Below are positions 1-64,000 of a stretch of 64,000 nt of DNA, one piece after another. How positions within the stretch are numbered: position 1 is the first letter of the stretch; every line of letters starts with the position of its first letter. A model generated the notes under the pieces. It worked only from the letters and a program-made list of their open reading frames with translations. It was not told the DNA's origin and did no database searches. This DNA comes from an uncultured archaeon (GTDB taxonomy: Archaea; Thermoproteota; Bathyarchaeia; Bathyarchaeales; Bathycorpusculaceae): NCBI GenBank assembly GCA_963782915.1, contig CAWALK010000018.1, forward strand, positions 203,470-267,469. The letters are read 5' to 3'. The position numbers were made by a program, and so were the translations under genes.

Positions 1-56
1 GTTGACGAATGATATTATTCGGGAAATCGTAAAATAATAAAAAGATGCTCACGAGT

Positions 57-260
57 TCAAAACTTTTTGTTGCATTTAGTAATCGCTGACCCTATCAGCA
101 CCCCCAACGCTACCGCTACCGAAGCTATGGCGAAGGTTTCATGATGCAAATCGCCTATTTGGAACCATAACCCAAACGTAACTTTCTGTTGGAACAAAAT
201 CAGAAACGCAATAACAACAAAAACCGCGGCAATTAGCACCGCTACCCAACGATTACTCAA
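57..260 (-). CDS. small two-TM membrane protein, hypothetical
   Basis: 67-aa ORF with two hydrophobic stretches; GGTG RBS before the TTG start. Confidence 0.6.
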   Translation of the reverse strand: MSNRWVAVLIAAVFVVIAFLILFQQKVTFGLWFQIGDLHHETFAIASVAVALGVLIGSAITKCNKKF

Positions 261-403
261 AAAAGCACCACTAAATAGGTATCCAATGGAGGGTTTAAAT
301 TTACTTACAACTTGGCGCTACCTGTTCTCTGCGAGAACGGTTTTGTTCCGTAGGGAGCATTATATCAAGCCTTCACTGCATAGTTGAGCGGTGAAAAACC
401 GAA

Positions 404-1174
404 ATGCAAATCGAAAAAAAACTAATCCTATGCAGCATCCTAGCCATATCAATCGGAATCGCAACAATAGCACCCTTAACATACCTAATGAACACGGAGG
501 GAGCGTCGGCTTTGCCAGATGTTGAGCCCTGGTTCAACGTGAACGTACCATACGCCTACTGTGACCCCTACCAAAGCGGCGGAAACGGAACAACCGCCTG
601 GGACGGAGCCGCAATTAATGCAGTCGCAAACTTTAGCTTAACACCTGGCGCTATGGAGTCAGATGTAGATGCACAGATTGAATACTACAAGTTCGCTGTT
701 TCTTCTGAGCAGGGACCAATTGTTGACATGGGCTATTATATCGCTGAAAGCAACAAAATTGTCGATGTAATGATGTCAAGCGGCGGGTTAAACGACACAA
801 TCACCTTCGCAAACGGCTTAACCTACAGCCCACCAGCAATTAGCGGCTCCCAAGCCGCAAGTTGGTCGGGCCAAGTCATAGGTTGGACGGGAGATAAACC
901 CATCAGCAGCGTATATGGAGCACCATACTATATCATGTCGACATACAACGGTGAATTACCCCAAGCAGCCACTCAACTCAGAAACGCACAGACACTAAGC
1001 ATCGATGTTAGCAAAGTCAGCACTGTCACAGTCAAAGGAAACGTCGTCGTCACCACACCAGCAGAACCCACAATCCTACAGCACATAGAGCTAACAAAAA
1101 CCGACAACGGATTCGTCTACGGAACAAATACTGAGTGCCCATCACCTTATAACTTCACTAAACCGCAGCCATAA
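404..1174 (+). CDS. secreted/membrane-anchored hypothetical protein
   Basis: N-terminal KK + hydrophobic helix, then a S/T/G/N-rich extracellular-type domain; GGTGA RBS. Confidence 0.75.
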   Translation: MQIEKKLILCSILAISIGIATIAPLTYLMNTEGASALPDVEPWFNVNVPYAYCDPYQSGGNGTTAWDGAAINAVANFSLTPGAMESDVDAQIEYYKFAVSSEQGPIVDMGYYIAESNKIVDVMMSSGGLNDTITFANGLTYSPPAISGSQAASWSGQVIGWTGDKPISSVYGAPYYIMSTYNGELPQAATQLRNAQTLSIDVSKVSTVTVKGNVVVTTPAEPTILQHIELTKTDNGFVYGTNTECPSPYNFTKPQP

Positions 1175-1188
1175 CAACCGTAGGAACC

Positions 1189-1665
1189 GTGAACGCTTTG
1201 ACTAATGAGGAACTCGAAGGCAACACATTAACAGTCTACGCATACATTGTCCACGAAGCCAAACCAGTGGGAACAAGAGACGTCACCAGAGGCGCAGAAC
1301 TTAGCAGCACCAGCGTCGCACACCGCCATCTGCAAAAACTGGAAGCATTAGGGTTAATTGAGAAAAACAGCTACGGCGATTTTATCCTAAAGGAAAAAGC
1401 AAGCATCAACGGGCACGTGTGGGTCGGCAAAAACCTTGTGCCGCGGTTGATGTTTTACTCCTTCTTTTTTTTGGGCGCATTCGCCGCAGAAGTAAGTATA
1501 GTATTGCTCAGTTTGGTAATTAAGGATTTAGTGATTCAAGTTAGCTTTTTGTTCTTGACGGGGATGACTGCGGTTACTATGGTATTGTTTTTAGTCGAGG
1601 GCATATTGTTGTACCGAAAAGTCAGCCCAAAACATATGTCTAAAGGTGAGGTTGTTGGGGAATAG
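1189..1665 (+). CDS. winged-helix transcription regulator with two C-terminal TM helices
   Basis: GTRDVTRGAELSSTSVAHRHLQKLEALGLIEK wHTH pattern, then two hydrophobic segments. Confidence 0.75.
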   Translation: MNALTNEELEGNTLTVYAYIVHEAKPVGTRDVTRGAELSSTSVAHRHLQKLEALGLIEKNSYGDFILKEKASINGHVWVGKNLVPRLMFYSFFFLGAFAAEVSIVLLSLVIKDLVIQVSFLFLTGMTAVTMVLFLVEGILLYRKVSPKHMSKGEVVGE

Positions 1666-1896
1666 GGAGGTTCTTGCAGCCTTAGAGTTGATCCTCAGCG
1701 CAGAGACTGATTACGGGTTCTCTGTTGACTATGACGCGGAAGCTAACCCGATTATTGTGGTTGCGCCGAAAATAAAAGTTAACCAGGCAACCAGCAATCC
1801 ATTGATAGGCACTTAGGCTGTGGTCAGCGCTAAATCGTTTTTTTAAAGATTGCGCTTACCAAGAGAAGCAAAAAGAATAGCTGTTTACGGAGTTTT

Positions 1897-1983
1897 CTAT
1901 ATTTAGGGGAGGGGGTAGGTCGGCAGAGCAACAAAAGCTGAACCTATGTTACTTTATAAAAGGGAGGGGGAGGTCACTTTGAG
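1897..1983 (+). repeat. dispersed G-rich intergenic repeat, copy A
   Basis: Aligns with 16374..16458: TATA..AGGGAGGGGGT..GGCAGAGCAACA..CCTAT..TTTA.A.AAGGGAGGGG.AGGT..TGAG. Confidence 0.7.
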
Positions 1984-2062
1984 CTATCGACAGGGCTTCC
2001 AACATAACGTTAATAGCAAATTTTTTAGGCATAAAACACCTTAGTGGGATTAGGCGATAAAT

Positions 2063-2704
2063 TTGACCGCTGATTTATTGCAGCAACTCAGCAACAAAGA
2101 AATCAGCAAAGCACAGCTTTTTGGGTTAGTTGCAGCTGATTTTGGTTTGCTGCCCATATTATTCGAGGGCACTCAATCAGTCAAAGCCACCATACGTTAT
2201 GGTTGCGGCAGTGTCCTGATGGATCTAAGCGCCAAACATCCAGACAAGTTGTATCCCTACATGGACAATTTTGTTGCGCTGCTCGACAGCAAGCATAGGA
2301 TTTTGACTTGGAATGCATTGGGAGCCATCGCCAACCTCACCGCAGCCGATGCGGACTGCAAATTTGATGCCTTATTCGAGCGGTATTATGGTTTTTTAGG
2401 CAGCGAATACATGGTTACAATAGCGAATGTAGTTGGGTTTTCAGCATCGATTATTCCCAACAAACCCTACTTAGCCAACAGAATACAGGCGGAACTGCTA
2501 AAAGTGCAGAATCTCCAGACAACACCGCACTTAACAGAAGAATGCAAACTCGTCATAGCACAACAAGCCATCGAAACCTTCAACACCCTAATCCAATACA
2601 CCCAAAACAAAGCCCCGCTAATCGAATTTGCGCAGAAACACCAAAATAGCCCAAGAAATGCACTAAGAAAGGAAGCATTAAAATTTATTAAAAAATGGCA
2701 ATAA
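2063..2704 (+). CDS. hypothetical helical (HEAT/ARM-like) protein
   Basis: 213-aa ORF with amphipathic helical repeat-like pattern. Confidence 0.65.
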   Translation: MTADLLQQLSNKEISKAQLFGLVAADFGLLPILFEGTQSVKATIRYGCGSVLMDLSAKHPDKLYPYMDNFVALLDSKHRILTWNALGAIANLTAADADCKFDALFERYYGFLGSEYMVTIANVVGFSASIIPNKPYLANRIQAELLKVQNLQTTPHLTEECKLVIAQQAIETFNTLIQYTQNKAPLIEFAQKHQNSPRNALRKEALKFIKKWQ

Positions 2705-2724
2705 ACGTGGGGTAGCCACGTTTT

Positions 2725-2964
2725 TTATTGCGCTAATTCAGCATCTGCGGAACCGCTGACTAACGCGGTTATCCTTATTTTCACGTGCTCGTTAAGTTTG
2801 GCGCCTTTAATGAATACAGGGAAACCCTTGATTTTTGCGACGCCTTCTCCGTTTGGAGCAACATCAAAAATATCCACTTCGAATTCTTCTCCAACATCCA
2901 TTGGATAAGCTACGCCTCTGCCTCTGTTTTTGGCGTTTCTAGGAGCTCTTTTTTTGGGACTTAA
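2725..2964 (-). CDS. single TRAM-domain RNA-binding (cold-shock-type) protein; absent from the ORF track
   Basis: Hand translation ...YPMDVGEEFEVDIFDVAPNGEGVAKIKGFPVFIKGAKLNEHVKIRITALVSGSADAELAQ*; first ATG at 2901, frame open to TTA at 2964 behind a GAGGATGA RBS. Confidence 0.85.
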   Translation of the reverse strand, partial: LSPKKRAPRNAKNRGRGVAYPMDVGEEFEVDIFDVAPNGEGVAKIKGFPVFIKGAKLNEHVKIRITALVSGSADAELAQ

Positions 2965-3035
2965 AGCATATCATCCTCGGTTGATTAATAATGATTAATT
3001 GTGTGGAATAAGGGTTTTGCTTTTTTGGATAGAAG

Positions 3036-3086
3036 TTGTTGGCTTGAGGTGATTTGAAATCCTGACCAACAGATTATAAGCTTGGC
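3036..3086 (-). repeat. degenerate copy of the tRNA-Ile2 3' part (att-like site)
   Basis: 42/51 nt identical to 3765..3815 by manual alignment. Confidence 0.8.
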
Positions 3087-3114
3087 TAAAGGTCGTTCCT
3101 ATAGCATTAGGATT

Positions 3115-3467
3115 CTATTTTGCCCGTGTGACTTTAATGCGGTCTTCTCTAACAGTTACAACCATATTATCCATAACTACTTTTGTTGATAACACTGTTG
3201 AATTCGTTTAGCTATCTGTTGGGGTGACTTAGGAACAAACATCAGCAGTATGATACCTTTAGTCTGGCGTTTCTCTTTAAAGACAAGTTGTGCAAAATCA
3301 TGGTCAAAAGTCACGAGAAATCTGCTCGCTGCATTAGCTTCTTCTAAAACAGCCCTATCCTTTAATCCCTGTAGCGTCTCAGAAATGGAGATAATATCTA
3401 CGCCTCGGCTTTTTAATAAATCAATAGCTTCTAAGGGGATGTTCTCGTCAGCGATTAGTTTAGTCAA
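3115..3467 (-). CDS. DUF5615 PIN-like toxin (one frameshift near 3195)
   Basis: LIADENIP, LKDRAVL and LVTFDHDF motifs; C-terminus VVTVREDRIKV continues in another frame. Confidence 0.8.
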
Positions 3468-3697
3468 GGAAGCGCATAGACCTTCTCTTCCTTCATAACC
3501 TCTGTAGCGTATTTGAGAACCGCTGTGATGTCCTGCTGCTTTAGCTGTGGATAATTCTTCAAAATTTTTGCGCAAGTCCAACCGTTTGCCAGCAACTCCA
3601 TGATAAATTCAACCGCTAATCTAGTTCCCTTAATGACTGGTTTGCCAGCTAAAATTTCTGGGTCGACGCTTATTCGGTTTCTCCACGCTTCAGCCAT
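3464..3697 (-). CDS. DUF433 antitoxin
   Basis: RISVDPEILAGKPVIKGTRLAVEFIMELLANG...YPQL signature; overlaps the toxin start. Confidence 0.9.
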   Translation of the reverse strand: MAEAWRNRISVDPEILAGKPVIKGTRLAVEFIMELLANGWTCAKILKNYPQLKQQDITAVLKYATEVMKEEKVYALP

Positions 3698-3764
3698 ACG
3701 GGCACCATGCAAATATTGAATTAAAGATAATATAAATTCGCTGGATAAGTCGGTTGAAATTGAA

Positions 3765-3841
3765 TGGTGGGCCCGAGGTGATTTGAACACCTGACCAACA
3801 GATTATGAGTCTGGCGCTCTACCTAACTGAGCTACGGGCCC
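3765..3841 (-). tRNA. tRNA-Ile2 (anticodon CAT, agmatidine type), encoded CCA
   Basis: Cloverleaf GGGCCCG TA GCTC..GAGC G CCAGA CTCATAA TCTGT..AGGTG TTCAAAT CACCT CGGGCCC ACCA; G1G2G3 acceptor typical of archaeal Ile2. Confidence 0.9.
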
Positions 3842-4113
3842 AAACCGCTGTACTCTTAATATTGCTGTTCCAAACAAGATTTAAACATTTTCTGCCTAAG
3901 AGCGAAGTAACCAAGCGATTCATATATTTGCCATCCAAACCGTCTCAAAAAAGATTCAGCCAGCATATCCAATTACGAGTTAGACATTCGCAGGTCATGC
4001 ACTCGAACCAAACTGTAGGAACCTAAAAACGGGTTGTTGATGTGCATAAGGACTTTTCTGCAACAACAACTATACTGGAAAACAGACATTAAACCAACAA
4101 AACAAAAAGAAAG

Positions 4114-4365
4114 CTATGGTTTGCCAAACCATTTCTCGTACCAAGCAACATACATGCTCAGGCACTCTTTCTGGTAGGACTCATCACTTTCTTCTTTTAG
4201 GCAACTGGCGAGTTCTAGGTTATGTGTGAGTTCATCTTTTGCTTCCTGCATCAACGTTTCAACGTCGTCGAGCATGTCGTTGCCTCCTGAGGCATAATCC
4301 TTTTTTGTTTGCTTCAAGAATATGCGTTTGTCGTTGATTAATTGGTTAATTTTGCCCTCACTCAT
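4114..4365 (-). CDS. hypothetical protein
   Basis: ATG at 4365 preceded by GGTG; 83-aa helical ORF. Confidence 0.55.
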   Translation of the reverse strand: MSEGKINQLINDKRIFLKQTKKDYASGGNDMLDDVETLMQEAKDELTHNLELASCLKEESDESYQKECLSMYVAWYEKWFGKP

Positions 4366-4402
4366 AGGATGCACCAGTAAGCAAATGCTTGGCGACGGCA
4401 TT

Positions 4403-5264
4403 TTAACGTTGTGTTCGCTCGTAATGGTAGAGGTATTCTTGTGCGTAGCCGGCGTAGCATCCAAAGTAGGTTCGGGCGAAGTCACCGATTTTTATGTACT
4501 CGCCATTAGTTAAGGAGTCATGGCTTTGCATCTTCTTCACCAGAGCCTCGGGAAATTGGCTGCTGTAATGGTTCAATATAACACGTTTAACCCAGACATC
4601 CACTGGAAAAGCCTCGGATTTCTCCAGCGAAAACAGCATTACACAATCAGCCACTTTTAAACCGACCCCGGAAAACTCCAGGAGCTTTTTTCTTGCTTCC
4701 AAATAAGGCATTGTTTTCAAAGCTTCAAGGTCAATTTGTTCCTCATGAATCTTTTTTGCTGTTGCCAGTAAATACTTTGCGCGGTAACCCAATCCGCATT
4801 CACGCAAACCATTCTCACTTGCACAAGCCAACCGCTCAACAGACGGTAAAGTATAGAAGTCTATACCGTCAACAACTTTCTTTTCGCCGTATTTTGCGGA
4901 GATTTTGCGCAGCATGACTTCGATGGCGGCGATGCTCTTGTAGGTGGCGCAGATGAAGCTGATTAGGCATTCCCATGGAACTTGGCGTACAATGCGTAAG
5001 CCTTCGAACCTTTGAAGTGCTATTCGGATGTAATCGTCTTTGGCGATGCAGTTGCTGATTTGGGCTAAATCGTCGTTTAAGCCGAAATATTGCCGCACAA
5101 AAGCTTCGCTCTCACCCCAAAACTCAAGTTCAGATCGCAGTCTGACGGATTTTGATGATGTTTTCGCCGACAACCCCATACCACCAACCATCCACCTTTT
5201 TCCAGCGAAACACCTGCCCACAACAGAGCGAAAAATCCAAGTCAAACGCAACATCAAGCCGCAT
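4403..5264 (-). CDS. ogg1: 8-oxoguanine DNA glycosylase OGG1/AlkA family (frameshift near 5135)
   Basis: N-terminal SLCCGQVFRW in another frame; PWECLISFIC, GLGYRAKY and HhH-GPD GVGLKVADCVMLF..FPVDVW. Confidence 0.9.
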
Positions 5265-5269
5265 ACACT

Positions 5270-7387
5270 CTACTCCATGAACTTTTCAGCCTTCGGCACT
5301 TCCAAGGCAAGGCCTTTGCGTTTGCGCATACCACCAATAACTTCCATAGCAAGTTTCTGGGGCATCTTTTCCCAATGATCAAAGAATGACTGCCAAACTG
5401 CCCTGCCTGAAGTCGTCGAACGCAGCTCCATCGAGAACCCAAAAGTTTCAGCGACCGGAATATAACCGGTAATTTGGGCTAAGAGCCCCTTCTGTTCAAA
5501 CAGTATAACTTTGCCACGTTTAGTGGTGAGAATGCGTGAGCATTCGCCGGAGAGTTCTGAGGCTACGGTTATTATGATTTTGTAGATGGGTTCTTGGAGT
5601 GTTGGGTTTGCGGTTAAGAAACTGGCGAATATTGCTTTACCGACTGCACGCATGATTTCGGAATCAGCTGTTGCGGTTGCACCGAGCTCCAAATCGATGA
5701 GGTTCACTTGAAGATGGCGCATTGGTTCACCGCATAATGGTCCGGCTTTGCAAGCGTATTCGAACCCAGCGATTATCGCCGCCAACACCTCTTCGGGTAA
5801 CTGCCCTGTTTTGTCGTTGTAATCCAATAGTACGTTGCGGTGTTCATCGATTGATAGAACGGTGCCTCGGTTTTCATCAGTTTGTGCGCCATGTTCCTGT
5901 TCGGGTTCAACCTGCATCCAAAAGCTACTCTGCTTATCGGGACTCTTCGCTAATGTAACCGCGCCGTCTTTTTGTGCGCTTTCCATATAAACAACCCGCG
6001 GCTCCGAAACCCCAAGTTTGGCTCCGCCCGCTTTTAATTCGTTGAGTGCGACTTCCAGATGCAATTCACCCATGCCGCTGAGCAGGTACTCGCCTGTTTC
6101 TTTATCGATGGTTGCTTTGAGGTTGGGGTCTTCTGAAGCAAGCTTCTGCAGTCCTTGCATAAGCGTTTCTATGTCTTGGGGATTTTTGGGTTCCACAGCC
6201 AACGTTACCACAGGTTCAGACACATAATTGATGCATTCGAAAGGCACCATACCGTCCTTATGGGAAAAATCAACAAGGGTTTCCCCAGCAGCAACAGTAC
6301 CACTCAAAGTTAACGTTGCCAAGTTGCCTGCTAAAGTTTCAGGCACCTCTTCACGCAGTGCCCCCATATCAACATAAACGGCTTTAACTTCGCATTCACC
6401 CAAAGTATCGACTAAATGCAGTTTATCGCCTTTCTTGATTTTGCCGGAAAAAAGCCGTCCAGTCGCAAAAGTATCACCGTTCTTGTCGGCGTGTACGTTA
6501 GTGACAAACAGCACTCCTGGTCCGTCGTCACTGCAGTTGGAGAGTGCTTCGCCGACTTTTGAGTCAACGTTTCCATCCCAGATACTGCCAATGCGGTAGC
6601 CTTGAGCTTGTCGCGGATTGGGAATGCTGCAAATTGCCATTTCAGTTATTGCAGTATAAACAGGCAGGGATTTCTTGAGGTTGGATGCAGTGCCGTCTTT
6701 GTGGGCTTTTATTATATCTGAGAATTTAATTCCCTGCTGCTTTGCCATGTTAAAGGTGAATCCCCAGCCGTAAAGGGCTGCTCCGAAAGCCACGTTACCC
6801 ATAGCGGGGCTGATTCGCCATTGGCTCTTGAATTGGGATTCAGCGTTGAGTTCTATTAAGTCGTTGAAGGTGCCGATTATGTGGTCAAGTTTCTTTTGGA
6901 TTTGTTCTTCGCTGAGTTGAAGTTCAGTGATTAATCGGTCTATTTTGTTAATGAAAAGTACTGGGCGCACGCGTTCTTGGAGTGCTTGGCGGGTGAGGAT
7001 TTCGGTTTGCGCCATAATCTCCTCCACCGCATCGACGACGACTACTGCGCCATCGATAACGCGCAATGCCCTTGTGACTTTGCCTGTAAAATCGACGTGC
7101 CCAGGTGTATCAACCAAGTTGATGATGTAGGGTTCAGCGGCGTAGTTGTAGAGTAATGTTATGTTGGCGGTTTTTATGGTGATTTTTCGTTTCTGCTCTT
7201 CCGCAAGGTAATCCAGCACCCGTGCCATGCCAGCCATCTGCGTGGAGAGCAACCCTGCCCCAGCCAAAAGCGAATCCGCCAATGTAGTTTTGCCATGGTC
7301 AATATGGGCGATTATCCCAATATTGCGAATGTGCTCTTTGTCGCCCATTAACTGCTGAATCTGTGGAATTTGTTTAAACCGCGGCAT
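5270..7387 (-). CDS. archaeal elongation factor 2 paralog (aEF-2p)
   Basis: AHIDHGKTT, DTPGH, NKID, GMGELHLEV and LRSTTSGRA motifs; the diphthamide HRG loop is absent. Confidence 0.9.
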   Translation of the reverse strand: MPRFKQIPQIQQLMGDKEHIRNIGIIAHIDHGKTTLADSLLAGAGLLSTQMAGMARVLDYLAEEQKRKITIKTANITLLYNYAAEPYIINLVDTPGHVDFTGKVTRALRVIDGAVVVVDAVEEIMAQTEILTRQALQERVRPVLFINKIDRLITELQLSEEQIQKKLDHIIGTFNDLIELNAESQFKSQWRISPAMGNVAFGAALYGWGFTFNMAKQQGIKFSDIIKAHKDGTASNLKKSLPVYTAITEMAICSIPNPRQAQGYRIGSIWDGNVDSKVGEALSNCSDDGPGVLFVTNVHADKNGDTFATGRLFSGKIKKGDKLHLVDTLGECEVKAVYVDMGALREEVPETLAGNLATLTLSGTVAAGETLVDFSHKDGMVPFECINYVSEPVVTLAVEPKNPQDIETLMQGLQKLASEDPNLKATIDKETGEYLLSGMGELHLEVALNELKAGGAKLGVSEPRVVYMESAQKDGAVTLAKSPDKQSSFWMQVEPEQEHGAQTDENRGTVLSIDEHRNVLLDYNDKTGQLPEEVLAAIIAGFEYACKAGPLCGEPMRHLQVNLIDLELGATATADSEIMRAVGKAIFASFLTANPTLQEPIYKIIITVASELSGECSRILTTKRGKVILFEQKGLLAQITGYIPVAETFGFSMELRSTTSGRAVWQSFFDHWEKMPQKLAMEVIGGMRKRKGLALEVPKAEKFME

Positions 7388-7450
7388 AACTTAACCCGTT
7401 AAGATAGGCATAGTTGGAATGGATGTGCCTATTAACTTTTTAACTTAAAT

Positions 7451-8154
7451 TCAGCGGGCGTTGCTTGGGTTCTCTGAAGCAACAGCGCCAATTAGTGCGG
7501 GTGGACGCAGTTTAGTGGCATGGTACTTTTGAACCAACGTAACCGTTTGAGACACATACGCTAACCCCGCAAAAACTACAGTTACAGCGAAAGGTGCATA
7601 CAGAGTAGACAGCATCAATCCATCAGCTAAACCGTTGCCCCCAATTACAACACCAGAAAAATAGGGCAAATATGCCAAATCAACCAATAACAAGGACACG
7701 GGAACGCATGCAAGGGCTAACATAAGCGATGATACGAAGACTTTTTCGTAAACCGCTGAAGGGTTTAGGGTAAACATTCACTACCGCGGCAATTATGCCC
7801 ACGGCTAGTGCAAAGGGCAGTGGATAACCTGATATTCCCTCGGGGGTTTGTCGGCAGAGCAAAAACGCTACTGATGATGGATGCAGAGAATGCGATTGCA
7901 GCTTTCTTTAGCGGATACCTCGCAGATTTAATGAATACAGCCATAAAGACCAGCGCCGCCGCAAGGGGAACAACAGCACCCAACAGGTCGATACCCAAAG
8001 AATCGGTAAGCAGTATGGGTGAGTAGCAAGGGTTTACTTCGAAGTTGTCTCTGAAGATGCCAACGGCGGATATTCCCCAAGCTGCCACCAAGATACCTAA
8101 CAGGGCAACTAGGATGCCTTTACAGTACAACTTGACATCTGCGCTAACGGGCAT
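7451..8154 (-). CDS. DUF1614-like membrane protein (frameshifted, three ORF pieces)
   Basis: GIDLLGAVVP and VIGGNGLADGL resemble DUF1614 motifs; pieces 7765..8154, 7680..7862 and 7451..7777 join into one protein. Confidence 0.6.
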
Positions 8155-8299
8155 GGCTCTTCACGTTTACTGATGTGAGAAGCTTGGAGGTTATAATTGG
8201 GTGCATACGTTATTTTTGGACACACGCCCATTAATGCCAAATTCTGGGGTCAGGGCGAAAAGGCTTTGTTCTTTCCCGTTACTGTTAGGTGCGAATGCT

Positions 8300-9061
8300 A
8301 TGCCCAAAACAGCCAATGTACCCACCGCTCAACTTGGCGAGGAACCGTATGCTTCGGTCGTGTGCTATCCAAGGGCAAACCCTGCTGAAATGCAGATTCG
8401 CATAGAAGAACTCCAAAAGCTCGGTGTGGAATCCATAGAGTTCTGTGGTAAAACCTCAGCTTTCCAATTGTCGGTTCTGGGCAAAGGCTATGTCGGCGTA
8501 GTCGTAGCGGCGCATGTAGGCTGCGAAACTTATGCGTTGAAGATGAAGAGGGTGGATGCGGACAGGGAAAGCTTGGAACGCGAAGCAGAACTCCTTACTA
8601 AAGCGAATAGTGTGGGTGTGGGGGCGAAATTTTTGGCTGTAACCAAACATTTTTTGCTGATGCAGCTCATCGACGGCGACTTGCTTGAGGTTTGGCTCCG
8701 AACCCACAAAACCAAAGAAGCCATCCGCAAGGTTTTAGCGGACATTTTGGAGCAGTGCTGGCGCCTAGACACAATCAGCTTAGACCATGGTGAACTCAGC
8801 AAAGCACCCAAACACCTCCTCCTCAACAGCTCGGACAAGCCATATATCGTTGATTTTGAAACCGCCAGCACGCAACGCAACGCCTCAAACGTCACCTCCG
8901 TTTGCCAGTACCTCTATCAAGGCAACAGCGATGTAGGCAAAGCAATCGCCCAAATCATAGGCGAAAGAAACAGAACTGAACTGGTTGCGGCTCTGAGGAA
9001 ATATAGGAAAGAGAGAAACCGTGGAAGCTTTGAGGAGTTACTAAAGCGCTGCCTTGAATAG
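8300..9061 (+). CDS. archaeal Ser/Thr protein kinase (RIO/COG2112-like)
   Basis: LGKGYVGVV, ALK, DHGELS and IVDFE motifs. Confidence 0.85.
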   Translation: MPKTANVPTAQLGEEPYASVVCYPRANPAEMQIRIEELQKLGVESIEFCGKTSAFQLSVLGKGYVGVVVAAHVGCETYALKMKRVDADRESLEREAELLTKANSVGVGAKFLAVTKHFLLMQLIDGDLLEVWLRTHKTKEAIRKVLADILEQCWRLDTISLDHGELSKAPKHLLLNSSDKPYIVDFETASTQRNASNVTSVCQYLYQGNSDVGKAIAQIIGERNRTELVAALRKYRKERNRGSFEELLKRCLE

Positions 9062-9101
9062 GTATTAGCTTAAATATTTAGAGCGCTCAAATTGGGTTTT
9101 T

Positions 9102-9410
9102 ATGAGCGCTGTAGCTTTCGACGGAAAGAAGGTTGTACTGAGACAGGAGCGTTGGCGACATATCATTTTAAGGCACCCTGAGCTGAAGAACGCCGCTGAA
9201 TCGATTCTAGAGGTGGTTGCCCATCCTGACGAAGTCTACGTTGACCCAACGGGGGCTTTTCATGCGTTAAAACATGTTACGGGTGTTTCAGATTTTCTAG
9301 TTGTCATCTACAGCGTCGAAGATGAAGGTTATATAAGAACCGCATACTATACGAGTACGATAAGGAAAACGAGGAGGTATAGGGCATTCAGAAAGTTAAA
9401 ACCATCTTAG
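9102..9410 (+). CDS. RelE/PBECR-like putative toxin
   Basis: ERWRHIILRHPEL...FLVVIY...GYIRTAY; paired with DUF2283. Confidence 0.7.
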   Translation: MSAVAFDGKKVVLRQERWRHIILRHPELKNAAESILEVVAHPDEVYVDPTGAFHALKHVTGVSDFLVVIYSVEDEGYIRTAYYTSTIRKTRRYRAFRKLKPS

Positions 9411-9427
9411 ACATTGATGTTCGAAGA

Positions 9428-9640
9428 GTGCTCGAGCAACTGGAAGCCAAGTATGGTTTAAAGTTACCTCGTACAGTAATTACCATAGACTACGACGAAG
9501 ATGTCGGCGACCTCTACATACGATTCAAAAACGCAGATACCACAGAAGGCGAGCCGACAAGCGATGGAAAAGCAATAGTTCATTATGATAAAAAGGGCAA
9601 AATCGCCGCGATAGAAATCACGGATTTAGCTGAGTTTTAA
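9428..9640 (+). CDS. DUF2283 antitoxin (may start upstream, at ATT 9386)
   Basis: IDYDEDVGDLYIRF...YDKKGKIAAIEI signature. Confidence 0.85.
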   Translation: MLEQLEAKYGLKLPRTVITIDYDEDVGDLYIRFKNADTTEGEPTSDGKAIVHYDKKGKIAAIEITDLAEF

Positions 9641-10724
9641 GCGACGACTTCGTGTAGCCGCTTCTGTTTCACTGCTTCTTTAAGTTCCAATGCGATGCGT
9701 CTGCCCATGTACATGTTCTCGCCATATCTTAAGGTAAGCGTATGGTGATGTGCCGATGCCGACGTTTGTGCCTGCGACGATGCGAGCTGAGATTTCGAAG
9801 GTGTAGATTTTGAGGTCGTCGGTGATGACTGTTTCGAGGCAGAAGGGTCCGATGATTCCTGGCGGCGCTAATTCGCGGGCTTTTTTGTGGACGTTTTCGC
9901 CCATGCGCATGATTTCGGGCAGGAGTGATTCGCGTAGGACTATGGGGAAGTTGCCTACGACTGTGTATGTTGGGATGACGTCGATTTCGAGTTGTTCTTG
10001 GGCGGGGATTTTGCCGATGCTGTCTACGGCGGATTCGTATCGGCGGTCCATGGCGAGCAGTTCTACGTCGTTGTTTAGGATGCTGCTGAAGTAGCTTGGG
10101 TAAACGTTAACGCCTAATGCGTATTCTTGCAGGTGGATTTTGTCGATGTCTTCTTTGGTTAGCATGCCGCGTTTTATCATTTCTTCGGCTTTTTTGTAGA
10201 AGCCTTTTGGCGAGTTTGCGAGGAAGTAGCCTCTGCCGCCTTTGGCGCCTTGGAGTTTTGCGATGACTAAGCGGTCGATGTCATCGGGGGTTTTGAATGT
10301 GGCTGGGAGGCGCAGTCCTGCTTGGCGTAGCCATTCTTCTTGGGATTTGCGGTTGGCTTCCCAGTTGAGTAGTTGGCGGTTACCCATCATGGGCACGTTG
10401 AGGCTGTCGGTTAGTTGTTCGGTGCTTAGGTAAGCTGTGAAGGAGCCGTGCGGAATCAAAACCACGTTAAGTTTGCGCAAGCCGCTCCTGCATGCTCTCA
10501 CTGAGCAATTCAGTGAAATCTTTAACGATAATTAATTCGTCAACCAGCGGATACTTCTGGTACATGATTGCGTCTTTTTCTTTACAGATGCAGACGGTAC
10601 GGAAACCCTCTTCTTTGGCGCCCTTGAAAATGTTAAGTGAGCTATGGGAGCCCAAAGTGCCGATTGCCAGCTTTGAGTGGTCATATTTCTCGATTATTTT
10701 TCCGACGGCTGCACTGTCAATCAT
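9637..10724 (-). CDS. purP: FAICAR synthetase PurP (frameshifts near 10480 and 9730)
   Basis: TLGSHSSL, IPHGSF, GAKGGRGYF, IGPFCLE and FEISARIVAGTN motifs across ORF pieces. Confidence 0.9.
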
Positions 10725-10725
10725 A

Positions 10726-11827
10726 CTAAGTTACCACGTCAAGCAGTTTCCGTTTCCGTATTGCCCGTTTAATTTCCATAGCGACACGCTTGCCTGGGCC
10801 AACTTCCACGCCGTACTTGTATTTCATGTAGGGCGAGGTTGGTTCGACACAGGGGCAGCCTGGAACACGTGGGCTAACATCGAAAACACGGAACTCTAAG
10901 TCTTTGGTTACTGCGCCTTGCAGGGCGAATAAGCCGATCATGCCTGGCGCGAACTCTTTTTTGCAGATGTGTACCCAGCGTTCTGCGGCTTCAAAGATTT
11001 TTTCCAGCTGGCTTTCCCGCATGGTTACGCCCATGTGGCCGATTTCGATGTTCTGGGTTGCAACGTTAAGTTCAAGTTGTTCCCGTGCTGGCAAGTCGAG
11101 GACGCCGTCGAGGTCTGTTTGGATGCGGCGATCAAAGCCCAAGAGGTCGATGTCGTCGTTTAGGGGTGAGTAGAAGTAGTTTGCGTTGAATTTCGCGCCT
11201 AAAACGTATTCTTCGATGACTGAGGTTTCGAGTGCTTCGCGGGTGATGATGCCTGCTTTGATGCGTTTTTCTGCTTCCCGCTCATACTCTTCAGGAGCTG
11301 GAGGCGTAGAAGAAGGCGCGCTCGATTGTTCTGCCTTTTTCGGGTACTTTGACGATTACTGGGCAGTTGATTTCTTTGGGTGATTTGAAGGCTTTGGGAA
11401 TTGCTATGCCTGCTTCTTTGAGGAGCCAGAGTTGGTTTTTGGGTGTGTTGCGTTCTTCGGTTCTTAGGAGGTTGCGGCTGCCCATTAGGGGTACAGTGAA
11501 GTTTTGTTCGATGGCATCGTAGCCTGCGTAGACGCTGAAAGATCGGTTGGGCACAAAAACCGTGTTTAGGTCGGTTAGTTGCTTGACGGTTTCGGGTTTT
11601 GTGATGTCTGAGAATTGGTCGAGGAAGATGAATTCGTCGAATATGTTGCGGTAGTATCTTGCGTAGGTTTTTTCTCTGCCGTTTTGGCATACCACGACGG
11701 TTTTGAAGCCTTCCTGTTTAGCGCCTGACGCAATCTCCAACGCGGAATGTGACCCTAAAACGCCAATGTGGATTTTTTCGGGGTCATAACTCATTAGGAC
11801 TTGTTTGATTTTATCTTGCATATTCAT
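10726..11827 (-). CDS. PurP-like paralog (DUF1246/DUF1297; frameshift near 11290)
   Basis: VLGSHSALE, VPNRSF, IERAFF, MRESQLE and FDVSPRVPG motifs. Confidence 0.85.
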
Positions 11828-12885
11828 GCTTTTTCACCCATAAACTCTTTGTAATCATCAATAACTTGCGGCAGCTTCGGTGTGTCGAAGAGTTGTCTTG
11901 CCGCTCATTTCGTTGGCTACTGCCATGTACATTTGGCTGATGACTGTTTTAAGTTTAGGATCCAATTTCGGTGGCTTGGATTTGCACAGGGCCTTCCAGT
12001 CTTGGATGCCTTTGGCTTCAGCTTCTTTCTTAGCTTGTTCCAAGTCAGTGTACCAACTGGTTTTTTTGTAGTATTGGCGGGCAACTTCTTTGCTCACGTG
12101 CACTCCGCCGAATGTGAAGCGGCATTCATCCAAGTGTGCCTAAGACGTCGACGAGCATGAGTTTTCTTTTGTCGTCGAAGGCTAATTCGATTTTGCCGTC
12201 TTCATTTTTTAAGCCTGCGTTTGAGGCGGCTTTGGTGATTGTTTGGTCTGCTTTTAGCAGGACCGCTTTGACATCGACTAATTCGGCGTCGGTTAAACCT
12301 GCGATTTTTTGAGCTTCAGTCCATGTGACGTAGCGGTCGGTTTCTTCAAGCTTTGTGCTGACGTCAAAGATGGGTTTGGATAGGGTTTCGCCTGGTTGTG
12401 GCTGGTGATCTAAACCGAGGTCTGCTAAGGTAACTTTGCCTTGTGCTAAGCGTTTGAATACGGAGGAGCCTTCGGGTAGGCCGTTGCGGTAGATGATTTC
12501 GAGTGGGATGAGGCAGTTTTTGAGTGAGGGTGTATATTGGCTGTAGTCGTGGATTATTTTGTTGTTGACTACGCTTGTGTTTGGCTTGTAAACGTTGACT
12601 AATGAGACTTCCATGATGCTGGAGGGTTCCTTGAGTTCAGCAACTCGGAGGGCTTTGCCTTTATGCATCGACTAAGCCGCGGTAGTGGGTTTTAACGCCC
12701 AGCTTCTCAAGTTGCTCAAAGCAGTATGCACCCATCAAACACAGGGCGGCGCCTTTGCCTTCAATGTGATCGGGCATTTCTCCCCAATCAAAAACGCTGT
12801 AACGATCAGAAAACAGGAATCGCCCTGTTCCCATAGCATTCTGGGTTGGTTTCTGGATTACTTGTAAATCTTTTACGCTGCCCAT
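11824..12885 (-). CDS. purC: SAICAR synthetase PurC (several frameshifts)
   Basis: [40 protein letters not shown] and DECRF motifs. Confidence 0.9.
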
Positions 12886-13055
12886 CGTGATTGCCTCAGT
12901 TGCCTGTGAATATTTGTTTTTGTACTTATATCGCTTTATCCTGCTAAAAAAGCGAATTCCCTCACAACAAAAGAGTTGCTAGTAGCAAAAGTTATTTATC
13001 CATAACAAAGCGGATGGGCTACTATAATCATGAGCCAATTTGGGGCGGGGAAAAC

Positions 13056-14225
13056 ATGGTGGCGCAAGAACAACTGCAAACTGCACAAACAAGATTCGTT
13101 AACTCACCAGTGACTTCGTTGGAACTAGCGCCTAAGCGATGGTTCTGCACTGGCTTAGAAGTTTCGGGGCGCACTATTAGACAAGAATCTGAATCGCCCA
13201 CCAATTTTATGGAAATACTAAATCGTTCAGTGATCACTTGGATTGACTATATCACTGATGATCCCGTAAAGGATCTGCCGGTTGTAGCTGCACAGATGGG
13301 TTTTAGCGAATCATTTATCTCGAATTTATCTTGTTGTGATCAGCTAAATTATTCAGATTTTGATAATGAAATGTGGTTGACTTTTCCCACCATTCAAATC
13401 AGGGGAACCGATGTAAAAGCGTACTCAATGATCGTTTTGATTAGAAAAAACCTCATTGTTACATTTCATATTCGTTTGGTTGATAAAAGATTTCTGAGGC
13501 TTAGAAGATACTCGGAGACAATTCTACGAAAAATCCCCACCGACATTAAACCGGAAGATAGACTCACGATTCTACTTTCCCGCATTTTGGAAGCTAACAA
13601 TGACAGCAACTTTAGGCACTTACGGATAATCGAAGAATTTGGAGACGAACTGAACAAGGACTTGATGGATAAAGACTGCGATAAATCCGTTTTGGGTCCA
13701 AAAATCTATGAAATGAAGCATGCACTCATCATCTACCTTAATGCACTTTGGGAAAGTGTAGATGTACTACAAGCAATCCGCAATGGCGATGCCGAACTTC
13801 TTACAGATGACCCTAAACTTGTGAACATGGTCGGCGCTATGGTGGAACAGGTCAAGAATCAAATTGGATTGTCCGAGCACATGTCCGAGGTGTTAGCGTC
13901 AGGAATAGAAGCCACCCAAGCAATCTATAACAACCAATTGACCATAGCAAACAATCAGTTGACTATTTCAAACAATCGACTAACAGTGCTAAACAACAGG
14001 TTTGCGAAACTAGTTGCTTACCTAACATTGATTGGGACAGTGCTATTAATACCCAACACTATGGCCACCATGCTTGGTAACTCTGTTTGGGTTTTTGGGC
14101 CAGAATCTATGGGTGTATACTTAACGCTTTTTATTGGAGCTACGGTGGTTGGCACAATAGTGATGTGGTATTGGATGAAGAAATCTGGTTTGCTAGATGA
14201 AACCCCAACACAAGAGAGCAAATAG
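13056..14225 (+). CDS. CorA-family divalent cation transporter, atypical
   Basis: CorA-like soluble domain plus two C-terminal TM helices; GMN position reads GNS. Confidence 0.8.
   Translation: MVAQEQLQTAQTRFVNSPVTSLELAPKRWFCTGLEVSGRTIRQESESPTNFMEILNRSVITWIDYITDDPVKDLPVVAAQMGFSESFISNLSCCDQLNYSDFDNEMWLTFPTIQIRGTDVKAYSMIVLIRKNLIVTFHIRLVDKRFLRLRRYSETILRKIPTDIKPEDRLTILLSRILEANNDSNFRHLRIIEEFGDELNKDLMDKDCDKSVLGPKIYEMKHALIIYLNALWESVDVLQAIRNGDAELLTDDPKLVNMVGAMVEQVKNQIGLSEHMSEVLASGIEATQAIYNNQLTIANNQLTISNNRLTVLNNRFAKLVAYLTLIGTVLLIPNTMATMLGNSVWVFGPESMGVYLTLFIGATVVGTIVMWYWMKKSGLLDETPTQESK
13929..14012 (+). repeat. four imperfect 21-bp tandem units in CorA (NNxLTxx heptads)
   Basis: aacaaccaattgaccatagca / aacaatcagttgactatttca / aacaatcgactaacagtgcta / aacaacaggtttgcgaaacta. 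Confidence 0.75.
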
Positions 14226-14279
14226 GGCGAGGGTTCTGGAAATTACAAATTAATTATACGCCAAGGGAATACTAGGAAG

Positions 14280-14900
14280 GTGTGCCTTAGCGTTTTTTTT
14301 GTCTATCCTTGTTAGCGGTTGCTTTAGTTTTCGCTTCTCCAACTACCAAAGCAACAGAAGCAAGTGGCATAATCAAGTTTAATACTGCTTGGAGCTGGTG
14401 ACGTTTTAACCGAATTGTATATGACATCGGGTTAGTGGCCTACCTTAGTGAGTATATAAAGAAAGCCCTCTCCGTTTTCCTCATACCAAGCATGGGTTTA
14501 CCAGATACTTTTCAGTCTTAGTGCAATTTCTATTTCAGCACAGACCAAAAACGCCAGTCAACTAAGTAAGCAGCCAAGACACCATATACACCAAGACAGA
14601 CAGTCCCCACACGTTTACTGGCGCAGTCGGCGTCGCTGAGAGTGTTATTTTAAGGATTGAAACAAGAGACCGTAGACCTTGGCACTTATTATTTGGAAGT
14701 AAGGGCAACCTAAATGCGGAGGGCAAAGCCAATGCGACACTTACACCCTTAGCCATAGACTCTATAACTGCCAATCAGGCGGCCAAACAATCAGGATATC
14801 GCTCAATGGAACCGGTGTATTTACTACGGTGGGAGGCATTGGGGTTTTGTTGGTTGGCATTCTTGTGAGGATGAATAGAAAAAACCAAAGACCCTGAGAT
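14280..14900 (+). pseudogene. decayed secreted/surface (beta-helix-type) protein remnant
   Basis: Fragments ATEASGIIKFNTAWS and TIYTKTDSPHTFTGAVGVAESVILRIE; no intact ORF. Confidence 0.4.
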
Positions 14901-14965
14901 ATCATCTTTTAAAGTGACTCTTAAAAGGGAAATCACATATTCTATAACAGGTAGGACTGTTTTTT

Positions 14966-15457
14966 ATGGCTGATACAAAAACCATGCCACAGGAAGTACT
15001 AGAAGATTACATAGCGGAATTTCTCTTACAAAACAATATGTGTGTGTTGGCGACTTGTAGTGAAGATATTCCTCGTGCGACACCGATTGAATACCGCAGC
15101 AAAGGGACCGCTCTATATTTTGTTGGCGAACAAGGCATAAAACTCAAGAATATAGCAAACAATCCCAACGTCAGCATAGGCATCTATTTTCCCTACACGG
15201 GAATGGCCAGCGCCAAAGGAGCACAAATCACAGGAAAAGCCACAATAATACAAAGAGACACTGGAGAATTCAAAGATGGCTTGGAGGCTTACCAGTGGGA
15301 AAAAACCGCCAAAGAATTTGATTTGCAAGAGTTTCCCAAATCTTTGGAGCTAATTCGTGTTGACCCATCAAAAGTGGAATTAACGGATATGTCTCTAAAG
15401 AAAAAAGGTTACAGTCCACGCCAAATATGGAGTTTAGACAGGTCAAAAGATGATTAA
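14966..15457 (+). CDS. pyridoxamine 5'-phosphate oxidase-family (split barrel) protein
   Basis: CVLAT..PRATP..KLKNIANNPNVS..GAQITGKA. Confidence 0.85.
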   Translation: MADTKTMPQEVLEDYIAEFLLQNNMCVLATCSEDIPRATPIEYRSKGTALYFVGEQGIKLKNIANNPNVSIGIYFPYTGMASAKGAQITGKATIIQRDTGEFKDGLEAYQWEKTAKEFDLQEFPKSLELIRVDPSKVELTDMSLKKKGYSPRQIWSLDRSKDD

Positions 15458-15500
15458 ATGGTTATAAGATAGGCTGAGATTTAGTTCTAAGCGAGGTTTT

Positions 15501-15707
15501 TTGATGAAAGTTAAGATACGTGAGAATGGCCCTATTATGCTTGAAACAAAAGGGGAAGCAAAACTCACACAGAATGGAGAGGAAAAAACAGTCTCAGCTC
15601 CGATGGTGGCGCTGTGTCGCTGTGGGCAGAGCAAGAACATGCCCTTCTGTGATGGTGCACATGCTAAAGCCAACTTTAAGGCGCCCGCAGCCGAATTAGA
15701 TCTCTAA
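15501..15707 (+). CDS. CDGSH iron-sulfur domain protein
   Basis: NGP and LCRCGQSKNMPFCDGAH. Confidence 0.92.
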   Translation: MMKVKIRENGPIMLETKGEAKLTQNGEEKTVSAPMVALCRCGQSKNMPFCDGAHAKANFKAPAAELDL

Positions 15708-15824
15708 TCCGACTAAGGTTGCACTTTTTATTTTCGGGCTAGAACAGCGAGATCATAAGGCGTCTGCGAAATATTCGGAAAACCGAAAACTGCTTATATA
15801 CTACTGCCTCAGATGAAAGGTTAG

Positions 15825-15841
15825 TGGAAACAATGTTTCCA
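15825..15841. promoter_or_regulatory. perfect palindrome (candidate operator) downstream of a TATA box
   Basis: TGGAAACA-A-TGTTTCCA about 25 nt after TTATATA (15794). Confidence 0.4.
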
Positions 15842-15895
15842 TGTCCGAAAGTAATCACATTCTTCGAATCAAAAGAACTTTAGAGGTAGAAAGAA

Positions 15896-16063
15896 ATGAC
15901 AAGTAAAAAATCAAAAAGCCCTGAATTAACTCACAAAACAGACTATACCAAATTTAAACCCAAAGAAGCAGCCAAAAAGAAATATCAAAACACCAAAAGA
16001 GTTGACACATTTTCCCCCGTTTCAAATGAAGAGGAAACCCAAAAACCAGCTAAGCACAGCTAA
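15896..16063 (+). CDS. 55-aa Lys-rich microprotein (not in the ORF track)
   Basis: GAGGT RBS; MTSKKSKSPELTHKTDYTKFKPKEAAKKKYQNTKRVDTFSPVSNEEETQKPAKHS*. Confidence 0.5.
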   Translation: MTSKKSKSPELTHKTDYTKFKPKEAAKKKYQNTKRVDTFSPVSNEEETQKPAKHS

Positions 16064-16373
16064 TAGTTGATGTATCCTTTTCTTTGAATTTACTGATAAG
16101 ATGTGGCTAACTGGGCGGTAATCCTCCCCCAAAACAAGATGCAGACGAGGGTTTACTTGAACCTGTTAACAGTCGTAGACTTTCAGAACAGTTTTTAGCC
16201 TAACTACTTGCAGTTCCGAAAACTTTTCATTTCCTAATTCGGACAATCAAGCTCATTGTTCAGAATTCCGATAGCCAACTTCAGTGCTAATTCCAGATTG
16301 TATTGTGCTATCATTTGATTGATTTGTCGTTCAATGCAAGTTTAGCAATTGCTAGTTCAACCGCTGATTTAAT

Positions 16374-16458
16374 CTATATATAAGGGAGGGGGTCGTTGGC
16401 AGAGCAACAGAAGTTGCCTATTTATTCTTTAAATAAGGGAGGGGTAGGTACCTCTGAG
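16374..16458 (+). repeat. dispersed G-rich intergenic repeat, copy B
   Basis: Homologous to 1897..1983; a further degenerate half near 16487..16513. Confidence 0.7.
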
Positions 16459-16533
16459 GTAGGTAGATCCTGTCTTTTTCCTTTTTCATAGGGGATAGGG
16501 AGTCACTTCAAAGCAACAAACCCCAAACAGCAA

Positions 16534-17013
16534 CTATTTGAGTTTCTTAATGGATTCGTTGGCTTTCTCTAAGTCTTTACGCTTAGAATCCTGATAAGCC
16601 TTAACATTAGCCAATAACTCTGCGTTTTCAAGCGCCAATATTTTTGCGGTTGCAATCGCTGCCCCTTCAGGCTCAATCGTCACAACACTGCCAATCCCGC
16701 TTGGGACACGCAATGAAGAGTAAATGTCTGCTCCGCCAAATTTATCGCTGTAAGGTGGACAAGCAATAACGGGCTTCGCCGTGTTTCCGTCCATAAACGC
16801 GCTTAACGCATTTGAGCGACCAGCAATAGTGACATAAACAACTTTTTGGTCTTCGAATTCTTTGAGGATTTCCAGCACAGCCAAAGGCGTCTTATGCGCA
16901 GAAGCCACCCGAAACTCATAGTCAACACCCAAAAGTTTGAGGTACTTTGCGATTTCCCGCGAAAAATCCAAATCCCGCTCGGAACCCATAACAATGATTG
17001 CCTTGCCAGCCAT
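16534..17013 (-). CDS. purE: N5-CAIR mutase/AIR carboxylase PurE
   Basis: IVMGSERD, VASAHKTP, AGRSNAL and PVIACPP motifs. Confidence 0.93.
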   Translation of the reverse strand: MAGKAIIVMGSERDLDFSREIAKYLKLLGVDYEFRVASAHKTPLAVLEILKEFEDQKVVYVTIAGRSNALSAFMDGNTAKPVIACPPYSDKFGGADIYSSLRVPSGIGSVVTIEPEGAAIATAKILALENAELLANVKAYQDSKRKDLEKANESIKKLK

Positions 17014-17143
17014 AACTATCACAGCTTAAGCTAACTGATAAGTGGCTAATTAATTTTTAATCCTAACTATTCTGTTGCTGCAGCGTTACAGTCACACTTG
17101 CTTATCAGCTTACACGCCACAAAAGTACTGGTAGGGAAACGTT

Positions 17144-17629
17144 ATGGCTCAGGAAAGTTTCAAGCAACCAAAAGAAGCACAATTACTAAAACAACTCATC
17201 GGCGAATGGCTAGTCGGCATCGCCATGAAAACCCCCGACGAAAAAGTGGTGGCTGGCTGCGGCGAAATGACAGCAGTCGAAACCGAATCGGGCATAAACT
17301 CGGAAATCAACACAGAAATCGAAGACTATGAAGACTACTATGAAAACGACCTCTGGAGCTTTGACCCAACCAAAAACGAAGTGCACCTATTCAGAACGAC
17401 ATCAGAAGGCCAAATCCATGACCATGTTGGAAAATGGAAAGACGAAACCACACTCGAATTGAAATGGCAGGGAACCTTTGAGGATCAAGAACAAGAAAAA
17501 CACATCATCGCCAAATGGGTAACCAAAGACCAGATTGAACTAAGAGAAACCAACTATTCACACGGCAAACAAATACTCGAAACCGACTACGTGTTCAAAA
17601 GAAAAGAAGAAGCTAACCAAGCAGATTAA
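17144..17629 (+). CDS. DUF1579-like beta-barrel protein
   Basis: LKQLIGEW start and lipocalin-like strand pattern. Confidence 0.6.
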   Translation: MAQESFKQPKEAQLLKQLIGEWLVGIAMKTPDEKVVAGCGEMTAVETESGINSEINTEIEDYEDYYENDLWSFDPTKNEVHLFRTTSEGQIHDHVGKWKDETTLELKWQGTFEDQEQEKHIIAKWVTKDQIELRETNYSHGKQILETDYVFKRKEEANQAD

Positions 17630-18098
17630 GCAAAATATTAGTCAAATTCTTTGCAGCCACCTGCAATTCAGGGCTCAACTCCTCCCCGAACCCCATAATT
17701 TTAGGCTCAACCAGAAGCAACCTGATTTTTGCGCCAGTAGACTTCTCCACATATTCACAGAACAACCGCAGCGGCAGCATGTGCGAAGAGATTGCGGAAA
17801 ACGCTGCAACCTCATTCAACTTTACAAGGCTAGCTTCCCCAGGTTTACATCCCAAAACTGCAGCATCAATCAGAAGCACATGAGAAGGCTTGAACTCCTC
17901 AATATCAAGCAGGTAACCTTCAGGAACCATCTCACACTCCAAAAGACAAACACTATCAGGAACTTTACCATGCATGCCCTCAAGGATTTTTAAACCGACA
18001 TTGTCATCTTGGCGAATTGGGTTCCCAACGCCAACTACTACAACCCGTTTTTTGCCTTGGAACCAATCGTTTAGGTCCTTCTCAATGCTGCTATTCAT
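17613..18098 (-). CDS. hycI: hydrogenase maturation protease (HycI type)
   Basis: VGVGNPIRQDDNVG, LLIDAA and SSHMLPL motifs. Confidence 0.9.
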   Translation of the reverse strand: MNSSIEKDLNDWFQGKKRVVVVGVGNPIRQDDNVGLKILEGMHGKVPDSVCLLECEMVPEGYLLDIEEFKPSHVLLIDAAVLGCKPGEASLVKLNEVAAFSAISSHMLPLRLFCEYVEKSTGAKIRLLLVEPKIMGFGEELSPELQVAAKNLTNILLNLLG

Positions 18099-18231
18099 TT
18101 TATAACCAATGAAAAGGTCGTTTGAAGCTAGAAAAAGCTTACCATACAAAAAGGTTCTACTCTTTTACCGCAATAACTAAAAGCACAATACCGTGTAATT
18201 GTGATTGACCAATAAAGATAGGTGATTTATC

Positions 18232-18453
18232 CTGACGAAAGTGGTAACAGTTCGAGTCCCAGAATTCTTATCAGAAAAAGATGTAAGAATAGCTGCAGCA
18301 GTGGAAGCCTTCAGGAAGGGTTCAATAAGTGTTGGGAAAGCAGCTGAAATCGCTGAAGTTCCAATCCAAGAGTTTCTAGTCGAGCTAAAGACAAGAGGCG
18401 TAAAAGCGTATTCTTACTCAGACAAGGAAGCTCTCAAGGAGCTCATGTTTTGA
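18232..18453 (+). CDS. UPF0175 antitoxin
   Basis: ISVGKAAEIAEV..FLVELKTRGV; AGGTGAT RBS points to CTG 18232 (GTG 18241 alternative). Confidence 0.85.
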   Translation: MTKVVTVRVPEFLSEKDVRIAAAVEAFRKGSISVGKAAEIAEVPIQEFLVELKTRGVKAYSYSDKEALKELMF

Positions 18454-18946
18454 GCAAAGCCGTTCTTAACTCATCTGTTATAATAGCATTAAGCAACACT
18501 GGTTACCTCAAAAACATCAAAAAGCATTATTTGCAGAAACCCTGATAGCTAAAGCTGTCTACCAGGAAATCTGCCTTGCAGGAAAAGGACTTGCTGGCTC
18601 AAACGAACTCGAAGAAGCAGTCAACAAACACAGCATAGAAGTAAAGGAACCAAAAAACACCGTTCTCGTTACCGCTCTACTGGATCCATTAGCTATAGGG
18701 GAAGCAGAAACAATTACTTTAGCCATAGAAATGCATGCAGACGTGATAGTGCTCGATGATAAAGCTGCTCGACGGAAAGCCAAAGCATTAAAGTTAAACA
18801 TGATTGGAACCTTGAGAATCTTGCGAATGCTCTATGATGCTAAAATTATTGACAAAACAGAACTTATAAAATCGTTAACCGTATTGCGAGAAACCGGTTT
18901 TAGAATAAGCGATGAAGTCATAAACAGAGTAACAAAAGAACTCTAA
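18450..18946 (+). CDS. DUF3368 PIN-domain toxin (frameshift near 18525)
   Basis: AVLNSSVIIAL, GEAETITLA, LDDKAARRKA and GFRISD motifs. Confidence 0.85.
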
Positions 18947-18979
18947 AACAAAAAAGAAAAAACCCAAAAAAGGGTTTAG

Positions 18980-20441
18980 TTAGCGACTAAGCTTTTGGAT
19001 TACTTGCTTGTCTGCGTTGACGACTTCAACAGTTAACGGCATCTGCCCAACCGCGCTGTGGGTTGCACAGCCAAAGCATGGGTCATATGCGCGGAAAGCC
19101 ATCTCAACCATGTTGAGGATGCCTTGGTCGACTTTGCCGTTGTGTATTAAGCCTTTTGCTGCGTCGCGGATGCTCATGCAGATTGCGGGGTAATTGTTGG
19201 TGGTTGCAACGACTAAGTTTACGTCTGTAACTAGGGCCTCTTTGTCGAGTGTGTAGTGGTGGATTAGTGTGCCGCGTGCTGCTTCAACGATGCCGACTCC
19301 TTCGGTGGGTTCGCCGGGTTTGTTGCGTATGTTGGTGCTTGTGATTTCTGGGTCTTTGACAAGTTCCATTGCACGTTCAGTGGCGTATAGTAACTCGATG
19401 AGTCTTGCCCAATGGAACGCGAGTGTGCTGTGGACTGGTTTGCCGCCGAAGGTCTTGTACATTTGCTCGTATTCTGCCTGTGCCAAGGGTGTTGCCATAC
19501 CATTTGAAGCATTAAGCCTGCCTAATGGGCCAACACGGTAAACGCCGCTGTCCATGCCTGCAGTTTGTCCTTTCCAGCCGACTGCTTTGAGGTATGGGAA
19601 TTTGCTGTATGTCCATTCTTCAACGTGTTCGCCGATGTGCTTGAGGTAATCTTGGCTGTTGAATTTGAGGAATTCTTGGCCTTTCGGGTCAACTACGCGG
19701 ATTTTGCCGTCGTAGAAGTTGACTTTGTTGTTCTCGTCAACCATGCCCATGTAGTAGGTTGGCATTGTGTAGGCTTGGCTTTTGATTAAGCCGACATATT
19801 TGGCGTTGCCCAAGACGATGTCATGGAAGAGTTTGAGTGTGAACTGGGCGAAGTCTTTGCATGAAGCAGCCATCCGCTCGATTTCTTGGCGGTTAGCTTC
19901 GCTTAGAGCCTTGGACATTCCGCCGGGTAAGCCGCAGACTGGATGAGTGGATTTGCCGCCGATTATCTCAGTGATTTTCTGTCCATATGCACGGTGTTTT
20001 ATGACGTCTTTGGCTACGTCCATGCCTGCTTTTTCGATGACGCCTAGGATGTTGCGTTTTTCTGGCGGTGCATCGATGCCAACGATGAAGTCTGGGCCGC
20101 CGAGGTAGTAGAAGTGGAGTGTGTGGTCGTAGATGAAGTAGGCCATGTACATGAGTTCTCTGAGTTTCTTTGCTGGGTGCGGTTGGTTCAACGTTGAATG
20201 CTTGGTCGAGTGCTTTTGTTGCTGCAAAGTGGTGTGCGACTGGGCAGACACCGCAGATGCGGCTGGTGAGTTGGGGCATGAGTTCTGCTTTTCTTCCGAT
20301 ACAGAATTTCTCGAATCCACGGAGCTCGGGGATTTTGAGGTAGGCGTTTTCTACTTCGCCTTTATCGTTGAGGAAGATGGATACGTTTCCGTGTCCTTCA
20401 AGCCTTGTTATTGGGTCAATAATAATTTCTTTCGCGGTCAT
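18980..20441 (-). CDS. mvhA: group 3c [NiFe]-hydrogenase large subunit (frameshift near 20180)
   Basis: TRLEGHG, RGFE, L1 RICGVC and L2 RAYDPCFGCATH. Confidence 0.92.
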
Positions 20442-21427
20442 TTCTTAATCACCTTACGTTTAAGGATAGATGCTGGTAGACTGTACATGTAGAATGTGCC
20501 AGTTGGGTCTTTGATTTGGCCGATTAATTCTTCGATCTCTTTTTCTGTATACTTTTCTTTGCCTTCGACACCGTCATAGCCTAAAATTGAAGCTAAAGCA
20601 GTTATCATCGCTGCGCCTTGTTCAGGCACGTTGGGGGCTTTTCCGCCACATCCAGTACAAGGCATATCGACATTTATACATTGAGCACCACAGCCGCTTC
20701 TTGTTGCTGGTCCCATGCAGAGTATGCCTTGTTCGAGGAGGCATTTTTCCGGTTCAGGAGTTTTTTCGTAGACACGGTAAATTTTGTCGATGCGTTTGTT
20801 GTCGCGTTTGCGTGGGCATTCGTCGCAGACGGCTTTTGGCGGTGCCAATACGGAGCCTTTTGGTGGGAGTTTGCCGCTTGCGATGGCGTCGATGGCTGCT
20901 GCGATTAGTTTAACTGGTGGTGGGCAACCTGGAAGAGTATAATCAACGTCAACGGTTTGGCCTAAGGTTTTTACTGTGTCGTAGAATTCGGGGATTTTTA
21001 ATGTGCCCTCTTTCACTTTAGTTTCTGTTTTAGGAGTTGTGCCCTGTGGGTTGACGTTTGATTTGTCTTTTATGTAAACTTGCTCGAAGACTTCGGCTTT
21101 GTTGTTGAGGTTTGCTAAGCCGGGGACGCTGCCTTCATGTGCACATGAGCCAAACGCAACTAAGGTTTTGGATTTTTGGCGGAGCACTTTTGCCATGTGT
21201 TCCTGTTCACTGTTACGTATGGAGCCATTGAAAAATGTTATGTCAATGTGTTTGTCCGGGAGTGCTTCGACATCTTTGTATTTAATGTCCATGGCAACTG
21301 GCCAAAACACAATGTCAGCTAATTGTACTACGTCGAGGATTTTCTCGTTTAAGTCTAAGACGGCTATTTCGCAGCCGCCGCAGCTTGCAGCCCAGTAAAA
21401 GGCTATTTTTAGCTTGCTTTTACTCAT
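20438..21427 (-). CDS. mvhG: [NiFe]-hydrogenase small subunit
   Basis: ASCGGCE, FGSCA, PGCPP, VCDEC, CLLEQG and CMGPATRSGC motifs. Confidence 0.93.
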   Translation of the reverse strand: MSKSKLKIAFYWAASCGGCEIAVLDLNEKILDVVQLADIVFWPVAMDIKYKDVEALPDKHIDITFFNGSIRNSEQEHMAKVLRQKSKTLVAFGSCAHEGSVPGLANLNNKAEVFEQVYIKDKSNVNPQGTTPKTETKVKEGTLKIPEFYDTVKTLGQTVDVDYTLPGCPPPVKLIAAAIDAIASGKLPPKGSVLAPPKAVCDECPRKRDNKRIDKIYRVYEKTPEPEKCLLEQGILCMGPATRSGCGAQCINVDMPCTGCGGKAPNVPEQGAAMITALASILGYDGVEGKEKYTEKEIEELIGQIKDPTGTFYMYSLPASILKRKVIKK

Positions 21428-22320
21428 GGTTTGTGTGCTCCTTGGTGAATTGTTCTGTTATTTTTTGTGGGTTTACTCGAAGTTCGCCGAAAGCCAACTC
21501 GTCCGGAGTTAGTCCCATGGCTAGTCCAAGTAGTTGTGGATAATGGAGAATTGGAATGCCATAGACTTCGTTAAAAGTTTTCTCTATGCGAAGTTCATTT
21601 GTATCGTACATTATGTGGCAAAATGGGCACACTGTGATTAATGCTTGGGCATCAACCATCTTTATGTGATTCAGCTTATCCCTTGCCAAGCTGCAATGCA
21701 ACTTTGTCGCTTACTCCAACGCTGGGTGCGCCACAGCATTCGGTTTCATCTATGTAGTCGAGGCAGGTTGCGCCTGTGGCTTCAATGAGCATCTTGAGCG
21801 TTTGTGGGTCTTCGGGGTCGTCGAAGTCAAAGTATTCTTTGGGTCGCAGAATGTGGCAGCCGTTGTGCTCGGCAACTTTGAAGCCAGTTAAGGGTCTGGT
21901 GATGGCTGCTTTGATTTTTTCTACACCCACATCTTCCTTTAGTAACTGCAGGAGGTGTTTGGTTTCGACTGTGCCCTTGAATTCTAAACCAGCTTCTTTT
22001 AGGTGAGCGTTGATTTGTTCTCTTTGGGCTTTGTCTTCTTTTAGGATTTTGTTGACTTTTTTTAGTGTTCCAGCGCATCCGGGGCAAAGCGTGAGGATGT
22101 TTAGTCCTTGCTGTTCTGCCAGTGCCAAGTTTTTTGCGGCGAGGATAAGCATGGTTTCGTGGCTCACTGGGTCGAAGGGTAAGCCGCAGCAGTTGAATTC
22201 AGGCATCTCAACCAATTCCACGCCAAGTTTGCGAGGACTTTGCGGGATGAGATTTCGTATGAGGAAACACGGTATGGGATTGCGCAGCCCAAGAAAGATT
22301 AGGTATTTACTGTTTGTCAT
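21420..22320 (-). CDS. hdrB: heterodisulfide reductase subunit B (frameshifted)
   Basis: Two CCG domains: CCG, CPGC, HNGC, CCGAP, CPFC, YPQLLGLAMG. Confidence 0.88.
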
Positions 22321-22869
22321 TGGGGGTTTCTCCTGCTGGTTTTTGTGTTTGCTCAAAAAACTTTACGCCTTTGAGCACTTTGCGAACGCTTTCGGGGTTG
22401 CCTTTCGGCAGCGGAGGAAGACCTTGGTTCTCACGTTTTTTGATTCGAGTTCAGGAATCTTGTAGGCGTAACCGGTTTCTGTGAGGCTCTGCGCTTGGTC
22501 TTTGAAGACCTGTGGAACGCAGCCTTTTTCTGCGGCGAGGTTGCGGAAAACTCGGATTACGCTGGCGACTTCGATGTTTTGTGGGCAACGGTCGGTGCAT
22601 GTGAAGCATGCTGCACAGAGCCAGAGTGTGTCGCTGTTTAGAACACGGTCTTTTAGGCCCAACTGCGCCATATGGATGAGTGTGCGTGGACGATAATTAT
22701 CGCTGAACCTTGCAACTGGGCAATCTGAGGTGCAGGTGCCGCATTGGAAGCAGCTGAGGATTTTTTCGGCTCCATGCATTTTTTGGAGTTCATACTTGAA
22801 TTTGGGGTCGATTTCAGAAGCTTTAATTGGCTCCTTTTGCAGAGTTGATTTTGCTGCTACCTCAGCCAT
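22307..22869 (-). CDS. hdrC: heterodisulfide reductase subunit C (C-terminal frameshift)
   Basis: CFQCGTCTSDCP and WLCAACFTCTDRCP. Confidence 0.9.
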
Positions 22870-23017
22870 AAAGGATACACCATTGATAACTCGATGCACA
22901 TTGCTGTGCTTGGAATATTTGAAATGTCCGTGTCAAATAGATAAAGTTTGAGCATCATGGAAGCTTTTTCGTACATGGTTAATTAATGAAGCTCAAGTAA
23001 GACACTCTTGCTCGCAC

Positions 23018-23042
23018 GACCTACCCCCTCCCTTATTTATAG
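23018..23042 (-). repeat. dispersed G-rich repeat, single half unit (copy C)
   Basis: Reverse complement CTATAAATAAGGGAGGGGGTAGGTC. Confidence 0.65.
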
Positions 23043-23316
23043 GCTCAACAAGTGTTGAGTTCTGCGTATGGGGCGTCAGCATTCATTGGTTAACTGGCTA
23101 CAGTAGCTGCGTTTGTTTGAGAATTTGAGGGGTTCCTATGCAACTGTTTTGGAGCTTGTTCGGTTATTTTTATCGATTCAACGCTTCGCTACCTCAGGGC
23201 TATATAAAGAGCTGGCTTTGTCAAGATGTACTGATAAGAGAACAGTACTTAGTCAACAAACCTTGACAAGAACGTCTTTTAAACAAAAACCAAACCCACA
23301 AGTTAATGGTGAACAG

Positions 23317-23538
23317 ATGAATAAAACAATCCCATGCCTAGTGCTCGTTATTCTACTTGCAACGGCACTTCTGCTATACGTCACCTCGACAATATCCACT
23401 TCTACGGTGCCTTCACCATTCCTCATCGCCGCAACCATCGTATCAGCTGTGGCCCTGTTCGGCGCAATGTTTTCGCTCTACATAGAAAAAAGAACAAAAA
23501 ATAAAATACAACAAACTAGTTTGGGACGAAAAGCATAG
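23317..23538 (+). CDS. small two-TM membrane protein
   Basis: GGTGA RBS, two hydrophobic helices, basic tail. Confidence 0.55.
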   Translation: MNKTIPCLVLVILLATALLLYVTSTISTSTVPSPFLIAATIVSAVALFGAMFSLYIEKRTKNKIQQTSLGRKA

Positions 23539-23823
23539 TTATTCTTTGCATTGCTTTAAGCTGCGCAGTTCCTCGAGTGTTTGGTTTAATATTGTTTTAT
23601 CTACAGCGATTTGTTTAACGGCTGATGTTGGCAGGCAAACGATTACTTTTCCAAGATAAGGATGCTTAAACCCAAACGCCGTAGCAGCTTCATCAGTTAA
23701 AGTCACAAACAGACTAGTTATTTGCCAAGTATTGGGGTCTAAATCTGCGCTGTGTACTTCGCCTAACTCAAAATTGTCGGAGGTGAATGCTCGTTTCCAG
23801 AATAATTTGGTGATTTCTACCAT
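23539..23823 (-). CDS. PRC-barrel-like protein
   Basis: LGEVHSADLDPNTWQITSLFV pattern. Confidence 0.65.
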   Translation of the reverse strand: MVEITKLFWKRAFTSDNFELGEVHSADLDPNTWQITSLFVTLTDEAATAFGFKHPYLGKVIVCLPTSAVKQIAVDKTILNQTLEELRSLKQCKE

Positions 23824-23910
23824 AAAATAAGCCTCTTCTAGAAAAGTGGCAAGCGATGTTTATATCTGTTATTTAGAAGCCTTTTTTATTCACTACATTC
23901 TTAGTATTGG

Positions 23911-24309
23911 ATGGTGATTTTTTTGTCTGCTTCTCAAGAACCAACTAAACTCAAGAAGCTCACTCCTGAAGAAGAACAAGTCATAGTCAACAAAGGCACA
24001 GAAATGCCCTTCACAGGCAAATACTATGCGTTCTGGGAAAAGGGCACTTATGTGTGCAAACGATGTGGCGCAAAACTATACCGGTCAGAGAACAAGTTTG
24101 AAGCCAATTGTGGATGGCCTAGTTTCGACGATGAAATCCCCGGTGCAGTGAAGCGGATACCTGATGCGGATGGGATGCGAACGGAGATTCAATGCGTTAA
24201 CTGCGGCGCTCATCTTGGGCATGTTTTTATTGGGGAACAGTTTACAAAGAAGAATACTCGGCATTGTGTTAATTCGATGTCGATGGATTTCATACCTGAC
24301 CAGAAATAA
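23911..24309 (+). CDS. msrB: methionine-R-sulfoxide reductase
   Basis: GTE.PF, CKRC, CGWPSF, CVNCGAHLGHVF and RHCVNS motifs. Confidence 0.95.
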   Translation: MVIFLSASQEPTKLKKLTPEEEQVIVNKGTEMPFTGKYYAFWEKGTYVCKRCGAKLYRSENKFEANCGWPSFDDEIPGAVKRIPDADGMRTEIQCVNCGAHLGHVFIGEQFTKKNTRHCVNSMSMDFIPDQK

Positions 24310-24372
24310 AGTAGCACTTTTGGGCTTCGAAACAGTTATACAATTACATAGCGTAAGATAGCTAGAAGCAGC

Positions 24373-25179
24373 ATGTCTACGGTTATACCAACGCCTTCAG
24401 CCACACCAGTCCCCGACCTCTTGGGGGTTCCACTGACTACAATATTGTGGATAATCATAATTGCGCTCATAGCTGCTTCAGTTGAACGGTTTCTAACACG
24501 GTACATAACCCGTTTTGCCAAACGAACTAAACTTGAGCCAAACGTCGCTAACAATTTGGCGCTTACCTTCCGCATAATGATTCTAATTGGCACGGTAGTC
24601 GCGATTAGCCGTGTAAGCGGCGTAACTTCAGATTGGATTGTCTCTATTACGGCTCTTGGTGCTGCAGCAGTCGGTTTTGCTTCGCAGAAAACCATCGGCA
24701 ACTTTGTAGCAGGCATCTTTCTCATGGCAGCTAGACCCTTTAAAGTAGGTAACTACGTACGTATAGGCACCGTGGAAGGCATAGTTTCTGAAATCACCAT
24801 TAACTACACAAAAATTTTAACCGCATCCAACAACATCGTCTCAATCAGTAACCTGCAAATCCTCGACCGAGAGATAACCAATTACCTATATGAGACCACT
24901 GAAAACAAGGACCTTTACTGCTATACCTTCGAAATAGGATTCGACCACAGTGTATCGACAGATAAAATAATTGAAATATTCAATCAAGTTTTTGAAAAAT
25001 ACTCAAAAGAACTCCCCACTAAACCAGGCTATATCCTCACGCGGTCGGCAGCTTTCGAGCGGGTTTACACAATATACCTATATGTAATTAGTGCCGAGCA
25101 GATTTTTACGGTGCGCCCCAAGATTGCCGAGGAAGTTTTCCAGCGTTGGGATGAAGAGAGGGCGAAGATAAAGAAATAA
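24373..25179 (+). CDS. mscS: small-conductance mechanosensitive channel
   Basis: AVGFASQKTIGNFVAGIFL..RPFKVG. Confidence 0.9.
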   Translation: MSTVIPTPSATPVPDLLGVPLTTILWIIIIALIAASVERFLTRYITRFAKRTKLEPNVANNLALTFRIMILIGTVVAISRVSGVTSDWIVSITALGAAAVGFASQKTIGNFVAGIFLMAARPFKVGNYVRIGTVEGIVSEITINYTKILTASNNIVSISNLQILDREITNYLYETTENKDLYCYTFEIGFDHSVSTDKIIEIFNQVFEKYSKELPTKPGYILTRSAAFERVYTIYLYVISAEQIFTVRPKIAEEVFQRWDEERAKIKK

Positions 25180-25214
25180 CCAAAGACACCCAATATTATG
25201 GGTAGTGAATAATT

Positions 25215-25550
25215 ATGGCAGAATTGAAAAAAGAAACGCTTGTTGCCCAAGCCTCAAACCTCCCAGGTTTAATTGCGTATCAAGATGGCGCGGTTGTTAG
25301 CCGAACAATCATTGACAAAAAAGCAGGAACCGTAACACTATTTGCTTTTGACGAAAAACAGGGCTTAAGTGAACACACCGCACCCTTCGATGCCATGGTT
25401 TATGTTTTGGACGGCGAAGTGGAAGTCACTATCGCAGGCAAACTAATCGCGTTAAAGGCTGGAGAGATGACGATTATGCCGGCTAATCAGACACATGCAT
25501 TAACGGCGAAAACAAAGTTCAAGATGCTGCTTATTATGATCAAGACATAG
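25215..25550 (+). CDS. cupin-domain protein
   Basis: LSEHTAP...MPANQTHAL. Confidence 0.88.
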   Translation: MAELKKETLVAQASNLPGLIAYQDGAVVSRTIIDKKAGTVTLFAFDEKQGLSEHTAPFDAMVYVLDGEVEVTIAGKLIALKAGEMTIMPANQTHALTAKTKFKMLLIMIKT

Positions 25551-25613
25551 TTGGCGATTCTACATTTTTTACATGCACTGATGCAAGTAGTACAAACACA
25601 GAAATTGTTATAT

Positions 25614-25637
25614 GTACTACTCATTCAATAGTAGTAC
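25614..25637. promoter_or_regulatory. inverted-repeat operator of the abrB-vapC operon
   Basis: GTACTACT-N8-AGTAGTAC next to the TATA box; extra half-site at 25586..25593. Confidence 0.65.
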
Positions 25638-25649
25638 TCTATAAGGTGA

Positions 25650-25904
25650 ATGAGTACGGTGTTAGAAGCAGAGCAGAACACAGAAGTAATGGTTACAAGA
25701 AAGGGACAGACTACAATACCAGTTAAGCTCAGACGAAAATATAATATTGAGAAAGGAACCAAGCTTCAAGTCATAGACACCGGCGATGGAATCATGTTCA
25801 AACGCAAATTAACAACAGTTGACCTCTTTGGTTCAGGCGCAGGTTCTGCTACTGTAGAAGAAGTCAATAAACTGCTCGATGAACTCAGGGCTGAAGATGA
25901 ATAG
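25650..25904 (+). CDS. vapB: AbrB/MazE/SpoVT-type antitoxin
   Basis: VTRKGQTTIPVKLRRKYNIEKG. Confidence 0.9.
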   Translation: MSTVLEAEQNTEVMVTRKGQTTIPVKLRRKYNIEKGTKLQVIDTGDGIMFKRKLTTVDLFGSGAGSATVEEVNKLLDELRAEDE

Positions 25905-26283
25905 AGCTGTTTTTGATACACGGTTTTTTATAGCTGGCTATTATTCGACGAATATAGTCCAGACCAAGAAGCTTAGTGAGAAAGTAAAGTCTACAAAAGA
26001 ACGGTTTGTCTCTGCAATAGTTTTACATGAGATTTATCAGGTTACATTCCGAAAGAATGGCAGAGAAACGGCCAAGCTAAGAACGGCATTGGTTGAGCAG
26101 GACTTTGAAGTAATCGATGTCACGGCTGATATTGCAAAGGCATCTGCTGAGTTAAGGTCAAAGTACGATATGTCGATGGCAGACAGCATAATAGCAGCAA
26201 CAGCATTAACTCTAAAAGCAACTTGCCTCTCTGATGACCCACACTTCAAGGCGGTAAAAGAAATTAAGACAGACTGGATTTAG
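25897..26283 (+). CDS. vapC: VapC PIN toxin
   Basis: VFDT, VLHE, SMADSIIAATA and SDDPHF motifs. Confidence 0.9.
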   Translation: MNRAVFDTRFFIAGYYSTNIVQTKKLSEKVKSTKERFVSAIVLHEIYQVTFRKNGRETAKLRTALVEQDFEVIDVTADIAKASAELRSKYDMSMADSIIAATALTLKATCLSDDPHFKAVKEIKTDWI

Positions 26284-26375
26284 CAAATTAAAGCATACTC
26301 AAATTAATAGCTAAATCACCCCTTGGGACTTGTTTTGAGAGATTTTTTAGATTCAACAAGTAATTGCGAAATATT

Positions 26376-26993
26376 TCAACCTAAAGGTTTGCCCCAAATA
26401 TCCACAAAACAGTAACCTTCAAGCAGTTTTTTGATTGGCACCTGTGGTTTCTCAGCCGGATACCCCATGGCAACAAACGCTTGGGGCTCAACTGCATCGG
26501 GAATTTTTAGGGTTTTTCTGACGGTTTCTTTACAGAACGCTGGGGCACAGAACCAGCAGGCTCCTAAACCCTTTGCATATGCCTCTAAAAGCAGGTTTTG
26601 CAGCGCTGCCCCAAAACTTTGCACCGCCAAATCCCGCTCTGTGTCTTGTCTTTCCACGTCTGAGTACTTAGGCAATCCCTCGAGGGTTAAACATGCCAGA
26701 ATGAGCACAGGCGCAGTTGCGAACCGCTCAACTCGCTCCGCACGCTTGTCGACTTCAACCGTTATGCCGTCTTTTTGCAGGTCTTTAACCCATGCATCCG
26801 CCATAGCATCCGCCAAGCGCCTCTTAACTGAAGGGTCCTGTAAAACTATGAATCGCCATGGTTGACTATTATGCGCTGAAGGTGCACAGCCAGCGGCTTC
26901 CAAGACATCCAAAACAATTTTTTGGGAAACCTCGCGGGGCAGGTATTTTCGGATGCTTCGCCGCTGCTTAATGGCATCGTCCAAGTTTGACAT
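26376..26993 (-). CDS. nitroreductase family (FbiB C-terminal-like)
   Basis: RRSIRKY, APSAHNSQPWRF, GACWFCAP and GYP motifs. Confidence 0.88.
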   Translation of the reverse strand: MSNLDDAIKQRRSIRKYLPREVSQKIVLDVLEAAGCAPSAHNSQPWRFIVLQDPSVKRRLADAMADAWVKDLQKDGITVEVDKRAERVERFATAPVLILACLTLEGLPKYSDVERQDTERDLAVQSFGAALQNLLLEAYAKGLGACWFCAPAFCKETVRKTLKIPDAVEPQAFVAMGYPAEKPQVPIKKLLEGYCFVDIWGKPLG

Positions 26994-27025
26994 AAAAGAA
27001 AGAAAGGGATAGTTTGTTTTTATAT

Positions 27026-28063
27026 TTATTCGCGGTTTGGCTCTAAAATCACTTTTAGAGAGTTGCCTGCTTCAGCCATCAATCGGAAGCCTTCCTGTGC
27101 TTCGGTAAGGGGCAGTCGGTGTGTTATCATGTCTTTGACGTTGAGTTCGCCGGTGGTGAGTACGCGGAGTGAGTCTTCGATGTCGTTTGGGGCGGCTCCG
27201 TAGCTTGTGCGCATGGTGATTTCGTTTCTCCAGAACTGGTTAATGGGCACTGGAAGTTTGACGGTTGGGTCTGGCACTGCAAAGAATAGGATGGTTCCGC
27301 CGTTTTCTACGCAGTCCATCGCTGACATGGCTGCGGAGGTTGCGCCTGTGCAGACGACTACTTGGTCGGCTAAGTGACCCGTTAATTCTTTGAGTTTTTC
27401 GGGCAGGTTGCCTTTGGCGTCGAGGGCATGGTGTGCACCGAATTTTTTAGCAAGTTCCAAGCGGTAGGGGTTGATGTCTGCTACGATAATGTTTTCTACG
27501 CCCTTGAATTTGGCGAGTTGTGCATGGAGGATGCCTGAGATGCCGCTGCCGATAATGAGCAATGTGTCGTCGGCGTGTAGGTCTGAAAGGCGTTGTCCGC
27601 GGGATACGCATGCGAGTGGTTCAATGAATGTGCCTTCTTCAAAGCTCATTGCTTCGGGAAGTTTGTAGATGCCGTATTGGAGGTTGATTTTGGGGATTTG
27701 AATGTACTGTGCAAAGCCGCCCGGGTAATAATTGGTTGTGTGCAGGGTGTGGCAGGCTGTGTGGTTATCGCGTTGGCAATGTCTGCATTCGAAGCAGGGG
27801 ACATGGTGAGAGACAAAGACGCGGTCGCCGACCTCAACGGATCTGACTTTCTCGCCAGCTTCAGTTATGATGCCTGTGGCTTCGTGGCCAAGCACACGCG
27901 GTGCCTTAGGAACACGGTACCATTCGATAACGTCGCTGCCGCAGATGCCGCTTGCCATCACTTTAAGCAGCGCTTCATCCTCGCCGATTTTAGGTTTAGG
28001 AATTTCTTGAATTCTAACGTCATGATTATTATAATAAAAAGCTGCTAACAAAACATTCACCAA
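27026..28063 (-). CDS. Zn-dependent alcohol/sugar-alcohol dehydrogenase
   Basis: GICGSD, GHE, CFECRHC and GSGISG motifs. Confidence 0.92.
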   Translation of the reverse strand: MVNVLLAAFYYNNHDVRIQEIPKPKIGEDEALLKVMASGICGSDVIEWYRVPKAPRVLGHEATGIITEAGEKVRSVEVGDRVFVSHHVPCFECRHCQRDNHTACHTLHTTNYYPGGFAQYIQIPKINLQYGIYKLPEAMSFEEGTFIEPLACVSRGQRLSDLHADDTLLIIGSGISGILHAQLAKFKGVENIIVADINPYRLELAKKFGAHHALDAKGNLPEKLKELTGHLADQVVVCTGATSAAMSAMDCVENGGTILFFAVPDPTVKLPVPINQFWRNEITMRTSYGAAPNDIEDSLRVLTTGELNVKDMITHRLPLTEAQEGFRLMAEAGNSLKVILEPNRE

Positions 28064-28878
28064 TAAAGGAAGGGAAAAGTTAGGCTTTGCCCAGCCACTA
28101 CTTGATTGTAGAGGTCCTCTGCTTCTTGGGCAGTGTAGCCGTCGTGGATGATAGCGCGGATAGCCCTGATTGAAGCGACTGGGTACTGTGTTTGCCAGAT
28201 GTTTCTGCCTAAGTTAACGCCTGCTGCGCCTTTCTGCATACCATCATACACGAAATCGAAGACTTCCCGTTGAGTCTCAGTTTTTGGTCCGCCTGCGATT
28301 ACGACTGGAACTGGGCAGCCTTCAACGATTTTTTCAAAGTTATCCTTGCAGTAATAGGTTTTGACTACGCGTGCACCGATTTCCGCGACGATTCTTGCAG
28401 CTAAGGCGAGGTAGCGGGCTTCCCGTTTTTCAAGTTCTTTGCCCACTGCGCAAACTGCCATGACTGGGATGCCGTATTCTTCGCAGTCATCAACCAGTTT
28501 TGAGAGGTTGGTTAGGCTTTTGTTTTCGTATTTGGTTCCGACGAATACTGACATGGATACGGCTGAAGCGTTTAGGCGGATAATTTCTTCTATGGATGTG
28601 ACTACGGATTCGTTGGCTAAGTCTTCGCCGACTACTGAGACTGCGCCTGAGACCCGCATGATGATTGGTTTGTCGATGGCTGGGTCAACGCAGTTGCGCA
28701 GTATGCCCCGTGTGAGCATTAAGCCGTCGGCGTATTGGATGATTGGTTTGATTGTTTCGCCAGGTCTTTCAAGGCAGTGTGTTGGGCCTTGGAAGTAGCC
28801 GTGGTCGATTGGTAAAAAGAGGGCTTTGCCGTCTTTTTGGATGAGTCTACTTAAGCGGTTTTGCATTCCCCACTCCAT
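28057..28878 (-). CDS. lsrF: LsrF-type thiolase / class I aldolase (DhnA family)
   Basis: MEWGMQNRLSR, IDHGYFQGPT, VKTYYC, VIAGGPK and GRNIWQ motifs. Confidence 0.85.
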   Translation of the reverse strand: MEWGMQNRLSRLIQKDGKALFLPIDHGYFQGPTHCLERPGETIKPIIQYADGLMLTRGILRNCVDPAIDKPIIMRVSGAVSVVGEDLANESVVTSIEEIIRLNASAVSMSVFVGTKYENKSLTNLSKLVDDCEEYGIPVMAVCAVGKELEKREARYLALAARIVAEIGARVVKTYYCKDNFEKIVEGCPVPVVIAGGPKTETQREVFDFVYDGMQKGAAGVNLGRNIWQTQYPVASIRAIRAIIHDGYTAQEAEDLYNQVVAGQSLTFPFLYW

Positions 28879-29078
28879 AATCTGTTCCTCGAGAGAGCAG
28901 TTGGTTTGAGGAAATAAATAAAACTTTATGCTCCTTTGAAGTGTACGGTTGAATAGTACTTTGCCTGCACTAATATTTGACGTCTGTCAACTGTTTTTAT
29001 GAAAAGTTAAGCACATATCACAACCAACTTTATATTTAATCAGACAATAAACCATTAAAACAGCAAAAGAGTGGAAAT

Positions 29079-29231
29079 ATGTACAAGTGCTCACAATGTG
29101 GCGGCGGAATGGAATCCAAAGGAGAGGTTTCCGAAGACGGAACGGTCATTTTCTATCAATGCCCAAAATGCAAGAACGTTGAACTCCATGCCAAACGCTT
29201 TGCTAATGGCCTTCGACTGACATATCCGTAG
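29079..29231 (+). CDS. 50-aa zinc-ribbon microprotein (not in the ORF track)
   Basis: MYKCSQCGGGM...FYQCPKCKNVE... Confidence 0.75.
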   Translation: MYKCSQCGGGMESKGEVSEDGTVIFYQCPKCKNVELHAKRFANGLRLTYP

Positions 29232-29417
29232 AGACAACTGTTGTCGCTAAAGATTGCAGATAAAGCACGTCTTTTCGGCGGTTGGATTGTGGCAGATTCC
29301 AACATTTCGCCACCTTAAAATATTAAACGATAATGGAAAGTTACCGTTTCGGTTGAACTCCAAGTATAAATCAAATGGAAACTCTAGAAAACCATCGGTT
29401 TTTAGAGGTGAAACAAC

Positions 29418-30011
29418 TTGAATCGAAAGTTTCTATTTTTAGGCATCGCATTAATTTTAGTCATCGCTATCCCCCTCGTAGCAGCAGCAGTAACACAAAC
29501 CCAAACCATCCACGTCACCGGCAACGCCAAATACCCACACAACACACCCCCACCAGCAGCAACCACAACCCCCACCCCAATGCCATCAACCGCCGCTCCG
29601 ACGGTTCAGTTTCAGCTATTTTTTCCAAACGGAACAGCCTACCCAACCTCGGTGACTGGAGCAATCACGGGAGTTAACACCGTAGTAGTCGACCCCCTAA
29701 CAGGCCATAACGGCGGATGGATGCCCACATGCATCGTCGTACGCAACACCGGCAGCACCCCAATAACAGTCAATGCAGCAATAGCCAACAAAAACGTCCC
29801 AGCCAACATCGATTTAACCCTAACCAGCGGTTATTATGGCACGATTTCTGGAGGATACGGCGCGGATCAAGCCACAACTCAGCAACCCATTCAACCCGGA
29901 CAAACCTATTACATGTCACTCATAGCGTTCTTGACGCCCACTGGAAGCTACACGCCTGATCAAGAGTTCAGTTACAGTTTTGATGTGGTAGTAACGGCGA
30001 CGCAAGCCTAA
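29418..30011 (+). CDS. secreted Pro/Thr-rich surface protein
   Basis: Signal peptide, PT linker and beta-rich C-terminus; GAGGTGA RBS. Confidence 0.75.
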   Translation: MNRKFLFLGIALILVIAIPLVAAAVTQTQTIHVTGNAKYPHNTPPPAATTTPTPMPSTAAPTVQFQLFFPNGTAYPTSVTGAITGVNTVVVDPLTGHNGGWMPTCIVVRNTGSTPITVNAAIANKNVPANIDLTLTSGYYGTISGGYGADQATTQQPIQPGQTYYMSLIAFLTPTGSYTPDQEFSYSFDVVVTATQA

Positions 30012-30093
30012 GTTTTGCAGAATTTTGTTTTAGCGGTTTTTTATACCGCAATCCACCATCTTTTGTTTTTGAGCTATTTCGTTTTTTCAAGTT

Positions 30094-30309
30094 TTAAGCT
30101 TTGTTTGGCTTAACTATCAAATAGCCCTTATCGATGAGCCAATGGTGAAACTGATAGGTAGTGTAGAGGCAGGCGGCGCCGCATTTTTTGCGGGTTTGCT
30201 CATAGGCTGGTGAGCCTTCTGTTTGCTGATTTAGTTCCATCTGAACAGGGCATTTTACGTCTTTGCAGAATTCTCTGCGTTTATACTCAACATAGCCATC
30301 GGGAATCAT
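30094..30309 (-). CDS. small Cys/His-rich conserved hypothetical protein
   Basis: FCKDVKCPVQ..CGAAC..FHHWLIDKGY. Confidence 0.7.
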   Translation of the reverse strand: MIPDGYVEYKRREFCKDVKCPVQMELNQQTEGSPAYEQTRKKCGAACLYTTYQFHHWLIDKGYLIVKPNKA

Positions 30310-30459
30310 TTGCCATCAACGCTACTTGCCAGTTTAAAACATATAAGCATGCCGGTTTCAAACGCTGTGTTTTCAATATGCTAACAAGGCTCTTTAGCGC
30401 TTATGGGTTCTGCATAGAGCGTCTAAATGGGACCAAATATATTGATGACATGACGCCCA

Positions 30460-31386
30460 CTAATGCATGGCTACTTGTGCCCTTAGAACCTTCTCGATAC
30501 GGTCAACCTCAACTTGAGCTCCATCGTTTAACGCTGTCAATTTTATTTCGTCAGGCGACTGCACCCCAAACCCAAGTTCAGCGGCCCGCTTGATTTGGTC
30601 CTGTTCAAAAACATCAGCCTCACCCACTTTGCCTTTGGCACCATACAGTTTAAGGATGGAAACTCCAACCGCATCCAATGCAACCCGATCTCGACTAGCC
30701 AACAACAAACCCGGCTCAACCAAATCGCCGCTTTCAGGGCCACCAGTCACAAACGCTTTAATCCCATCCATAACCGCCACATCCACCTTGTAGTGGTTGT
30801 TTATTTCGGCAATCATTTGGCGTTGAAATGGCGATCCGTGCAGTTCCCACATGTAATCGTAAAGGCCGCCCGGCACCCTTTTCGCAACCATGCCCACGGA
30901 GCATTTCATCGACAGGGTAAAGTGTCCTCCGAATCGGTGGGTTTTGAGGCAGCAAGTGTTTACGACTTTGTCGGCGTCACGGAAGACTTTGGCTAGATAG
31001 AAGCCTCTTAGCCAGTGGGTATTGCCCCGTTCAAATTTTACCCAGTCCTCTTTTGAAACCTCATCCAGTATAACTGCTTTGAAACCTAGCTCTTTTGAAA
31101 GCCCAAGTACGCCCATTTGTTCGAGGACTTCGCGGGTGTCACCCATGCCACTACGCTCAGCCATGGTAATTTGCTCAGGTTCTGCGGCTTTGAGGTTCTC
31201 GATGAGGGCTCTTAAGGTGTCTATGTGTGTGGATGCCGGGAAGGGGTCGGCGCTGTTAAAATTAGCCTTCAAAGCCACCTTCTTACCCGAATAATCGGAT
31301 AAATCGAATTTACTCAGAAGAGCCGGTATGCCTGTTTTTCGGTCGGTGGTTTTGAGGAGGAAAACTTCCCCATAGGATTCAGCCAT
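30460..31386 (-). CDS. DUF362 (Fe-S) domain protein
   Basis: VALKANFNSAD, LKTHRFGGHFTLSMK and DRVALDA motifs. Confidence 0.85.
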   Translation of the reverse strand: MAESYGEVFLLKTTDRKTGIPALLSKFDLSDYSGKKVALKANFNSADPFPASTHIDTLRALIENLKAAEPEQITMAERSGMGDTREVLEQMGVLGLSKELGFKAVILDEVSKEDWVKFERGNTHWLRGFYLAKVFRDADKVVNTCCLKTHRFGGHFTLSMKCSVGMVAKRVPGGLYDYMWELHGSPFQRQMIAEINNHYKVDVAVMDGIKAFVTGGPESGDLVEPGLLLASRDRVALDAVGVSILKLYGAKGKVGEADVFEQDQIKRAAELGFGVQSPDEIKLTALNDGAQVEVDRIEKVLRAQVAMH

Positions 31387-31433
31387 CAAAATCGCCGAAA
31401 AATAAGGAGTCAGCAAGGTTATTAGTATTACCT

Positions 31434-31453
31434 GCATCAAACTGCAACAACAA
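31434..31453 (+). repeat. 20-bp direct repeat left of the methyltransferase gene
   Basis: GCATCAAACTGCAACAACAA; 19/20 identical to 32489..32508. Confidence 0.65.
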
Positions 31454-31554
31454 CCCACATAAATGTGGGTTTATAGGCAAAAAGCTATCCGTAATAGCTA
31501 TTAAGTGCAAAAACGATTACTAGATTAACGAATTTTAGTTTGCTGAGTGGTTTT

Positions 31555-32481
31555 ATGGCTACTTTTCAGATTTTAAAGCGTACATCTGAGGAAAAAATAG
31601 GATGGCTTGTTGAAACCATCGCTGTTCACTATAAATCGCCAACTTTACGTGCAATGGCAGATATTGTACGGGAGAAACAGGCAATTATTTTGGATTATCG
31701 GATTGATTCTACGCCCCGCTATGGATACGGAAAGCCTCTGCATCCGCAGCTTGAAGAAATAATTAAGAAAAACAAAGCGCAATACATCGCAACCTTGCAG
31801 AGTTTTCTGCAATTTAAAGAGAACTTCTTAGCCATACCCACTCGAAACGCAACCGACGAATCCACGACACCCTGCTGGATTAACCACTTTGTTCCCGGCC
31901 TTGACTCAGTTGCGCTTTATTCGTTTCTAGCGCTCAATAAGCCAAAAAGGTATTTTGAGATCGGCTCAGGCAACTCAACCCGATTTGCCCGAAAAGCAAT
32001 AAGTGACCATAATTTGCCCACAAAAATAACTTCAATTGACCCTGAACCACGGGCAGACATTAGCAAAATCTGCGACAAAATCATACGCCAACCCTTGGAA
32101 GACGTCGATTTGGCAGTGTTTGAGGAGTTGGAAGCGGGCGATATTTTGTTTGTGGACAATAGCCACCGTTGTCTCATGAACTCTGATGTGACGGTTGTGT
32201 TTTTGGAGATTCTGCCTAGGCTCAAACCGGGAGTGCTCTTAGAAATTCATGATATTACCTTGCCGTGGGATTATCCGCGTAGCTATATTGAACGCTACTA
32301 TTCTGAGCAATATTTGCTTGCGGTTCTTTTGTTGGCAAGTCGAGATTGGGAGGTTGTTCTTCCGAATTGGTATGTTAGTAGAACCCCGGGGTATAGCCAA
32401 GTTTTGGATTCGCTCTGGAAGGACCCGGCATTGGCAGGCGTGCAGACGCATGGCTGCTCTTTCTGGATGAGAAAGAAGTAA
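31555..32481 (+). CDS. class I SAM-dependent methyltransferase (Methyltransf_24-like)
   Basis: EIGSGNST, SIDPEP, ILFVDNSH and IHDI motifs. Confidence 0.88.
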   Translation: MATFQILKRTSEEKIGWLVETIAVHYKSPTLRAMADIVREKQAIILDYRIDSTPRYGYGKPLHPQLEEIIKKNKAQYIATLQSFLQFKENFLAIPTRNATDESTTPCWINHFVPGLDSVALYSFLALNKPKRYFEIGSGNSTRFARKAISDHNLPTKITSIDPEPRADISKICDKIIRQPLEDVDLAVFEELEAGDILFVDNSHRCLMNSDVTVVFLEILPRLKPGVLLEIHDITLPWDYPRSYIERYYSEQYLLAVLLLASRDWEVVLPNWYVSRTPGYSQVLDSLWKDPALAGVQTHGCSFWMRKK

Positions 32482-32488
32482 TTTTCAG

Positions 32489-32508
32489 GCATCAAGCTGC
32501 AACAACAA
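32489..32508 (+). repeat. 20-bp direct repeat right of the methyltransferase gene
   Basis: GCATCAAGCTGCAACAACAA. Confidence 0.65.
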
Positions 32509-32555
32509 AACCGCAAGCTCTATATTATACAATGGAGCCCTTTTGGAAGCTATGC

Positions 32556-32633
32556 GGGTCCGTAGCTCAGTCAGGCTAGAGCGGCGGACTCTTAATCCGT
32601 AGGCCGCGGGTTCAATTCCCGTCGGACCCGCCA
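32556..32633 (+). tRNA. tRNA-Lys(CTT), encoded CCA
   Basis: GGGTCCG TA GCTC..GAGC G GCGGA CTCTTAA TCCGT AGGCC GCGGG TTCAATT CCCGT CGGACCC GCCA. Confidence 0.95.
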
Positions 32634-32805
32634 ATATTTACGTTCATTTGTATCGTCCTTTTTCCATTTAACTTTTTTCTGAAGCGGATTCTCGTTAGCT
32701 TTCTGCAATTTGCCCTGTTTTTTCCAGCGGATGCTCTGCAGGAGGAGAAATGCGTGACAGCTGAGTTTTACCTTAAGGGCATTTATCGACATTTTAATCA
32801 TTCTA

Positions 32806-33297
32806 TTATTTGATAATTTCACACTGTCCCGTATAATCACTATTGGCAACTCTAAACAGTTCACCATATTTTGGGTTTTTAAATTGAATAACCATGCGTG
32901 GTGGAGATTTTTTCATCTTAACTGGATTACTGTAGAGAATGTTAAAATGAACAATAGCTGAGACAAACAATACGAAAAAACCGACTAAACCTAAAGTGTT
33001 ATCAACAATACCGAAAAGTAAGTAAGTAGTCAAACCACCAAAAAAAATTAAAAATAAACCCAAGAGTACACCCACAGTTCGCGCAAGTCTCTTCTTGGGC
33101 TTGTAACAGGAACTGCAAATTGGCACATTGACCGAGGTTGCGGTCATTTTATTTGAAAATAGTTTAGATTCGGCTCGACCAATGGCAAGGTTACGGTCTG
33201 GATCTGGATTCATGCATTCAGAACAAAATCGAAGAAAGCGTAGGGCCCCATCATAACTATAAACTGAGACCTTCGAAATAATCACCGAATATGACAT
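32806..33297 (-). CDS. membrane protein with CxxC...CxxC zinc motif (cargo of the tRNA-Lys mini-island)
   Basis: CSEC..CSSC, two TM helices, AT-rich codons. Confidence 0.7.
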   Translation of the reverse strand: MSYSVIISKVSVYSYDGALRFLRFCSECMNPDPDRNLAIGRAESKLFSNKMTATSVNVPICSSCYKPKKRLARTVGVLLGLFLIFFGGLTTYLLFGIVDNTLGLVGFFVLFVSAIVHFNILYSNPVKMKKSPPRMVIQFKNPKYGELFRVANSDYTGQCEIIK

Positions 33298-33555
33298 ATG
33301 TGGAGATCTAAAAGAACTTATTTACAACTGAACGTTGTATCAGTTTTAGCGATTTTCAATTAATCGTTAGCATATTATTAAAGTATAAAAATTTGTTGAC
33401 ACTTTATTGGCAGCAATTCAAGCCCTTTCTAAAACATTGATAATTGCTGGACATCATTTATCATCGATGAGAATCAGTTGCAATTCTGCAAATGAGCTTA
33501 GGCAACTAATCACACAACAGGCTGCGGTATAAATGAACGTATATACGGTCGATAA

Positions 33556-33571
33556 CCGTCGGACCCGCCAA
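33556..33571 (+). repeat. att-like duplicate of the tRNA-Lys 3' end
   Basis: CCGTCGGACCCGCCAA identical to 32619..32634. Confidence 0.85.
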
Positions 33572-33802
33572 GTTTTGATTTTTCTTTGCATGCTTGTGGG
33601 ATGGCAGGAATGTTTGAAAATTTAGTTTGGATCGCTGGTTCAATTGATTTAGCAGTTGCTAAAAGAGAAGGATTCCTGTAATAAAACTAAAAATGCATCC
33701 GACAAAACCTATCAAAAACGCTTTAGGACAAATCTAACCCTAAAAATTGCATCCAATAAATAATTAAAAATAATTATGCTTATTTGCCGGTTCATCCGTT
33801 AA

Positions 33803-33907
33803 CTATTCATCCCAGCAATCCCAGCATACATCATCAAAGTTTTCGTCTTCTTGCTTGATTTCTTTTCCGCACATTTTGCATTTCCTACATTTTTTTTCAT
33901 CGGTCAA
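33803..33907 (-). CDS. 34-aa Cys-rich zinc-finger microprotein (possibly truncated)
   Basis: GGAGG RBS; MTDEKKCRKCKMCGKEIKQEDENFDDVCWDCWDE*. Confidence 0.55.
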   Translation of the reverse strand: MTDEKKCRKCKMCGKEIKQEDENFDDVCWDCWDE

Positions 33908-33994
33908 CCCATTATCCCTCCATCGACTTTTTTATTAGAGCGGAGCAGAGTAATCACATATAGTTTATTAAATTGTATTCTTGTTTTTTGAGAA

Positions 33995-34645
33995 ATGCAA
34001 CCCCAAAACAAAAACCAGCCCACAGAAGATCACTGGAGCCAATACAAATGCCCCACCGGTGCGTTAGGCAGAACAGTTGCTGCAAACATGAACAAGGGAC
34101 ATTGGGACTTAACCACTTGGGGGCTAAAACACGTAGACATCAAACCTAATGCTGTAATTTTAGATGTGGGTTGTGGGGGAGGCAAAACCATAAGCCGCCT
34201 TGCGAGGCGAGCAGGGCAGGGCAAAGTGTATGGCTTAGACCAATCAGCTGATATGGTTGATTACGCAAAACAAATCAACAAAACGCTCATCGCCAAAAAC
34301 CGAGTCGAAATTATCCAAGGCTCAGTTGAGAAAACCGGTTTCCAGGACGAGTTCTTTGATTTAGTAACAGCAGTTGAAACTTACTATTTCTGGCCTGACC
34401 TTGCAGATGCCTTCAAAGAGATAAAACGCATTCTCAAGAAAGGAGGACACCTGCTTATCATAAATGAAATGATTGCGGATGGGGCGTATGAAGTGGAGAA
34501 TGCAGAATTGATCGCTAAAACGCAGGTGCATCTTGTGTCATTAGATGAAATACAGAAAATCTTGATATCTGAGGGCTTTGGTACCGTAAAAGTTTGCAGA
34601 AAGAGAAAATCTGACTGGAATGCGATTCTTGCTCTGAAAACATAG
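33995..34645 (+). CDS. class I SAM-dependent methyltransferase (UbiE-like)
   Basis: LDVGCGGG, FDLVTAVETYYFWP and RILKKGG motifs. Confidence 0.9.
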   Translation: MQPQNKNQPTEDHWSQYKCPTGALGRTVAANMNKGHWDLTTWGLKHVDIKPNAVILDVGCGGGKTISRLARRAGQGKVYGLDQSADMVDYAKQINKTLIAKNRVEIIQGSVEKTGFQDEFFDLVTAVETYYFWPDLADAFKEIKRILKKGGHLLIINEMIADGAYEVENAELIAKTQVHLVSLDEIQKILISEGFGTVKVCRKRKSDWNAILALKT

Positions 34646-34855
34646 GACGGCAATTTGAGCACTTCAAAAATGGATGCAAGCGGTAAAGTTTACGCTAACT
34701 TAGTTGGCTTGTAAGGGATTGTTAAGATGCTTGTTTCTTATCCAGAATTTGAGGTCCTTAGCGACTAATTTTATTTAAGCAAAATCGTGAATTTTAAACA
34801 AGAACTCTCTTATAGACAGACCATTCTCTAAAAGCTAGTTTTCGCAAAATAAAAT

Positions 34856-35110
34856 ATGCTTCTAGGATTTAATAAAATGTCGCTTTCAATTAGTTTTGTG
34901 TTCAATGTTATAGGCGTCGTCTTTGAGGTGATAGCGATAGGTTGGGCGGCTAGAATGGTCTCGTATAGCTTTAGCAAATGGAATGTAGAACACATGAAAC
35001 ATGCGGCAAGATCTGCTGAACAACACTTCCAAGAAGAAAAGAAACAAGCGATTATTATCTTATTCATTTCCTTAGGTGTGCTTTTCCAGGGAGTAGCTGG
35101 ATTTCTTTAG
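34856..35110 (+). CDS. small membrane protein, hypothetical
   Basis: Two hydrophobic segments. Confidence 0.45.
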   Translation: MLLGFNKMSLSISFVFNVIGVVFEVIAIGWAARMVSYSFSKWNVEHMKHAARSAEQHFQEEKKQAIIILFISLGVLFQGVAGFL

Positions 35111-35431
35111 CGATTTCTTCCTTACCCTAATGTACCACGTTTTTAAAAAAAATACATCAATTGATCGGATGTTAGTTAATCACAAAATCTATGGCAATAC
35201 AGAAATGCAGCCCTCATGTATTGTTTGCTGAGTTGAATTTTGTGGTTAATCGCAAGTATTTTGATTCTCCTAATTGTGGGGGCTGTATGTATAAAGCAAG
35301 CAGTTATTGTTGGGGTCAATGCTCCCTAAACATCTGGAAAAAAGACAGAGAATATTGATATTTAGACCAATGTCCTGGAGATTTCTTATTTAGGAGAAAA
35401 AGACCTGAAACTGCAGGGCGCCTTTTTCCTT

Positions 35432-36403
35432 TCAGGCAAGCTTTTGATTGGGTATTTCGAGGTTTAATTGCTTCTTTAGTGCCTTGTATCGGTTCCTAAC
35501 CGTGACTTCAGTGACTCCGGCTGCTTCTGCAATGTCTTTTTGTGTTATCTTTTCGTTATTTTGAAGGCAAGCTATGTAGAGGGCTGCTGAAGCCATGCCC
35601 ATCGGGTCTTTTCCGGATACAAATCGTTTTAGCCTCGCTTCCCTTAGAATTGCTATGGCTGTACCCTGTGTTCTGCCTGATATTTTGTTTTTCTCTGCAA
35701 TCTTTGAAACGTAGGTCAACGGGTCAGAAAGGGGCATGTGAAAATCGAGCTCCTGCAGCATCAATCTATAGCAGCGTGCAACGTCTTTTCTATTAACAAG
35801 GCTGGCTTCAGAGATTTCACGAAGGGTTCGGGATGCTCCGCTTTTGCGGCAAGCAGCATACAACGAGGCGGCAGCGACAGCGTTTATGGACCGCCCTCGG
35901 ACTAAACCTTTATCGAGTGCTTTTCTGTAAATGACTGCGGCTTTTTCTTTGAGGGGCGCTGAAACGTTGATGTTGCCGGATAAACGGTCAAGTTCACCCA
36001 TGGCTTGAGAGAGGTTTCGGTCGATGGATGAGTGTACTCTGCTGCGTATTTGCCATTTTCGTAGACGCCACATTTGCAATCTTGTAGACAGAGGCAGTTT
36101 TCTTCCGAAAGCATCTCTGTCAACTTGGCTGATGGTTGTGGATAACCCTTTATCATGAATGGAATATGATGTTGGCATGCCCACGCGGCTTCTTGAGGCT
36201 TTCTCTTGTTGCGTGAAAGCTCGCCATTCAGGTCCCTTATCTAGCATCTGCTCATATAAGATGAGACCGCAGTCGCCACAGATAGTTTCGCCCGTGTCAT
36301 AATCGTGAACAAGATTTATACTTGCACATTCAGGGCATTTGTCAGCTAAGCGCTGAGGCGTTTTAGGGACTTCTTTGACTATATTAACTTGGGTTATACT
36401 CAC
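35432..36403 (-). CDS. tfb: transcription initiation factor IIB (TFB, probably a paralog)
   Basis: CPEC..CGDC Zn ribbon, GPEWRAF, cyclin repeats, VTEVTVRNRYK. Confidence 0.95.
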   Translation of the reverse strand: MSITQVNIVKEVPKTPQRLADKCPECASINLVHDYDTGETICGDCGLILYEQMLDKGPEWRAFTQQEKASRSRVGMPTSYSIHDKGLSTTISQVDRDAFGRKLPLSTRLQMWRLRKWQIRSRVHSSIDRNLSQAMGELDRLSGNINVSAPLKEKAAVIYRKALDKGLVRGRSINAVAAASLYAACRKSGASRTLREISEASLVNRKDVARCYRLMLQELDFHMPLSDPLTYVSKIAEKNKISGRTQGTAIAILREARLKRFVSGKDPMGMASAALYIACLQNNEKITQKDIAEAAGVTEVTVRNRYKALKKQLNLEIPNQKLA

Positions 36404-36694
36404 TTTTCCATCTCAATTTATTTGCCCAGAATCGTCACGTAGTCATAAAATCCCATTTCAGGATACTAAAAAATGATAATGCGATCTGCGCAATCTATTC
36501 AAGAGTTGGGGTGTAGCTTATATACATGATTTTGTTTTCGTGATAATTATAAGGAAAATAATAAGAATTATCAAAATGTTTTAAAAGTTGAATGTTCAAA
36601 CTTTAACCTGCTAACTTAATGGTGTTCTTGCAAAAGATTAAAACCAAACCCAACAATAACAAACCATAGAAACCAGTCAACCGGACATGAAATT

Positions 36695-37058
36695 ATGGAC
36701 CTAACAGCCGAGCTCAAAAATCTTCAGGGCAAACGTTTGACAACCCTTTACCAAAACAAACCCTTCGAAATCACCCAGGTTTCCAATAACCAAATAATTC
36801 TCAAAACCTCAAAAGTACCACAACATCCCATACCTCTCAAAGAAATAACAAGTGCATGGAACCATCTCATGAGAAAGAAAAAATTAACAAGTTCAGAAGT
36901 TCGAGATTTAGGGATACTCGGAACTTGACCCTACTTACGTGGTGGCTATTCTTGCAAGCTTACCTGGGGTAACGCACAGTCTTACGCCAATCACTCTAAA
37001 GCTTAAAGATACTGCTTTGAAGCCTGAAGAGGGCGCCGAAAGAAAAATGAAGCCGTGA
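36695..37058 (+). CDS. hypothetical protein (frameshift near 36912)
   Basis: ORF 36695..36928 continues as YSELDPTYVVAILASLPGV... in another frame. Confidence 0.5.
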
Positions 37059-37216
37059 CAACTGCAGCTAACCCAACGCCTATGATAGGAAGGAACCCTC
37101 TAACAGGGCATAGAAAAAAATTGCAGCTTTTTAGCGGTTGTTGCTACAGCCTGTAACAACATCACCTTATATCCAAACTAATCGTAACTCGTTTACTAAG
37201 ACCGAAGATACACCCA

Positions 37217-37308
37217 AGTTGGGCAGGTTTGGCTGCTAACAAAGATAAGCCGGTTCCCCTCTCTCTTTTGCCCTATCGATGTTAGCACACGGCTAAGCCA
37301 GCTTAACT
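37217..37308 (+). ncRNA. putative rod-shaped structured RNA, copy 1
   Basis: Long stem AGTTGGGC/GCTTAACT and GGTTTGGCTG/CGGCTAAGCC, CACA bulge, CTAACA/TGTTAG, pyrimidine loop; TTATAT box about 50 nt upstream, T-tract after. Confidence 0.6.
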
Positions 37309-37402
37309 CTACTTTTTTCCCTTCTGTATCTTGCGTGGTAATTTAGATTCAATAATTTATTGCTTATGCAATTAGCAGGTTGCAATTGGTTGTCAGAGAA
37401 AC

Positions 37403-37828
37403 ATGAACTACTATTTTTTGGTTGCCACAGTGAGTCTTGCTTTGCAGATAGGTGTTTTAGCTTTAATTATGATCGGCTTTGGATTCAAACTGCGTCTGCG
37501 TTTTCGTTTGCATGGCTCTTTTATGCTGACAGCCGTTGTGGTTCATTTAATAACTATTGGGGTAGTTATGATACCTGCCTTTATAGCGATAATCATTGAG
37601 AAGCCTCCAATTCTGATCAGTTCGTTCGCACCTTTTCACGCTGTTTTAGGGACAATAACTGCAATTTTAGGTGTCTGGATTGTTGGTTCATGGCGGTTAA
37701 GACAGTCAACCAAGTTTTGTGCTCCGAAAAGAAAATTCATGCGTGCCACTTTCATACTGTGGTTAGTAACTTTATCCTTGGGCATAATCTTTTATTTTAT
37801 TCTTAATTGGGCCTATTTGTTTGGTTAA
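37403..37828 (+). CDS. four-TM His-containing membrane protein (DUF420/cytochrome b-like)
   Basis: HGSFML, HL and HAVLG His residues within TM helices. Confidence 0.65.
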   Translation: MNYYFLVATVSLALQIGVLALIMIGFGFKLRLRFRLHGSFMLTAVVVHLITIGVVMIPAFIAIIIEKPPILISSFAPFHAVLGTITAILGVWIVGSWRLRQSTKFCAPKRKFMRATFILWLVTLSLGIIFYFILNWAYLFG

Positions 37829-37920
37829 GCTCTATAAATAATTGTAAGTAAATAATTATTAAATTCAATTCTGATTGTTATATCAGTCTTAAATTCGTTT
37901 TTTACGGGAGCTGAATTAAA

Positions 37921-39910
37921 ACGCCACGGGAAATCGTTGTGGGTAATGGTCGCGTATTAGTCGCCCTTGATAGCAAGATGATGATAAGGGACTTCTTTTA
38001 CCCAAATGTTGGATTGGAGAATCATGTTGATGGGCACTTTTTTAAACTGGGGGCTTGGACTGAAAACAAGTTTTCTTGGATTGACCAGAATTGGGACATA
38101 AAAATGAAGTACTTGCCGGAAACACTGGTTAGCAAGTGTATAGCTAATAATGAAGAGTCAGCTCTTCAACTTGAGATCAATGATGCCGTCCACAGTTTTC
38201 TGGATGTATACTTACGCAAAATTGTAATTCATAATAACGTAGATAGAAAAAGAGAGGTTCGTTTATTTTTTTCTCATGACTTTCATATTTATGGGGAAGA
38301 TACTGGTGACACAGCAATCTATGATCCCAATTTAAAATCTATTATCCATTATAAACGAAAACGATATTTTCTAATCAACGGGTTGACAGATCAAGACCAA
38401 GGAATTTATCAATTTGCAACAGGTCAGAAAGAGTCTTTTGGAAAAGAAGGCACTTGGAAAGACGCAGAAGACGGTGATCTCCAAGGAAATCCAGTAGCTC
38501 AAGGTTCTGTTGACTCAACAATTTCTTTTAGGTTAGAAATTGAGCCCAACTCTTCAAACACATTTTATTATTGGATAGCATGCGGACAAGATCTTAGCGA
38601 AATTAAGAACCTCGACGCTAAAATTAAGAAAATAGGGGTCGAGCAGTTGTTACTTGAAACAGAAAACTACTGGAGCGCTTGGATCAATAAACAAAACATA
38701 GAAACTAGAAGCCTACCTCGAGAAATAGCGCGACTATTCAAGACTTCACTGTTGATAATGCGTTCACATGTTGATAGTAATGGGGGAATAATTTCTTCTT
38801 GCGATTCAGACGTGTTACAATTCAACCGTGATACCTATTCGTACGTATGGCCGCGAGACGGGGCAATCGTTGCTTTGGCATTTGACATGGCAGGTTATCC
38901 TGAAGTTTCACGCATGTTTTTCCAGTTTTGTGATAAAACCATTAATGAAGATGGCTACTTTAGTCACAAATATTCACCCGATGGGTCAATAGGAAGTAGC
39001 TGGCATGCAATGGTCGACATTCGGGGTAAACTTCAATTGCCTATCCAAGAAGATGAAACAGCACTTGTCTTGTTTGCTTTGTACAAACACTTTCAAAAAT
39101 ACCATGATATAGAATTTATTTCCACAGTTTATCCTAGATTGGTGTTAAAAACTACTGAATTCTTGCTCGATTTTATTGATCCCCAAACAGGTCTTCCCAA
39201 GCCTTCATTTGATATTTGGGAAGAAAAAGTTGGCGTATACACTTCCACAGTGTCCACTGTGATTTCGGCTCTTCAGTCTGCCGCAAAATTAGCTAAAGTA
39301 TTCTACGATCGGGAAAGACAGGATTTACTAAGTGCAGCATCTACCAAAATGAAAGAAAATATGCTGACTAAGCTCTATGATACAAATGCTAAAAGGTTCA
39401 AAAAGGCAATATACTCTGACAATACTAACGACTTAACAGTAGATAGCAGTCTATCGTTTGCTTTTATCCAAGGTGCTTTCGAAGCCGGCAGTAAGGAAGT
39501 AAGAAACACCATGAATACAATTATTGATAGGCTTTGGATTAAATCAGAAATTGGAGGATTAGCTCGTTACGAAAATGACAATTATCACAGGATTTTCCGA
39601 GAGACCCCAGGGAACCCTTGGTTTATTTGTACACTCTGGCTCGCCCGATGGCATATAGCAACTGCCGCCTCGTTCGAGGAACTCAACAAGGGGTTAACGC
39701 TGCCTAGAATGGACAGCTAAGTATGCCTTGCAATCTGGAGAATTAGCTGAGCAGATTAATCCTCGGACTGGTGAGGCAATTTCTGTGGCTCCACTAATTT
39801 GGAGCCACGCGGAATTTGTAATTGCAGTATGCGAGTATAATGAAAAGAAAAAAGAGCTCTTAGCTATGGCTTCAAATCAAGGCTTAGACAGTTTGGAGAA
39901 ATCGCCATGA
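37921..39910 (+). CDS. GH15 glucoamylase/trehalase family (frameshift near 39700)
   Basis: YSYVWPRDG, QEDET, DIWEE, ARYENDNY, GNPWFIC and (second frame) LAEQ..PLIWSHAEF. Confidence 0.9.
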
Positions 39911-40212
39911 CTTTTTATTTTCTTTGCGGAATAAATGAAGTGTTAGAAGGAGAGCTAAGGGAATTTATCTTAAAAGAAGTTGAAATCCTTGCCGTCAAAT
40001 ATTCTGGGCAAATTTATTGTTTGCAGGCACGCTGTACTCATGCGGGGGCACCTCTGGTGGAAGGGGAGCTAAACGAGGAGGTTTTACAGTGCCCCTGGCA
40101 TGGCTCCCGGTTTAATATTAGAACAGGTTTGGTGATCAGGGGACCAGCCGTGAAACAGTTACTTATGTATAATTGCATTACCGAAGGAGACCGATTGCTT
40201 GTTGAATTATAG
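39907..40212 (+). CDS. Rieske [2Fe-2S] ferredoxin
   Basis: CTH...CPWHGSRF. Confidence 0.92.
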   Translation: MTFYFLCGINEVLEGELREFILKEVEILAVKYSGQIYCLQARCTHAGAPLVEGELNEEVLQCPWHGSRFNIRTGLVIRGPAVKQLLMYNCITEGDRLLVEL

Positions 40213-40363
40213 TAGTTAGAGGGCTTTTCAAATCATGCGTTCTATTCTAAAATGTAATAACGGTAAGGCATCTCTCTTCGCATACGTCATGATATTCATT
40301 TACTCATTCCCACGAATAGTCTTACCTTATTGAATTTTATAGAAGCACTTGCGGCTTAGCGTT

Positions 40364-40579
40364 TCAGGCTTTTCCTTTGAGGCAATAATACGAATTCTTA
40401 AGTCCATATTTGGTGAAGACGGGACAAGGTGAAGTACAGTCGCAAGAAACACTTTTGACTTTTTCCTTTGCTTTTCCCTTCGCGCAAAAAAGTATCCCTG
40501 TTAAATTGGAGTTTTTATAGGTAGGGCACCCTGGGCATAAACATAGTTTTTGGTTTTCTTCATTATCTATTACTGGCAT
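40364..40579 (-). CDS. DUF2769 Cys-rich protein
   Basis: CLCPGCPTY..LFCAKGK..CDC..CPV..YYC. Confidence 0.8.
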   Translation of the reverse strand: MPVIDNEENQKLCLCPGCPTYKNSNLTGILFCAKGKAKEKVKSVSCDCTSPCPVFTKYGLKNSYYCLKGKA

Positions 40580-40817
40580 TGCCGTATTACCATTTGGAAA
40601 CTACTCTGTCAAGATCTAATAACGATATGTGACTGCATAGTACCAACAACCGCAGATTTCGTCATAATATCCGAAAAGATGTTGCCCAGACAGTATTAGG
40701 CAATGTGACTGTAGAAGTGGCGGTCAAATAAGACAGTTGTTGCTAATTGTAATCACATAGTCTTATCAGCCATTTTTTGCATCCCTCCTTTGAAGGTTTA
40801 GTTTGGAGGTGAATTTT

Positions 40818-41015
40818 TTGAGTAAATCAAGTGCCAATGAAGATAAACGTAAAGGAAAAATGACTGTTGAAGAGGCGGGTCGAAAGGGTGGGGAAAAGAC
40901 ATCCCAGGAGAAAGGACCGGAATTCTATAGTGAAATCGGCAGTAAAGGTGGACAAAAAGGTGGACCACGAGTCCGAGAGCTAATCGAAGAAGGCAAAGAG
41001 CACGAAGAGGAATAG
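40818..41015 (+). CDS. KGG-repeat general stress (GsiB/Em-like) protein
   Basis: MTVEEAGRKGGEKT..EFYSEIGSKGGQKGG; GGAGGTGA RBS. Confidence 0.9.
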   Translation: MSKSSANEDKRKGKMTVEEAGRKGGEKTSQEKGPEFYSEIGSKGGQKGGPRVRELIEEGKEHEEE

Positions 41016-41184
41016 TCTGCCCGAGAGACGCATCTTGACCAACCATTTTTCTTAGTGCTTAATTCTTTTTAGAAAGCTGCTATCTATTTATTTGCTGTTT
41101 TTTGCAACAACAATAGTTTATGTATTCTTTATTTCTTATTTCGATAAGCGGCTCTTTCTTTGGCTAATACAACGAGGTTTTTGT

Positions 41185-43194
41185 TTGACTTACCAGAAAG
41201 CTCACGGTAGAACACGCGCTTTTGAAATAGCCAAGGGAATAGTCTTTATTATTTTCGGTATCATTGCGTTTGCTAATCCTAAAGCCGGCCTCATAACACT
41301 TGCGATAATATTTGGACTTGACTTATTAATTGTACATCTCATCAAGCTTGTTGCCGATATCAGGTTGACTGGTCCTCAAAAAAGACTCAGAGAAACCAAT
41401 GTTGCTTTTGACTCACTCGCAATTGCGGTCGGTATAATTATGATAGCGATTCCAACCCTAATTGTTCGTGTGCTAGTCATACCTATCATAATAGGCTTGT
41501 TTATTTTTGGCGCAACAAGAATAGCCAACGGAGGATTCTCGGAAGGGCTATCACGTCGGCGTAGAATCCTAACAGTTACCTTAGGAGTTGTATTGATTAG
41601 TTTAGGGATCGCAGCAATTGCTTCGCCAACAGGCCTTTTCTATCTTTTAGCTTACCTAATGGCCGTAGTTTTCTTAGTGTTAGGCGGAGAGAGCCTGTTT
41701 TTGGGTTTAACAAACAAAATTCCAGCACCAACTAAACAGCCCACAACCATAGAAAAAAGTGAGTCTGGTCCAGGTCAAATTATGGAAGTCCCGCGTACTT
41801 CCAATGTTTTGAAGCTTCTAACTGATGCTTTTGGACGGTACCGCAAGACTGGAGAAAAAGCGAAAATTTTACCAGCAGAAAAGGAACCGAGTGAGAAGAA
41901 AAAAATTCTTAGCTATTCCCAGATTCAAAACATGGTTATGCGTTCGGAGCAATATGTGGCGTTGTATAGTCTAATAAACAAGCTTGCCTTGGATGGAGGC
42001 GGTTGGAATAGAATAAAAACGTTCATCCCTCCAACTAGTGACATTAACAGCGTAATTCCGCGTTTTGACAGTGACCTGTTAATTCAGTTAGCTCTACTTG
42101 ACTTGCGAAAAGAACCTATAATAGTTCAATATCCAGCGATCAGTTCGAGATATGTGTCGTTGGAAATTTCTGGGTTCGATCATTACTGCAAAGTACCACT
42201 TTCAACGACGAAGGGCGATTTCAAGAAACCAACTACTCTTCTGTTTTTTTCGAAGCGCAGTGAAGATTATACTGGACAATCGGTTAAGGGCGTTGACTGG
42301 TATATCGAGGTTGATTGTGATTTTATTATTGCTCTTTTTCGGGTTCTTCCTGAGATAGTTGACTCAAAGGAAAAACTTTTTTCAGAGGTAGAGAAGATCA
42401 CCTTGAGATCAATGAGCCAATGGCTTGGCGAATCTGCAAAAGATATAATGGACACACATTTTCCCGCATTTGGCAAAACAGAGGTCGAAGTCTTTGGAAC
42501 TAACTTGCTCGAAGTCATACAGTTCATAATGAATCATACAACTTTTGATCCGAGCGTCGAGATGGACAGGGCCTTTTTAGCGGCCTATGAACCGTTGGGT
42601 GTGGTTCCGGGAAAAGATTTTGATCAAACCAAAATTCCCAAAATCGATTTACCATATTTCAGTGAGGTAGCTCAACAGATTATTAATGAAGCGAAAACGA
42701 AACAAAATGATTTGCTGGCACAGGAGCGAATGGTTTTTCAGCGATATAGATCAAAGGGTAAAATTGACTTGGAAACAGAGTTGGTTCAATCAGTAATGGG
42801 TCCTCTTGGTTTGCCCTCAGAGGAGATATTGTATTTTCCACTTTTGGTGACGGATGACAAACCCTTCAATGCTTTGCATGATTATTCTTTGCATATAAGC
42901 AAGGATGAATTACCCCCTGCCAAGGCATGGTCAGTTACGTTATATGATTTGAAAAACGGTTTGTTGGTTCCTAACGATAAAAACAAGCATTCGACTGGCA
43001 TTAAAGAAAATGTTAAGGGTGATATCGAGATTTTTATAAGTGCTAAAAAACCTGTGGCTCTTCCTGAGGAGAACTGGTTACCCATAAACCGTGAAGATAG
43101 AGACCTTTACTTACTATTGCGCTTGTATGTTCCCGATCTGGAGAAAATAAAGATGGGTTGGAAATCGCCGCAGATAAAACTAATCGATAACTAG
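41185..43194 (+). CDS. fusion of an HdeD/DUF308 membrane domain to DUF1254-DUF1214 domains
   Basis: N-terminal six-TM DUF308-like repeats; LDLRKEPIIV..SRYVSL, WSVTLYD..ENWLP..LRLYVP. Confidence 0.75.
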   Translation: MTYQKAHGRTRAFEIAKGIVFIIFGIIAFANPKAGLITLAIIFGLDLLIVHLIKLVADIRLTGPQKRLRETNVAFDSLAIAVGIIMIAIPTLIVRVLVIPIIIGLFIFGATRIANGGFSEGLSRRRRILTVTLGVVLISLGIAAIASPTGLFYLLAYLMAVVFLVLGGESLFLGLTNKIPAPTKQPTTIEKSESGPGQIMEVPRTSNVLKLLTDAFGRYRKTGEKAKILPAEKEPSEKKKILSYSQIQNMVMRSEQYVALYSLINKLALDGGGWNRIKTFIPPTSDINSVIPRFDSDLLIQLALLDLRKEPIIVQYPAISSRYVSLEISGFDHYCKVPLSTTKGDFKKPTTLLFFSKRSEDYTGQSVKGVDWYIEVDCDFIIALFRVLPEIVDSKEKLFSEVEKITLRSMSQWLGESAKDIMDTHFPAFGKTEVEVFGTNLLEVIQFIMNHTTFDPSVEMDRAFLAAYEPLGVVPGKDFDQTKIPKIDLPYFSEVAQQIINEAKTKQNDLLAQERMVFQRYRSKGKIDLETELVQSVMGPLGLPSEEILYFPLLVTDDKPFNALHDYSLHISKDELPPAKAWSVTLYDLKNGLLVPNDKNKHSTGIKENVKGDIEIFISAKKPVALPEENWLPINREDRDLYLLLRLYVPDLEKIKMGWKSPQIKLIDN

Positions 43195-43282
43195 AGCCGC
43201 GTATGCCTGATGATAGGCCAATTTTTGAGAAAAATGCAGACCTTAATAATTTCCTAAATGACTCTATAAGTGGAAGTGTTTT

Positions 43283-43672
43283 ATGGCCATGGATGAACAA
43301 GAGGTTTTAGCCGTTGTTCGAACCTTATTGGCATATGAACGCAATTACTTGTCCATCGAGCGAACGCAATTAGCCCAGCTAAGAACAGGTTTAACCTTAT
43401 CATTGATTACTCCACCGGCAGCTGCAACTTTAGCGTATGCGTTTGATTTTCTCCCTAAAAATTATTACATCAGCATTGTAGTATACATTTTCCTAATCAT
43501 AATTACCTTGTACGGCGTCTGGATGTCGATAAATTCGTTTTATAAATTAAAAGATACCAGAAGAGTCCAAAGCCGAATACACCAACGCCAACTCGAAGTT
43601 ATGGGAAAATCAAGCATGATTAATGCTCTTTTTGAAGACTTCCTGACTAACGAAAAGAAAGAGAGAGCTTAG
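43283..43672 (+). CDS. DUF202 (YidH-like) membrane protein
   Basis: RTLLAYERN.L..ERTQLAQLRTGL. Confidence 0.8.
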   Translation: MAMDEQEVLAVVRTLLAYERNYLSIERTQLAQLRTGLTLSLITPPAAATLAYAFDFLPKNYYISIVVYIFLIIITLYGVWMSINSFYKLKDTRRVQSRIHQRQLEVMGKSSMINALFEDFLTNEKKERA

Positions 43673-43883
43673 TCACACATCAACAACTGCAACGGGATTT
43701 TGAGGTTAGCCTTCAAATGCTAGAAGACCGGCACTAGGTGCATTTTGTGAAATTTGCCTAAAAAGCTTCTATGGAGTTAGAACCCAATATCAAAGTTAGA
43801 CATAGGGGCACAGGCAAACAAACAAGGGCTTATTGCATTACAACTTTAGGTCTGTCTTTAAATTTACAAGTTCTATCATAACA

Positions 43884-44792
43884 TCAATACATTCGAAGTT
43901 CAGGGACGTCCATTCCTGTTTCGCTTTTTCTGAAAATCTTCCAGATATTCAATTGAAGCTTTTTCAAGTCATTTAAGTCGTTTGCAAGTGCCTTTATTAT
44001 CAGCCCTTTGTTATCAACCATTTCTGTAGCCCCGCCATAGATAGTTTGAAAATCAATTAGTTTCTTAGCATTAACTGCATTGTCCGAATACCAATAGGCT
44101 TTAAGATAAAACTTGTAATTTCCAAAAATAACGTCTAATATCTCTTTATCTTGTCGTGTAAATGTAGTACTTTCGTTAAGTAACAATTTTTTATCTTTCT
44201 CAATCATTACTTTTGAAGAATAGACTTCAAAGTCCCAAAATTCTCCCCGCTCAACTCGTCCTGGACAAAAAATTTCGCAATAAAGCATTTTTGCACCTTC
44301 GCTTACATGAAAAACTACTCTTTGGTGCCATCGTGAGTCGATAAAAGCCATGGTTTCTCTTGGAAGGAATTCTAGTCGACTATTTTTTCCAAGGTAAACT
44401 TCAACTTGTTTGCTGGCATAATTTAAATCCATTTTATATATTTTTGTAGCCATCGTATCGGTGATGAAGGCTTCTGCACCTTCCTTTAGTTGTATCTTGT
44501 AAAAATAGCGGTCTCCCTGCACTATTCCACCTGTTGGATTCATGAAAAGTATGTATGGCAAACCTGGCAAATAGGGATCATAGTATAGTTCTCTAAGAAT
44601 TTTTGCTGGAACTTCATTATAAATATCCGTGAGATACGTTTTATCGCCAAATTTAGTAAACGTCAAGTCAGCAACGGCATTTTTGCCCGAAGACCCAACT
44701 GCAAGTCTTGTTTGCTCTGCTTCAAATTCCACAAAAGCTGATGGCAAACCACTTAGATCTTGAATCACGTCTTGAACGACTTCCTGAGTCAT
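43884..44792 (-). CDS. ureD: urease accessory protein UreD
   Basis: NPTGGIVQGD, ATKIYKM, LEFLP and PGRVERGE motifs. Confidence 0.92.
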   Translation of the reverse strand: MTQEVVQDVIQDLSGLPSAFVEFEAEQTRLAVGSSGKNAVADLTFTKFGDKTYLTDIYNEVPAKILRELYYDPYLPGLPYILFMNPTGGIVQGDRYFYKIQLKEGAEAFITDTMATKIYKMDLNYASKQVEVYLGKNSRLEFLPRETMAFIDSRWHQRVVFHVSEGAKMLYCEIFCPGRVERGEFWDFEVYSSKVMIEKDKKLLLNESTTFTRQDKEILDVIFGNYKFYLKAYWYSDNAVNAKKLIDFQTIYGGATEMVDNKGLIIKALANDLNDLKKLQLNIWKIFRKSETGMDVPELRMY

Positions 44793-45436
44793 CTGAAGAG
44801 AGCCTTTTCTCTTATTATTTTCACCACTTCATCTAATCCTTTGCCATCTTTTAGGGACAACAAGACAGTTGGTTTATCGCCTCTGAGTTTTTTTGCATCT
44901 TCCATCATAAGATCCAGGTTAGCTGTCTTTATGCCTGATTCTAAAATCGTGGATTCAACGTAAGGAGCTAAGTCTATTTTGTTTATCAACAGCAAATCAG
45001 ATTTTTTAATTCCTAAACCGCCTTTCCGAATGGTTTTGTCTCCGCCCGCTACGTCAACCATGTAAATAAAGAAATCCGCCAATCTTGGACTGAATGTTAG
45101 CGTTATGTTGTCTCCTCCAGATTCTATCAAGATAACATTTAGTCCTGGGTTTTCTTTTTCAAGTTTCTCTGCTGCATCCATGTTCATTGAGGGGTCGTCT
45201 CTTACGGCTGTATGAGGGCATCCTCCTGTTTCTATTCCTAAGATTAAGTTGGGGTCGATATCTTTGCCAAGTCTTGCTGCTAGTCTTCGTGCATCTTCTT
45301 TGGAGTAAACATCGTTTGATATCGCTCCAACTTTGAACCCTTGCTCAACCAGCTTTGGAACCAATTTTTCAATTAACTCGGTCTTTCCACAGCCAATTGC
45401 GCCGCCTATTCCAATTCTAACAGTTCTAATACTCAT
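44789..45436 (-). CDS. ureG: urease accessory GTPase UreG
   Basis: GAIGCGKT, ETGGCPH, ESGGDN and NKIDL motifs. Confidence 0.95.
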   Translation of the reverse strand: MSIRTVRIGIGGAIGCGKTELIEKLVPKLVEQGFKVGAISNDVYSKEDARRLAARLGKDIDPNLILGIETGGCPHTAVRDDPSMNMDAAEKLEKENPGLNVILIESGGDNITLTFSPRLADFFIYMVDVAGGDKTIRKGGLGIKKSDLLLINKIDLAPYVESTILESGIKTANLDLMMEDAKKLRGDKPTVLLSLKDGKGLDEVVKIIREKALFR

Positions 45437-45457
45437 TTTTTCTCATTCCACTCCTTT

Positions 45458-46126
45458 TTAACTCATGAACATCCTACTTTGACTTAATTCATGCCTCATC
45501 GAGGCAATGTCAACCACCGGAAAAGATTGGTGCAAATCAGACAACTTGAGAGGCTTTACCTGAATTGACGTTACTGCATTAATTAGAATTTTTTGTGCTT
45601 CTATGTAATCGATTATTCCCATTCTCACTAACGAAGCAGTGACTTCCATCAGATTAACGTACAAAAGGGATAAAGCGCCTAAATCTTTGAAGTGAAACTG
45701 AATGGATACAAGCGCTAAAACAACTGGGTATGTTCCGTAAGCAGTATCAGATTTGATAAAACTCTTGTAAGTTTTTCCTATAGAGTCGTCAGTGAATTCT
45801 GTTGCGTTCATCATGCTTCTGCCCATCTTGACGATGGCTGATCTATTTTCTTCAGTAACTTTAGAGCTATAACAAATTTCATCGATTTTTTTTAACAATT
45901 CGATATCTTCTTTTTCGATTGCTTCCAAAGCTTGATAGAAGATACCAAGATCAAACGTTTTCCAAATCTTTTCTAAGTAAATATTGAGTATTTTTGCCAC
46001 TTTTTCTTTAGGCAGCAAATTTTCATTAATTACCTGTTCCATGCCCTGCGACATGGTAAATGACCCCATTGGAAAAAATGAGTCAGAAGTTCTAAGTAAA
46101 TTTAAAAGCGTCTCATTTTCAGTCAA
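45458..46126 (-). CDS. ureF: urease accessory protein UreF
   Basis: SDSFFPMGSFTMSQGME and C-terminal HELSQSRMFMS. Confidence 0.92.
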   Translation of the reverse strand: MTENETLLNLLRTSDSFFPMGSFTMSQGMEQVINENLLPKEKVAKILNIYLEKIWKTFDLGIFYQALEAIEKEDIELLKKIDEICYSSKVTEENRSAIVKMGRSMMNATEFTDDSIGKTYKSFIKSDTAYGTYPVVLALVSIQFHFKDLGALSLLYVNLMEVTASLVRMGIIDYIEAQKILINAVTSIQVKPLKLSDLHQSFPVVDIASMRHELSQSRMFMS

Positions 46127-46128
46127 AA

Positions 46129-46605
46129 TTATTCCTCATCTTCGCCCCCATGATATCCTGCCGAAGACATTGAGATTATTTTTTGAATCGATTCGAACTT
46201 TATTGGCAGATTCATGGATGCCAATATTTTCCTAACTTTTTCTTCTCCTATTGTAACGGGAACAAAAACTGTGTCACCTTCAACCAAAATCTCGAGATGG
46301 CGATTACCTAAATTATAACCTAACTTTATCGCTTTTTCTATTATATCATCGCTCTGTGATTTGTCCAACGTTACTTTTATTACAAGTTCAGGATCAATCA
46401 AAATTTTATAGTAATTCCCGTTTGCTGAAGGCCCAAAAACGTCACCTTGCCCTATCGGTTGACCTCTTGGTAAATTGATTATCAGGTCTTCTCCGTCGCT
46501 TAGCTTAGTTCTTACTCTACCTCTCATTGCATCTTGTCTGTTGGTTGTTACCACTTGGGGGTTTTCGACGTTGATTTGATTTGCTAATTTTTCAAAAATA
46601 ATCAT
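46129..46605 (-). CDS. ureE: urease nickel chaperone UreE (no poly-His tail)
   Basis: LPRG..GDV, LGNRH and GYH motifs. Confidence 0.88.
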   Translation of the reverse strand: MIIFEKLANQINVENPQVVTTNRQDAMRGRVRTKLSDGEDLIINLPRGQPIGQGDVFGPSANGNYYKILIDPELVIKVTLDKSQSDDIIEKAIKLGYNLGNRHLEILVEGDTVFVPVTIGEEKVRKILASMNLPIKFESIQKIISMSSAGYHGGEDEE

Positions 46606-46624
46606 GCGACACAAACATCTCTTT

Positions 46625-46957
46625 TCAGTTAGTCTTGTTCAGAATCGCTTCTTTAAGCTGTTCAGCCCTTTCAGTTTCGTCAACAAAACCAAAATGCTTG
46701 TGCACTAGTGGACTCACAAGAGCTGTCATAAACCTTTCGTCCTTGAGCAATACCTGGCTGCCGATGTCTAAGTTCTCTGCTATGTATACCTCTCGCATGA
46801 GATGTTTGGGAAAATCTAAATTCAAATGGGTTTGTTGATCAACCCAGCCCGAAAGATTGGAAATTTTAAGAGCGGTGACTTCTCCATGCTTAACTTTTTT
46901 AGGATCAATTACCGCTCCGTTTTCGACGTTAGAAATATATGTGAAATGTCTAATCAA
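46625..46957 (-). CDS. unknown 110-aa protein inside the urease operon (orfX)
   Basis: GGAG RBS + TTG; fills the gap between ureC and ureE on the same strand. Confidence 0.65.
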   Translation of the reverse strand: MIRHFTYISNVENGAVIDPKKVKHGEVTALKISNLSGWVDQQTHLNLDFPKHLMREVYIAENLDIGSQVLLKDERFMTALVSPLVHKHFGFVDETERAEQLKEAILNKTN

Positions 46958-46997
46958 ATTAACCGTTGCTCCAAAAAAAGAATAAAAAACTCAGAAT

Positions 46998-48713
46998 CTA
47001 CACTAGATGGTAGAGCTGAGTTAACGGTAATTCTTTTGCAGGCTCTGAAGTTGCGGGTTTACCGTTGAATGTTACTTTGTATGTTTCAGGATCGATCTTT
47101 ATTTCTCCGAGCGTGTTATTCCGAACCATTTGCTGCTTGCCCAGGTTTCTGACGTTGCGTACTGGTAGAACTTGGCGTTGTATGCCATATTTCTCCTTGA
47201 TGCCATGTTCAATTGCCAATTTCGATGTGAACAATGCGGATGTTGTTGATCTTGCAAGACCGAATCCTCCAAACATTGGTCTGAAGAAGATTGGTTCTAC
47301 TGGTGGAACTGAAGCATTAGGGTCGCCCATCATTGCGTACGCTATGAAACCTCCCTTGAAAACTATGTTAGGTTTTACTCCGAAGAATCGAGGGTCCCAC
47401 AGTACTATGTCAGCCATTTTTCCTTTTTCAAGACTACCCACATAATCGGAAACGCCATTGGTTATAGCAGGATTTATGTTAAGCTTAGCCAAGTACCTCA
47501 ATACTCTAAAGTTGTCGTTGTCTGGAGAGTCTTCCATCAGTTTTCCAAATTGCGCCTTCATTTTGTGTGCGGTTTGCCAGCATCTGGTTGAGACTTCTCC
47601 TGTTCTGCCCATTGCTTGGCTATCAGCTGAATACATGCTCAAAATACCCCAATCGTGGAATACGTCTTCAGCGGCTATGGTTTCGGCTCTAATTCTTGAT
47701 TCTGCAAAGGCAACATCTTCGGGAACTTTTGGATTTAGGTGGTGGGTTACCATAACCATGTCGAGATGCTCATCAATAGTGTTAACGGTATAGGGTCTTG
47801 TTGGGTTTGTTGAGGATGGTAAAGCGTTGGGTTCTCCAGCGATTTTCATGATGTCTGGTGCATGTCCTCCTCCTGCGCCTTCCGTATGATAAGTATGCAC
47901 TGTTCTTCCGTCAATTGCGTCGATAGTGTCGTCAACATAGCCACCTTCATTGAGTGAATCCGTGTGTATCGCTATTTGCACATCGTATTCATCGGCAACA
48001 CTCAAACCAGTGTCCAAAGATGCCCTAGTAGCACCCCAGTCTTCATGCATTTTAAATCCTCCAGCGCCAGCGGCAAGTTCCTCAACCAATGTTTCTTTTC
48101 TGCTATCGTTTGCTTTGCCCAAGATTAGCCAGTTGATGGGTAATCCTCCAATTGCTTCAATCATTTTCCTTATGTTCCAAGGTCCAGGTGTGCAAGTGGT
48201 CGCATTTGTTCCATCCGCAGGTCCTGTGCCTCCACCCACATAGGTTGTTATGCCGTTTGCTATGGCATGGAATACTTGCTGCGGAGAAATCATATGTACA
48301 TGAGTGTCGAAGAAGCCAGCAGTAGCTATCAGCCCTTCTCCGGCTGTTACTTCTGTGGCGTTGCTAACACACAAGTTTTCGTTGACGTTATCCATTGTGT
48401 TCGGATTTCCAGCCTTTCCAATTCCAGCAATCAACCCATTTCTGATGCCTATGTCGGCTTTCACAACGCCCAATATCGGATCCAAAACGACAACGTTGGT
48501 GATAACATGGTCCAGAGCACCATCTGCCTGTGTAGTGCCATCCGCTAAACCCATTCCTTGTCGCGCACTTTTTCCACCGCCGAAAACCAATTCGTCGCCG
48601 TATGTCGCAACATCCTTTTCTACTTCAATGACCAAGTTTGTGTCAGCCAATTGAATCTTATCGCCTTTTGTGGGGCCATATAAGTCAAGATATTGTTTTC
48701 GTGGAATTTTCAT
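46998..48713 (-). CDS. ureC: urease alpha subunit
   Basis: [37 protein letters not shown] and DSQAMGR motifs. Confidence 0.98.
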
Positions 48714-48717
48714 TTTT

Positions 48718-49095
48718 TTACGCTCCTTTGAATTTTAGCTTATTAGCTTTTCTTAGGGCCATATCTTTTCGGTAGATAGTCCGTACGCTGCCATCGACAA
48801 GGTTGTTGAATCCATGGACGTACTTTTTGCCTCCGTATTCGACAAGCGTGACTTCTTTTTCTTGTCCTGGTTCAAATCTTACGCTTGTACCTGCTGGAAT
48901 TGCAAGTTTCATACCATACGCTTTTTCTCTTTCGAAGTCTAATGCCCTATTTGCTTCAAAGAAATGGAAGTGCGAACCGACTTGGATTCCTCTGTCACCC
49001 GTATTTTTCACTTTTAATGTAATCGATTTTCTAAATTGGAAAGCTTCTATATCCCCTTGTCCAAGGGTTATTTGACCTACTGTGTTTGGCGTCAT
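48718..49095 (-). CDS. ureB: urease beta subunit
   Basis: [30 protein letters not shown]. Confidence 0.97.
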
Positions 49096-49415
49096 TTTTT
49101 CTGTTCCTCCTTTGGTTGAATTGGGTTATGTACGCTTACTAGTTTAGTGCCGTCTGGAAAAGTTGCCTCGACCTGAACCAAACTTATCATGTCCGCTACG
49201 TTAGGCATCACGTCATCCATCGTCAAAACATGCCTGGCATCTTTAGCTATTTTAGCCACTCCTATGCCTCTTCTAGCGCCTTCTTGTACAAAATCAGCAA
49301 TAATTGCAACAGCTTCTGGATAGTTCAGTTTTAATCCGTCTTTCATTCTTCGCTCAGCCATACGTGCAGCAGTAAAAATCATCATTTTTTCTGTTTCGCG
49401 TGGAACTAGCTTCAT
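49092..49415 (-). CDS. ureA: urease gamma subunit
   Basis: [28 protein letters not shown]. Confidence 0.97.
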
Positions 49416-49484
49416 TTTTTCACCCATTAATTTTTAAAAAAACAACACTATATATGAGGCCCAATAGCTTGGTTTAAAACTATG

Positions 49485-49502
49485 TTGTATACAAGACTTG
49501 TA
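49485..49502. promoter_or_regulatory. overlapping palindromes in the ureA/UT divergent promoter
   Basis: TTGTATACAA (49485..49494) and TACAAG-A-CTTGTA (49490..49502). Confidence 0.4.
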
Positions 49503-49557
49503 ACAGCACATCTTTAAACCGCTAACTAAGCCTCATTTTATCTAGAGAGTGATTTTT

Positions 49558-50706
49558 ATGGATCCAATTTCAGGAGCTTTAAATTTTATTCTTAATGGGG
49601 TCGCGCAAGTTTTCTTCATGGGGTCTCCTCTGGTTGGAATTATCTTTGTAATTGCTCTTGCCATTAACTCCAAAAGGGCGGCTGCCTTCGCGGTAATGGG
49701 GTCAATAGCAGGTAGTTTGGTTGGTTTAGCATTAGGCATAGAGCTGGTTCCAGCTTCTTTATCTTCACCTGACAATTCGCTAATTTATGGAATATTTGGG
49801 TTTAACTCCGTTTTAACGGCCATAGCCTTAGGAGATACTTTCCTTGAGAAAGGAAGATCAGCAACAACCGCAGCTGTTATAGGCGCGTTAGTTACCGGTT
49901 TTATTACTGCATCGTTAATCTGGTTTACAAAAATTTTTGGTCTTCCCGTTGAAACTTCAGCGTTTGTTCTAACAACTTGGATTTTCCTGTTTGCGGCTTA
50001 CAAGTTCCCTAGGCTGAAACTATCTGGGCCTCCACCGCCAACAAAACAAATAAGCACATTACTCAAAAGTCCTAATGACACTGGGAAAAAAGAACCTTTA
50101 AAGCTAAATGAGTTCACTGGTGTGGGGTTTGTCAAACTCATTTTTACCGGAATAGCTCAAGTATTCTTTCAAGAAAACTGGAAGACAGGAGTACTAATCT
50201 TCATAGGATTAACAGTCGCCAGCCTTTCATTAACCCCCTATGGATTCCCAGCGCAATATCCAATATACTTTGCTGGAATAACAGCATTCATAGGAACCCT
50301 TTCTTCAACATTGGCAGCGATAGGTTTCCAAGCGGATAGAACCGCGATTCTACGTGGATTATATGGTTTCAACGGAACCTTAACAGCCCTAGCGGTCATG
50401 GGGGTTTTCCTTGGATTCCTTTGGCCAATAAGTCCATTTAACGGTTCCCCCATTAACTTCTTTATAATGCTTTTCGCCACGGCCTTCTCTTCTGTAGTAA
50501 CGGCTTTCATCGGCACAATAACCAGTCGCTTCAATCTACCGACGCTAACAGGTCCATTTGTATTTACAGCATGGCTAATTATCTTAGGAGCGAAAGTTTT
50601 TCCTGCAATAGCACAAGCATCAGTGTCTTTATTGCCTATAGGCAATTCTGGGGTATTGATATTGACGAATCATTTGGGACTGATTGCTTCAATAATTTTG
50701 CACTAA
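49558..50706 (+). CDS. UT-family urea transporter
   Basis: Internal duplication GVAQVFF/GIAQVFFQEN and GIFGFN/GLYGFN; LPTLTGPFV. Confidence 0.92.
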   Translation: MDPISGALNFILNGVAQVFFMGSPLVGIIFVIALAINSKRAAAFAVMGSIAGSLVGLALGIELVPASLSSPDNSLIYGIFGFNSVLTAIALGDTFLEKGRSATTAAVIGALVTGFITASLIWFTKIFGLPVETSAFVLTTWIFLFAAYKFPRLKLSGPPPPTKQISTLLKSPNDTGKKEPLKLNEFTGVGFVKLIFTGIAQVFFQENWKTGVLIFIGLTVASLSLTPYGFPAQYPIYFAGITAFIGTLSSTLAAIGFQADRTAILRGLYGFNGTLTALAVMGVFLGFLWPISPFNGSPINFFIMLFATAFSSVVTAFIGTITSRFNLPTLTGPFVFTAWLIILGAKVFPAIAQASVSLLPIGNSGVLILTNHLGLIASIILH

Positions 50707-50722
50707 AGGAGCGTGATCCGAT

Positions 50723-52036
50723 ATGTCTGCTCTTCCAACAGAAAATCTCTTCAACAATCTTTGGGTATTGATATGCGGCGTCCTTGTTTTCCTCATGACT
50801 ATTTCTGTTGGTATACTTGAGCGGGGGGAACTGGGAAAAGGCTATTCGAGAGCTTTGATGAAGAATATTATGATTTCATGCTCTGGTTTCTTTTTTATGG
50901 CGTTTCTTGGTTTTAGTGTTGCCTTTGCACCTACAATTGGGGGTTTAATCGGTAATCCATTGTATAATTTTCCGTTCATGGGCAGTTTCCAAAGTAATTC
51001 TGCAGATATTTTTACGCAAGTTTGGTGGTCGATGACTCCTCAATACTTCAATAACTTTGTTACTCTTCCCTCATACTTTTTCTTTGAAACAGCCTTCGCC
51101 ACAGTCACTCTAGCATTAGTCGGTGTAATCGTTTTAAAGAAAGTCAAGTTGGAAGCATTTTTTCTCTTTTCAATTCCATATTTCATTTTAATTTGGGCGT
51201 TGCCAGCTGCTTGGATATGGAACCCCCAAGGATGGCTCTATATCCTAGGTGTAAGAGATTTTGCAGGCGGATTGGTTGTTCATGGAGCTGCAGGAGCAGC
51301 AGGTTTAGCAATTGTTTTAAGAATTTGGCAAGAGGAAAAAAAGAAAGGTTTCCATAAAAGTCCTCAAGTACAGCCTAAGCCAAGTACGCCATGGCTAGCT
51401 TTGTCCATTCTTCTGCTTTGGCTCGGCTGGTTTGGTTTCAATCCAGGAAGCACATTAGCATTAAATATTCAATCCTATATTGTGGTTCTGATTACTTTCT
51501 TGGCTGCAGCGACTGGCTTTTTGTTTACTATGTTTTTTAAATATCTGGAAATAAGAAAATGGCATAGTTTAATGTATGCTGCAAACGGAATACTCATCGG
51601 TTTAATCGTTATTACGCCCGTGGCAGGTTATGTTGGTCCGGGTAGTGCAGTAATTCTTGGAATATTAGGATCTATATTGTTCATTTTGGGCGAGAAATTA
51701 TTTCAAAGAGTCAAATGGTTTACAGATCCAGTCGGTCTTTTTCCAGGACACTTTCTTGGTGGTATATTTGGTTTTATTATGGTGGCGTTCTTTGCGCAAT
51801 TCTCGTATGCTTCTTTCGGAGGCGGTTCTGGTTTACCCGATGGTCTATTATTCGGCGGTGGTATGCAAGCTTTGCATCAACTTGGGCTGCAATTGTTCGC
51901 GATACCAGTAGTTCTCGTTACAGTTTTTATATTATCCTATAGCTTCATGTGGATAATAAGCAAAGGCATTCATGGCATAATTAGAGAGTACACTGCTGAA
52001 GAACCTAAAGAACAAAACATAAAACCAAACATCTGA
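50723..52036 (+). CDS. amt: ammonium transporter (Amt family)
   Basis: DFAGGLVVH, LWLGWFGFNPGS and second His in FPGH. Confidence 0.92.
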   Translation: MSALPTENLFNNLWVLICGVLVFLMTISVGILERGELGKGYSRALMKNIMISCSGFFFMAFLGFSVAFAPTIGGLIGNPLYNFPFMGSFQSNSADIFTQVWWSMTPQYFNNFVTLPSYFFFETAFATVTLALVGVIVLKKVKLEAFFLFSIPYFILIWALPAAWIWNPQGWLYILGVRDFAGGLVVHGAAGAAGLAIVLRIWQEEKKKGFHKSPQVQPKPSTPWLALSILLLWLGWFGFNPGSTLALNIQSYIVVLITFLAAATGFLFTMFFKYLEIRKWHSLMYAANGILIGLIVITPVAGYVGPGSAVILGILGSILFILGEKLFQRVKWFTDPVGLFPGHFLGGIFGFIMVAFFAQFSYASFGGGSGLPDGLLFGGGMQALHQLGLQLFAIPVVLVTVFILSYSFMWIISKGIHGIIREYTAEEPKEQNIKPNI

Positions 52037-52273
52037 GCCTTTTTTAGCTAAATAAAATAATCATAAAATTTTTTCCCAACAAAATATCTATTTTAAATAA
52101 AGTATAACAAATTTTGATAAAGGCATAATGTTTTGTTAGATCTCTAACAATCTATGTTTTACGAATACTGCTTATAGTTATAAAAACGATTAACCTAGAA
52201 TATAATAAAACCCTAATTATTGATTATTAGCAAACGAATTAATCAGATTATTCGTGGAATACCTTGTGCTGCC

Positions 52274-52483
52274 TCAATCGCTGTCATATCCTTGCCACCT
52301 CCACAGGAGAAGATAGGCAAAAAACACCGCAAGCAATGCCCCTGCTATAGGCCCTACTAAATATACCCAATAGTTACTAAAGTCAAGAAGAAAAAGATCT
52401 GGGGCAAAAGAACACGCTGGGTTCATTGATGCGCCAGATATGGCCGCTGCCCAAAGTCCAACCAAGGCAATATAACCGCCCAC
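52274..52483 (-). pseudogene. C-terminal fragment of a MIP/aquaporin
   Basis: ISGASMNPACSFAP..WVYLVGPIAGALLA; N-terminal half missing. Confidence 0.75.
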
Positions 52484-52526
52484 GTTTCTTTTTCAATAGT
52501 CAAAAACAATGGGTGGATTGGCGCAG

Positions 52527-52626
52527 AAGTAATTTAGGCTGGTCTGCTGGCTGGCTTGAAGGTACCCCGTATTAATCTCTCCCTCTCTCTTCCAAAGGTT
52601 TTATCGCACGCGCTATCTTACTTTTT
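52527..52626 (+). ncRNA. degenerate third copy of the rod-shaped RNA
   Basis: TTAGGCTGGTCTGCTG 5' motif, pyrimidine tract, GCACGCGCTA 3' motif, T-tract. Confidence 0.3.
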
Positions 52627-52807
52627 CATTTGGCTGATTAACAAAGGGCTTCATGGAATAACCTTAGAGTATACTGAAGAGAGCTTAAACTCGGATGATC
52701 CAACACATGTTAAATAGATTCCATAATTAGGTTTAATGCATTTGTAGGTATAACAGGCGGGTTATCCATCTTTTTACAAACTAGTCGAGAGATCTATTGT
52801 GTTGTCA

Positions 52808-53458
52808 TCAGTTACTACTTTCAGATTTTCTAAGAGTAACTAACCGAGAAATTAGTATGGCTACGTATAGAGTACCTATTATGGGTTCTATCATGACCAA
52901 GGATTGTGCTTGGAGAGTATTTGGGGTCATGACCCCATCTATTGTGGTGAGGACATAATAGCCATAATAGATGAAGTTTGGGTACTCCATGGCGCTTGGG
53001 ATTGCTGCACTAGAAAATGATCCGGGAGTTACCAACTGGATTAAATGAAAAATCGAGCCGCAAGTTAGCCCTATCAACAGGTAAGTGGCGATACCACCCC
53101 ACAAGAAATCTCTAGTAACATAATCCTTAGCTTTGATTGATACTATTTCAGCAAAAATTATTACCGCTATAAATCCAAATGTAATAGCTGTTAAAGCTCT
53201 AACGACCTCTTCGAGTATTAATGTTCCTTCAATCAAGAAAAGAATTATGAACGTCATAGTTAGAAAAGTGAACGCAATAGTTATTTTTCCACCTATTTTT
53301 GTGCGAAATACTGAAAATCCTGCGGCCACAAGGGACAACGATAAAAACAAATAAGTAAAAACGAATTCTAAACCACTATTTTGAGCGTAGGGAAGAAACA
53401 ACAAAAAGATTACAATCAACAAAGTGACTACAAAGTATCGCGATCGAGAGAGTTTCAA
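52808..53458 (-). CDS. ion-channel (Ion_trans_2/K+ channel-like) membrane protein with degenerate filter
   Basis: YLLIG..G..F, YYGYYVLTTIDGVMTP (TLGYGD position altered), LYVAILISRLV. Confidence 0.75.
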   Translation of the reverse strand: MKLSRSRYFVVTLLIVIFLLFLPYAQNSGLEFVFTYLFLSLSLVAAGFSVFRTKIGGKITIAFTFLTMTFIILFLIEGTLILEEVVRALTAITFGFIAVIIFAEIVSIKAKDYVTRDFLWGGIATYLLIGLTCGSIFHLIQLVTPGSFSSAAIPSAMEYPNFIYYGYYVLTTIDGVMTPNTLQAQSLVMIEPIIGTLYVAILISRLVTLRKSESSN

Positions 53459-53828
53459 ACAATCTTTTTAAAATAAGAGGGCTTATCCATCATTATCGAC
53501 TGCCAGCAAAAGAAAATGCCTAGGAATTAACTAGGCGTTCTTTTGTTCTTAAAGGTTTCAAAGCTGCTTATCCCCACAACCAATTCGTTATATTTTGAGA
53601 TTGAAGATACAGCACGTAACTGCCATTTTTAATCAGATATTGAATCTACAATAAGTAACTGTAAGCTTACACCAACATACATTATTAGCGCGCTCGCAGG
53701 TGAATGAAATGGCAGGAAAAAGTTCTGAATCTCAATCAGCAGAACAGTTGACCAATCTTAGCCGCAATATAGGGGCTGTGACAAGTTTACTAATACTCTG
53801 GCTCTAAAAAGAATAGGAAGTATGAAAG

Positions 53829-54095
53829 ATGGAGAATTTAAAGAAATTTACAACTCACGAGTTAAGCTCTTTTAATGGGAAAAACGGCAAACCTGCATAT
53901 ATTGGCTTCAAAGGCAAAGTGTATGACGTTACCGATTCTGAACAATGGGCGAACGGAGATCATCTTGGCCATAAGGCAGGTCATAACTTGACAGAAGATA
54001 TGGGTCTAGCTCCTCACAGCGAAGACGTTACTAGACGAGCTCGAGATAGTTGGTCTTTTAGTTTAACGCTTAATGCTGTTATTACTTTTTATTAA
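53829..54095 (+). CDS. cytochrome b5-like heme/steroid-binding protein (C-terminus probably frameshifted)
   Basis: FTTHELSSFNG..YIGFKGKVYDVT..H..H.AG..LT..APH. Confidence 0.82.
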   Translation: MENLKKFTTHELSSFNGKNGKPAYIGFKGKVYDVTDSEQWANGDHLGHKAGHNLTEDMGLAPHSEDVTRRARDSWSFSLTLNAVITFY

Positions 54096-54760
54096 AAAGT
54101 ACTCGTTTAATGAACTACCGACTCATCCACAGTCTAGCTATCTCAGGATTTATTCTTCTTGATATTAAATGCTTAGCTTATTGCTTATTATGTTCCCCTA
54201 TTTCTTTTTCTTCCCAGTGCTTGTTTTGGGCAGTCAAACGGAATACGAAGCCAACTGCAAACGATATCAAGGTTGCGGGCCATATGGATAGCCCCGCAAT
54301 GTAGCAAATTAGGTATAGACTACGCTGGCTAGAAGGGCTGTACCAACAAAGAATTCGCCCTTAATAAAATGCTGGGGAGTAGACTCCCGATACTATATCA
54401 ATAATGAATCGACCGGCAGTTGGACCTATTATACCAATAAGAATAGCGGCTATTTCTGGCAATCCTGTTACCTAGTGCACTTGTTTACTCAGACAGCTGT
54501 ATAACAAGGATAGAGAAAAGGCAACCATATACCTAAGAGTGCATACTTTAAGTTTCTGAAAACTTTGGTAAGATAGACCTAAAGCGATGATACCTGCGGC
54601 TGTACATAATATTATGAACTAAGGATTAGTAAATGCTGCTGAAATATCGTTGAGAAAAAGGTAACGTGCTACGACTAAGCCTATTCCCCCAATTATGGCA
54701 AGAAGTACTATTCCAATTCTTGTAAAGTTTCTGTAATGGTCTGGCTGCCTTGCAAAAGTA
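54060..54760 (-). pseudogene. disrupted multi-TM membrane protein
   Basis: Hydrophobic reading-frame fragments (RIGIVLLAIIGGIGLVVARYLF...) broken by stops and frameshifts. Confidence 0.4.
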
Positions 54761-55131
54761 AAACCTCAAGAAACTCGTTGGTTGTAGCTGCAATGAAATC
54801 GATTATTGTAAAAGCATGAACAATCTAAATTGCCAATTTGTAAAATTCAAAAATTGTGATATATCCTTACGTCGAAGACAATATAGCGACTTCAACTTTA
54901 TACTATAACTTAATCGTAAGTTGTGATATTTAACGATATGTAGTGGTTTTATTGACGTAACACTTGACAGATGTAGGTATAAATTGTTAGGATTAATGGA
55001 GGAATTTTCAAGGATTTAATGCGTTTTATCTACTGGTCAACTAAATTGGGCCTTTTTTGTTGCATCAGCTTGTTACCAGCAAGCGCTTATATCACACGTA
55101 CAGGTTAGCTGTTGTTACACAAGGGATAGCC

Positions 55132-55233
55132 AATTGTTAGGCGGGTCTCGCTGTTAACAAAGGAAAAGGCTTTTGCTTCTACCTTTTAGCCACTTCTTTG
55201 TTGACACACGGCTTGGTCCGTTTATCGATAATT
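55132..55233 (+). ncRNA. putative rod-shaped structured RNA, copy 2
   Basis: AATTGTT/GATAATT, TAGGCGGG/TCCGTTTA, GCTG/CGGC, CACA bulge, TTAACAAAG/CTTTGTTGA, GGCT/AGCC, pyrimidine loop; TTATAT box at 55087. Confidence 0.6.
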
Positions 55234-55268
55234 CTTGTTGACTACTTTGATGTATCTTAACCAAGGTA

Positions 55269-55397
55269 TTGTTTGTGTATAAAAAAATCTCTTCGCTTTG
55301 TCAATGCCCAATATGCGACACCGTTCTGTCCAATCCAAACGAATTAAGGGAGCACCGTTTACATGACCATAAAAGCATTTATGCTCTAACAAAATAG
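55269..55397 (+). CDS. 42-aa classical C2H2 zinc-finger microprotein (not in the ORF track)
   Basis: CPIC-DTVLSNPNELRE-HRLHDH = C-x2-C-x12-H-x4-H. Confidence 0.65.
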   Translation: MFVYKKISSLCQCPICDTVLSNPNELREHRLHDHKSIYALTK

Positions 55398-55528
55398 CGA
55401 TTTAAAGAAATTCTACGACAAGGATTTATGCCGATCGAGTAAAAAATGATTGGCGTAATTTAGTGTACAATTGTAATTAATAGAAAATGCAGACAAAAGA
55501 AAAGTAAAAATGGCTTAACAATTTTTTA

Positions 55529-55777
55529 TTAAATTAAATTTGTTTTGCCTAATAGACAAATAATCTTTTCTGTCAGGAGTTCTTCAGATATTGTTTCTCC
55601 TGTAAGCTGTTTATGCAGCTTTATGTGATTTATAACTGCAATTTCCATCGCAAACAAATCAGGCACAACCAGTATTTGCACCCCACAATCACAAAGAAAA
55701 ATAGGCATCCTACCCTTCGGCAAATTGGTTTCTTTACACCTAACATCATTGCAATTTTGCGAAATACTATCCTTCAT
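55529..55777 (-). CDS. small CxC...HxxxH protein
   Basis: MPIFLCDCGVQILVVPDL..NHIKLH; GAGG RBS. Confidence 0.65.
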   Translation of the reverse strand: MKDSISQNCNDVRCKETNLPKGRMPIFLCDCGVQILVVPDLFAMEIAVINHIKLHKQLTGETISEELLTEKIICLLGKTNLI

Positions 55778-56374
55778 AAAAAAGCCCTCAATTTTACTAT
55801 TAGCGAATATTAGCTACCTATCGCTTTTTAAAAAAACGCTGTAGGCTCAATACAATCACAAATCGCTTTATCCCATGGCGTACAAAGGGTTGCCCTTTCA
55901 GAACTCAGCATACCCGCCTTGGACTTTTGATGGAGAGATAATTTTTTGCCCAAGCCCTTACAGAGTTGACAGAACCCAAATTAGCATTATACAATGGACA
56001 AGCAACGCCTGCAAACCCAGCCTATTTGAACCCATTACATTACTATGTAATTATACCACCAAAAGGAATAATGAAGCTCCAAAGAACTATGCAAACGCTA
56101 CCTTAACGTAAGGGGGCTTGCCAATTAAGAGAGGGTTATTTGAATTCTGAAGCTAAATCGATAAATCGGAGAAAACATTCTCATTGTTAGGCAGCTTTTT
56201 TCTTGGTGGTGGGCAAAAAAATGTGTGATTGTGTTTATTCTAGTGCAGAAAGGGACTGTCATAAAGCTGACAAAGAAAAGTTCGAAGCTGAGCAAGGGTT
56301 GGATAAAAAACGCTTCTGGCAGTTAAGATTGGCGTGATACCGCTCCCTTTTTATTTAGTGGAGGCTCCCACTTT

Positions 56375-56575
56375 TTAGTGGGTGTTTTTTCTTGCGCAGT
56401 AAAAGTTGCCGTTTAACCTCGTGAAGGCAGGGCATTTCCCGTCCTCGCAATGGGTCAGCCATTGGCAGGGCAAGTTCACTTCATACACTCGGGGCATATA
56501 ATCATGAGAAGCCACCATTGGGGGTTTTAGTTTTAGTTCAAACGCTTCTTGAAAAACAGTTTCCATATTATGCAC
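56375..56575 (-). CDS. small Cys-rich protein
   Basis: CQWLTHCEDGKCPAF..YC; AGGTG RBS. Confidence 0.55.
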   Translation of the reverse strand: MHNMETVFQEAFELKLKPPMVASHDYMPRVYEVNLPCQWLTHCEDGKCPAFTRLNGNFYCARKNTH

Positions 56576-56651
56576 CTAAGAATTGATTGATTAACCTTTT
56601 ACTCGATTGCTATTAACGATTTGTTGGCGTATCCAGACGACTACAAATACG

Positions 56652-56948
56652 TTAGTAACTGGGCAAGCTGGGCACTTGAGGAATCGCAAAATCCAAGTTA
56701 CCGCGGATGCTAGCTGTGCGGTCGTCTATCAAAAGCGTTAAAGAGCTGGTTACGCCGGATACTTGTTTTATTTGAAATCGGGTAATGTTTTTCACGTCTT
56801 CTATAGATGACGCATTGATTTTTACAAAGAAGTCATAGACGCCGTACAGGGCATGGGCTTCTTCTACGCCGTCAACCAGTTTTAGGTTTTCTAGCACGTT
56901 ATTTTGGGCGTCTAAATCTGTGTTTACTAATATTACTGCTGATACCAT
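56652..56948 (-). CDS. Lrp/AsnC ligand-binding (RAM) domain protein
   Basis: AVILVNT..GVEEAHALYGVYD..GVTSSLTL. Confidence 0.88.
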   Translation of the reverse strand: MVSAVILVNTDLDAQNNVLENLKLVDGVEEAHALYGVYDFFVKINASSIEDVKNITRFQIKQVSGVTSSLTLLIDDRTASIRGNLDFAIPQVPSLPSY

Positions 56949-57439
56949 TTTTCAAACCTCGTTATTCCGCATTAAGCGACAAAATCCTAGTTAAGCCTGT
57001 GTTGTTGCATGAGTGATACAACAACCGCAACATCCGCAAAATTAACGGGCTAATAGCCGAAGGTTTCTTTTAAATAGAATTCGACTCGCAAGCATTTTTT
57101 TGGTGGCTCGAATTAAGAGTAAAAAATCCCTCTGTAAGTACGGTTACATTGTTAGATGCTGTTTAAACCAAAATAAAAAGGGAATTGCACCAATGACTAC
57201 TATTGCCACAATGATAGAAATCGACGTTGCTAAGAAGTAACGTAAGTAAGAGATTCTATTATTGATATGCTCCAAGTAAATAAGCATACAAATGATAAAT
57301 ATTTATAAGCCATTTTATGGCAATACACAGTTATCTTTCAAAGGGGGAAGTAGGCAATCAAAAACTTGACACCACTAGAGAATCTAGATATTGGAACAAT
57401 CAAGGGCTCAAACACACATTTTGGGAAGGATTACTACCT

Positions 57440-57712
57440 ATGACAGACGAACCGCCCCAACACATCAGCAACTCCCACATCGAAAATCTCCACATAGTTC
57501 AACTCGCAGAAAACAGCGGCATACGCTTTTGCCCCAGCTGTGGAGCCAAAATGCGGGACTGCTGTGACTTTCACCGCCAATTTAACCTCGCCGGCCACAG
57601 ACCAAATGGCATACACACAGCACCCAAAGAATGGATTTGCCTAAACTGCGGACTAAGAGAATACAAAGAACCTGCACTACGAATTGTTTGCGGACCCGCA
57701 GGCCACCTATAA
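57440..57712 (+). CDS. zinc-ribbon protein
   Basis: RFCPSCGAKM..WICLNCG. Confidence 0.65.
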   Translation: MTDEPPQHISNSHIENLHIVQLAENSGIRFCPSCGAKMRDCCDFHRQFNLAGHRPNGIHTAPKEWICLNCGLREYKEPALRIVCGPAGHL

Positions 57713-57988
57713 AAGATAAACCAATTCACCCATTATACCCCATAAAAAGCCAGCCTACCTGCCAAAAAACAACACCAGGTCACCAGCAAATAAAGTCAGC
57801 AATCTACAATAAGCACCTAAACGTTAAAAGCTCAAATAAGGCAGAGTTAAACACCAACAACCCAATAAGTGCAAATTCTAATCAAACGCATGCAAAAGCT
57901 GTATCCTGTGATAACATTAGGCGTCAACATAGTCATATATGAATGATCAAGCTCATAGTTTGCCAGACATTTTTTTGAGGTTTAAAAC

Positions 57989-60742
57989 TTGGATAACGAG
58001 CAAACTAGACTAAATGACGTACAAGAAAAGCAAATACCATGGCGCAAATGGGGACCCTATCTCAGCGAAAGACAATGGGGGACCGTAAGAGAAGATTATA
58101 GTGACAACGGAGCCGCTTGGGATTATTTTTCACATGATCAATCACGTTCACGTGCTTACCGCTGGGGAGAGGACGGCATAGGCGGCATCTCAGATGATAA
58201 ACAATTATTATGTTTCGCACTGGCACTGTGGAATGGAAAGGATCCCATCTTAAAAGAGAGACTTTTTGGCTTAACAAACTCTGAAGGCAACCATGGTGAA
58301 GATGTAAAAGAATACTACTTCTACCTCGACAGCACACCCACCCATTCATACATGAAGTACCTCTACAAATATCCTCAGAAAGAATACCCCTATATGGATT
58401 TGATTCAGACAAACAAATCGCGCGATCGTTTCGCTTTCGAATACGAATTGATGGATACAGGCATTTTTAATGACGACCGCTACTTTGACATTTTTATTGA
58501 ATACGCCAAAGAATCACCAGAGGACATTTTAATCCAAATAACTGCCCATAACCGCGGAAAGGACACATCAACCCTACATTTGCTGCCCACGCTTTGGTTC
58601 CGAAACACCTGGTCCGCAAATAAGAATACTGTAAAACCACAACTTAGGCAACAAACAACGAAATCCGGAACCAACTTTGTTGAGGCTAGTTCTGAGATGA
58701 TTGGGAAAAGATACCTCTACCTTGAAGGAGAGGCTCCGCTGCTTTTTACAGAAAACGAAACGAATACACAACGCTTGTTTGGGACACCTAACTCGAGCAA
58801 ATACGTTAAGGATAGCATCAACGATTATGTAGTGAACAATGACCACTCTACAGTTAACCCTGAAAAGAACGGCACAAAAGCCGCCGCAGACTACCATGTC
58901 GTTATTGGTGCAGGTGAAACAAAGACTATACGATTAAGGCTAAGCAATCTTTCCCCAGAAAATATGCACCTAACACAAGACACTGAAGAAGCATCGCTTT
59001 TTGGGCGCCATTTTGAAGAGATTTTCAGAATGCGTAAACAAGAAGCCGACGAATTTTACGATTTTATTTCCCCCGCCGGTGCCAGTGACGACGAGCGCAA
59101 TGTACTGCGTCAATCACTATCAGGCATGTTGTGGTCTAAACAATACTACAACTATGACGTGGGAACCTGGCTAAAAGAGCATGGGGTTGATTTTTACAGC
59201 AGAAACAAAAAGGGTGTACGAAACGCAGAATGGTTCCATATGGTGAACGACGATGTGATTTCGATGCCTGATAAATGGGAATACCCCTGGTACGCTGCCT
59301 GGGACTTAGCATTCCACGCCGCTACACTCTCACTTGTCGATAAAGACTTTGCGAAACAGCAACTGAACCTTATGCTAATTGAAAGATACCTTCACCCTAA
59401 TGGTCAAGTCCCCGCTTACGAATGGAACTTCAACGATGTCAACCCTCCAGTTCATGCATTCGCAGTACTTTTTAACCACAGATTAGAACAACAATTAACT
59501 GGAAAAAGCGACATAAGCTTTCTAGAATCAGCCTTTCAAAAGCTAATGATGAATTTCACATGGTGGGTAAATAGAAAAGACCCATCTGGCAGCAACGTAT
59601 TCGAAGGTGGATTTCTAGGATTAGACAACATCGGAGTTTTCGATCGCAGCGCCAAATTTCCACCCGGAGTGTCTTTAGAACAAGCTGACGGCACAGCCTG
59701 GATGGCAATGTACTGCCAAAACATGCTAGAAATGGCAATTGAATTAGCACTCCACAACCCCATATACGAAGAACAAGCTATCAAATTCTTTGAACATTTC
59801 CTATGGATAGCCCATGCGATACAACGTAGCGGACCGGAAAACGATGGCTTGTGGGATGAAGAAGATGGCTTCTTCTATGACCTCCTGCGTTTGCCTGATG
59901 GAAGAGCCATGAGAATGAAAGTTCGCTCCATGGTGGGACTAATATCTTTATGCGCCAACAGCATTTACCCCGCCGATACTTTAGAGAAACTCCCGAATTT
60001 CGCAGCAAGAGTACTATGGTTCAGAGATAATCATCCCGAACTTTTCGAAAACATCCACAAACCAGGGATACCTGGCGCTGGAGGCCGTTTCCTAATAGCT
60101 TTGCTGGATGATAAGAAACTGAAACGTATTCTCGCAAGAATGCTAGACGAAAAAGAGTTCCTTAGTCCCTACGGCATTCGCTCGCTCTCTCGATACTACG
60201 CTGACAACCGTTATTCCATTAACCTAAACGGTCAAGAATTCAGCATAGATTACAACCCCGCAGAATCAACCACTGGAGCCTTCGGAGGAAACTCAAATTG
60301 GCGTGGACCCGTATGGTTTCCAATAAATGCCCTCATAGTCCGTGCGCTTCTAAATCTTTACTCGTACTACGGCAATGATTTCACCGTCGAATGCCCAACT
60401 GGTTCAGGAAAACAAATGAACTTATTCGAAGTAAGCAAAGAAATCACAGCCAGGTTATCAAAAATTTTTCTACGCGACCAAAAAGGAGAACGCCCTGTCT
60501 ATGGCGGAACAACAAAGTTTCAAACTGACCCTTACTGGAAAGACAACATCTTGTTTTATGAATACTTCCATGGCGATAACGGAGCAGGTCTAGGCGCTAG
60601 TCATCAAACAGGCTGGACAGGCGGAATTGCGGTTCTTATGAAACTTTTCGGCTCAGTTGCCAGTGACCAACTGCTAAAAACTGAAGGCAGGGAAGAACTC
60701 TTTAGAAGTGTTACAAAGAAATCGGATAAAGTTCCTAAATAA
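57989..60742 (+). CDS. MGH1/GH63-like glucosidase
   Basis: WGPYLSERQWGTVREDYS, MPDKWEYPWYAAWDLAFH, NSNWRGPVW and GASHQTGWT motifs. Confidence 0.92.
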   Translation: MDNEQTRLNDVQEKQIPWRKWGPYLSERQWGTVREDYSDNGAAWDYFSHDQSRSRAYRWGEDGIGGISDDKQLLCFALALWNGKDPILKERLFGLTNSEGNHGEDVKEYYFYLDSTPTHSYMKYLYKYPQKEYPYMDLIQTNKSRDRFAFEYELMDTGIFNDDRYFDIFIEYAKESPEDILIQITAHNRGKDTSTLHLLPTLWFRNTWSANKNTVKPQLRQQTTKSGTNFVEASSEMIGKRYLYLEGEAPLLFTENETNTQRLFGTPNSSKYVKDSINDYVVNNDHSTVNPEKNGTKAAADYHVVIGAGETKTIRLRLSNLSPENMHLTQDTEEASLFGRHFEEIFRMRKQEADEFYDFISPAGASDDERNVLRQSLSGMLWSKQYYNYDVGTWLKEHGVDFYSRNKKGVRNAEWFHMVNDDVISMPDKWEYPWYAAWDLAFHAATLSLVDKDFAKQQLNLMLIERYLHPNGQVPAYEWNFNDVNPPVHAFAVLFNHRLEQQLTGKSDISFLESAFQKLMMNFTWWVNRKDPSGSNVFEGGFLGLDNIGVFDRSAKFPPGVSLEQADGTAWMAMYCQNMLEMAIELALHNPIYEEQAIKFFEHFLWIAHAIQRSGPENDGLWDEEDGFFYDLLRLPDGRAMRMKVRSMVGLISLCANSIYPADTLEKLPNFAARVLWFRDNHPELFENIHKPGIPGAGGRFLIALLDDKKLKRILARMLDEKEFLSPYGIRSLSRYYADNRYSINLNGQEFSIDYNPAESTTGAFGGNSNWRGPVWFPINALIVRALLNLYSYYGNDFTVECPTGSGKQMNLFEVSKEITARLSKIFLRDQKGERPVYGGTTKFQTDPYWKDNILFYEYFHGDNGAGLGASHQTGWTGGIAVLMKLFGSVASDQLLKTEGREELFRSVTKKSDKVPK

Positions 60743-61113
60743 AGAGGGCAAAATGATCTCAACCTGCCTCCCCCTTATTTTTTAGGTAGATCAGAATTGT
60801 TTTGGTGAGTGCTTGTTTTTCTATAGTTGTTATTGCCAAAAACCCCTATCACAACAACAACCAGCAGGCTGTTTGGTGCAATAGTTTTTTGTGTCGGCGT
60901 CCGATTTGGGTTGCAGACTGGTTGTGGAACAAACCGCAAACAGACCAGACTTTTTTGCAATCTTACATTTTTTAGGCGTTTTCTTAACTGCACTGAAATG
61001 AAATTGGCTGGCTGCCTGAATGGAATTTTTATTTAAAGCGGATGTACCTCCAAAATGCGACAACAAAACATTATACAATTATTCTTGAAGGTTATTCATG
61101 AGATGAATACGTT

Positions 61114-61455
61114 ATGGGTCAAATACTAAGAGTTGACGCCTCAAAGATTTTGCGCACAGTCCCCTTTGAAGATGGTTTTCACTTTTGCACAGATGGCGGA
61201 GTCTACACAAATATGACGGCAACAAGCCTGATTGATTTTGCAGAAAAATTAAATGACGCTAGCACTGAATCTATAGAGTTTCATTATCCACGTGGCGACT
61301 TCCAGTTTTGGATGACTAAAACTCTCGGTGATGAAGAACTCGGTAACCGAATGTGCTTTGTAAATAGAAATCTAAACGGGGAACAACTTCGACAGCAGCT
61401 ATCAAGGATAGTTGCAGAACGCATAACTGAACTCAACGGACAAATCGAGCAGTAA
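61114..61455 (+). CDS. DUF5752 family protein
   Basis: GFHF..ATSL.DF..SIEFH..RGDFQ.W..LGD.EL. Confidence 0.8.
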   Translation: MGQILRVDASKILRTVPFEDGFHFCTDGGVYTNMTATSLIDFAEKLNDASTESIEFHYPRGDFQFWMTKTLGDEELGNRMCFVNRNLNGEQLRQQLSRIVAERITELNGQIEQ

Positions 61456-61809
61456 GGAAACTCGCAACTTAAGCTTCGATAGAAACCAATCTTAATTCTG
61501 GTTTGCCGGTTACTGTCGGAGCTGTGACTTTTTTCAACAATAAATATAGATTATTTTGAAATAATATATTTAGTGGGTTTTTAGCTGTCTTTTTTCCAAG
61601 ATAGTCAAGAATAATGTGGGAATTTTTAACATCGTTGACACTCAATATGCCTCTACCAATTTAATAGCGAACAAATATTTTCAGAAGAGCACTATAATGT
61701 TCCTTTGGTTGTATGAAATTGGAGGTTCGCCTTTCAAAACTTGAAAACTAGCTTTGACTTAAAATGTGATTGCATTTGAAAAAACTTAAGAAACGGTTTA
61801 AGGCATTTT

Positions 61810-63346
61810 ATTAGGTTGAATTTACCGTTTACTCTTGGGGGGGGGCAAACGTACTATGAATTTGGTTCCTTTGCCTTTTTCACTTTCAAAACTTACAGTT
61901 CCATTCATTGACTCAGTTACCCGTTTAACTACTGCCAATCCAAAGCCCTGACCTTTCGATTTAGTGGTAAACAACGGCGTAAACAACTTGTCTTTTACTT
62001 CATCAGGGATGCCTTCACCTGTATCTTGAACTTCAATAACAACATCGCTTTTCTCTCGGTAAGCTTAATTGAGAATTCCGCCTTTAGGCATAGCTTGAAC
62101 TGCATTGGTCACCAAATTAGTCATACTCGTTTTAGTAGTTCTTGGTCTGCCGTAACCTGCTTTAGGGTTTTTGTCGATTTTGCAGGAGGCTTTAATGTCA
62201 GTTGGGAAACATTCTTAATCAGTATTTCTTGGCAGATTTGCTCCAGTTCTATTTCCTTGGTAACTGGAGTTAGTGGTCTGGCATAATCTTGCAGGTCAGC
62301 AACAATCTTGTTAATATATCCAATGTTTTTCTCAATTTCATCTAAACTCTCTATCGCGTTCTTTTTCTCTTCGCAATCTGGAACGCCATTCAATTCAGTT
62401 TTTGCTAAATACACATCGTTATAATAGCCTGCAGTGGATTGCGGATATCATGCCCAACCATCCCTGCAGTCGCACCTATTGTAGCCAAGCGTTCCGCATC
62501 TTTGAGCTGCTTAGTGCGCTGTTCAACCAAAGTCTCCAAGTTTTTGGTATATTCTTCGATTTTTTGCTGTAGTTGCTTACGTTCAGTAATATCAACATAC
62601 AAGCCCAGATTACCAAAATGTAGACCTTGATTGTTGCGAATAAGGTGACCCGCTCGCAAGAAAACAGATTTTGTCGCCGTCTTTTCTGCTCATCCAAATT
62701 TCATATTGCTCCTTAATACCTTCAATGCGTTTTTCCATCCTCTCTTGGGCCCAGCTTTTTCTGATTCCGCTGCCGACTCAAGACCAAGCTTGCCTATCAG
62801 CTCTTCAACTGTATAACCAAGAGCATCAGCAATACGATTATTTGCAAATGTTATTTTGCCCTCAAGATCCGTGACCAAAATGCCCTCTTGAGTAGTTTCC
62901 ACGATTCACGGTATTTTTCTTCGCTTTGCTCAAGTGCTTCTTCTGTTTTTTGGCGTTCAGTTATGTCTTGAGCAAAAATCATAACTGTATCTGGCTTTCC
63001 AAGCTTCAAATTTACTCTTGCAGTTATTAGACCCAATGGCTCTGGCCGTTCTTTGCTTTTACACGTATTTCCGCAGAGGTGGAACAAAGATTTTCTCCTC
63101 TGAGTGCCTCTTCAACCTTTTGCTGGATAACCACTCTACCTTCATCGAATAATAACTCATTTGGGTTCGAAGCAAGAAGTTCTTTTCTGAATAGCACAAT
63201 AGCTGACATACCTTTCCATTTACGAATCTAAACATTGCCCGGGAATTCAACTTCATAAATAGCAATAGGTGCATCTTCAACGACCTTTCGGTATTTTTGT
63301 TCGCTTTCACTTACAGTGATTCATCCGCTTTCTTGCCTGTTTCCAT
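61810..63346 (-). CDS. PAS-domain sensor histidine kinase (many frameshifts; error or pseudogene)
   Basis: PAS ends DITERK; H-box MVGHDIRNPLQ; N-box LVTNAVQAM; DTGEGI, TTKSKGQGFGL. Confidence 0.8.
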
Positions 63347-63774
63347 ATTAATCCCTACTTAATCATATTTCTATTTTTTTTTCTTTAAAACATTTGGCAG
63401 CTGAAGATTGATTGTTTTTTGATGGTGGTAAAGAAGAGAAACAATTATTAGGAAAAAGCATAAACCAAAAACTTGAGGCGCTGAAAAGAGGAAAACTACC
63501 TTAATTAAGAATTATGTTTGATTTCCTGGGATAATTATGCTATTAGACATTTTAGAGGATTTTCGCTTGATTAGGGTTAGAACAGCGATGGAAAGGTTAT
63601 CAAGCCAATAAAACTTACACCCAAACCAAACAATAGAGAAATAGTCGAATTTTATCCGATATTTTTAAAAAAAATCTGCAAACATGATTAATTGCCAAAA
63701 GCTAAGACAAAATGGGTTATCACTAGCAAAAGCACTGAATATCATCGAATATTTTGTCAGACGTTCTCGAATTT

Positions 63775-64000
63775 TCAGTGCTTGCCGCTTTCAACTGGCT
63801 CAGCAACCTTAGGAGGCGATTTAGGAAGTAAAATTGCAGCAATCAAACCAATAAAGGCAATTGCAACCATAACTGCCACGGCTCCGCCATACAAGTGAAC
63901 AATATCACTCACAAGAACTGAACCGACGATTGATACTCCTAGCGAAGAGCCAAGGTTTGAAATGCTTCGAGAGAGACCTGAAATCTGTCCTTGGTCTTTT
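63775..64000 (-). CDS. MFS transporter C-terminus (truncated by the window edge)
   Basis: KDQGQISGLSRSISNLGSSLGVSIVGSVL...IGLIAAILLP. Confidence 0.75.
   Translation of the reverse strand, partial: KDQGQISGLSRSISNLGSSLGVSIVGSVLVSDIVHLYGGAVAVMVAIAFIGLIAAILLPKSPPKVAEPVESGKH

What the first reader, a model, noticed from the sequence alone, without database searches (positions are those of the whole stretch)
37167..37318. Multi-copy, promoter-driven rod-shaped RNA with covarying stems (candidate new ncRNA family)
Seen: 37217..37308 and 55132..55233 share a TTATAT box 53-55 nt before GGC, a 5' TTRGGCRGGTYTSGCTGYTAACAAAG, a 3' TGTTRRCACACGGCT and a pyrimidine-rich apical loop. Both fold by hand into long hairpins with an invariant CACA bulge. 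Differences keep pairing (CTAACA/TGTTAG vs TTAACA/TGTTGA; GGGC/GCTT vs AGGC/GTTT) while the loops differ (TTCCCCTCTCTCTT vs TTTGCTTCTACCTTTT). A decayed third copy lies at 52527..52626. I recognise no known family. Inference: a conserved protein-binding scaffold with a variable loop, i.e. guide/antisense sRNAs able to pair with purine-rich targets such as SD sequences or the AGGGAGGGGG repeats, or else a structured leader.
Basis: partly seen in the sequence, partly recalled or inferred. Interest (0 to 1): 0.75.

Follow-up and report, generated by a model that had tools for sequence, protein, structure and literature searches.

The report
New multi-copy hairpin small RNA family
A soil and peat archaeon of the Bathyarchaeia carries many copies of a previously undescribed small RNA gene that folds into a long hairpin with a pyrimidine-rich tip and probably acts as a regulator, but its expression and its targets have not been shown.

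Summary
Window 37217-37308 and 55133-55229 are two of nine clear paralogues in this 3.28-Mb genome. A covariance model built from the nine finds 96 members (94 distinct) in 20 of 25 genomes of one Bathyarchaeia genus. It finds none in 16 genomes of other families or 98 genomes of other genera.

The rod-shaped fold is supported. 90.3% of cells pair, 16 of 23 pairs show double changes, and 0 of 500 shuffles reach the observed values. G-U cells outnumber A-C cells 411 to 75, so the RNA is read from the + strand. A TATA-like box (83 of 95) and a T-run (85 of 95) flank the hairpin. No Rfam family matches.

The "third copy" (52527-52626) is a decayed member of a sister family, not of this one. Sister families share the loop motif CCCUCUCUCUUCC. 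A small C2H2 zinc-finger gene recurs just upstream.

Function is inferred: most likely a trans-acting small RNA that works with a protein, resembling the bacterial "cuckoo"/CcsR RNAs. No transcript data could be obtained, and no enrichment of targets at start codons was found.

The parts
37138..37159 (+). Copy A: upstream inverted repeat TTGTTGC-N8-GTAACAA, followed by CAT and the TATA-like box. Putative operator or BRE-like element.
   Evidence: Read. Conserved across paralogues and species. A strict regex finds 11 sites in the genome, 8 of them at family copies. A looser regex matches 69 of 95 members.
37167..37172 (+). Copy A: TATA-like box TTATAT.
   Evidence: A TATA-like motif lies 30-85 nt upstream of the hairpin in 83 of 95 members that have enough flank. 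Promoter function is inferred.
37195..37216 (+). Copy A: predicted single-stranded, purine-rich 5' tail. The start site is not mapped.
   Evidence: Inferred from the usual archaeal spacing between TATA box and start site (recalled). The 30 nt 5' of the hairpin are 64% purine on average. Tail motifs are specific to subfamilies; for example CAAGGGATAGCCAAC is exact in 15 of 96.
37217..37308 (+). Copy A: rod-shaped hairpin. From base to tip: a basal helix of about 16 bp, a 4-nt 3' bulge, a second helix, an imperfect upper stem and an apical loop.
   Evidence: Fold. Consensus structure and covariation. Model hit 37216-37318 at 105.5 bits.
37254..37269 (+). Copy A: C/U-rich apical loop TTCCCCTCTCTCTTTT.
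   Evidence: The central region is 74% pyrimidine on average in 96 members, and 73 of 96 have U4 there. The exact motif recurs in loops of sister families.
37287..37290 (+). Copy A: 4-nt bulge (ACAC) on the 3' strand. It is flanked by the most conserved pairs (GGCU/GGCU with G-U pairs, then G-C).
37313..37318 (+). Copy A: T6 run, an oligo-T terminator-like signal.
   Evidence: T4 or longer directly after the hairpin in 85 of 95 members. Alignment columns 169-171 are U in 89-97%.
55057..55078 (+). Copy B: upstream inverted repeat TTGTTGC-N8-GTTACCA.
55087..55092 (+). Copy B: TATA-like box TTATAT.
55133..55229 (+). Copy B: rod-shaped hairpin with bulge ACAC at 55206-55209 and loop at about 55172-55187. 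It is preceded by the subfamily tail ..CAAGGGATAGCCAA. The T-run after it is weak (TTCTTGTT).
   Evidence: Model hit 55134-55237 at 89.8 bits.
52527..52626 (+). Decayed relative of a sister hairpin family. The 5' arm and the loop TCTCTCCCTCTCTCTTCC are kept, but the 3' arm is lost.
55275..55397 (+). Small (about 40 aa) C2H2 zinc-finger ORF directly downstream of copy B (CPIC-x12-H-x4-H). It belongs to a small-protein family that recurs next to these RNA genes.
   Evidence: (zf-C2H2 21.9 bits, below the 25.2 cut-off; the paralogue at the D/G locus scores 26.8).
56652..56948 (-). Stand-alone Lrp/AsnC ligand-binding (RAM) domain gene, about 1.4 kb downstream of copy B.
   Evidence: PF01037, 38.8 bits. 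4 of 27 RAM matches in the genome lie within 2.5 kb of one of these RNA loci. 0 of 41 metagenome loci by a regex.
35432..36403 (-). TFB (TFIIB) paralogue, about 0.75 kb upstream of copy A's promoter and divergent from it. Context only.
   Evidence: It is one of five TFB genes in the genome (10 repeat matches).

Best explanation
These are genes for a lineage-specific family of small non-coding RNAs, about 125-135 nt long.

Gene anatomy. Each gene has its own archaeal promoter: an inverted repeat TTGTTGY..N..GYAACAA, then a CAT/BRE-like stretch, then a TATA-like box. Each also has its own oligo-T terminator.

RNA anatomy. The transcript has a purine-rich 5' tail of about 20-30 nt. This is followed by an interrupted rod of about 35 bp. 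The basal helix and the 4-nt 3' bulge (GGCU/GGCU flanks) are conserved in all members. The 5' tail and the C/U-rich apical loop (C-rich, then U4-5) differ between subfamilies.

Most likely mechanism. The conserved rod is a platform for a protein. Candidates are the small C2H2 zinc-finger protein often encoded just upstream, or an Sm-like protein bound to the U tracts. The single-stranded tail and/or loop base-pair in trans with purine-rich or complementary stretches of mRNAs to change their translation or stability. This would make it an archaeal counterpart of the multi-copy bacterial small RNAs with C/U-rich loops.

Shown: the family, its fold, its strand, its promoter-like and terminator-like flanks, its distribution and its gene neighbourhood.
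Inferred: transcription, RNA ends, protein binding, pairing with targets and the regulatory outcome.
For: Family:
- 9 paralogues in the genome.
- 96 model hits, 94 distinct, from 20 genomes of one genus.
- 41 further metagenome contigs and 27 species-genome stretches hold the exact two-part motif.

Fold:
- 90.3% of 2138 cells pair.
- 16 of 23 pairs have double changes, in 126 cells.
- 0 of 500 shuffles reach the observed values.
- Slid registers give only 20-44% pairing. The 38-sequence set gave the same picture.

Strand: G-U/U-G cells 411 against A-C/C-A cells 75. The forward strands fold better than the reverse strands.

Own transcription unit:
- TATA-like box in 83 of 95 members and T4+ in 85 of 95.
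- The upstream inverted repeat is conserved across species.
- Neighbours differ between paralogues.
- Orthologues keep their synteny, for example three loci upstream of a mevalonate-kinase-like gene named from its motif, not from a search.
- No conserved ORF is seen. Only frames of 20-36 aa are present.

Single-stranded parts carry conserved sequence:
- Tail motif CAAGGGATAGCCAAC is exact in 15 of 96 members with differing loops.
- Loop motif TGCCCACC occurs in 15 of 96.
- The 12-mer CCCTCTCTCTTC also sits in loops of sister hairpin families, three of which lie in tandem after family copies.

One concrete antisense lead: the 5' tail of the copy on contig C9 is complementary at 22 of 23 positions to codons 17-24 of a 186-aa membrane-protein ORF, G000:C15:97976-98536 (BLAST E 0.001).

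Protein-partner lead:
- C2H2 zinc-finger ORFs of about 40 aa lie within 500 nt of these RNA loci at 4 places in this genome. The motif hits only 31 times genome-wide in six frames.
- Intact family members (CPIC/CLIC..LRxHR) lie about 130-200 nt upstream on the same strand in 6 of 41 metagenome loci; in L139, the one locus read through, the stop codon is about 10 nt before the RNA's inverted repeat. 8 of 41 have any C2H2 motif within 1 kb.
- The same arrangement occurs in 2 species-genome loci.

Parallel in print: CcsR/cuckoo RNAs are multi-copy hairpins with CCUCCUCCC anti-SD loops. They lie next to genes for small DUF1127 proteins, one of which binds RNA (PMC8034643, passages read).
Against: - No transcript evidence. 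No RNA run was listed, so the start site, the 3' end and even expression are unproven.
- Duplex energies of two loops and three tails showed no enrichment. The test used 2286 crude start regions, with coding windows and a shuffled query as controls. For example, loop A gave a mean of -9.71 at starts, -9.68 in coding windows and -10.07 for the shuffled query.
- SD motifs are infrequent in this genome (GGAG or GAGG at -16..-6 in about 9-10% of crude starts). A general anti-SD role would therefore reach few genes.
- The single 22/23 antisense match comes from 9 queries. Its overall chance is about 0.01, and it cannot be checked in other species because that tail is unique to this genome.
- The zinc-finger neighbourhood is not obligatory. 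In five related genomes, only 1 of 9 zinc-finger matches lies next to a family hit, and that one carries two stop codons. Remnants upstream of other members are degenerate.
- 42 of 96 members have T5 inside the loop. This could stop an archaeal polymerase early, so the full rod might not be the main product.
- The inverted-repeat promoter design is not unique to these RNAs. A related TTGTTG..CAACAA-TATA class precedes protein genes.
Confidence: 0.45

Rival explanations
1. Protein scaffold or sponge without base-pairing targets. The rod and its C/U- and U-rich loop bind and titrate, or assemble, a protein. Candidates are the neighbouring single C2H2 zinc-finger protein, an Sm-like protein or another pyrimidine-binding factor. 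Multiple gene copies set the dose.
For: - The most conserved part is the double-stranded base with a bulge and G-U pairs, which is typical of protein sites.
- The loop motif CCCUCUCUCUUCC is kept letter for letter in otherwise different hairpin families. One family carries a second copy in its 3' tail, which recalls sponge RNAs with repeated motifs.
- A zinc-finger gene recurs upstream. The paralogue at the D/G locus gives a weak, sub-threshold match to the dsRNA-binding zf-C2H2_jaz model (21.6 bits against a cut-off of 22.6).
- No enrichment of targets at start codons.
Against: - No binding was tested.
- The subfamily-specific, strongly conserved 5' tails are not explained by a common protein site.
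- The zinc-finger gene is missing or decayed at many loci.
- TROVE/Ro is absent from this genome.
Confidence: 0.25
2. Cis-acting UTR element. The hairpin is part of the mRNA of an adjacent small gene, as the 3' UTR of the upstream zinc-finger gene or the 5' leader of a downstream one. It controls that gene's stability, termination or translation, or is processed from that mRNA.
For: - Copy B has only a weak T-run, and a zinc-finger ORF starts about 45 nt after the hairpin.
- One sister-family hairpin is followed by an SD-like AGGAG and an ORF beginning MEFCKECG.
- The zinc-finger ORF ends about 10 nt before the element in L139, and sits at similar spacing in several other contigs.
- CcsR RNAs are themselves UTR-derived in some species (PMC8034643).
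Against: - Most members have a TATA-like box plus the inverted repeat between the upstream gene and the hairpin, and a T-run after it.
- Neighbours vary widely between paralogues.
- The RNA persists where the zinc-finger ORF has decayed.
Confidence: 0.12
3. Global regulator aimed at the G-rich promoter-proximal element. The C/U loops pair with AAGGGAGGGGG, which follows a TATA box at about 150-180 sites in the genome. Pairing would occur in transcripts that read through tandem modules or on melted DNA.
For: - Loop CCCCUCUCUCUU can form 11 contiguous pairs (9 Watson-Crick and 2 G-U) with AAGGGAGGGGG, by hand alignment.
- The element has 226 hits at up to 1 mismatch, against about 112 expected from composition. 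176 hits have a TATA-like box directly upstream and 154 have a conserved downstream block.
- 14 elements lie 40-80 nt downstream of another on the same strand, so they could be transcribed.
Against: - Any pyrimidine tract has roughly a 1 in 8 chance per register of fitting this purine tract once G-U pairs are allowed (my estimate).
- The element lies between the TATA box and the likely start site, so it is usually untranscribed.
- Only 5-7 of 96 family members carry this loop motif.
- The loop's polarity does not fit a parallel pyrimidine triplex.
Confidence: 0.05
4. DNA-level repeat with no RNA function of its own: a miniature mobile element, a protein-binding palindrome, or simply a terminator hairpin of neighbouring genes.
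For: - It is multi-copy.
- Two pairs of identical copies occur in two related genomes (96 hits, 94 distinct).
- It is often found in gene-poor stretches.
Against: - Pairing is strand-asymmetric (411 G-U cells against 75 A-C cells).
- Paralogues within the genome are diverged (77-82% identity in BLAST hits) yet keep pairing through compensatory changes.
- Orthologues keep their synteny.
- The motif is absent from 2.9 million viral contigs.
- Promoter-like sequence lies on one side only.
Confidence: 0.03

Closest known systems
Cuckoo / CcsR (alpha-r14, NfeR) small RNAs of Alphaproteobacteria
   Same: Both are multi-copy, sometimes tandem, hairpin RNAs with pyrimidine-rich loops that resemble the anti-SD sequence. 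Both recur next to a gene for a very small protein; for CcsR this is a DUF1127 protein shown to bind RNA. In both, the RNA can lie 5' or 3' of that gene (PMC8034643, passages read; here).
   Different: There is no sequence or model similarity: no Rfam hit. Here there is one long interrupted rod of about 35 bp instead of two short hairpins. The loop motif is CCCCUCUCUCUU(CC), or other C-then-U-rich strings, not CCUCCUCCC. The host is an archaeon with a TATA-type promoter. The neighbouring small protein is a C2H2 zinc finger, not DUF1127. Function is untested here.
Archaeal H/ACA and C/D box guide small RNAs
   Same: Both are small structured archaeal RNAs present in many copies, with a conserved scaffold and variable single-stranded parts.
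   Different: No C box was found in 0 of 96 members, and CUGA lies near the 3' end in only 5 of 96. ACA lies between the hairpin and the T-run in only 6 of 96. The ACA-like letters sit in an internal bulge that reads R-C-A-N. The consensus fold has no large two-sided pocket. There is no Rfam match.
Rod-shaped protein-binding RNAs (Y RNA with Ro; 6S RNA)
   Same: Both have a long stem formed by the 5' and 3' parts, a conserved bulged helix and a pyrimidine-rich unpaired region (features of Y RNA recalled from memory).
   Different: No TROVE/Ro gene was found in this 93.5%-complete genome. No Y_RNA or 6S model hit was found. There is no large central bubble as in 6S RNA. These RNAs are multi-copy with subfamily-specific tails.
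Small one-domain zinc-finger proteins of archaea, as a possible partner
   Same: Both are very small archaeal proteins with a single zinc-binding motif. A viral archaeal C2H2-type protein binds DNA (abstract of PMC3541406). Haloferax micro-proteins are known from search listings only.
   Different: The proteins here have the classical C-x2-C-x12-H-x4-H spacing and a conserved place next to a small RNA gene. Neither DNA binding nor RNA binding was tested.

Membership tests
Any Rfam 15 family | Match to a curated covariance model at its gathering score | tested here: not met
   Whole window at gathering scores: only 2 tRNAs and 5_ureB_sRNA elsewhere. Copies A and B at E <= 10: best hit is mir-1420 at 16.3 bits against 70. 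Seven further loci holding paralogues and sister families at E <= 1: only mir-3926 at 31 bits against 82.
Cuckoo / CcsR small RNAs | Two hairpins, each with a CCUCCUCCC loop | tested here: not met
   The fold is a single long hairpin. Loop motifs are CCCTCTCTCTT (5 of 96 exact), TGCCCACC (15 of 96) and others. The defining feature is taken from PMC8034643.
Cuckoo / CcsR small RNAs | Adjacency to a DUF1127 gene (CIN1 context) | not tested
   DUF1127 was not searched for. The recurrent small neighbour here is a C2H2 zinc-finger ORF.
H/ACA small RNA | ACA box 3' of the hairpin, and a pseudouridylation pocket | tested here: not met
   ACA lies in the 7 nt after the hairpin in 6 of 96 members. The consensus has no two-sided internal loop of pocket size.
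C/D box small RNA | C box RUGAUGA and D box CUGA | tested here: not met
   C box in 0 of 96. CUGA near the 3' end in 5 of 96. Both together in 0 of 96.
Y RNA / Ro RNP | A Ro (TROVE) protein in the genome and a match to the Y RNA model | tested here: not met
   PF05731 gives 0 matches in the own genome (93.5% complete), and the control genomes gave hits. No Y_RNA hit.
Independent small RNA gene | Own promoter and own terminator | tested here: met
   By sequence only: TATA-like box in 83 of 95, inverted repeat in 69 of 95 (loose regex), T4+ in 85 of 95. The elements are conserved across species.
Independent small RNA gene | A discrete transcript | not testable with these tools
   No RNA run was listed for the locus.
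Structured RNA in general | Compensatory base changes above controls, and strand asymmetry | tested here: met
   16 of 23 pairs have double changes and 0 of 500 shuffles reach the observed values. Slid registers pair at 20-44% against 90.3% for the true register. G-U cells 411 against A-C cells 75. The alignment was fitted to the model, which leans towards the structure.
Cis-regulatory leader or riboswitch | A conserved downstream gene family | tested here: not met
   Downstream ORFs differ among the 9 paralogues. Clustering of neighbours in 38 loci gives no common downstream family.
Miniature mobile element / REP-like repeat | Strand-symmetric palindrome, near-identical copies, insertion polymorphism | tested here: not met
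   Pairing is strand-asymmetric. Paralogues are 77-82% identical. Orthologues keep their synteny. Target-site duplications were not examined.

The most novel reading that the evidence does not exclude
A lineage-specific riboregulatory system made of several related small RNA families, about 17-19 genes per genome. The families share an inverted-repeat operator and a near-invariant C/U loop motif (CCCUCUCUCUUCC). They work together with a dedicated one-finger C2H2 protein. They pair with the G-rich AAGGGAGGGGG element that marks about 150-180 promoter or leader modules. This would tune a large share of the transcriptome at once: a small RNA layer tied to a promoter class in an archaeon.
Probability: 0.06. 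Interest if true: 0.85.

Novelty: new variant of a known kind. Interest (0 to 1): 0.58.

Why it matters
I found no paper describing small RNAs of Bathyarchaeia, which are among the most abundant uncultured archaea of sediments, peat and soils. I ran two full-text searches and saw listings only.

A well-supported family of about 100 nt would be a ready candidate for Rfam. It has around 100 members in genomes, further copies in metagenomes, clear covariation and a recognisable promoter. It would also serve as a marker for one genus.

Three features together give concrete, testable hypotheses about post-transcriptional control in a group without genetics:
- a conserved rod;
- subfamily-specific tails and C/U loops;
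- a recurrent neighbouring one-finger C2H2 gene.

The resemblance in design to the bacterial cuckoo/CcsR RNAs and their small RNA-binding protein would be a case of convergence across domains.

If it proves to be only a structured element without function in trans, it is still useful for annotating these genomes.

Tried and rejected
- Rfam at gathering and at permissive thresholds gave nothing relevant.
- Y RNA idea: there is no TROVE gene.
- H/ACA and C/D ideas: the boxes are absent.
- RNA evidence: no RNA holder was listed.
- Literature: 'Bathyarchaeia' with 'non-coding RNA' gave 1 unrelated paper. 'Bathyarchaeota' with 'sRNA' gave 3 papers, none about such an RNA judging by title and abstract start. 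I saw listings only.
- Target search, antisense BLAST of 9 predicted transcripts: one lead of 22/23, the rest exact matches of 14-17 nt at chance level.
- Target search, RNAduplex of 6 short query strings against 2286 crude start regions, with coding windows and a shuffled query as controls: no enrichment. The gene starts were crude (first ATG of ORFs of at least 150 aa), so this is a weak test.
- Anti-SD idea: the 16S 3' end is ..GGATCACCTCCT, and 4-mer SD motifs occur at about 9-10% of crude starts.
- AGGGAGGGG in the window is not above chance (8 against 6.8).
- A promoter regex (reused) was faulty for TTATAT and missed copies A, B, D, E and F. I rely instead.
- A region-wise identity comparison was dropped. 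The tails were compared ungapped, and the groups were defined by the tail itself, which is circular.
- RAM-domain neighbour: 4 of 27 in this genome lie within 2.5 kb and 5 loci show it, but 0 of 41 metagenome loci do by a regex. I treat it as weak.
- Zinc-finger neighbour in five related genomes: 1 of 9 matches, and that one is degenerate.
- Viral contigs: 0 matches.
- The 83-aa neighbour family (4 loci) has no Pfam match above cut-off.
- Structure prediction, fold search, complex prediction, the protein atlas and the large protein searches were not used.
- Supplementary files were not asked for.
Full report
WHAT IS THERE. TTATAT lies at 37167-37172 and 55087-55092. It is followed 55 and 53 nt later by GGC of a shared 5' strand (TTRGGCRGGTYTSGCTGYTAACAAAG). 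Then come a pyrimidine-rich middle, a shared 3' strand (TGTTRRCACACGGCT) and a T-rich end. A three-way alignment shows that the first two are clearly homologous and the third only loosely so. Each of the two folds into the same interrupted rod. Copy A (37217-37308) gives -34.5 kcal/mol, z -1.99. Copy B (55133-55229) gives -38.6 kcal/mol, z -3.30. Their reverse complements fold no better than shuffles, or only slightly better (z +0.98 and -1.52).

THE FAMILY IN THIS GENOME. The window is G000:C18:203470-267469 of a 3.28-Mb assembly in 25 contigs with about 45% G+C. BLAST and then nhmmer found nine copies at E < 1e-4 on six contigs. Among them is a divergently arranged pair 450 nt apart on C15. 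All nine fold on their own into the same architecture. From base to tip this is:
- a basal helix of about 16 bp with one mismatch;
- a 4-nt bulge on the 3' strand;
- a second helix;
- an imperfect upper stem with a purine-rich 5' strand;
- an apical loop of 12-20 nt.
RNAalifold on the nine gives 23 pairs, 9 of them with double changes. A covariance model built from them (R1) scores the nine at E <= 7e-20. It scores one further locus (C25:344-461) at 3e-5.

DISTRIBUTION.
- R1 found matches in 19 of 24 other genomes of the same genus. It found none in 16 genomes of 11 other families of the order.
- In a draw of 100 other genomes of the same family, it matched 1 of 2 from the same genus and 0 of 98 from 69 other genera. 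These are samples, and some genomes are incomplete.
- An exact two-part motif scan of one genome for each of 185,579 species returned 27 stretches. 24 have titles naming Bathyarchaeia, Bathyarchaeota or Ca. Bathycorpusculum. One is titled 'uncultured archaeon', one Methanocella and one Acidoferrum.
- The same scan found 41 metagenome contigs and no viral contig.

STRUCTURE AND STRAND. I fetched all model hits listed and realigned them. This gave 96 matches, 94 of them distinct. On this set:
- 90.3% of 2138 cells form standard pairs;
- 16 of 23 pairs have changes on both sides, in 126 cells;
- none of 500 column shuffles reaches any of the five measures;
- sliding the 3' partners by 1-3 columns drops pairing to 20-44%.
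The smaller 38-sequence set gave the same picture. The alignment is fitted to the model, which favours the structure. Even so, the slid controls and the number of distinct pair types make the fold secure. G-U/U-G cells number 411 against 75 A-C/C-A cells, so the folded molecule is RNA of the + strand. The consensus is nnGUUngGCgGgUnugGCuGcuaa ... C-rich ... UUUU ... uguuagC-[R-C-A-N]-GGcUanauccgCuuAac-n5-UUUU. The most conserved pairs flank the bulge, with GGCU opposite GGCU and two G-U pairs.

FLANKS. Upstream, almost every member has three elements in order: an inverted repeat (TTGTTGY-N-..-GYAACAA), then CAT plus a few bases, then a TATA-like box. These are conserved across species. Counts on 95 members with at least 100 nt of upstream sequence are:
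- TATA-like motif 30-85 nt before the hairpin in 83;
- the inverted repeat, by a loose regex, in 69;
- T4 or longer directly after the hairpin in 85.
The distance from the TATA start to the hairpin is 39-73 nt, mostly 45-66. With the usual archaeal spacing between TATA box and start site (recalled, not measured), this predicts a 5' tail of about 20-30 nt. A strict version of the promoter pattern occurs 11 times in the genome, 8 of them at family copies. A related design (TTGTTG..CAACAAC-TATAGA) precedes protein genes, so the design is not exclusive to these RNAs. Only frames of 20-36 aa overlap copies A and B. No RNA run could be listed. Transcription, RNA ends and size therefore remain predictions.

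WHAT VARIES. The 30 nt before the hairpin are 64% purine on average, and the central 25 nt are 74% pyrimidine. The tails fall into recognisable groups that recur across genomes:
- CAAGGGATAGCCAAC, exact in 15 of 96;
- CTAAGAGCC, in 13;
- a GACATAGTCC-like tail, in 7;
- GGTGCCCGAC, in 5.
Loops carry TGCCCACC (15 of 96), CCCTCTCTCTT (5 exact, 7 with one change) or other C-rich strings. 73 of 96 have U4 and 42 of 96 have U5 in the loop region. Copy A belongs to the CCCUCUCUCUU type and copy B to the CAAGGGAUAGCCAA-tail type.

SISTER FAMILIES AND THE 'THIRD COPY'. The 12-mer CCCTCTCTCTTC (up to 1 change) occurs 33 times in the genome. Many of these sites are the apical loops of other long hairpins with similar promoter-like sequences upstream. 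One such family has a second C/U motif in its 3' tail. It lies in tandem about 110 nt after three family copies in this genome, and after 4 of 29 family copies examined in other genomes. Another has two intact members (C15:258868-258975 and C25:343-452). It keeps the 5' arm and the loop TCTCTCCCTCTCTCTTCC. It has lost the 3' arm and does not fold as a rod (-19 against -37 and -27 kcal/mol; z -0.12). R1 does not find it even with filters off at E <= 10. It is a decayed relative, but of the sister family.

NEIGHBOURS. Downstream genes differ among the paralogues. In 38 loci with 1.5-kb flanks, no common downstream family appears, while some orthologous loci keep their synteny. Two small neighbours recur.
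1. A stand-alone Lrp/AsnC ligand-binding domain gene (window 56652-56948). 4 of 27 such matches in the genome lie within 2.5 kb of one of these RNA loci, and 5 loci show it. None of the 41 metagenome loci does, by a regex.
2. A C2H2 zinc-finger ORF of about 40 aa (C-x2-C-x12-H-x4-H; CPIC..LREHR..HKG).
   - A six-frame motif scan gives 31 hits genome-wide. Four genes lie within 500 nt of these RNA loci: after copy B at 55275-55397, between the divergent pair, and before two sister-family members.
   - The paralogue between the divergent pair passes Pfam zf-C2H2 (26.8 bits). The window's own scores 21.9 bits, below the cut-off.
   - In 6 of 41 metagenome loci and 2 species-genome loci an intact ORF of this family lies about 130-200 nt upstream on the same strand; in L139 it ends about 10 nt before the RNA's inverted repeat.
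   - Degenerate remnants lie at the same place in two other loci, L010 and L014.
   - In five related genomes, only 1 of 9 matches, a broken one, is next to a family hit.
The link is therefore recurrent and old, but not obligatory.
A TFB gene lies next to copy A. It is one of five in the genome.

FUNCTION: WHAT WAS TESTED.
- Known classes are excluded as far as sequence allows: Rfam, C/D and H/ACA boxes and Ro/Y RNA.
- Antisense BLAST of the nine predicted transcripts gave one notable match. The tail of the C9 copy is complementary at 22 of 23 positions to codons 17-24 of a 186-aa membrane-protein ORF on the sense strand (E 0.001 for that query). The other matches are at chance level.
- Duplex energies of loops and tails against 2286 crude start regions are no better than against coding windows or for a shuffled query.
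- The 16S 3' end is ..CACCUCCU. SD 4-mers sit before about 9-10% of crude starts.
The 10-mer (up to 1 change) occurs 226 times, against about 112 expected from composition. 176 copies have a TATA-like box directly upstream, and 154 have a conserved block downstream (..GCAGAGCAACA.. or ..GAGGTAGGTAG..). By position this element lies between the TATA box and the likely start site. Only 14 copies follow another within 40-80 nt and could be transcribed.
- The loop CCCCUCUCUCUU can pair with AAGGGAGGGGG over 11 bp (2 of them G-U). With wobble pairs allowed, such a fit between a pyrimidine tract and a purine tract is not rare, and few family members carry that loop.

BEST READING. This is a genuine, lineage-specific family of independently transcribed small RNAs; I put about 0.9 on its being a structured RNA gene family. 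The conserved rod with its bulge most likely serves as a protein platform. The subfamily-specific 5' tail and C/U loop most likely act by base pairing in trans (0.45 for this full mechanism). The rivals are:
- a pure protein scaffold or sponge (0.25);
- a UTR element of the adjacent small-protein genes (0.12);
- a regulator aimed at the G-rich element (0.05);
- a DNA-level repeat (0.03).
The closest known design is the bacterial cuckoo/CcsR group. These are multi-copy hairpins with CCUCCUCCC loops next to genes for small DUF1127 proteins, one of which binds RNA (PMC8034643, passages read). This is a likeness in design only. The defining features of that family are not met here.

LIMITS.
- No expression data are available.
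- Gene starts in the target tests were crude.
- The alignments used for pair counts were fitted to the model.
- Genome samples are draws, and some genomes are incomplete.
- Statements on archaeal promoter spacing, oligo-T termination, Sm-protein preference for U-rich RNA and Y RNA anatomy are recalled, not tested.

Noticed in passing
window 1892-1990 (+), 16370-16470 (+), 23010-23047 (-); 226 sites genome-wide: A highly repeated promoter-like module: TATA(A/T)ATA, then AGGGAGGGGG, then about 7 nt, then GCAGAGCAACA (or ..CTCTGAGGTAGGTAGGTCC). It sometimes occurs as two or three modules in a row. There are 226 hits at up to 1 mismatch against about 112 expected from composition. 176 have a TATA-like box directly upstream. 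A G-rich block between the TATA box and the start site is unusual and deserves its own study, possibly in connection with one of the five TFB paralogues.
   Followed up: partly
G000:C9:4700-4900 (-), C15:260350-260560 (-), C20:377700-377900 (-), C20:238560-238760 (-); also L009, L011, L013, L034: A second hairpin RNA family with the same loop motif CCCUCUCUCUUCC and a second C/U motif in its 3' tail. It has its own TTGTTG..CACAT..TTATTTA promoter-like sequence and lies in tandem about 110 nt after some family copies.
   Followed up: partly
G000:C15:258868-258975 (+), C25:343-452 (+), window 52527-52626 (+): A third related hairpin family with two intact members. The window's 'third copy' is a decayed member of it.
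   Followed up: yes
window 55275-55397 (+); L122:2338-2454; L124:48-164; L139:981-1097; L042:3986-4099 (-): A family of classical one-finger C2H2 proteins of about 39-42 aa (CPIC-x12-H-x4-H, C-terminal HKGQSR). They are encoded directly next to these RNA genes in several genomes and metagenome contigs. Degenerate remnants lie at the same place in others.
   Followed up: partly
G000:C15:97976-98536 (+): A 186-aa membrane-protein ORF. Its codons 17-24 are complementary at 22 of 23 positions to the 5' tail of the family copy on contig C9.
   Followed up: partly
G000:C1:119721-119760 (+) and at least 11 similar sites: Another repeated promoter-like design, TTGTTGTGTATAGGnGnTTTTnGGCAACAACAACTATAGA. 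One site lies about 75 nt upstream of an ATG that opens a short lysine- and arginine-rich ORF. The TTGTTG/CAACAA inverted repeat upstream of the TATA box seems to be a wider feature of this lineage.
   Followed up: no
window 35432-36403 (-): A TFB (TFIIB) gene next to copy A. The genome has five TFB genes (10 cyclin-repeat matches), which would allow several promoter classes.
   Followed up: partly
window 48266-48565 (+): An Rfam hit to 5_ureB_sRNA (55.2 bits against a gathering score of 40). It lies antisense to the 571-aa ORF at 46998-48713 (-), which I take to be the large urease subunit. This is probably the model matching conserved urease coding sequence rather than a real small RNA.
   Followed up: no
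window 52040-57310: A gene-poor stretch of about 5 kb with no ORF over 100 aa apart from 52808-53458 (-). It holds the decayed hairpin, copy B, the zinc-finger ORF, a cytochrome b5-like ORF (53829-54095) and the RAM-domain gene.
   Followed up: partly
L121:809-934 (-) = G000:C19, about 600 nt upstream of a family copy: A 41-aa zinc-ribbon ORF (CPHC..CPQC) preceded by the same kind of inverted-repeat promoter as the RNA genes. The promoter type may therefore define a small regulon of RNAs and micro-proteins.
   Followed up: no
L041 and L059: Two of the 27 species-genome stretches with the exact RNA motif come from records titled Methanocella sp. and Candidatus Acidoferrum sp. All other titles name Bathyarchaeia or an 'uncultured archaeon'. 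This may reflect binning or labelling rather than transfer.
   Followed up: no
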